Source: an uncultured virus (IMG/VR IMGVR_UViG_3300048576_000363)
Lineage: Duplodnaviria > Heunggongvirae > Uroviricota > Caudoviricetes
Virus record (IMG/VR): IMGVR_UViG_3300048576_000363
Coordinates: 110,640 to 130,639 of that record
Reading direction: 5' to 3' (one strand)
DNA: 20,000 nucleotides
The notes beneath the pieces were generated by a model. The model saw nothing but the letters and a program-made list of their open reading frames with translations, searched no databases and had not been told where the DNA came from. A program made the translations under genes and the position numbers. Shown here piece by piece: positions 1-20,000 of this stretch (position 1 is the stretch's first letter; every line of letters begins with the position of its first letter).

Positions 1-733
1 GATTTGATGCTGTAAAATTATCTCTATTACCACTCATAAAATCTATATCTTCAAAAGCTAGAACTGTTGGTCCAAGATAAGCAAGAAACTCAAATAATTT
101 GCTTACAGCCATATATCTAAAAGATTCAGCTGTAACATAAATTCTACTTACATTTTTCTTATCAAGATCATTAAAAACAGCTTTAACTATCGATGTTTTA
201 CCTGTTCCAGGAGGACCATACATAACAAGTCCTCGCTTATTTACTCCTGAAGCAGCAAATTTTGAATTTCCTAGAAAATCAGAAGTATTTAAACGAATAT
301 CTTTTTTTGCTTTTTCAGAAAGAACTACATCGTCCCAAGATACTTTAGGAACATCTTTAAAAAACATAGTTTCTTTCTCAGAATACAAACATTTTCCTCT
401 ATACTGGTTTTTCTTAACCATATCCATTTCAAAATTATCAATCCATTGTTTTGCTTCTTCACGTGATTGAGCAAAACAATTTACATTGAAACTTCCATAT
501 TGCATATAAGCAGTTATAATTTTGTTATCATAAACAGCTGAAATATTTTCAATTGCAGGCATTGTCTCATACACATCAATTTGCAAATCGTCAACAGCAG
601 GTTTTTTTCCAAAATCTACGCTTGTAGCAATTTTTGGAGCTTGCTCTTTTATCAAATTTGTTAATGTATACTTTGCTATTGGAACTAGTAAACCATCATA
701 TGCTCGTGATACTGCTGTGAGTCCAAGAATCAT
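1..733 (-). CDS. AAA+ ATPase (3' end runs off the window)
   Basis: Not in the ORF track. Hand translation from ATG at 733 (AGGAG RBS upstream) is open to the window edge: MILGLTAVSRAY...VSWDDVVLSEKAKKDI...KRGLVMYGPPGTGKTS (Walker A)...TVLAFEDIDF (Walker B). Confidence 0.9.
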   Translation of the reverse strand, partial: MILGLTAVSRAYDGLLVPIAKYTLTNLIKEQAPKIATSVDFGKKPAVDDLQIDVYETMPAIENISAVYDNKIITAYMQYGSFNVNCFAQSREEAKQWIDNFEMDMVKKNQYRGKCLYSEKETMFFKDVPKVSWDDVVLSEKAKKDIRLNTSDFLGNSKFAASGVNKRGLVMYGPPGTGKTSIVKAVFNDLDKKNVSRIYVTAESFRYMAVSKLFEFLAYLGPTVLAFEDIDFMSGNRDNFTASN

Positions 734-762
734 AAGTCAAACTCCTATTTTAGTTAATTTAT

Positions 763-1152
763 TTACGGCGCAGATATAACATCATGTCTATCAAGTTTTT
801 CTTCAACAGGTTGTTTCTTTAACTTCAAATTTGTTATGTGATGTTCTTCAATTGGAAAAGCTTTTATTCTTTTTAAAACATCTATTACTTTCTGTTCACT
901 TTTAGCATCTGATCTAATTTCGAGTTCAAGTAAGTTTTTACCTTTAAATGTTGGAAATTCTTCATCATTTATATCGTAAACTCTTAACTCGACAACAAGT
1001 TTGCTTAAATGACGTTTTAATTCATCAAGTTTTGATTCGTCAATTCCCCAAGAACCAAGATCTTTAGGGTATTTTGTTGAACCTAAATGAATACTAGGGT
1101 CAATAGATGCAGCTGTTTTTAAAAGAATATCAGCCATTTCTTTTGAATTCAT
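763..1152 (-). CDS. hypothetical protein, 129 aa
   Basis: ORF with GGGAG RBS 5 nt before the ATG; co-oriented with neighbours; no recognisable motif. Confidence 0.75.
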   Translation of the reverse strand: MNSKEMADILLKTAASIDPSIHLGSTKYPKDLGSWGIDESKLDELKRHLSKLVVELRVYDINDEEFPTFKGKNLLELEIRSDAKSEQKVIDVLKRIKAFPIEEHHITNLKLKKQPVEEKLDRHDVISAP

Positions 1153-1225
1153 ATTTTCTCCCGTGTGTGCACAATAAAAAACTTTTACTCAATATATAAA
1201 AGTTTAGTATGTAAAATATTTCGAA

Positions 1226-1242
1226 ATAAAAACTATAGAAAA
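1226..1242 (-). promoter_or_regulatory. 17-bp intergenic motif copy 1 (TTTTCTATAGTTTTTAT), putative phage promoter
   Basis: Identical copy at 11566-11582; two-mismatch copies at 10071-10087 and 14165-14181. Contains a TAnnnT -10-like hexamer. Confidence 0.45.
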
Positions 1243-1255
1243 AATCTATCTTAAA

Positions 1256-1645
1256 TTAAGAACTTGAGTCTAACTCATCTAAGATTTTTTTAAGATCATA
1301 CTTTGGTTTTAGTTTGTATTTGTGATGTGTTTCGTCATATTCAAGAAGGGGATGTGGTGATGTTGTATCGACAAACATTTTTATAAAATTTTCACCACCT
1401 CGAAGCAAGTCATCTCTGCTTATTGTTTTTGCAGGATTTTTAATATGATATTTCCCAACTTGACCAAAGTCAGGCAACTCTATAGTGGGTTTATCGTCAC
1501 TTGTCAAGTCTTTAAGAATTTCTTTTTTTTCTTTGGGCTCAAGAAACTCAAAATATAAATCAGCGCCACCTTTCTCTTTTAAAAGAACATGTGGCATTGC
1601 TTCTTTAAGAATTTCATCGACAATTTTATGCAACTTTAAATTCAC
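1256..1645 (-). CDS. hypothetical protein, 129 aa
   Basis: GTG start with GGGAG RBS; no recognisable motif. Confidence 0.75.
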   Translation of the reverse strand: MNLKLHKIVDEILKEAMPHVLLKEKGGADLYFEFLEPKEKKEILKDLTSDDKPTIELPDFGQVGKYHIKNPAKTISRDDLLRGGENFIKMFVDTTSPHPLLEYDETHHKYKLKPKYDLKKILDELDSSS

Positions 1646-1677
1646 GTTATTCTCCCATTTAATAAAGAATAACGTGA
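1642..1677 (-). promoter_or_regulatory. perfect 12-bp hairpin sequestering the GTG start and part of the RBS of the 1256-1645 gene
   Basis: tcacgttattct (1642-1653) and agaataacgtga (1666-1677) are exact reverse complements with a 12-nt loop. Confidence 0.6.
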
Positions 1678-1688
1678 GAATAAAAACA

Positions 1689-1844
1689 TTATAAAACTTG
1701 AAATTCTTCTAATTGAACATGTACTGGTTGCAAACAGTTTACCTTTTCCCAACACTCAAACGAGCAAAAACCATCATCAGCGTCAGTATCTTCAACGTGA
1801 TACGTTTTATTACAATCAGGATTTGAGCATTTTGATTGAGACAT
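1689..1844 (-). CDS. small FCS/TRASH-like zinc-finger protein, 51 aa
   Basis: Hand translation MSQSKCSNPDCNKTYHVEDTDADDGFCSFECWEKVNCLQPVHVQLEEFQVL*; AAGGAG RBS; Cx4C...FCSxxC pattern. Below the ORF-track length cutoff. Confidence 0.75.
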   Translation of the reverse strand: MSQSKCSNPDCNKTYHVEDTDADDGFCSFECWEKVNCLQPVHVQLEEFQVL

Positions 1845-1871
1845 GTTTACTCCTTGTTAAAGTTTGTATTT

Positions 1872-4800
1872 TCAACCGCATCCTGAATAGTCAGCGCAAT
1901 CAATGCACTTGAAACATCCAGCCTGCATTACTACTCTACCACCACATTGCGGACATTTTAAACCTTTTAATTCAATACCATCACTTAATGTTTGTGATAA
2001 AAACTTTCTAACTGCTGTTAATAATGTAGAAATATTATCTCCATCAATTCCCATAAGAGAAACAAGAATATCTTCTCTTGGAATATTATGTCGCAAACAC
2101 AACGATATCATTCTACCAAGTCTGTTGTGAGGATAGTCAATATTTGCTTTACCAACTGTCTCTTTTACAATTTCATCAGAGACACCACAAGATAAAGCAA
2201 GTTTAGTTAAATTACGAGATGCTTTGTTACAAACTTTAAGTTCTTCGCCACCATATTGAGAATTCGTATAAATCCAGATACAAATAGGAAATTCTTTACG
2301 AGAATCTTCAGGCAAATAAGAGAAATGCAAATAAAACTTCTTGCCTTCTCTCTTAATTATATGAGTATCACCATTTATAAAAACATCAGGAAGTTTAATA
2401 TCTTTTGCAATAATTTCTCGTTTTTCAGCTTTACCTATGTCTGATAAAACAGATTCCATAGAGCCTTCTCTATAAGTAGTAAAACCATTAAGGCCTAACT
2501 TCCAAGCTTTCAAATAAAGCTGTTTAAAATCTTCAAACGGATATTCATTTGGAAGGTTTGCTGTTTTACTAGTACTTTGATTATTATAAAACTGAACTAC
2601 AGCTTGAATTGCAAGATGGTCATCAATATTCAAATCTTTAGTAGTAATTAAATATTTAGAATGATCTTGTTCTGGAAAATTATCAAGTAACCATTGGTAA
2701 CCATAATCTCTAACAATATTTATTTTACACAAACCTCGGTTATGAGGTTCATAGTAATATTCATAGTCACCAAATCTCCCTCTCCAATATTCATAATCTT
2801 TTTCTTTATAATGTTTAAGAATTTGTTTAACATTATCTTGACTCAAATCTTCTGGCCATGTTTGACAAACAACTTTCCTCTCATACTCGATTAAATAAAC
2901 AGGCTCAATCCCGTTACTTGTAACATCAGATAAAATAGAACTATTACCAAGAGGTGGTACTGTTGTTGTTTTTGCATTTCTTGCACCATATTTTTTTAAC
3001 AATTCGCGTGTTTCATCTGTTATTCTAGAAGAATTAAAAAATTCTGTTGCTTCAAATTGTTCTTTTATATATGCTCCAAAAACACCCTTTTCTTTTGCAA
3101 GTAATGCTGATGTTTGCCAAGTAAGGTTTTCTTTCAATTGACAGATTTTTTTTGCAAATTCTACAGCTTCTTTACTGTTGTAAGGGATTCTTAACATCAT
3201 CAACGCTGAACCAAGTCCATTAATACCCATACCTATTTGACGTAGATTGTCTATAACCCATTGATAACTTGGAAGTGGTGCATAAGTCAAATCATTAACG
3301 TTGTCTAACATTCTTGTAAAAATTCTAATATCTTCAATATACTCGTCAAAATCAAAATAAGTAGTTCCATCAGTTTTAATTCTGACATATTGTGTTAAAT
3401 TCAAAGAACCAAGGAGACAAACAGTCCCTATACTTGCAATACCAGGAACTTCCCCACAATTATTAACACATATTCCACTACTTCTTAAGAATTTATCGTC
3501 ATTCCAAGAAGTAAGAACGATATAATTGTGATTGTCATCAACGGTTATATTGTAAACGTCTTCGTAACCATGAAACTCTACTTTCTTGACTTTATGATTG
3601 AAAAATGCTTCTGTTTCAAGTAAATTAGAAAATTCAGTATAATTGCTACAATTAAATTCTTTTTGTCTAAATTTTTGCGGATATGGTAAGTTATTTGATT
3701 TACAAAATCCAAATAATTCTTGTCTTTTAGGTTTTCTTCCTATGCTTCTAGTAAAACCTACAAAATGCGATAAAAGCTCTTTTGATGTTATTTCATATGC
3801 TCTACCATTTTTTAAGCCTGATGTAGCTTTACTCATATTTTCACGATATTTCTGCTTATCTCGTAATCTATACATAGGATTGTTTTTACCAGATATATCG
3901 TGAAAACTTTGATGTTCTTGCTTTGTACACTTGACAAGGAACTCAGGTCTATCATCTAAAGAATTAAAATTACTATGATGAATTCTATCGTCTTTAGTTA
4001 TCTCTATATCTGGATTAAAAAATTCAAATATTAATCTGTATTGTCTTCTACTTAATCTTAAACCATTTGAGCGTTTTTTGTTTGAAGTATAAGAAATTTG
4101 ACGATAACCATTACTTTCATGTGAATTAAAAGGAAGAAGACTTTCTCCTGGTTTTAAGTTTTTTAACTCGACATCACCCTTATATCTTGTAGGTATTTTA
4201 TGGTCGGGTGTTGCAATAAAAACTGAATCATCATCGAGTGTAAGCTTCCAAACTTCTCTTTGTTCACCAGTAATTCTTGGGTTTCTACCCATCTTAATTT
4301 CAACTTTATCTGTGAGTTTATTTCTTGAATAAACTGGTAAATCTTTTCCTTCTTGCGCCAATTGCTTGATTGACACGCCATTTCTGCCATCAGCTGTAGC
4401 AATAATTGAACTACCTATTATGCAAGGGTTTGTCGCTGTTACTCGACCAAGATAAGCAATAGGATTGTTCCTCATCATATTGTCAGCAAATAAAACACCA
4501 GGTTCAGCTCTATCATAACACGATAGCATTATCAAGTCGTAAAGTTCTCTTGCTTTTATTCTCTTGAAAACTTTTCCATTAAAACTTTGTTCAAAAAAAT
4601 CATCATTCTCTACAGCTTTCAAGAAATCATCAGTTAAAACAACAGAAATATTGAATTTTGTAAGTTCACCAGAAGTTTGTTTTGCTCTAACAAATTCTTC
4701 ACAGTCAGGATGTGTAACGCTTAAAGCAGCAAGCATTGCTCCTTTTCGTATTGCATTTTTTATAACTGTTTTTGCTTCTTGAAATTTATCGTCGCCTAAA

Positions 4801-5387
4801 TAATTTTTGATTTTATCTACATAACCATCAGCATCACCTTGAACAATACATTGCGAAACGGCATCCCATATTTTCATATAAGCAACAACGCCAGGGTGCT
4901 TGATACCAGTTCCTTTTATAATAGAACTTCGAGGCCTAATAAAATCAAAACTTAATCCGTAACCACCTTCTGATGCAAGTGTTTTTGCTTGCTCTACAAT
5001 AGTCAAAAATATGTTTATTAAATCATCAGGGGTATCATCAGTTTCATATTCAATTGGAAACTTGATTAAGCCATTGTCAGTTTCACGCTTGTATGAGACT
5101 TTAGCATTACTAATGGGAGCAGCAACAAAACAATTTAACAATGTTGCTTTCTCGAAAATTGTACCTACGTTAGCAGTTATTCTACCACCAGTTGTACATT
5201 TAAGACCTACAGGTTCGTTTTCAATAGTACGAACTAAAGTGTTAAAAAACTTATCTACCCAATCTTCAGGTTTTTTTTCAACAGAAGCAAGTGCTTGAGC
5301 AACTCTAAAAAAAGTTTCTTTAGGTGTTTCATTGTTATATCTGTATTTTGATGTCCAGATTTCTCTAGCAAGTTCAGTTTTGAACAT
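1872..5387 (-). CDS. nrdJ: class II (adenosylcobalamin-dependent) ribonucleotide reductase precursor containing an intein
   Basis: GGRI, LLNCFV, RKGA, AEPGVLF, split NP/CGE active site, VCLLGSLNL, RQIGMG, PxGNSS, SNGIEP, SKTAN and TYREGS motifs; C-terminal CxxC..GCxxCxxC..SGCG Zn ribbon typical of NrdJ; no nrdB nearby. ATG at 5387 with AAGGA RBS is preferred over the TTG at 5420. Confidence 0.9.
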   Translation of the reverse strand: MFKTELAREIWTSKYRYNNETPKETFFRVAQALASVEKKPEDWVDKFFNTLVRTIENEPVGLKCTTGGRITANVGTIFEKATLLNCFVAAPISNAKVSYKRETDNGLIKFPIEYETDDTPDDLINIFLTIVEQAKTLASEGGYGLSFDFIRPRSSIIKGTGIKHPGVVAYMKIWDAVSQCIVQGDADGYVDKIKNYLGDDKFQEAKTVIKNAIRKGAMLAALSVTHPDCEEFVRAKQTSGELTKFNISVVLTDDFLKAVENDDFFEQSFNGKVFKRIKARELYDLIMLSCYDRAEPGVLFADNMMRNNPIAYLGRVTATNPCIIGSSIIATADGRNGVSIKQLAQEGKDLPVYSRNKLTDKVEIKMGRNPRITGEQREVWKLTLDDDSVFIATPDHKIPTRYKGDVELKNLKPGESLLPFNSHESNGYRQISYTSNKKRSNGLRLSRRQYRLIFEFFNPDIEITKDDRIHHSNFNSLDDRPEFLVKCTKQEHQSFHDISGKNNPMYRLRDKQKYRENMSKATSGLKNGRAYEITSKELLSHFVGFTRSIGRKPKRQELFGFCKSNNLPYPQKFRQKEFNCSNYTEFSNLLETEAFFNHKVKKVEFHGYEDVYNITVDDNHNYIVLTSWNDDKFLRSSGICVNNCGEVPGIASIGTVCLLGSLNLTQYVRIKTDGTTYFDFDEYIEDIRIFTRMLDNVNDLTYAPLPSYQWVIDNLRQIGMGINGLGSALMMLRIPYNSKEAVEFAKKICQLKENLTWQTSALLAKEKGVFGAYIKEQFEATEFFNSSRITDETRELLKKYGARNAKTTTVPPLGNSSILSDVTSNGIEPVYLIEYERKVVCQTWPEDLSQDNVKQILKHYKEKDYEYWRGRFGDYEYYYEPHNRGLCKINIVRDYGYQWLLDNFPEQDHSKYLITTKDLNIDDHLAIQAVVQFYNNQSTSKTANLPNEYPFEDFKQLYLKAWKLGLNGFTTYREGSMESVLSDIGKAEKREIIAKDIKLPDVFINGDTHIIKREGKKFYLHFSYLPEDSRKEFPICIWIYTNSQYGGEELKVCNKASRNLTKLALSCGVSDEIVKETVGKANIDYPHNRLGRMISLCLRHNIPREDILVSLMGIDGDNISTLLTAVRKFLSQTLSDGIELKGLKCPQCGGRVVMQAGCFKCIDCADYSGCG
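3459..4424 (-). mobile_element. intein (322 aa) in the RNR active-site NP/CGE motif, with HNH-like and NUMOD3-like internal region
   Basis: TATNP|CIIGSSIIATADG...ATPDHKI (block B TxxH)...EDVYNITVDDNHNY (block F)...ICVNN|CGEVP. Removing it restores NPCGE. Internal IHHSNFNSLDDRPEFL...HQSFH and SGKNNPMY motifs. Confidence 0.92.
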
Positions 5388-5406
5388 GATTAGTTTTTCC
5401 TTAGCG

Positions 5407-5589
5407 TTAATAGCGTTCAAATTCTTTTATGTGAGTGGAGAGTAATTCCGAAGTAAAAATTAATGCTTGAAGCTCTTTGTTAGTGAACTTAAATCGTTCT
5501 ACTTTTTCATTAGAACCTTCAATGATATTTCCAATATGTTCTAATGCATTAATGAAATCTTGTTTTTTTTCTAAAAGTTTGTCATTCAT
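5407..5589 (-). CDS. hypothetical protein, 60 aa
   Basis: ATGA overlap with the upstream Zn-ribbon ORF; fills the gap before nrdJ. Confidence 0.7.
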   Translation of the reverse strand: MNDKLLEKKQDFINALEHIGNIIEGSNEKVERFKFTNKELQALIFTSELLSTHIKEFERY

Positions 5590-5741
5590 GATAAAGATTC
5601 TTCGTGTATGTTTAATATATCTTTATGCTCATAACCACAGTTTAAACAAATAGAGACTTTCAATACTTTTTGAAAGTCTCCTTCAACATTTTTTGTATCG
5701 ACTTTAATTTTTGAAGAACCGCATTTTGCACATGTTTTCAT
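5586..5741 (-). CDS. small zinc-ribbon protein, 51 aa (CxxC-x24-CxxC)
   Basis: Hand translation MKTCAKCGSSKIKVDTKNVEGDFQKVLKVSICLNCGYEHKDILNIHEESLS*; AAGGAG RBS; ATGA coupling to the next gene. Below the ORF-track length cutoff. Confidence 0.8.
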   Translation of the reverse strand: MKTCAKCGSSKIKVDTKNVEGDFQKVLKVSICLNCGYEHKDILNIHEESLS

Positions 5742-5876
5742 TTTTTAATCTCCTTTAATATTTCTATAAAAAGGAGCAATAAAAACACTAAAAAAACAAG
5801 TCTTTTGTTTATCAAAAGTAATAAGAAAAGAGAACTACGTTATGTCTGGAAGTGAATATTAGAAGCTAAAAGAAGA

Positions 5877-6452
5877 TTAATCTACATCAATTCCTTGCTC
5901 AACAAGTTTTTTTGCAGCTAAAAATTCTTGCGGATTATAACCTTTGAGTTTCTCTAACCAATTCTCGTTATCTGGCAGTTTTTGCATTATTGTATATAAT
6001 TCATCAAAACTAATAGGCATAAAACTATTGTTATCTACACCTACGTCATAAGATTTTCCCAAAGATGCTAATTCACCATGTGAGTGTCCATAACAATGCC
6101 AAGAATTAAAATGTGATTTTTCCCAAACGCGCATTGCAAAATGACAAAGAACTATAGTAGTTTTTTCTATTACAATAGTTTTCATCTTATGAACACTACT
6201 AAATCCTGTTAAATCACCTTTGTCGTGATTCCCTTCAATCAGAATAATGTTCCCGTTTAATCTTCTTAAATAAATCAAAGGGTTCTTAAAGGAGAAATCT
6301 CCAAGGTGATAGACTGTGTCTGTCTTACTCACAACAGAATTCCAATTTTTTATTATTGTCTCATCCATTTCATCGACAGAAGCAAAAGGACGGTTACAAT
6401 ATCTAATTATATTATCATGACCAAGATGTGTATCAGCTGTAAAAAAAAACAT
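5877..6452 (-). CDS. calcineurin-like metallophosphoesterase
   Basis: DTHLGH, HLGDF, GNHD, LCH, GHSH and DVGVD motifs of the common phage phosphoesterase family. Confidence 0.92.
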   Translation of the reverse strand: MFFFTADTHLGHDNIIRYCNRPFASVDEMDETIIKNWNSVVSKTDTVYHLGDFSFKNPLIYLRRLNGNIILIEGNHDKGDLTGFSSVHKMKTIVIEKTTIVLCHFAMRVWEKSHFNSWHCYGHSHGELASLGKSYDVGVDNNSFMPISFDELYTIMQKLPDNENWLEKLKGYNPQEFLAAKKLVEQGIDVD

Positions 6453-6467
6453 AAAACCTCATAAAAA

Positions 6468-9155
6468 TTATTTTAAAGCACTTCTATTATCTACTAGAAC
6501 TTTATTATACAAAAATTCACCTAAAACTTCTTCAGCTATACGAGGTCGTCTTTTAAAATCTGAAATTGTTTTTATTCCTTCTTCAAATAACTTACGTACT
6601 CTTACACCACCAATACCTTTTAAAAGACAAAGCTCTGTTTGCTCGTTTGTTATTTCATATTCAATTCTTAATTGTAATCTATTCCAAAACTCAAACTTGT
6701 TCCAATGTGAATACATTTTATCGATCATTTCTAGAGCTGAACACATTCTTTCTGAATCGAATTTCACTTGTCTTTTTTGATGTTCAGCAATTTCCTCTGA
6801 AAAAGAAAGGCATCCGTGAAATAAAACACCAATTGATGCACAAGCTTCTGATATAACTAAATTCCTGTTTCGACATGATGTAACAAATCCTTTAACAAGA
6901 TCTTGCATATCGCGTCCAGCAAAATTGTCACTATTATCAGGAATATTTGACAATGCCCAACTTATCGAATAGTCGTCAAGTCTATCCTCAGCAAACAATC
7001 TATTAAAATTAAAATACCATCCAGCAATAGTATATGGGCTATAGTATAAATAAGCAGCAACTTTCCCGAGTTTAGTTACACTATACTTGTTTGCTATTTT
7101 CTCTATAACTTTTATTTTTTCAAGTTTTGTAAGAAGCTCTTCAGCGTCAACTCGATCTAAATAATTAGATTGAAAAGCAGCAAGACTTCTATTATACCAT
7201 TCCATTAAAGTAGTAATATCATAAACTTCACCTTCAGAAATCTCTGAAATTATGTGAAAAGCAAGCACATTTGGATCGTTCATTGTAGACATAATGGGTG
7301 GAATATTTTGACACCAATTTTTATACCGCGTAAATTTTGTTTGAGGAAGAAGAACATGAGCATCACCTCTTGGGTCTAAACCAACACGCCCAGCTCTTCC
7401 AACCATTTGTTTTATGTCTAAAGGTTCAACTTCACTTATACCTCTATGCACTCCTACTACAATACATCTTCTTGCAGGCAAATTTATTCCCCAAGCAAGC
7501 GTAGATGTTGCAACTATAATTCTTACACCATCTTTTTCTTTAAAAGCATTAGGAATTCTAACTCTATCTTCAAGAGTGAGTTCTGAACTGTGAAGTTCTA
7601 CTTTCTCGTTCATTTGTTTAAGCTTATTAAAAATGACTTTGCCCATATTTTTTGAATGGACAAACACAATAAATTTATCTTCTTTGAATTGCTGCGTAAT
7701 TTCTACAGCTCTATTTACTTTATTTGTTTCAACAGCTTGATATTTTCCATAATCATCATATTGCTCATAATGAATATCTAAAATACAAGGCCTGTAGTTA
7801 GAATTTATAAGTTCAGATTTTTTTCCATTTAAACTAGAAAGCCATCTTGAAAGTTCATCGACATTTTGCATTGTTGCTGATAAAAAAACAATTCTACAAG
7901 AAGGATTTTGTTTTGTAAAACGCATTATAGCACTTTCAGCTTTATCACCTCTACCTTTAATGCATAAAAGGTGTGCTTCATCTTGAACTATAGTTCCTGC
8001 TTCTAAAAGCCAACTATTCGATTCAATTGTTATACGACGTGTTCTGCTATCTAGCATTTCTGTCGTCATAATTATTATATTTGCATCATTAAGTTCTTTA
8101 ACTCTTTCTTCAGTTAATTGATAGTCTCCTGTAACAATGCTTATGTTTAGTTTACTCCAATCATGTTTTGGATCAGTCCAATCTTGATATTTTTCTTGAG
8201 AAACAGCTTTTAAAGGTGATAGAAAAATAGCTTTTCTACCATTCGCAATAGAATCAGACATAAACATTTCTGCAACAGTTGTTTTTCCTGCTGAAGTAGA
8301 TGCTGCAACTACGCAATTAACATCCTTATTGTAATATTGAAAAACTTCAGATTGTACTGGATTAAAATTTTCAAATTTGAATTTCATGTGCGGGAAACTT
8401 GAAGTTTTCACTATCTCAATTTGTTTAGTTGGTGCTGCCGGTGCTTCAGCTTCTTTTTTTTGTTGTTCTTTTTTTACTTGAGGCATTTCAAATTCAAGTT
8501 TAAGTTGTGGTTCGTCTTCAATTCCTTGGCCATAAATCTCAACATCTCTTACTTCACGAACACCTTTGCACCCTGTTTTGAAAAAATTAGAACACCCATA
8601 AAATTCACCTTTTCTACCTGAGCGTTTTTGCATCAATGCATCACATTCAGGACAATGAACAATTTCATTTTGTGATTCAGAAGTTAAAGCTGTTTTTGAA
8701 TGAAATTCGCCAAACAAATTCATTGTAGATTTGCAAGTAGGATATGAAAGACAACCATAAAATGGTCCCTTTGTACCTTCTCTTAAAACCATTGCACTAT
8801 TGCATGTCTTACATATTTCTATTTTTTTGACTTCTTGTTTAAGTTCATCAAGTTTTTCTTTAAGACGTTCTCTCCAATTTGTCATTCTGTGAGTTCTTTT
8901 TGCTTTGTCAATTGTTTTTTGACTTATAAAATCAACAAGAACACATCTTATAGCATCTTCACCAATCAATCTTGAAGAATTTACGAATTTATCTATTGAT
9001 GAATAAATTCGAATATTGATAGTAGGTTTTTCTGTAGGAATCTCATATATAAGTTCATTTGCATTTTGCTGTTCAAAAACTGTAGGAACTTTTGATGAAT
9101 ATGAAGTAAGAAAACTTTCAAAATCTTTTATTGAAATCGTCACAAATTCAGACAT
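6468..9155 (-). CDS. Ski2/Hel308-like SF2 DExH helicase with N-terminal extra domain and two topoisomerase-IA-type C4 Zn ribbons
   Basis: Q motif FNPVQ, ASTSAGKT, SPLKA, TGD, DEAH, LSAT, ATSTLAWGINLPA, QMVGRAGR, winged-helix TKLGK, C-terminal HhH LKGIGGVR. CxxC..M..R.G..G.FYGC..(Y/F)..C occurs twice near the N-terminus. AAGGAG RBS. Confidence 0.9.
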   Translation of the reverse strand: MSEFVTISIKDFESFLTSYSSKVPTVFEQQNANELIYEIPTEKPTINIRIYSSIDKFVNSSRLIGEDAIRCVLVDFISQKTIDKAKRTHRMTNWRERLKEKLDELKQEVKKIEICKTCNSAMVLREGTKGPFYGCLSYPTCKSTMNLFGEFHSKTALTSESQNEIVHCPECDALMQKRSGRKGEFYGCSNFFKTGCKGVREVRDVEIYGQGIEDEPQLKLEFEMPQVKKEQQKKEAEAPAAPTKQIEIVKTSSFPHMKFKFENFNPVQSEVFQYYNKDVNCVVAASTSAGKTTVAEMFMSDSIANGRKAIFLSPLKAVSQEKYQDWTDPKHDWSKLNISIVTGDYQLTEERVKELNDANIIIMTTEMLDSRTRRITIESNSWLLEAGTIVQDEAHLLCIKGRGDKAESAIMRFTKQNPSCRIVFLSATMQNVDELSRWLSSLNGKKSELINSNYRPCILDIHYEQYDDYGKYQAVETNKVNRAVEITQQFKEDKFIVFVHSKNMGKVIFNKLKQMNEKVELHSSELTLEDRVRIPNAFKEKDGVRIIVATSTLAWGINLPARRCIVVGVHRGISEVEPLDIKQMVGRAGRVGLDPRGDAHVLLPQTKFTRYKNWCQNIPPIMSTMNDPNVLAFHIISEISEGEVYDITTLMEWYNRSLAAFQSNYLDRVDAEELLTKLEKIKVIEKIANKYSVTKLGKVAAYLYYSPYTIAGWYFNFNRLFAEDRLDDYSISWALSNIPDNSDNFAGRDMQDLVKGFVTSCRNRNLVISEACASIGVLFHGCLSFSEEIAEHQKRQVKFDSERMCSALEMIDKMYSHWNKFEFWNRLQLRIEYEITNEQTELCLLKGIGGVRVRKLFEEGIKTISDFKRRPRIAEEVLGEFLYNKVLVDNRSALK

Positions 9156-9215
9156 AATATTTCTCCTTGAGGTATTATATCTTAAAAACTGTCTAATAAA
9201 GCCAATTATAAAAAC

Positions 9216-9245
9216 AAAAAAGGGCTTAGATATTCATCTAAACCC
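9216..9245 (-). terminator. Rho-independent terminator
   Basis: Minus strand GGGTTTAGA-tgaata-TCTAAGCCC followed by TTTTTT, just downstream of the 9268-9795 gene. Confidence 0.7.
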
Positions 9246-9267
9246 TATAAACTTTATTTTGAGAAAA

Positions 9268-9795
9268 TTAATTTTGTTCTTTTTCCTGTTTTTCTTTCTC
9301 GAGTGTGCCTTGCGTACCAAAAGTATTATACAATCTACGTTCAGTAGTTAAAAGACGTTTGAATGCAGGTATACCATTGACAACACCAAAGTTTAAAATC
9401 TCTTTTAAAAGTTTTACAGCTGGGTATCTATCAACAGCAGTATATCTCATCAAAATTCTTTTAAGATCCATAATTGTTTGAGCAACATCTTTAGGGACTA
9501 CCTGTTCGTCTTTTTTTCCTTGTTCAAGAGTAAGTAAAATTGCATTTCTTGCTTTTTTCAATCTTGGATTATCAAAAAGCGGATTTAATTTTGCAAAAAT
9601 TTTATCATTACCCTTAGGTTGTAAAAATTTCCTAATGAATGTTACATAAGCTTGAATTTCTTTTCCTATTCTCTTCTTTTCTTTATCATCAATAAGAATT
9701 TCATCTTTTGGATCTTGTTCTGGATTCTCAACTTCAGCTACAAGTTGTCTTGCAGTTTTTTTGATTTCATTCGCAAACAAAAATAAATCATTCAT
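9268..9795 (-). CDS. hypothetical protein, 175 aa
   Basis: AAGGAG RBS; overlaps the spoVG 3' end; helical and charged; no known motif. Confidence 0.75.
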   Translation of the reverse strand: MNDLFLFANEIKKTARQLVAEVENPEQDPKDEILIDDKEKKRIGKEIQAYVTFIRKFLQPKGNDKIFAKLNPLFDNPRLKKARNAILLTLEQGKKDEQVVPKDVAQTIMDLKRILMRYTAVDRYPAVKLLKEILNFGVVNGIPAFKRLLTTERRLYNTFGTQGTLEKEKQEKEQN

Positions 9796-10054
9796 GTATT
9801 ATCTCCTTTGAAATTTTCTCATACTCAATTAAAATTTTTTCTTGAATTGTTTTTCTAAACTCTGTATTAAGGGGATGAACTAAATCTTTGAATTTCTCTC
9901 CAGATCGTTTAGAAGGCATTGCTACAAAAATACCTTTTACTCCATCTAAAACTTTAATCCCGTGAATGACAAGCATGTCATCAAAAGTTATGCTTACAAA
10001 AGCTTTGACTTTTTTGTCATTAGAAGGAGAGACACGTACTTCAGTTATTTCCAT
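9788..10054 (-). CDS. spoVG: SpoVG family DNA/RNA-binding protein
   Basis: MEITEVRV...KAFVSITFDD..VIHGIKV..G..GIFVAMPSKR..FKDLVHPLN..FR..IQ..IL is the SpoVG signature; ATG at 10054. Confidence 0.95.
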   Translation of the reverse strand: MEITEVRVSPSNDKKVKAFVSITFDDMLVIHGIKVLDGVKGIFVAMPSKRSGEKFKDLVHPLNTEFRKTIQEKILIEYEKISKEIIHE

Positions 10055-10087
10055 AACCAAGAGTGTTTAAATAAATACTTTAGAAAA

Positions 10088-10618
10088 CTAGATACTAAAA
10101 CCTGTAATAAGAGTTTCGCCCGTATGTTTGTTAATACGATACTCTCGTTTGTAGATAGGTAGTGAAAAAAGCTTTGAACCTCGTTCTGTGAGATAAATAA
10201 CTTCTTGATTACTTGAACCTTTCCATTGAGATTCACATTTCTTGTCAATGTCAAAAGGTCCTGAACAAAGAAAGTCAATAGAAGACAAGATATCTTTATA
10301 TTTTGTTGATATTATGTCATATGAATAACCTGAGCATAAAAAAATATCTTTATATGCAAAAACTCTTTTTGTTAGCTCTAAAACAGAATCAAATTGGTCT
10401 AAAGGTTCACCACCAGTAATTGTCAAACTAAGATCTGATTTTATGATTTGTGATGCAAGAGAATCTATATCTTGAAGATATCCAGCAGAAAAATCCCAAG
10501 TATCAATATTTATGCAGTTTTTGCAATGAATACTACAGCCCTGTACCCATACAGTAAAACGTTCACCAGGACCTTGGACTTTACTTTTCTCAATAATATG
10601 GTTTAATCTTAAATTCAT
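10088..10618 (-). CDS. NrdG-like radical SAM (4Fe-4S) activating-enzyme family protein
   Basis: GPGERFTVWVQGCSIHCKNCIN (CxxxCxxC), TGGEPLDQ, SGY and GSSNQ motifs. Confidence 0.88.
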   Translation of the reverse strand: MNLRLNHIIEKSKVQGPGERFTVWVQGCSIHCKNCINIDTWDFSAGYLQDIDSLASQIIKSDLSLTITGGEPLDQFDSVLELTKRVFAYKDIFLCSGYSYDIISTKYKDILSSIDFLCSGPFDIDKKCESQWKGSSNQEVIYLTERGSKLFSLPIYKREYRINKHTGETLITGFSI

Positions 10619-10915
10619 TTACTCTAAAAAACTATCAACTATTTTTATTATCTCTTCAATTAATTCTTTTTTCTTCATTGTTTTTGTAAAATCTTTTTCA
10701 GAAGTTTTTGTTCCTGGCAAAACAGATTTTACAACTTCATAATTACTTTTCTTTTTCCAAACATCGAGAGTCATTGAACTATTTGATAAAGAAAAACATG
10801 GTTCTTCGATATGGCTAGATTTAGAAGATAAAATTTGTTCAGCAATAAAAGATTCAAAATCAGAATCATTCATTGCATGAAGTTCTTCTGCGATTTTCTT
10901 TATGTTTTTTTTCAT
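10619..10915 (-). CDS. hypothetical protein, 98 aa
   Basis: Tightly packed (ATGA overlap upstream, abuts the next gene); no motif. Confidence 0.7.
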   Translation of the reverse strand: MKKNIKKIAEELHAMNDSDFESFIAEQILSSKSSHIEEPCFSLSNSSMTLDVWKKKSNYEVVKSVLPGTKTSEKDFTKTMKKKELIEEIIKIVDSFLE

Positions 10916-11292
10916 ATTTTTTCAACTTTACTTAAAGGCACTTCATCCATAACAGAAATTGCATTTGACTGAACATGTGCTTCAACATTAGCTAAAGTCT
11001 GATCTGGTAAAATTACATCAAACCAAACTTTCACTCTATCTTCTGTTCTGTCAGGTATGATTTCTTTAACGACTCCTTCAGAATTCATAGCCAATGCGCC
11101 ATAAGTTTCTATTAACCTAACCCTATCATTAACTGCTATTTCTATATCATAAATATAATCTGATGAATCAATATTTAAACAAACAGGTTGGTCGAGGACA
11201 GTAAATTGAATTGTGCCTCGACCATCAGACTCAATGACAAGTTTAGCAGAATTTACGAGTATAGAAATCGGGTCGTTTAAAAGAACATTCAT
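10912..11292 (-). CDS. hypothetical protein, 126 aa (possible C-terminal SH3/KOW-like beta domain)
   Basis: AGGAG RBS and ATGA overlaps; VNDRVRL...EGVVKEI...VKVWFD resembles SH3-like barrels (by eye only). Confidence 0.7.
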   Translation of the reverse strand: MNVLLNDPISILVNSAKLVIESDGRGTIQFTVLDQPVCLNIDSSDYIYDIEIAVNDRVRLIETYGALAMNSEGVVKEIIPDRTEDRVKVWFDVILPDQTLANVEAHVQSNAISVMDEVPLSKVEKI

Positions 11293-11516
11293 CTCCTTGA
11301 ACCAGGTCTTCTTTCACCATCAGCAATGCTCAGGTTCTTTTCTCTCTGACCACCAATAACACCCATATTGTAAGTGAAAACCATATTCACAGTTTCAACA
11401 ATATGTCCAGGTGTCAACGGTACACTCGTTAAGCGACCACCCTGGTCGTTAATTTCGTACAGATCTTTTGGTGTTGCTACTCCTGCATCAAACATGATTT
11501 TTTGTTTAATACCCAT
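11289..11516 (-). CDS. hypothetical protein, 75 aa
   Basis: Strong AAGGAGG RBS; ATGA coupling to the next gene. Confidence 0.75.
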   Translation of the reverse strand: MGIKQKIMFDAGVATPKDLYEINDQGGRLTSVPLTPGHIVETVNMVFTYNMGVIGGQREKNLSIADGERRPGSRR

Positions 11517-11572
11517 TTTATTCCTCCTTAAAGTTTTTTTGTCAAGACTTTTAAAGAAGATATAGATAAAAA

Positions 11573-12274
11573 CTATAGAAAATTACTTTCTTTTGTAACT
11601 AAATCTATAAGAACTTTCATGTTTCCTGTTTTTATATTTTTCAAAAATCTTTTTTCTTTCTCTAAACGCTCTTCTGATTTTAACCAAATCTTATCTAAAA
11701 TAATAAAATCATTATGTTTTAAAAAAGAAACCATACCAATATTTGTACAATCATGTTCTATAACATAACATAAAAGTTTTGCATTGTCTTTTTTACATTC
11801 ATAAAATAAATGTTTTTTAGAAACAAAAAACTCTTGATTGCAAAACTTAAAAGACTTAATTCCTGCACCATTGATTTTCACTTCTTCATTAGATAAATTT
11901 CTTGAAATATCAATTGCTTGCATTATAAAAAAGTCGTAAATGTTTCTGTTAAATTCTATTTCATTTGAGATTTTGATTAGACGCATACTTTCTAAAATAG
12001 AACTGCAATGCGTACAAGAACATAAATGCGTTAAAACAAGGTCTTTTTGATACTGAGGCATATAATCTAATTGTTTTTCTTTATTATCTGAATCAACAAT
12101 TAGCATTTCTAAATATGGTTTTGTTATGTGTTTGTGCTCAAAAATATTTGAAATTAGCTCAGATTTACTTGCACATACTGGACAAACAAAAACAAACGTT
12201 TGTATATCTTCAAACCAAAAATTATCATCGACATTGTATATAGATAAAGGTAAATCACATTGTTTGCATTTCAT
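11573..12274 (-). CDS. Zn-binding protein with N-terminal C4 ribbon and an HxxxCxxC (zf-HC2/ZAS-like) motif
   Basis: Start likely MKCKQC at 12274 (GGGG RBS); CKQC...CPVC, then HLCSCTHC at 12005-12028. Confidence 0.7.
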   Translation of the reverse strand: MKCKQCDLPLSIYNVDDNFWFEDIQTFVFVCPVCASKSELISNIFEHKHITKPYLEMLIVDSDNKEKQLDYMPQYQKDLVLTHLCSCTHCSSILESMRLIKISNEIEFNRNIYDFFIMQAIDISRNLSNEEVKINGAGIKSFKFCNQEFFVSKKHLFYECKKDNAKLLCYVIEHDCTNIGMVSFLKHNDFIILDKIWLKSEERLEKEKRFLKNIKTGNMKVLIDLVTKESNFL

Positions 12275-12968
12275 CTTTACCCCGAATACCATATTTTTTA
12301 CTGAGAGAATCTTTTACATTTTTTGCTTCACTCGTTGTTGTTTTTTGAAATTCAATCAATGAAACAGGTCTTCTTTCTTTGGGTCTTGTGTGACTCGAAC
12401 CGCAACCTTGATTATGATATTTTATTGCTTTTTCTATGTTTGATGTTGCACCAACATAGAATGTCTCGTCTTTACACTTTAAAACAAAAACAAAAAAGTC
12501 ATTTTCAGAGAAACAATCGCTAGACATTACATTACTTATTGTATTTTGTTCTATTGAAGGTGTAATTACTTCTGAGTTTTGAATTGTTTCTGGCATTAAA
12601 GGTAGTTGTTGAATAGTTTCAACTTCTGAAGTTTGTTGTATTGTTACTAAAGTAGAAACTTGTTCAAGAGGTTTTGTGTCTAATTCTGTCTGTTGTGAGA
12701 CAGGTATAGTTGTAGGTGTAGTAATACCAACATCTTGGAAAATTGAAACAAACTCAGTTTCTTTTGTTTGCGAATTGTTTTTTGCTAAACCATGAAGTTC
12801 AGCTTGAATTCCTAAAATTTTCGCACATTTCGAGCAAAGAAAAGTAGTGTTATTCACTTTAAGAATAGAGTTACCTATATCGTTTTGTTTGTATGCTTCT
12901 TGACATCCCCTTGTACAATAAACATATTTCTTTATTTGATCACCGTCTCTATAAAAATATTTTCTCAT
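12255..12968 (-). CDS. Zn finger + Q/T-rich linker + degenerate GIY-YIG (UPF0213-like) domain protein
   Basis: ATG at 12968 overlaps the DUF932 stop (ATGA); CTRGC..CSKC; C-terminal FVFVLKCKDETFYVGATSNIEKAIKYHNQGCGSSHTR..RRPVSL. Confidence 0.8.
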   Translation of the reverse strand: MRKYFYRDGDQIKKYVYCTRGCQEAYKQNDIGNSILKVNNTTFLCSKCAKILGIQAELHGLAKNNSQTKETEFVSIFQDVGITTPTTIPVSQQTELDTKPLEQVSTLVTIQQTSEVETIQQLPLMPETIQNSEVITPSIEQNTISNVMSSDCFSENDFFVFVLKCKDETFYVGATSNIEKAIKYHNQGCGSSHTRPKERRPVSLIEFQKTTTSEAKNVKDSLSKKYGIRGKDEMQTM

Positions 12969-13891
12969 AATTTGATTAATGTGGAAACTGAATTCCAAGC
13001 TTTCTGTTTAAGAAGTAATGCGCTCCCCCAAAATAAAGACTCAAGATGGTTTGAGACTCTTTCTAAATTATCTTTACCTTTTGACAACCTTTCGTAATCT
13101 ATAAAATTAACAATAGAATTGAACCATGCCCAAGCAGAATCTGCTGATGATGGGAATGTAGTAATTTCTTTTTCGTATTGTGTTTTTATTTTTTCAAAAG
13201 TGTTTTTAGTTCTTGTAGAATCAAAACTGTAATTTTCAAAACTATTTGAAAGAAATAAATCTACTTTTTTTGTGCTAAATTTCGATTTATATAAATTGTT
13301 CACTGCATCTTCAAATTTTTCATAAAAAATTTCTGATAATTTAAAAATCTTTGAAGCTTCATCTATTCTTGTTTTGACATTTCCTACATGACGCATTTGA
13401 ATTCCCTGTTCAACTCTTTTTCCGAAAGAAATATTCAATGCTGTCTCAGTTTTTGAACGTAAGGGAAAAAAATACGCTCTAATTGCACCTCTCCCATCAT
13501 GAGCATTTGAAAATAAAATAAATTTTTGTATTGTATCGTTTGAAGGAAGTGAAATATCTTTGTTTAGTTTTAAAAGCAACCAAATTTTTTCACCTTTGCC
13601 TATATAACCAGCAGCATAAAATGTAGCATCACCTCGTTGAACTATATGATCTAAAAACGAAAAAACTTGCGTATTTTGAATACTTTTATATGTTGATGTT
13701 ACAATACCTAAAGGTTGATTTGTATCTTTTCTTACTATTGCAACTTTTCCGTCTATAACCTGACCATCTACAATTTGAATTTGTCGTGATTCGACTTCCC
13801 AAGAAAGATTTGCTTTTTGCATTGCTGCTAACGAAGTTTTTGTTGTTTTAGGAACAAAACTCCCAAAATTATACCAAATTTTTTTACTCAC
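12965..13891 (-). CDS. DUF932 family phage/plasmid protein
   Basis: A.L.WEV, AIVRKD...LGIV...Y..IQN...F.F, AG....G.KIW, FSNAHDG, RH.G, AW..FN.....DY and SLFWG patterns typical of DUF932; GTG start with AAGGA RBS. Confidence 0.8.
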   Translation of the reverse strand: MSKKIWYNFGSFVPKTTKTSLAAMQKANLSWEVESRQIQIVDGQVIDGKVAIVRKDTNQPLGIVTSTYKSIQNTQVFSFLDHIVQRGDATFYAAGYIGKGEKIWLLLKLNKDISLPSNDTIQKFILFSNAHDGRGAIRAYFFPLRSKTETALNISFGKRVEQGIQMRHVGNVKTRIDEASKIFKLSEIFYEKFEDAVNNLYKSKFSTKKVDLFLSNSFENYSFDSTRTKNTFEKIKTQYEKEITTFPSSADSAWAWFNSIVNFIDYERLSKGKDNLERVSNHLESLFWGSALLLKQKAWNSVSTLIKL

Positions 13892-14003
13892 TGTTGGTCC
13901 TTTTCTAACTATTTATATCTAAAACTATCTTTATATCGTACTATTTTTTTAAACAACCAACAGATAATAAACGTACAACTAAAATACCAACAAGTGTTTT
14001 TTA

Positions 14004-14147
14004 TTATTCCCGAGATTCTTCGTCATCAAAATGTTCTTCAGAATCAAAACACAAACCATCTTCTGTTGTTCCAAACTTTTTTTCATCTTCATCGAAATCA
14101 TCATCAAAAAGAAACTTATAAATATCATCTTCTTCTAACATAAACAT
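14004..14147 (-). CDS. very acidic small protein, 47 aa
   Basis: Hand translation MFMLEEDDIYKFLFDDDFDEDEKKFGTTEDGLCFDSEEHFDDEESRE*; perfect AAGGAGGT directly before the first ATG, better spaced to the second ATG at 14141. Below the ORF-track length cutoff. Confidence 0.75.
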   Translation of the reverse strand: MFMLEEDDIYKFLFDDDFDEDEKKFGTTEDGLCFDSEEHFDDEESRE

Positions 14148-14270
14148 ACCTCCTTAAAAAAAAGATATAAAGTATAGAAAAATCTAGCCACTGATAGACA
14201 AAATTTTGCATTGTGTTTATTATTGTCTTAATTTAAAATTAATTGATATTAGATTTCATAAAGAGATAAA

Positions 14271-14552
14271 ATGACACAGATTAATAATGTAAAAGATATC
14301 AGTGTTTCTTCATTTAAAACATCTTGCTGCTTCACAGGCGCGCTCCTTGACGATTCTCTAGAGCAAAAGCTAATACCAATAAAAAAACGTTTAGTAAAAC
14401 GAGCTTTACGTCAATATAAAACAATTTCAGCATGTACACCAATTTGCTTTCAAGTTTATGAACAAAAACTTTTGTTCTGGTTCAATAGCAACGAAACCAC
14501 AAAAACTCTTTCTCAATCAATTAACGAATCTATCGCTATTTCGACTTATTAA
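14271..14552 (+). CDS. hypothetical protein, 93 aa
   Basis: First gene of the plus-strand block; weak AAGAG RBS; no opposing ORF. Confidence 0.6.
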   Translation: MTQINNVKDISVSSFKTSCCFTGALLDDSLEQKLIPIKKRLVKRALRQYKTISACTPICFQVYEQKLLFWFNSNETTKTLSQSINESIAISTY

Positions 14553-14590
14553 AAATAGAAACTTGATTAAAAAAGTTTTAAAATTAAAAC

Positions 14591-15343
14591 ATGAAATGTA
14601 CATCATGTAATTGGATAGGAAGTAGAGGCGAATTAGTCATAGATAGACGTCTTGGTCAAAACTGTTTAGACGAGAATTTCTTTAAACTTACAAACTGGAA
14701 CTGTTGTCCAAGATGTAATCGGACTTTAATAGTAAAAGATTCACATAATGAAATAAGTTTAGCTTTCAACAATTCTGTGTTTTGTATTGACTCTCCCTTA
14801 CACAATAAACCAACTCATATTCATTTATGCAGGATTTTAGATTTTTCTGTCTCACCTTTTGGTATTTCGTTTTTAGGTTATAAAACACCTGCACATTTAG
14901 CACAAACTTTTAAACTAACTGTACTTTTAAACGGATTCGAAGATCATAAATTTGAATCTTTAATAATTTTAAAAATGCTTTATGAAGCTCATAAAAATAA
15001 ATATCGTTGTGTAAGCAAAGACTATAATGGCTATAAATTGTTTGGAAATGAAGGAGGCATACCTTCAGGCATATATCCTTTTATAAAGTGCTCCTTTTGT
15101 GCAAGATACTATGAATACACAACAAATCAAAAAAATGGTTGGCCCTTATCTATTGCTGAAATAGAAAAAATCAAAACAAATAAAGTACGAAAACTTTTAG
15201 ACTCTGTATCTCCTCGAAGTAATAACAAGTTTTCAATGTTGTTTGGTTCTAAAGAAATTGAAGAAGAACAAACAATTTGTTGTTGTAATGAAATCTCTAA
15301 CACATTAGATTGTGCATTTCACAAACCTACAAAGTTACAATAA
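14591..15343 (+). CDS. Cys-rich hypothetical protein with N-terminal Zn ribbon, 250 aa
   Basis: MKCTSC...CCPRC, CSFC and CCC...CAFH; long ORF with no competing frame. Confidence 0.7.
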   Translation: MKCTSCNWIGSRGELVIDRRLGQNCLDENFFKLTNWNCCPRCNRTLIVKDSHNEISLAFNNSVFCIDSPLHNKPTHIHLCRILDFSVSPFGISFLGYKTPAHLAQTFKLTVLLNGFEDHKFESLIILKMLYEAHKNKYRCVSKDYNGYKLFGNEGGIPSGIYPFIKCSFCARYYEYTTNQKNGWPLSIAEIEKIKTNKVRKLLDSVSPRSNNKFSMLFGSKEIEEEQTICCCNEISNTLDCAFHKPTKLQ

Positions 15344-15344
15344 A

Positions 15345-15644
15345 ATGTCATCTACAATGTTATTTAAAAATATGAAGATAGGTCAATTATTCTATTGCTT
15401 TGGCGATGAAGTTCTAAATTATAACTATCCTAAAATTTGTTTGATGATCAAGCGCGATGAAAAAAGTGCTACAGAATTAGATGATCATTGGGAAAATCAA
15501 TGTTTTGGTTGTTCTACATTAATGGATGAAAATGAAAAATGTGATGTTTTTGATGAGAAAGATATTGAGAATATTGAAGAACATGATCTTATTAAGAAAA
15601 ATATAGCTTCTTTGTATGCTAGATATCTAAAATTCAAAACTTAA
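15345..15644 (+). CDS. hypothetical protein, about 99 aa
   Basis: ATG at 15345 directly after the upstream TAA is preferred to the GTG at 15312; ends at the convergent hairpin. Confidence 0.65.
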   Translation: MSSTMLFKNMKIGQLFYCFGDEVLNYNYPKICLMIKRDEKSATELDDHWENQCFGCSTLMDENEKCDVFDEKDIENIEEHDLIKKNIASLYARYLKFKT

Positions 15645-15675
15645 CTATGATAACGAATTTTCTATCATAGTTAAG
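15640..15675. terminator. perfect 13-bp inverted repeat between convergent genes (putative bidirectional terminator)
   Basis: cttaactatgata (15640-15652) and tatcatagttaag (15663-15675), 10-nt loop. No clear U-tract. Confidence 0.55.
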
Positions 15676-15683
15676 CAATTGAA

Positions 15684-16565
15684 TCAGTACAAATTATTTT
15701 TCAAAGCATACTCATAAACATTCATATCCATATACTTCCTTATTTCAACATATTGTTCTTCAGTAAGTTTATGTTCTCTTACAAGATCGCGTAAATAGGT
15801 GGAAGAAATACACACAGGAGGATCATCAGGATCAAGGTATCTATGAGGAGCTTGTAAACACCAGTCAGCTTTAAATTCTACAGCTTGACGCTTTACTACA
15901 ACAAAAGGCACCATTTTTAGCAAATCTTCATAGTTTGACCATTGCTCTATAGTATTTGCATTATCAAGACCAATAATCAAACTAAAAGAGTATTTATCTT
16001 TGAATTCTGCATCATTCATCAGTTTTTTCATAAAATGATACGTTTCGCCTTGAAACTCATTTTTTATTTCATAATCAAAGATCTTAATGCGTGCATCAGC
16101 TTTTGCAGCAATCCTACACATCTCTAAACGATGCTGCGCATCAGTAAGTTTTTTGCCATATAAATGCTGAAAACAAGGAGTAATCCATACTTCATCATAA
16201 TCGCTGCTATGATTCAAAACAATTTTAGAAACACTAATATGACCATTATGGATCATATCAAATGCTCCTCCATATATTGCAACTCTACGTTTTCTTCCAA
16301 GTGTATGGTATTGCTTTTTCCGTCTATTTATTTTTATTAGGGTCTCTTGAACGACTTCTTCTACAGTCCATCCATTTTCAGAACATGATTGAATCGCAGA
16401 ACATAAAAGATCGCCTGTCTCTTCTTTCAAACCTCTGATATCGACGCTTCTTGTAAGCTCAATGGCTTCATTAAGAATATCAGCATGTCTTTCACGTAAT
16501 GAACTGTGTCCAAAAGCATCTACGAAAACATCGTTCACACTCTTTTGAAGATCATTAGTATCCAT
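15684..16565 (-). CDS. nadD: MazG-like NTP pyrophosphatase domain fused to nicotinate/nicotinamide-nucleotide adenylyltransferase
   Basis: N-terminal helical ..NEAIEL...LKEETGDLL...KINRR (MazG-like); then AIYGGAFDMIHNGH (HxGH), HRLEMC, LIIGLDN..I.QW, VVVKR and ISSTYLR of NadD. Confidence 0.88.
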   Translation of the reverse strand: MDTNDLQKSVNDVFVDAFGHSSLRERHADILNEAIELTRSVDIRGLKEETGDLLCSAIQSCSENGWTVEEVVQETLIKINRRKKQYHTLGRKRRVAIYGGAFDMIHNGHISVSKIVLNHSSDYDEVWITPCFQHLYGKKLTDAQHRLEMCRIAAKADARIKIFDYEIKNEFQGETYHFMKKLMNDAEFKDKYSFSLIIGLDNANTIEQWSNYEDLLKMVPFVVVKRQAVEFKADWCLQAPHRYLDPDDPPVCISSTYLRDLVREHKLTEEQYVEIRKYMDMNVYEYALKNNLY

Positions 16566-16574
16566 TTTACTTCC

Positions 16575-17003
16575 TTAGAGATTATGTTTAGAATTAACTA
16601 GACTGTCAAAGAATGAATTTAAGATAGACCAATCAGTTTCAGGCTCAAAACCCGCACGATCATCAAACAAAACATTAAAATAAAACTTCTTTGAAAAATC
16701 TCCAGTCTTATTACTTTTACACTCGGGATTTGCATTCAAATGCTTAAAAACAATATCGTTTTGCAAACACCATGCAAAAAAAGGTGCAAGATCTTTTTCA
16801 TAAGATGAAGTAAAAAGAATTAATGTAATATCTGGAATTTTTGAAAGCTTTTGCAAAACTTCTTTCGCAAAAGGGTAAACTTTAATCTCATTGCCTGTGT
16901 ATCTTTCAATAACAGTTCCATGAAGATCGACAGCAAAATAAAGCATTTCCCAGTTTCGCTGTTTCTTTTCTTCGTACGCTGTCAAAACAGATTTTAATAT
17001 CAT
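16575..17003 (-). CDS. HAD-superfamily hydrolase-like protein
   Basis: FAVDLHGTV (motif I variant), LILFTS (II), K (III), LFDDRAGF (IV). Confidence 0.75.
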   Translation of the reverse strand: MILKSVLTAYEEKKQRNWEMLYFAVDLHGTVIERYTGNEIKVYPFAKEVLQKLSKIPDITLILFTSSYEKDLAPFFAWCLQNDIVFKHLNANPECKSNKTGDFSKKFYFNVLFDDRAGFEPETDWSILNSFFDSLVNSKHNL

Positions 17004-17010
17004 AACTTAC

Positions 17011-17424
17011 CTACGATTTTGTTGGCCAAACGTATTCTAAATCTATAGACTCTGTCCAACCAAACTGCTTATAATAATCAAACTTCTTTCTTAGCAAATT
17101 ACTACGATGAGAAGCATGAAAATTATCATCACCTAACCATGATGGATAAATAACGCTCTCAACTTCATTAATTGCCATAGTATTATTGTATCCTCGTTCA
17201 ATCCATTCTTGGATACAAACATTCATATACTCTTTTAGTGCTGCTTCGTAAGTCTCCCATTGAAGCACAACAGGATGATTCACCCAACCTCTTTTAATGT
17301 TTTGTTTTCTAGCTTCAAGAGCAATTAAAATTTGCTTACATTCTACTCTTTGTTTACCTAAACGTCTATAATCTAAACATTTTGCTGATTTAACAAAATC
17401 AGAATAAGGTAAGAAAGTTTGCAT
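17011..17424 (-). CDS. pyrimidine-dimer DNA glycosylase/DenV-like (MSMEG_6728 family) protein
   Basis: MQTFLPY.DF..SA..LD..RLGKQRVE..QIL...GW.NHP...W...EWI.RGY...P.WLG...FH.SHRSNLLRK...Y.WP signature. Confidence 0.85.
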   Translation of the reverse strand: MQTFLPYSDFVKSAKCLDYRRLGKQRVECKQILIALEARKQNIKRGWVNHPVVLQWETYEAALKEYMNVCIQEWIERGYNNTMAINEVESVIYPSWLGDDNFHASHRSNLLRKKFDYYKQFGWTESIDLEYVWPTKS

Positions 17425-17497
17425 ATCTTAGTTTCTAAAGAAAAAACAAAACAAGCTAGACACAAAACATTGACATTTTTTCAAAACTAGTTTTTAG

Positions 17498-17749
17498 TTA
17501 ACGTCTTGGAGAGTTTTCTCTTTCTCTAGCAGGAGTCACAGTGATGCTACGACCATTCATAGAAGTATTATTAGCAGACAATGCACTATCTGAATTAGCC
17601 ATCTCAACAAAACCAAAACCGCGTGATCTTCCAGTGTCTCTGTCTTGAATAATTCTCACTGAAGCAACAGGGCCATACTTCTCAAAAAATGCTTTCAGTT
17701 CGTCTTCAGAAGTTTGAAACGGAAGATTACCTACATAAAGTTTACCCAC
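17498..17749 (-). CDS. single-RRM RNA-binding protein
   Basis: RNP2 LYVGNL and RNP1 RGFGFVEM; DRDTGRSRG; GTG start with GGAGG RBS. Confidence 0.95.
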   Translation of the reverse strand: MGKLYVGNLPFQTSEDELKAFFEKYGPVASVRIIQDRDTGRSRGFGFVEMANSDSALSANNTSMNGRSITVTPARERENSPRR

Positions 17750-17883
17750 AAGAAACCTCCATATAAAAAAATAAAAACTCCAAACAATAGGAGTCGAGTT
17801 TTGTAATTATATATCTGCGCACGTGTTGTTTGATTTTTTTTATTGATGAAGCATACAATAATACTTGTATCGTCTTAAAAAAA

Positions 17884-17957
17884 TACCCTGGGAGAGAATT
17901 GAACTCCCAACAGCAAAATTAGAAATTTTGTACTCTATCCATTTGAGTTACCAGGGC
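17884..17957 (-). tRNA. tRNA-Arg(UCU), CCA not encoded
   Basis: GCCCTGG/CCAGGGT acceptor, ACTC/GAGT D stem, CAAAA-TTTCTAA-TTTTG anticodon arm, GGGAG-TTCAATT-CTCTC T arm. Confidence 0.92.
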
Positions 17958-18005
17958 AAGATATTGAATTATATTATTGTCTCTGCATTATTGTCACAAT
18001 ATGTA

Positions 18006-19055
18006 TCATGTAATTTCTTTGATAACTTTATGCTTATTACTCCACAAACTATTCTGTTTCAAGACTGTAACAATTACTCTTTCATAAACATTACATCTTT
18101 TAGCAAGTTCTTCAATCGAGATAAAATATTTATGAAATTCTTTAATTATTTTATTTATTATTTGTTTGTTTCTTATTTTTGAACATGCTAAAGTGTGTCT
18201 TTTAAATGTCGATTCATTATGTAAAACTTTTCCACAAACACAAGTCTTTCTAGTTATACATTCGTTTGGAAAATGCTTATTAAAAAATCTCTTGACAAAA
18301 TGTTTTGTTTTCTTCCATTTTTTTGATAGTTTTAAACTAATATTATCGCTACCTAAAAATAAACTTGCATCATTTAAGTATTTGTCTAATTTACTCTTAA
18401 CTTTGCTTTCTTTAAATTTCAATTCTTTTAACTTTTTTTCTTGTTCAACTTTAAGACGTCTACATTGATACAAAGTATAATCTTCAACACAAATTTCAGT
18501 TTGTTTTGTATTAGACAAAATTTTTAAAATTTGTTTTATTCTTGTTTTAGGTGTTTTAATAAAATCTTTCCAAACTATACGTAATACTTTTACACCTTGT
18601 TTATTTATATACAAATCTTTTTTTGTATCGAAATTTTTTCTTTTTTCATGTTGTTTCCCATCAATTTCAACAGCTAGTTTTAATTTAAAAAAATAAAAAT
18701 CAACACGATAAAAACTAAAAGGAAATTCTCTAAAAAAATCTTTATCTTTTTCATAACCATTATTAATTAAAATTTTTTCAAAAAACTCTTCAGCATAAGA
18801 AAATCTATTCCAACCCTTTGATCTTCCTATCATTATCTCAGATTGTGTTCTTTGAATGTCTTTAAGAATTTCATCAAGTTTTGCTTTTGTACACCATTTT
18901 TCTTTGTAAAGTTGTTTTTTTGTTGCTCCCTCAAGATATCTTTTTCTTACTTCATTTATTTTTATTTGCTCAATACAAGCTTTAAAATGTCTAGAATAAC
19001 TTGATATGCGAATTTCTTTACCACATTTTTCACAATTTTTATAATTCATAAGCAT
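18006..19055 (-). CDS. DUF559/Vsr-like putative homing endonuclease with two CCHC-type Zn fingers and a C-terminal HTH
   Basis: SYAEEFF...REFPF.FYRVDF....KLAVEIDGKQH......D.KKD......GVKVLRI.W; CEKC..RHFKAC and CVC..RHTLAC; C-terminal SIEELAKRCNV. Free-standing between tRNA genes. Confidence 0.8.
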   Translation of the reverse strand: MLMNYKNCEKCGKEIRISSYSRHFKACIEQIKINEVRKRYLEGATKKQLYKEKWCTKAKLDEILKDIQRTQSEIMIGRSKGWNRFSYAEEFFEKILINNGYEKDKDFFREFPFSFYRVDFYFFKLKLAVEIDGKQHEKRKNFDTKKDLYINKQGVKVLRIVWKDFIKTPKTRIKQILKILSNTKQTEICVEDYTLYQCRRLKVEQEKKLKELKFKESKVKSKLDKYLNDASLFLGSDNISLKLSKKWKKTKHFVKRFFNKHFPNECITRKTCVCGKVLHNESTFKRHTLACSKIRNKQIINKIIKEFHKYFISIEELAKRCNVYERVIVTVLKQNSLWSNKHKVIKEIT

Positions 19056-19066
19056 CTTATTAAAAA

Positions 19067-19138
19067 TACTCCTGCCAGGAATTGAACCTGAATCTTGCGA
19101 TTCGTAATCGCGTACTTTATCCTTTAAGCTACAGGAGC
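19067..19138 (-). tRNA. tRNA-Arg(ACG), CCA not encoded
   Basis: GCTCCTG/CAGGAGT acceptor, CGCGA-TTACGAA-TCGCA anticodon arm (27-43 mismatch), TCAGG-TTCAATT-CCTGG T arm. Confidence 0.9.
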
Positions 19139-19143
19139 GAAAA

Positions 19144-19215
19144 AGCGGTAGAGCAGATTCGAACTGCTGACATCTTCTTTGGCAAAGAAGGATTCTACCT
19201 CTGAACTACTACCGC
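19144..19215 (-). tRNA. tRNA-Gly(GCC), CCA not encoded
   Basis: GCGGTAG/CTACCGC acceptor, discriminator U, CTTCT-TTGCCAA-AGAAG anticodon arm, AGCAG-TTCGAAT-CTGCT T arm. Confidence 0.93.
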
Positions 19216-19502
19216 ATAACTTGTCGTTTTTCGTTTGCTAATTTATTTACATACAAATCAACTGCATTGTGACCCAAAATTCTTTTTGATTCGAATTCAT
19301 CATAATTTTGATCTGCAACTTCTATTAACCACGGATACGTTTTAATAATTTTCATTAAAATTAACAACTCAGGACTTGGATCTTCAGTACTTAATGAACC
19401 CATTTGAAGATCAAGTGCTCTTTCAACACTCGCTTGTGTATATCCGTAATTTGCATTCAATTCAACTAAAAATTCTTCTATAAATGTCATATAAACTTTC
19501 AT
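19209..19502 (-). CDS. putative XRE/MqsA-like HTH protein
   Basis: GYTQASVERALDL..G.L...PSPELLILMKIIKTYPWL resembles an HTH plus the PS...L+.+...P motif of MqsA/HigA-type C-terminal domains. Start is ATG at 19502 or 19490; TAG stop lies inside tRNA-Gly(GCC). Confidence 0.6.
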   Translation of the reverse strand: MKVYMTFIEEFLVELNANYGYTQASVERALDLQMGSLSTEDPSPELLILMKIIKTYPWLIEVADQNYDEFESKRILGHNAVDLYVNKLANEKRQVMR

Positions 19503-19509
19503 AAAAATA

Positions 19510-19580
19510 AGCAACCGATCAGATTTGAACTGATGACTTCGCTTTGGAAGAGCAAGATGTTTCCACTACAACACGGTTGC
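19510..19580 (-). tRNA. tRNA-Gly(UCC), CCA not encoded
   Basis: GCAACCG/CGGTTGC acceptor, discriminator U, TTGCT-CTTCCAA-AGCGA anticodon arm, ATCAG-TTCAAAT-CTGAT T arm. Confidence 0.88.
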
Positions 19581-20000
19581 AATAATATTCTTTCCAATCT
19601 AAACCTTGATATTTTTTACTTCCTGTTCTTTTTTTAATATATGTTTGTTTATCAATATCAGGGAAGTTTAAACGTAAAAATTTTCTGATACTAGTTCCAG
19701 ATATTCCTAATTTATTTTTTGCTTCTTTAAGCCATCCTCGTTTAGACATATCAATAGTTTTAAGAATTTCTAATTTGTTTTTAATTTCTTCTTGTCTTTT
19801 ATCTTCTTTTTGTTTTTTCTTAAAATTTTCTCGTTTAATTATTTCATCTAACAAGTTTAATGTCTTCAATTGTGTTTTTGTCAACTTATTTATTTCTATT
19901 TCTTGTTCTTTTTCGTTTTTTAAAACTCTTAAAGTTTCTTCTAATATTTGTTTTGTATTATTGAATAACACTTTAAAAGAAATTCTTAACACCTTATAAC
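19519..20000 (-). CDS. C-terminal part of a second DUF559-like putative homing endonuclease (5' end outside the window)
   Basis: The frame is open to the window edge and reads YKVLRISFK, matching VKVLRIVWK of 18006-19055. Lys-rich, with a C-terminal HTH-like IDMSKRGWLKEAKNKLGISGTSIRKFLRLNFP. Confidence 0.65.
   Translation of the reverse strand, partial: YKVLRISFKVLFNNTKQILEETLRVLKNEKEQEIEINKLTKTQLKTLNLLDEIIKRENFKKKQKEDKRQEEIKNKLEILKTIDMSKRGWLKEAKNKLGISGTSIRKFLRLNFPDIDKQTYIKKRTGSKKYQGLDWKEYYCNRVVVETSCSSKAKSSVQI

Follow-up and report, generated by a model that had tools for sequence, protein, structure and literature searches.

A putative homing endonuclease gene that takes its stop codon from the adjoining tRNA gene of a phage tRNA array, probably as a by-product of tight packing

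Among the systems closest to the arrangement reported here is segB of phage T4, for which precursor processing during tRNA-Arg maturation was proposed to sever the stop codon from the last codon, so impairing expression, an idea that the 2008 report states as a hypothesis (PMC2330249). The same report proposes that expression of F-TflI and F-TflII, endonucleases of the T5 tRNA region, is lowered by processing of the primary transcript (PMC2330249). The target of SegB is described as a T-arm motif of tRNA genes. The association of segB with tRNAs is reported to be widespread in phages, where homing endonucleases in tRNA clusters are said to reshuffle and amplify tRNA genes, and such genes can be counter-defence (PMC13096335).

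In bacteria, a non-stop logic was proposed in 2014 for coding sequences in overlap with genes for t(m)RNAs, and the count given there for 2031 genomes was 379 same-orientation overlaps, or about 1 in 15,000 mRNAs (PMC4131195). In Alphaproteobacteria the tRNA-Sec gene selC is nested in the selB ORF, and folding or processing of the tRNA is hypothesised to repress the full-length protein (PMC8124441). Vsr-like homing endonucleases were described by Dassa et al. (2009), whose account concerns fractured genes and group I introns rather than tRNA arrays (PMC2677866). That tRNA maturation might remove the stop codon of an upstream gene is therefore not a new idea, having been in print for T4 segB since 2008 and for bacterial CDS-tRNA overlaps since 2014.

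The window, a stretch of 20,000 nt, comes from a large phage, represented by a 211-kb contig, in which 11 tRNA genes lie on one strand in a single array. The spacers of this array hold five ORFs, namely the three paralogous DUF559/Vsr-like genes HEG1-3, ORF B and an ORF of 85 aa. The relevant features are listed below in coordinates of the window; the prefix L003 refers to one of the duplicate loci (L002-L006) that were left out of the survey described later.

19519..20000, minus strand: 3' part of HEG2 (ORF A), from the ORF listing (ORF at 19519..19998), PF04480 and homologues; truncated where the window and the contig end.
L003:3539-4480: full HEG2 gene, 313 aa, a putative free-standing DUF559/Vsr-like homing endonuclease gene.
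19510..19580, minus strand: tRNA-Gly(UCC), 71 nt, from ARAGORN and Rfam RF00005 (53.6 bits, full-length to the model).
19519..19580, minus strand: overlap of HEG2 and tRNA-Gly(UCC), 62 nt; 20 sense codons plus TGA, tRNA positions 1-62.
19209..19490, minus strand: ORF B, a conserved 93-aa protein with the start MTFIEE, from homologues.
19144..19215, minus strand: tRNA-Gly(GCC), 72 nt, from ARAGORN and Rfam.
19215-19209, minus strand: tRNA-Gly(GCC) positions 1-7, GCGGTAG, made up of the last base of a Met codon, an Arg codon and the TAG of ORF B.
19067..19138, minus strand: tRNA-Arg(ACG), from ARAGORN and Rfam.
18006..19055, minus strand: HEG3, a putative DUF559 homing endonuclease gene of 349 aa and a paralogue, from PF04480 (E=6e-13) and the paralogue alignment.
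17883..17958, minus strand: tRNA-Arg(UCU), with which the array ends, from ARAGORN and Rfam.
17776..17795 (L003:6204-6223), minus strand: terminator-like hairpin and T-run past the array, from a consensus scan only.
L003:1342-1369, beyond the window: matching terminator-like hairpin ahead of the array, from a consensus scan only.

The array genes share one strand and overlap, with hairpins at both flanks, and the array is probably a single transcription unit. Within it, the consensus scan placed terminator-like sites of the coding strand in tRNA T arms only. Promoter-like sites numbered 29, about what chance would give (25.9). None of the listed sequencing runs that contain this sequence is recorded as RNA. 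The inserts appear to occupy the spacers almost wholly: HEG2 starts 20 nt past the preceding tRNA, and HEG3 starts 11 nt past tRNA-Arg(ACG) and stops 47 nt short of tRNA-Arg(UCU), with zero overlap.

A preliminary description of the window had reported that a DUF559-like ORF reads through 62 nt of the same-strand tRNA-Gly(UCC) to a TGA in the T arm, and that the TAG of a second ORF coincides with the end of the 5' acceptor strand of tRNA-Gly(GCC). Both statements are borne out by the ORF listing together with ARAGORN and Rfam RF00005, which agree on the boundaries of these two tRNAs (53.6 and 63.7 bits in Rfam, where the gathering score is 29). All four tRNAs of the window score 53.6-63.7 bits, with cloverleaf and anticodon, and ARAGORN concurs, with a possible boundary error of 1-2 nt. 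HEG2 ends ...CNRVVVETSCSSKAKSSVQI, and its stop TGA at 19519-19521 corresponds to tRNA-Gly(UCC) positions 60-62, on the 3' side of the T stem. The conserved part of the protein ends ...DWKEYY, 1 nt short of tRNA +1, and the last 20 residues are tRNA-Gly(UCC) DNA translated in frame. HEG2 has no stop of its own, so the frame continues into the tRNA as far as the first in-frame stop. As the tail is tRNA read as protein, it is unlikely to be a functional domain.

The boundary recurs in relatives. At the DNA level, HEG1 and HEG2 are homologous as far as L003:4422 (tRNA position 4), and paralogues and homologues are alike through DWK(E/T)YY, after which their tails diverge (20, 20, 13 and 7 residues). 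A homologue with a 79% identical protein, P0001, ends RSRVVVETSCSSKAKTSVQI and keeps the read-through tail. P0002 has the tail …YYRGSNSVG, the protein letters of which would fit a tRNA beginning 1 nt after YY, with a TAG in the D loop as the stop. Of the possible explanations we favour, at a probability of roughly 0.7, one in which both overlaps are by-products of selfish cassettes placed at exact tRNA 5' boundaries within a compact array, where the tRNA supplies the stop: HEG2 would borrow the TGA in the T stem of tRNA-Gly(UCC), and ORF B the TAG of tRNA-Gly(GCC). Once a frame reaches a tRNA with no stop ahead of it, a read-in of this length is not exceptional, as at least 62 nt to a stop was found in 10 of 30 frames (10 ARAGORN tRNAs of the array in three frames each).

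It is extremely improbable that the overlap is an artefact of a frameshift in assembly or sequencing, of a wrong tRNA call or of a non-standard genetic code, even though the sequence is from a metagenome assembly that breaks off within HEG2. The tRNA calls of ARAGORN and Rfam agree. The close relatives in IMG/VR are only two further contigs, each identical to the window across ORFs, including 100% identity over the HEG2 ORF. In contigs of two other studies, HEG2 and the tRNA are contiguous at about 85% nucleotide identity; one of these is probably P0001's own contig. A distant-mode blastn search of public phage genomes gave a 74-nt tRNA-Gly match only, and no related phage. As the 79% identical P0001 carries the same tail, the overlap is neither an error nor a recent loss of a stop. 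An alternative code was considered and rejected, as TAA, TGA and TAG each terminate well-defined genes in the window (stop usage in phage genes 11, 8 and 4), so that recoding can be set aside.

The label DUF559-like proved right for the whole gene of 313 aa, which matches PF04480 (DUF559; cut-off 20.6) at 51 bits (E=1.5e-13), compared with 41.4 bits for HEG1 and 49.1 bits for HEG3; the 159 aa of HEG2 visible in the window are without a Pfam match. There is also weak sequence similarity to 3r3p, a solved structure from the Vsr-like family annotated as 'Mobile intron protein' (E=0.045), and a match to 3hrl, 'endonuclease-like protein', at E=1.7e-6. Homing endonuclease genes are known to degenerate once fixed, and HEG2 might accordingly be thought to be decaying, with its stop lost under relaxed selection and the read-through a symptom of pseudogenisation. 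A HEG2-less relative that could be invaded was indeed not found, there being no bridging contig among the contigs of 4 runs, nor in IMG/VR or the metagenome matches listed. Decay is nevertheless very unlikely, as the 313-codon frame is intact at a regional G+C content of about 29%, and HEG2 retains 19 of 19 columns invariant across 8 homologues (E127, I128, D129, G130, Q132, H133 and D143 included), of which the DUF559-core residues E127, D129, H133 and D143 would be expected to have a catalytic role. P0001 is likewise intact, with the same end.

As no HEG2-less relative was found, mobility and the insertion boundary are deduced from the paralogues only. One contig (set X2) skips L003:1371-2847, the HEG1 region, and the tRNA content near the nuclease genes is variable among the contigs of 4 runs. 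Two further candidate readings found no support. A tRNA-like element, spotted by eye beneath the 3' end of HEG1 (a 7-bp stem and a T-arm-like hairpin, L003:2662-2738), had a fold z-score of -0.78 and no Rfam match at E up to 10. The possibility that a nuclease arrives with a spare tRNA that overwrites the resident one was not borne out, as the first 25 nt of tRNA-Gly(UCC) occur just once in L003 when up to 3 mismatches are allowed; nor was a spare copy seen in the 20 of 39 repeat families listed.

ORF B overlaps its tRNA by 7 nt, its TAG at 19209-19211 being tRNA-Gly(GCC) positions 5-7. Conservation does not extend to the two alternative starts further upstream, at 19502 and 19514. There are 5 homologues with 68-90% identity and 246 distant relatives. 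One homologue, P0024, retains the QVMR end of ORF B, but the ends of the homologues vary, some lying 5 residues earlier. Taken with the tail kept in P0001, the P0024 end shows that homologues do not simply stop before the tRNA; a stop ahead of it is what the preliminary description had named as counting against its proposal. For HEG2, an overlap kept at 79% protein identity could also point to selection, but the tRNA itself is constrained, so that conservation of the tail cannot tell a selected overlap from a by-product.

The earlier designation of ORF B as an HTH-like regulator finds limited backing. ORF B itself is without a Pfam or PHROG match; its AlphaFold model (pLDDT 78) has the C-terminal domain of HigA2 as best Foldseek match, which is weak (E=0.8, probability 0.72), and distant relatives, about 200 aa long, match MqsA_antitoxin, HTH_3 and Xre-like-HTH, in each case below the curated cut-off. 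ORF B is possibly a stand-alone XRE/MqsA-like helix-turn-helix domain, judging from these models.

The generality of such gene ends was surveyed in 71 unique predicted homologue ORFs from 74 loci (L007-L080), taken from the best 80 of 258 viral matches, after omission of the duplicates and of ORFs identical in the last 300 nt; all loci were read with the standard genetic code, although L010 and L071 carry tRNAs with a CTA anticodon. Within this set (best 80 of 258), 66 of the 71 homologues lie in tRNA-rich loci with at least 3 tRNAs (median 9). The stop is inside a same-strand tRNA in 14/71, about one in five of the DUF559 nucleases, 0-15 nt ahead of such a tRNA in 19/71 and further upstream in 27/71. 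Ends at or in the tRNA 5' end thus number 33/71, far above the positional null of 12.6%. The in-tRNA stops fall mostly at conserved tRNA triplets (positions 8-10, n=3; positions 19-23, n=4), again among the best 80 of 258 viral matches, and HEG2, at 62 nt, is the most extreme overlap among the cases in this survey.

Among the metagenome matches listed, which come from 13 of 64 parts and of which the best was 30% identical, there were 72 new ORFs, 42 in loci devoid of tRNAs and 30 in loci with tRNAs; of the latter, 7/30 overlap a tRNA and 7/30 stop 0-15 nt ahead of one. As a control, array ORFs of at least 100 aa that do not match HEG2 were examined: among the 100 with a downstream same-strand tRNA (of 189 in all), 16 overlap the tRNA and 20 abut it. 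A stop at or within a tRNA is a general feature of ORFs in phage tRNA arrays. On a separate point, the nuclease tree shows 15 changes in downstream tRNA isotype, fewer than any of 500 label shuffles (minimum 16), a clustering that shared ancestry alone can yield.

These figures bear on a rival explanation, according to which the stop-in-tRNA arrangement is maintained by selection as a regulatory coupling, such that RNase P turns the mRNAs of the nuclease and of ORF B into non-stop mRNAs and tmRNA tagging, with destruction of the product, holds a potentially toxic nuclease at a very low level. With this geometry an RNase P cut at +1 would of necessity take the stop away, the HEG2 layout is retained in the 79% identical P0001, and in-tRNA stops occur in 14/71 viral homologues (best 80 of 258 matches) and in 7/72 metagenomic ones (among the matches listed). 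HEG2 and ORF B have no clear Shine-Dalgarno sequence, unlike many other phage genes, which is consistent with low expression, and the authors of the SegB report deemed the same mechanism plausible (PMC2330249). We nevertheless consider such a coupling improbable. Most members of the family stop ahead of the tRNA, of close relatives that adjoin one tRNA isotype some overlap it and others do not, the ends of ORF B homologues differ, and unrelated array ORFs show similar overlap and abutment. In the 14 nucleases that precede tRNA-Asn(GTT), the stop is spread over positions -10 to +11 nt, and such variation speaks for packing and against a tuned switch.

Under the favoured reading, with overlaps as by-products of packing, the consequences for expression would be the same on paper. 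RNase P cutting at +1 of tRNA-Gly(UCC) would deprive the HEG2 mRNA of 20 codons and the stop, and cutting at +1 of tRNA-Gly(GCC) would deprive the ORF B mRNA of its stop. The HEG2 transcript would then be a non-stop mRNA open to tmRNA-type rescue, and full-length nuclease would be made only from unprocessed precursor, at a low level. That tRNA maturation removes the stop is thus plausible for both mRNAs from the geometry, and to that extent this part of the earlier proposal stands; that a 'built-in damper' has been selected finds no support in this analysis, given the generic array ends, the variable stops and the differing ends of ORF B homologues. We regard the non-stop consequence as a tolerated, perhaps mildly useful side-effect and not as a tuned regulatory device, and the overlaps of HEG2 and ORF B as something that dense packing commonly brings about in phage tRNA clusters.

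A broader view takes mitochondrial 'tRNA punctuation' as its model. There, excision of the flanking tRNAs frees mRNAs, some without a complete stop codon, and polyadenylation completes the stop; to our knowledge no stop-completing repair exists in bacteria, so that a non-stop mRNA would result. Phage tRNA arrays could work alike: the lodged selfish genes, which would lack signals of their own for transcription or termination, would be released and limited by tRNA processing, and RNase P would act, in the stop-in-tRNA subset, as an obligatory off-switch via non-stop mRNA and tmRNA. This is a speculative proposal that we hold to be unlikely. If true, nuclease would be made only from not-yet-processed precursor, tying its dose to the host's tRNA-processing load during infection.

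Whichever reading is correct, the HEG2 locus offers a clean test case for processing-coupled nuclease dose, as a canonical RNase P cut must take 20 codons and the stop, and the processed and unprocessed products would thus differ by a detectable 20-residue tail. The survey also ties a second nuclease family (DUF559/Vsr-like) to phage tRNA arrays, like segB, and the frequency of CDS-tRNA overlaps in the surveyed arrays is relevant to gene callers that forbid them.

Compared with the described systems, HEG2 resembles F-TflI and F-TflII of T5 in being a nuclease ORF of a phage tRNA cluster, although the T5 enzymes are of the HNH family. With T4 segB it shares the position of a free-standing homing endonuclease gene between same-strand tRNA genes, with its end adjoining a tRNA. 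The folds differ, being GIY-YIG in SegB and DUF559/Vsr-like in HEG2, and segB ends 5 nt ahead of tRNA-Arg with no overlap (GenBank record), whereas in HEG2 62 nt of the tRNA are translated. The family described by Dassa et al. (2009) is similar in its Vsr/DUF559 core, its separate DNA-binding modules and its free-standing, mostly phage-borne members, as set out in that account (PMC2677866). In selC/selB, as in HEG2, a same-strand tRNA is translated as a C-terminal extension, but there a whole housekeeping tRNA lies within the ORF of its own elongation factor, whereas HEG2 is a putative selfish nuclease next to an unrelated tRNA. The bacterial CDS-tRNA overlaps are alike in that maturation of the same-strand tRNA would be expected to strip the upstream mRNA of its stop; they are rare in bacteria, whereas in the phage arrays surveyed here they are common, with 14 nuclease homologues and 16 other ORFs in 74 loci (best 80 of 258 matches).

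All features of interest in these final 20 kb of the 130,639-bp virus record lie on the minus strand. The tRNA boundaries, for which the preliminary description had advised a check, are concordant between ARAGORN and the Rfam tRNA model for the four tRNAs of the window (Rfam 53.6-63.7 bits; gathering score 29). The full array, contained in L003 (a locus from a longer contig), has 10 ARAGORN tRNAs, one Rfam-only tRNA and three paralogous DUF559 genes.

Window tRNAs (ARAGORN and Rfam) and DUF559 paralogues of the array
17883-17958, minus strand, tRNA-Arg(UCU)
19067-19138, minus strand, tRNA-Arg(ACG)
19144-19215, minus strand, tRNA-Gly(GCC)
19510-19580, minus strand, tRNA-Gly(UCC)
L003:1648-2694, HEG1, DUF559 paralogue
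L003:3539-4480, HEG2 (ORF A), 313 aa, DUF559 paralogue
window 18006-19055, HEG3, DUF559 paralogue

Both overlaps between an ORF and a tRNA are confirmed, with coordinates and description as originally reported. ORF A (19519..19998, minus strand, open at the contig end) has the C-terminal reading ...DWKEYYCNRVVVETSCSSKAKSSVQI, followed by TGA at 19519-19521, which forms positions 60-62 of tRNA-Gly(UCC), on the 3' strand of its T stem. The small ORF B ends with TAG at 19209-19211, the triplet that closes the acceptor strand (GCGGTAG) in tRNA-Gly(GCC). The two ORFs are 100% identical in two IMG/VR contigs, one of which (210,938 bp) supplies as L003 the part of ORF A outside the window. The full HEG2 protein carries a DUF559 domain (PF04480, E=1.5e-13, 51 bits; cut-off 20.6), so that the label “DUF559-like” was apt, and is weakly similar in sequence to the solved structures 3hrl (“endonuclease-like protein”, E=1.7e-6) and 3r3p (“mobile intron protein”, E=0.045). 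We read HEG1, HEG2 and HEG3 as putative free-standing genes for Vsr-like homing endonucleases, the family that Dassa et al. were the first to describe (PMC2677866).

HEG2, HEG1 and two close HEG2 homologues, P0001 (79% identity) and P0002 (about 51-54%), can be aligned as far as DWK(E/T)YY and diverge beyond, with tails of 20 residues in HEG2, 13 in HEG1, 20 in P0001 and 7 in P0002. As the codon following YY contributes its second base as the first of tRNA-Gly(UCC), the HEG2 tail is tRNA DNA read in frame; DNA homology between HEG1 and HEG2 stops at L003:4422, 4 bases inside the tRNA. P0001, a relative with the read-through tail RSRVVVETSCSSKAKTSVQI, excludes an origin of the overlap in a recently lost stop or in a frameshift of the assembly. 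HEG2 and tRNA-Gly(UCC) are also contiguous in contigs of two other studies (about 85% nucleotide identity), and in the contig from metagenome run X7, ORF B, the two tRNAs that follow and HEG3 are present as well. The contig from run X2, of 1,562 nt, is probably the one encoding P0001 (longest contig 1,561 nt) and hence provides no independent evidence beside it. A cassette made up of a nuclease gene and a spare tRNA was looked for in L003 and not found.

Judged by its conservation, ORF B is a real gene: five homologues (68-90% identity) all share the start MTFIEE (window 19490), and a profile search yields 246 relatives with E-values of 0.001 or lower. The predicted fold is helical (pLDDT 78). 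The top structural match is the HTH domain of the HigA2 antitoxin, at E=0.8 only, and distant relatives of about 200 aa match MqsA, HTH_3 and Xre-like families, every one under Pfam cut-offs; on these matches, the “HTH-like” label of the preliminary description is a reasonable candidate assignment but unproven. The C-termini of the homologues vary, being QVMR, LCSSVE or 4-5 residues earlier.

Given that no stop precedes the tRNA, reading 62 nt into it is nothing unusual; 10 of the 30 tRNA-frame combinations of this array are read for at least 62 nt before a stop. The ending of ORFs at the 5' ends of tRNAs, however, is not due to chance. Of 258 matches to the family in viral contigs, we surveyed the best 80 and excluded L002-L006, which are duplicates of the phage itself, and ORFs identical over the last 300 nt, leaving 71.

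Stop codons and tRNAs in the surveyed ORFs (from the best 80 of 258 matches)
Locus with at least 3 tRNAs within about 3 kb (median 9): 66/71
Stop within a same-strand tRNA: 14/71
Stop 0-15 nt 5' of a same-strand tRNA: 19/71
Stop 16-60 nt 5': 3/71
Stop 61-200 nt 5': 9/71
Stop >200 nt 5': 15/71
Locus without downstream same-strand tRNA: 11/71

Stops between -70 and +15 nt were observed in 33 of 71 ORFs, compared to 12.6% under a positional null. Those within tRNAs fall mostly at conserved triplets (positions 8-10, n=3, and 19-23, n=4, of 14), and none of the other overlaps is as long as that of HEG2. Metagenome contigs, as an independent set, provided 72 new ORFs among the matches listed, 42 of them in tRNA-less loci; of the 30 ORFs in tRNA-bearing loci, 7 overlap a tRNA and 7 have their stop 0-15 nt 5' of a tRNA. 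Survey ORF ends were called under the standard code. Two surveyed arrays contain CTA-anticodon tRNAs (labelled “tRNA-Pyl” by ARAGORN; L010:~6426 and L071:~627); TAG may be a sense codon in these phages, and some ends would then lie elsewhere.

Ending at or in a tRNA is not specific to HEG2-like nucleases. Array ORFs of at least 100 aa not matching HEG2 number 189; 100 of them have a same-strand tRNA downstream, which 16 overlap and 20 abut, compared to 14/58 and 19/58 for HEG2-like ORFs counted in the same way; some comparison ORFs may belong to other nuclease families. In the array of HEG1-HEG3, an 85-aa ORF (phrog_4499) likewise ends 9 nt 5' of tRNA-Ala.

In a FastTree phylogeny of the 71 proteins, nucleases preceding the same tRNA isotype cluster (15 label changes; none of 500 shuffles gave 15 or fewer, the minimum being 16), for which shared ancestry alone could be enough. 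Relative to tRNA-Asn(GTT), the stops of the 14 nucleases preceding it lie at -10, -10, -9, -7, -1, 0, 1, 4, 4, 5, 6, 6, 7 and 11 nt. This variation, together with that of the ORF B homologue ends, fits a boundary set by packing or by insertion, where whichever stop comes first is used, and does not fit a tuned overlap. Each of the three stop codons is in use in the phage, which rules out recoding. The best account of the layout is that it arises as a by-product where selfish DUF559 nuclease cassettes, along with a small ORF, occupy inter-tRNA spacers and take their stop codons from the tRNAs.

Several other features of the array and its surroundings were observed. An atypical tRNA-like gene between HEG1 and the 85-aa ORF (L003:2745-2826, outside the window; Rfam 35.8 bits vs gathering score 29, not called by ARAGORN) has a D arm of only 4 nt, an extra region of 23 nt and the anticodon loop CUUAUAA, so that its anticodon would be UAU, reading the Ile codon AUA. 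Calls of “tRNA-Asn(GTT)” that measure 84-90 nt and have an extended variable arm (L003:3429-3518, L019, L024, L025, L031, L100) recur across phage tRNA arrays, often immediately 3' of DUF559 nucleases; a GUU anticodon on a type-II-shaped tRNA is unusual. A 28-nt stretch with 82% identity (L003:1533-1560 vs 4912-4939, the latter being window 19060-19087) covers the 3' ends of tRNA-Glu and tRNA-Arg(ACG) and the spacers into HEG1 and HEG3, and may mark either a 5' boundary shared by the nuclease cassettes or a tract of co-conversion. tRNA content varies among relatives in other runs (L003:3155-3386 and 4495-4506): X2 and X7 have 73 letters in place of 230 nt holding tRNA-Ala, tRNA-Asn and part of tRNA-Asp, and one X7 contig has 135 letters where 12 nt separate tRNA-Gly(UCC) from ORF B. 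Directly 3' of the array (17498-17749, minus strand) lies a gene for an 83-aa RNA-recognition-motif protein (PF00076, E=1.3e-21) without a PHROG match. The ribonucleotide reductase large subunit (1872-5420, minus strand, 1182 aa) contains an intein (PF14890, E=1.7e-9, residues 344-635), a further selfish element of the same phage.

Terminator-like hairpins flank the array, one just 5' and one just 3'; within it, such sites on the coding strand are confined to tRNA T arms, and promoter-like sites occur at chance frequency. If the array is transcribed as a single precursor, RNase P, cleaving at +1 of the tRNAs, would strip 20 codons and the stop from the HEG2 mRNA, and the stop from the ORF B mRNA; the loss of both stops had been suggested in the preliminary description. 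This carries established enzymology over to the array by inference, and the layout might plausibly entail a brake on expression that is coupled to processing. As processed and unprocessed products would differ by 20 residues, the main value of the locus is as an unusually clean test case.

The idea of such a brake is already in print. Maturation of tRNA-Arg was proposed to cut the segB mRNA between the last codon and the stop, a proposal the SegB paper also applied to the nucleases of the T5 tRNA region (PMC2330249). In 2031 bacterial genomes, Hudson et al. counted 379 overlaps between a CDS and a t(m)RNA of the same orientation, from which non-stop mRNA could arise (PMC4131195). A proposal along the same lines was made by Mukai for selC, which is nested in selB (PMC8124441), and the segB-tRNA association across phages was quantified in 2026 (PMC13096335). 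Among the papers listed for DUF559 endonucleases of phages together with tRNA, none deals with tRNA arrays, judging by titles and abstract openings. According to its GenBank record, T4 segB ends 5 nt before tRNA-Arg and so does not overlap it, whereas HEG2 overlaps its tRNA by 62 nt.
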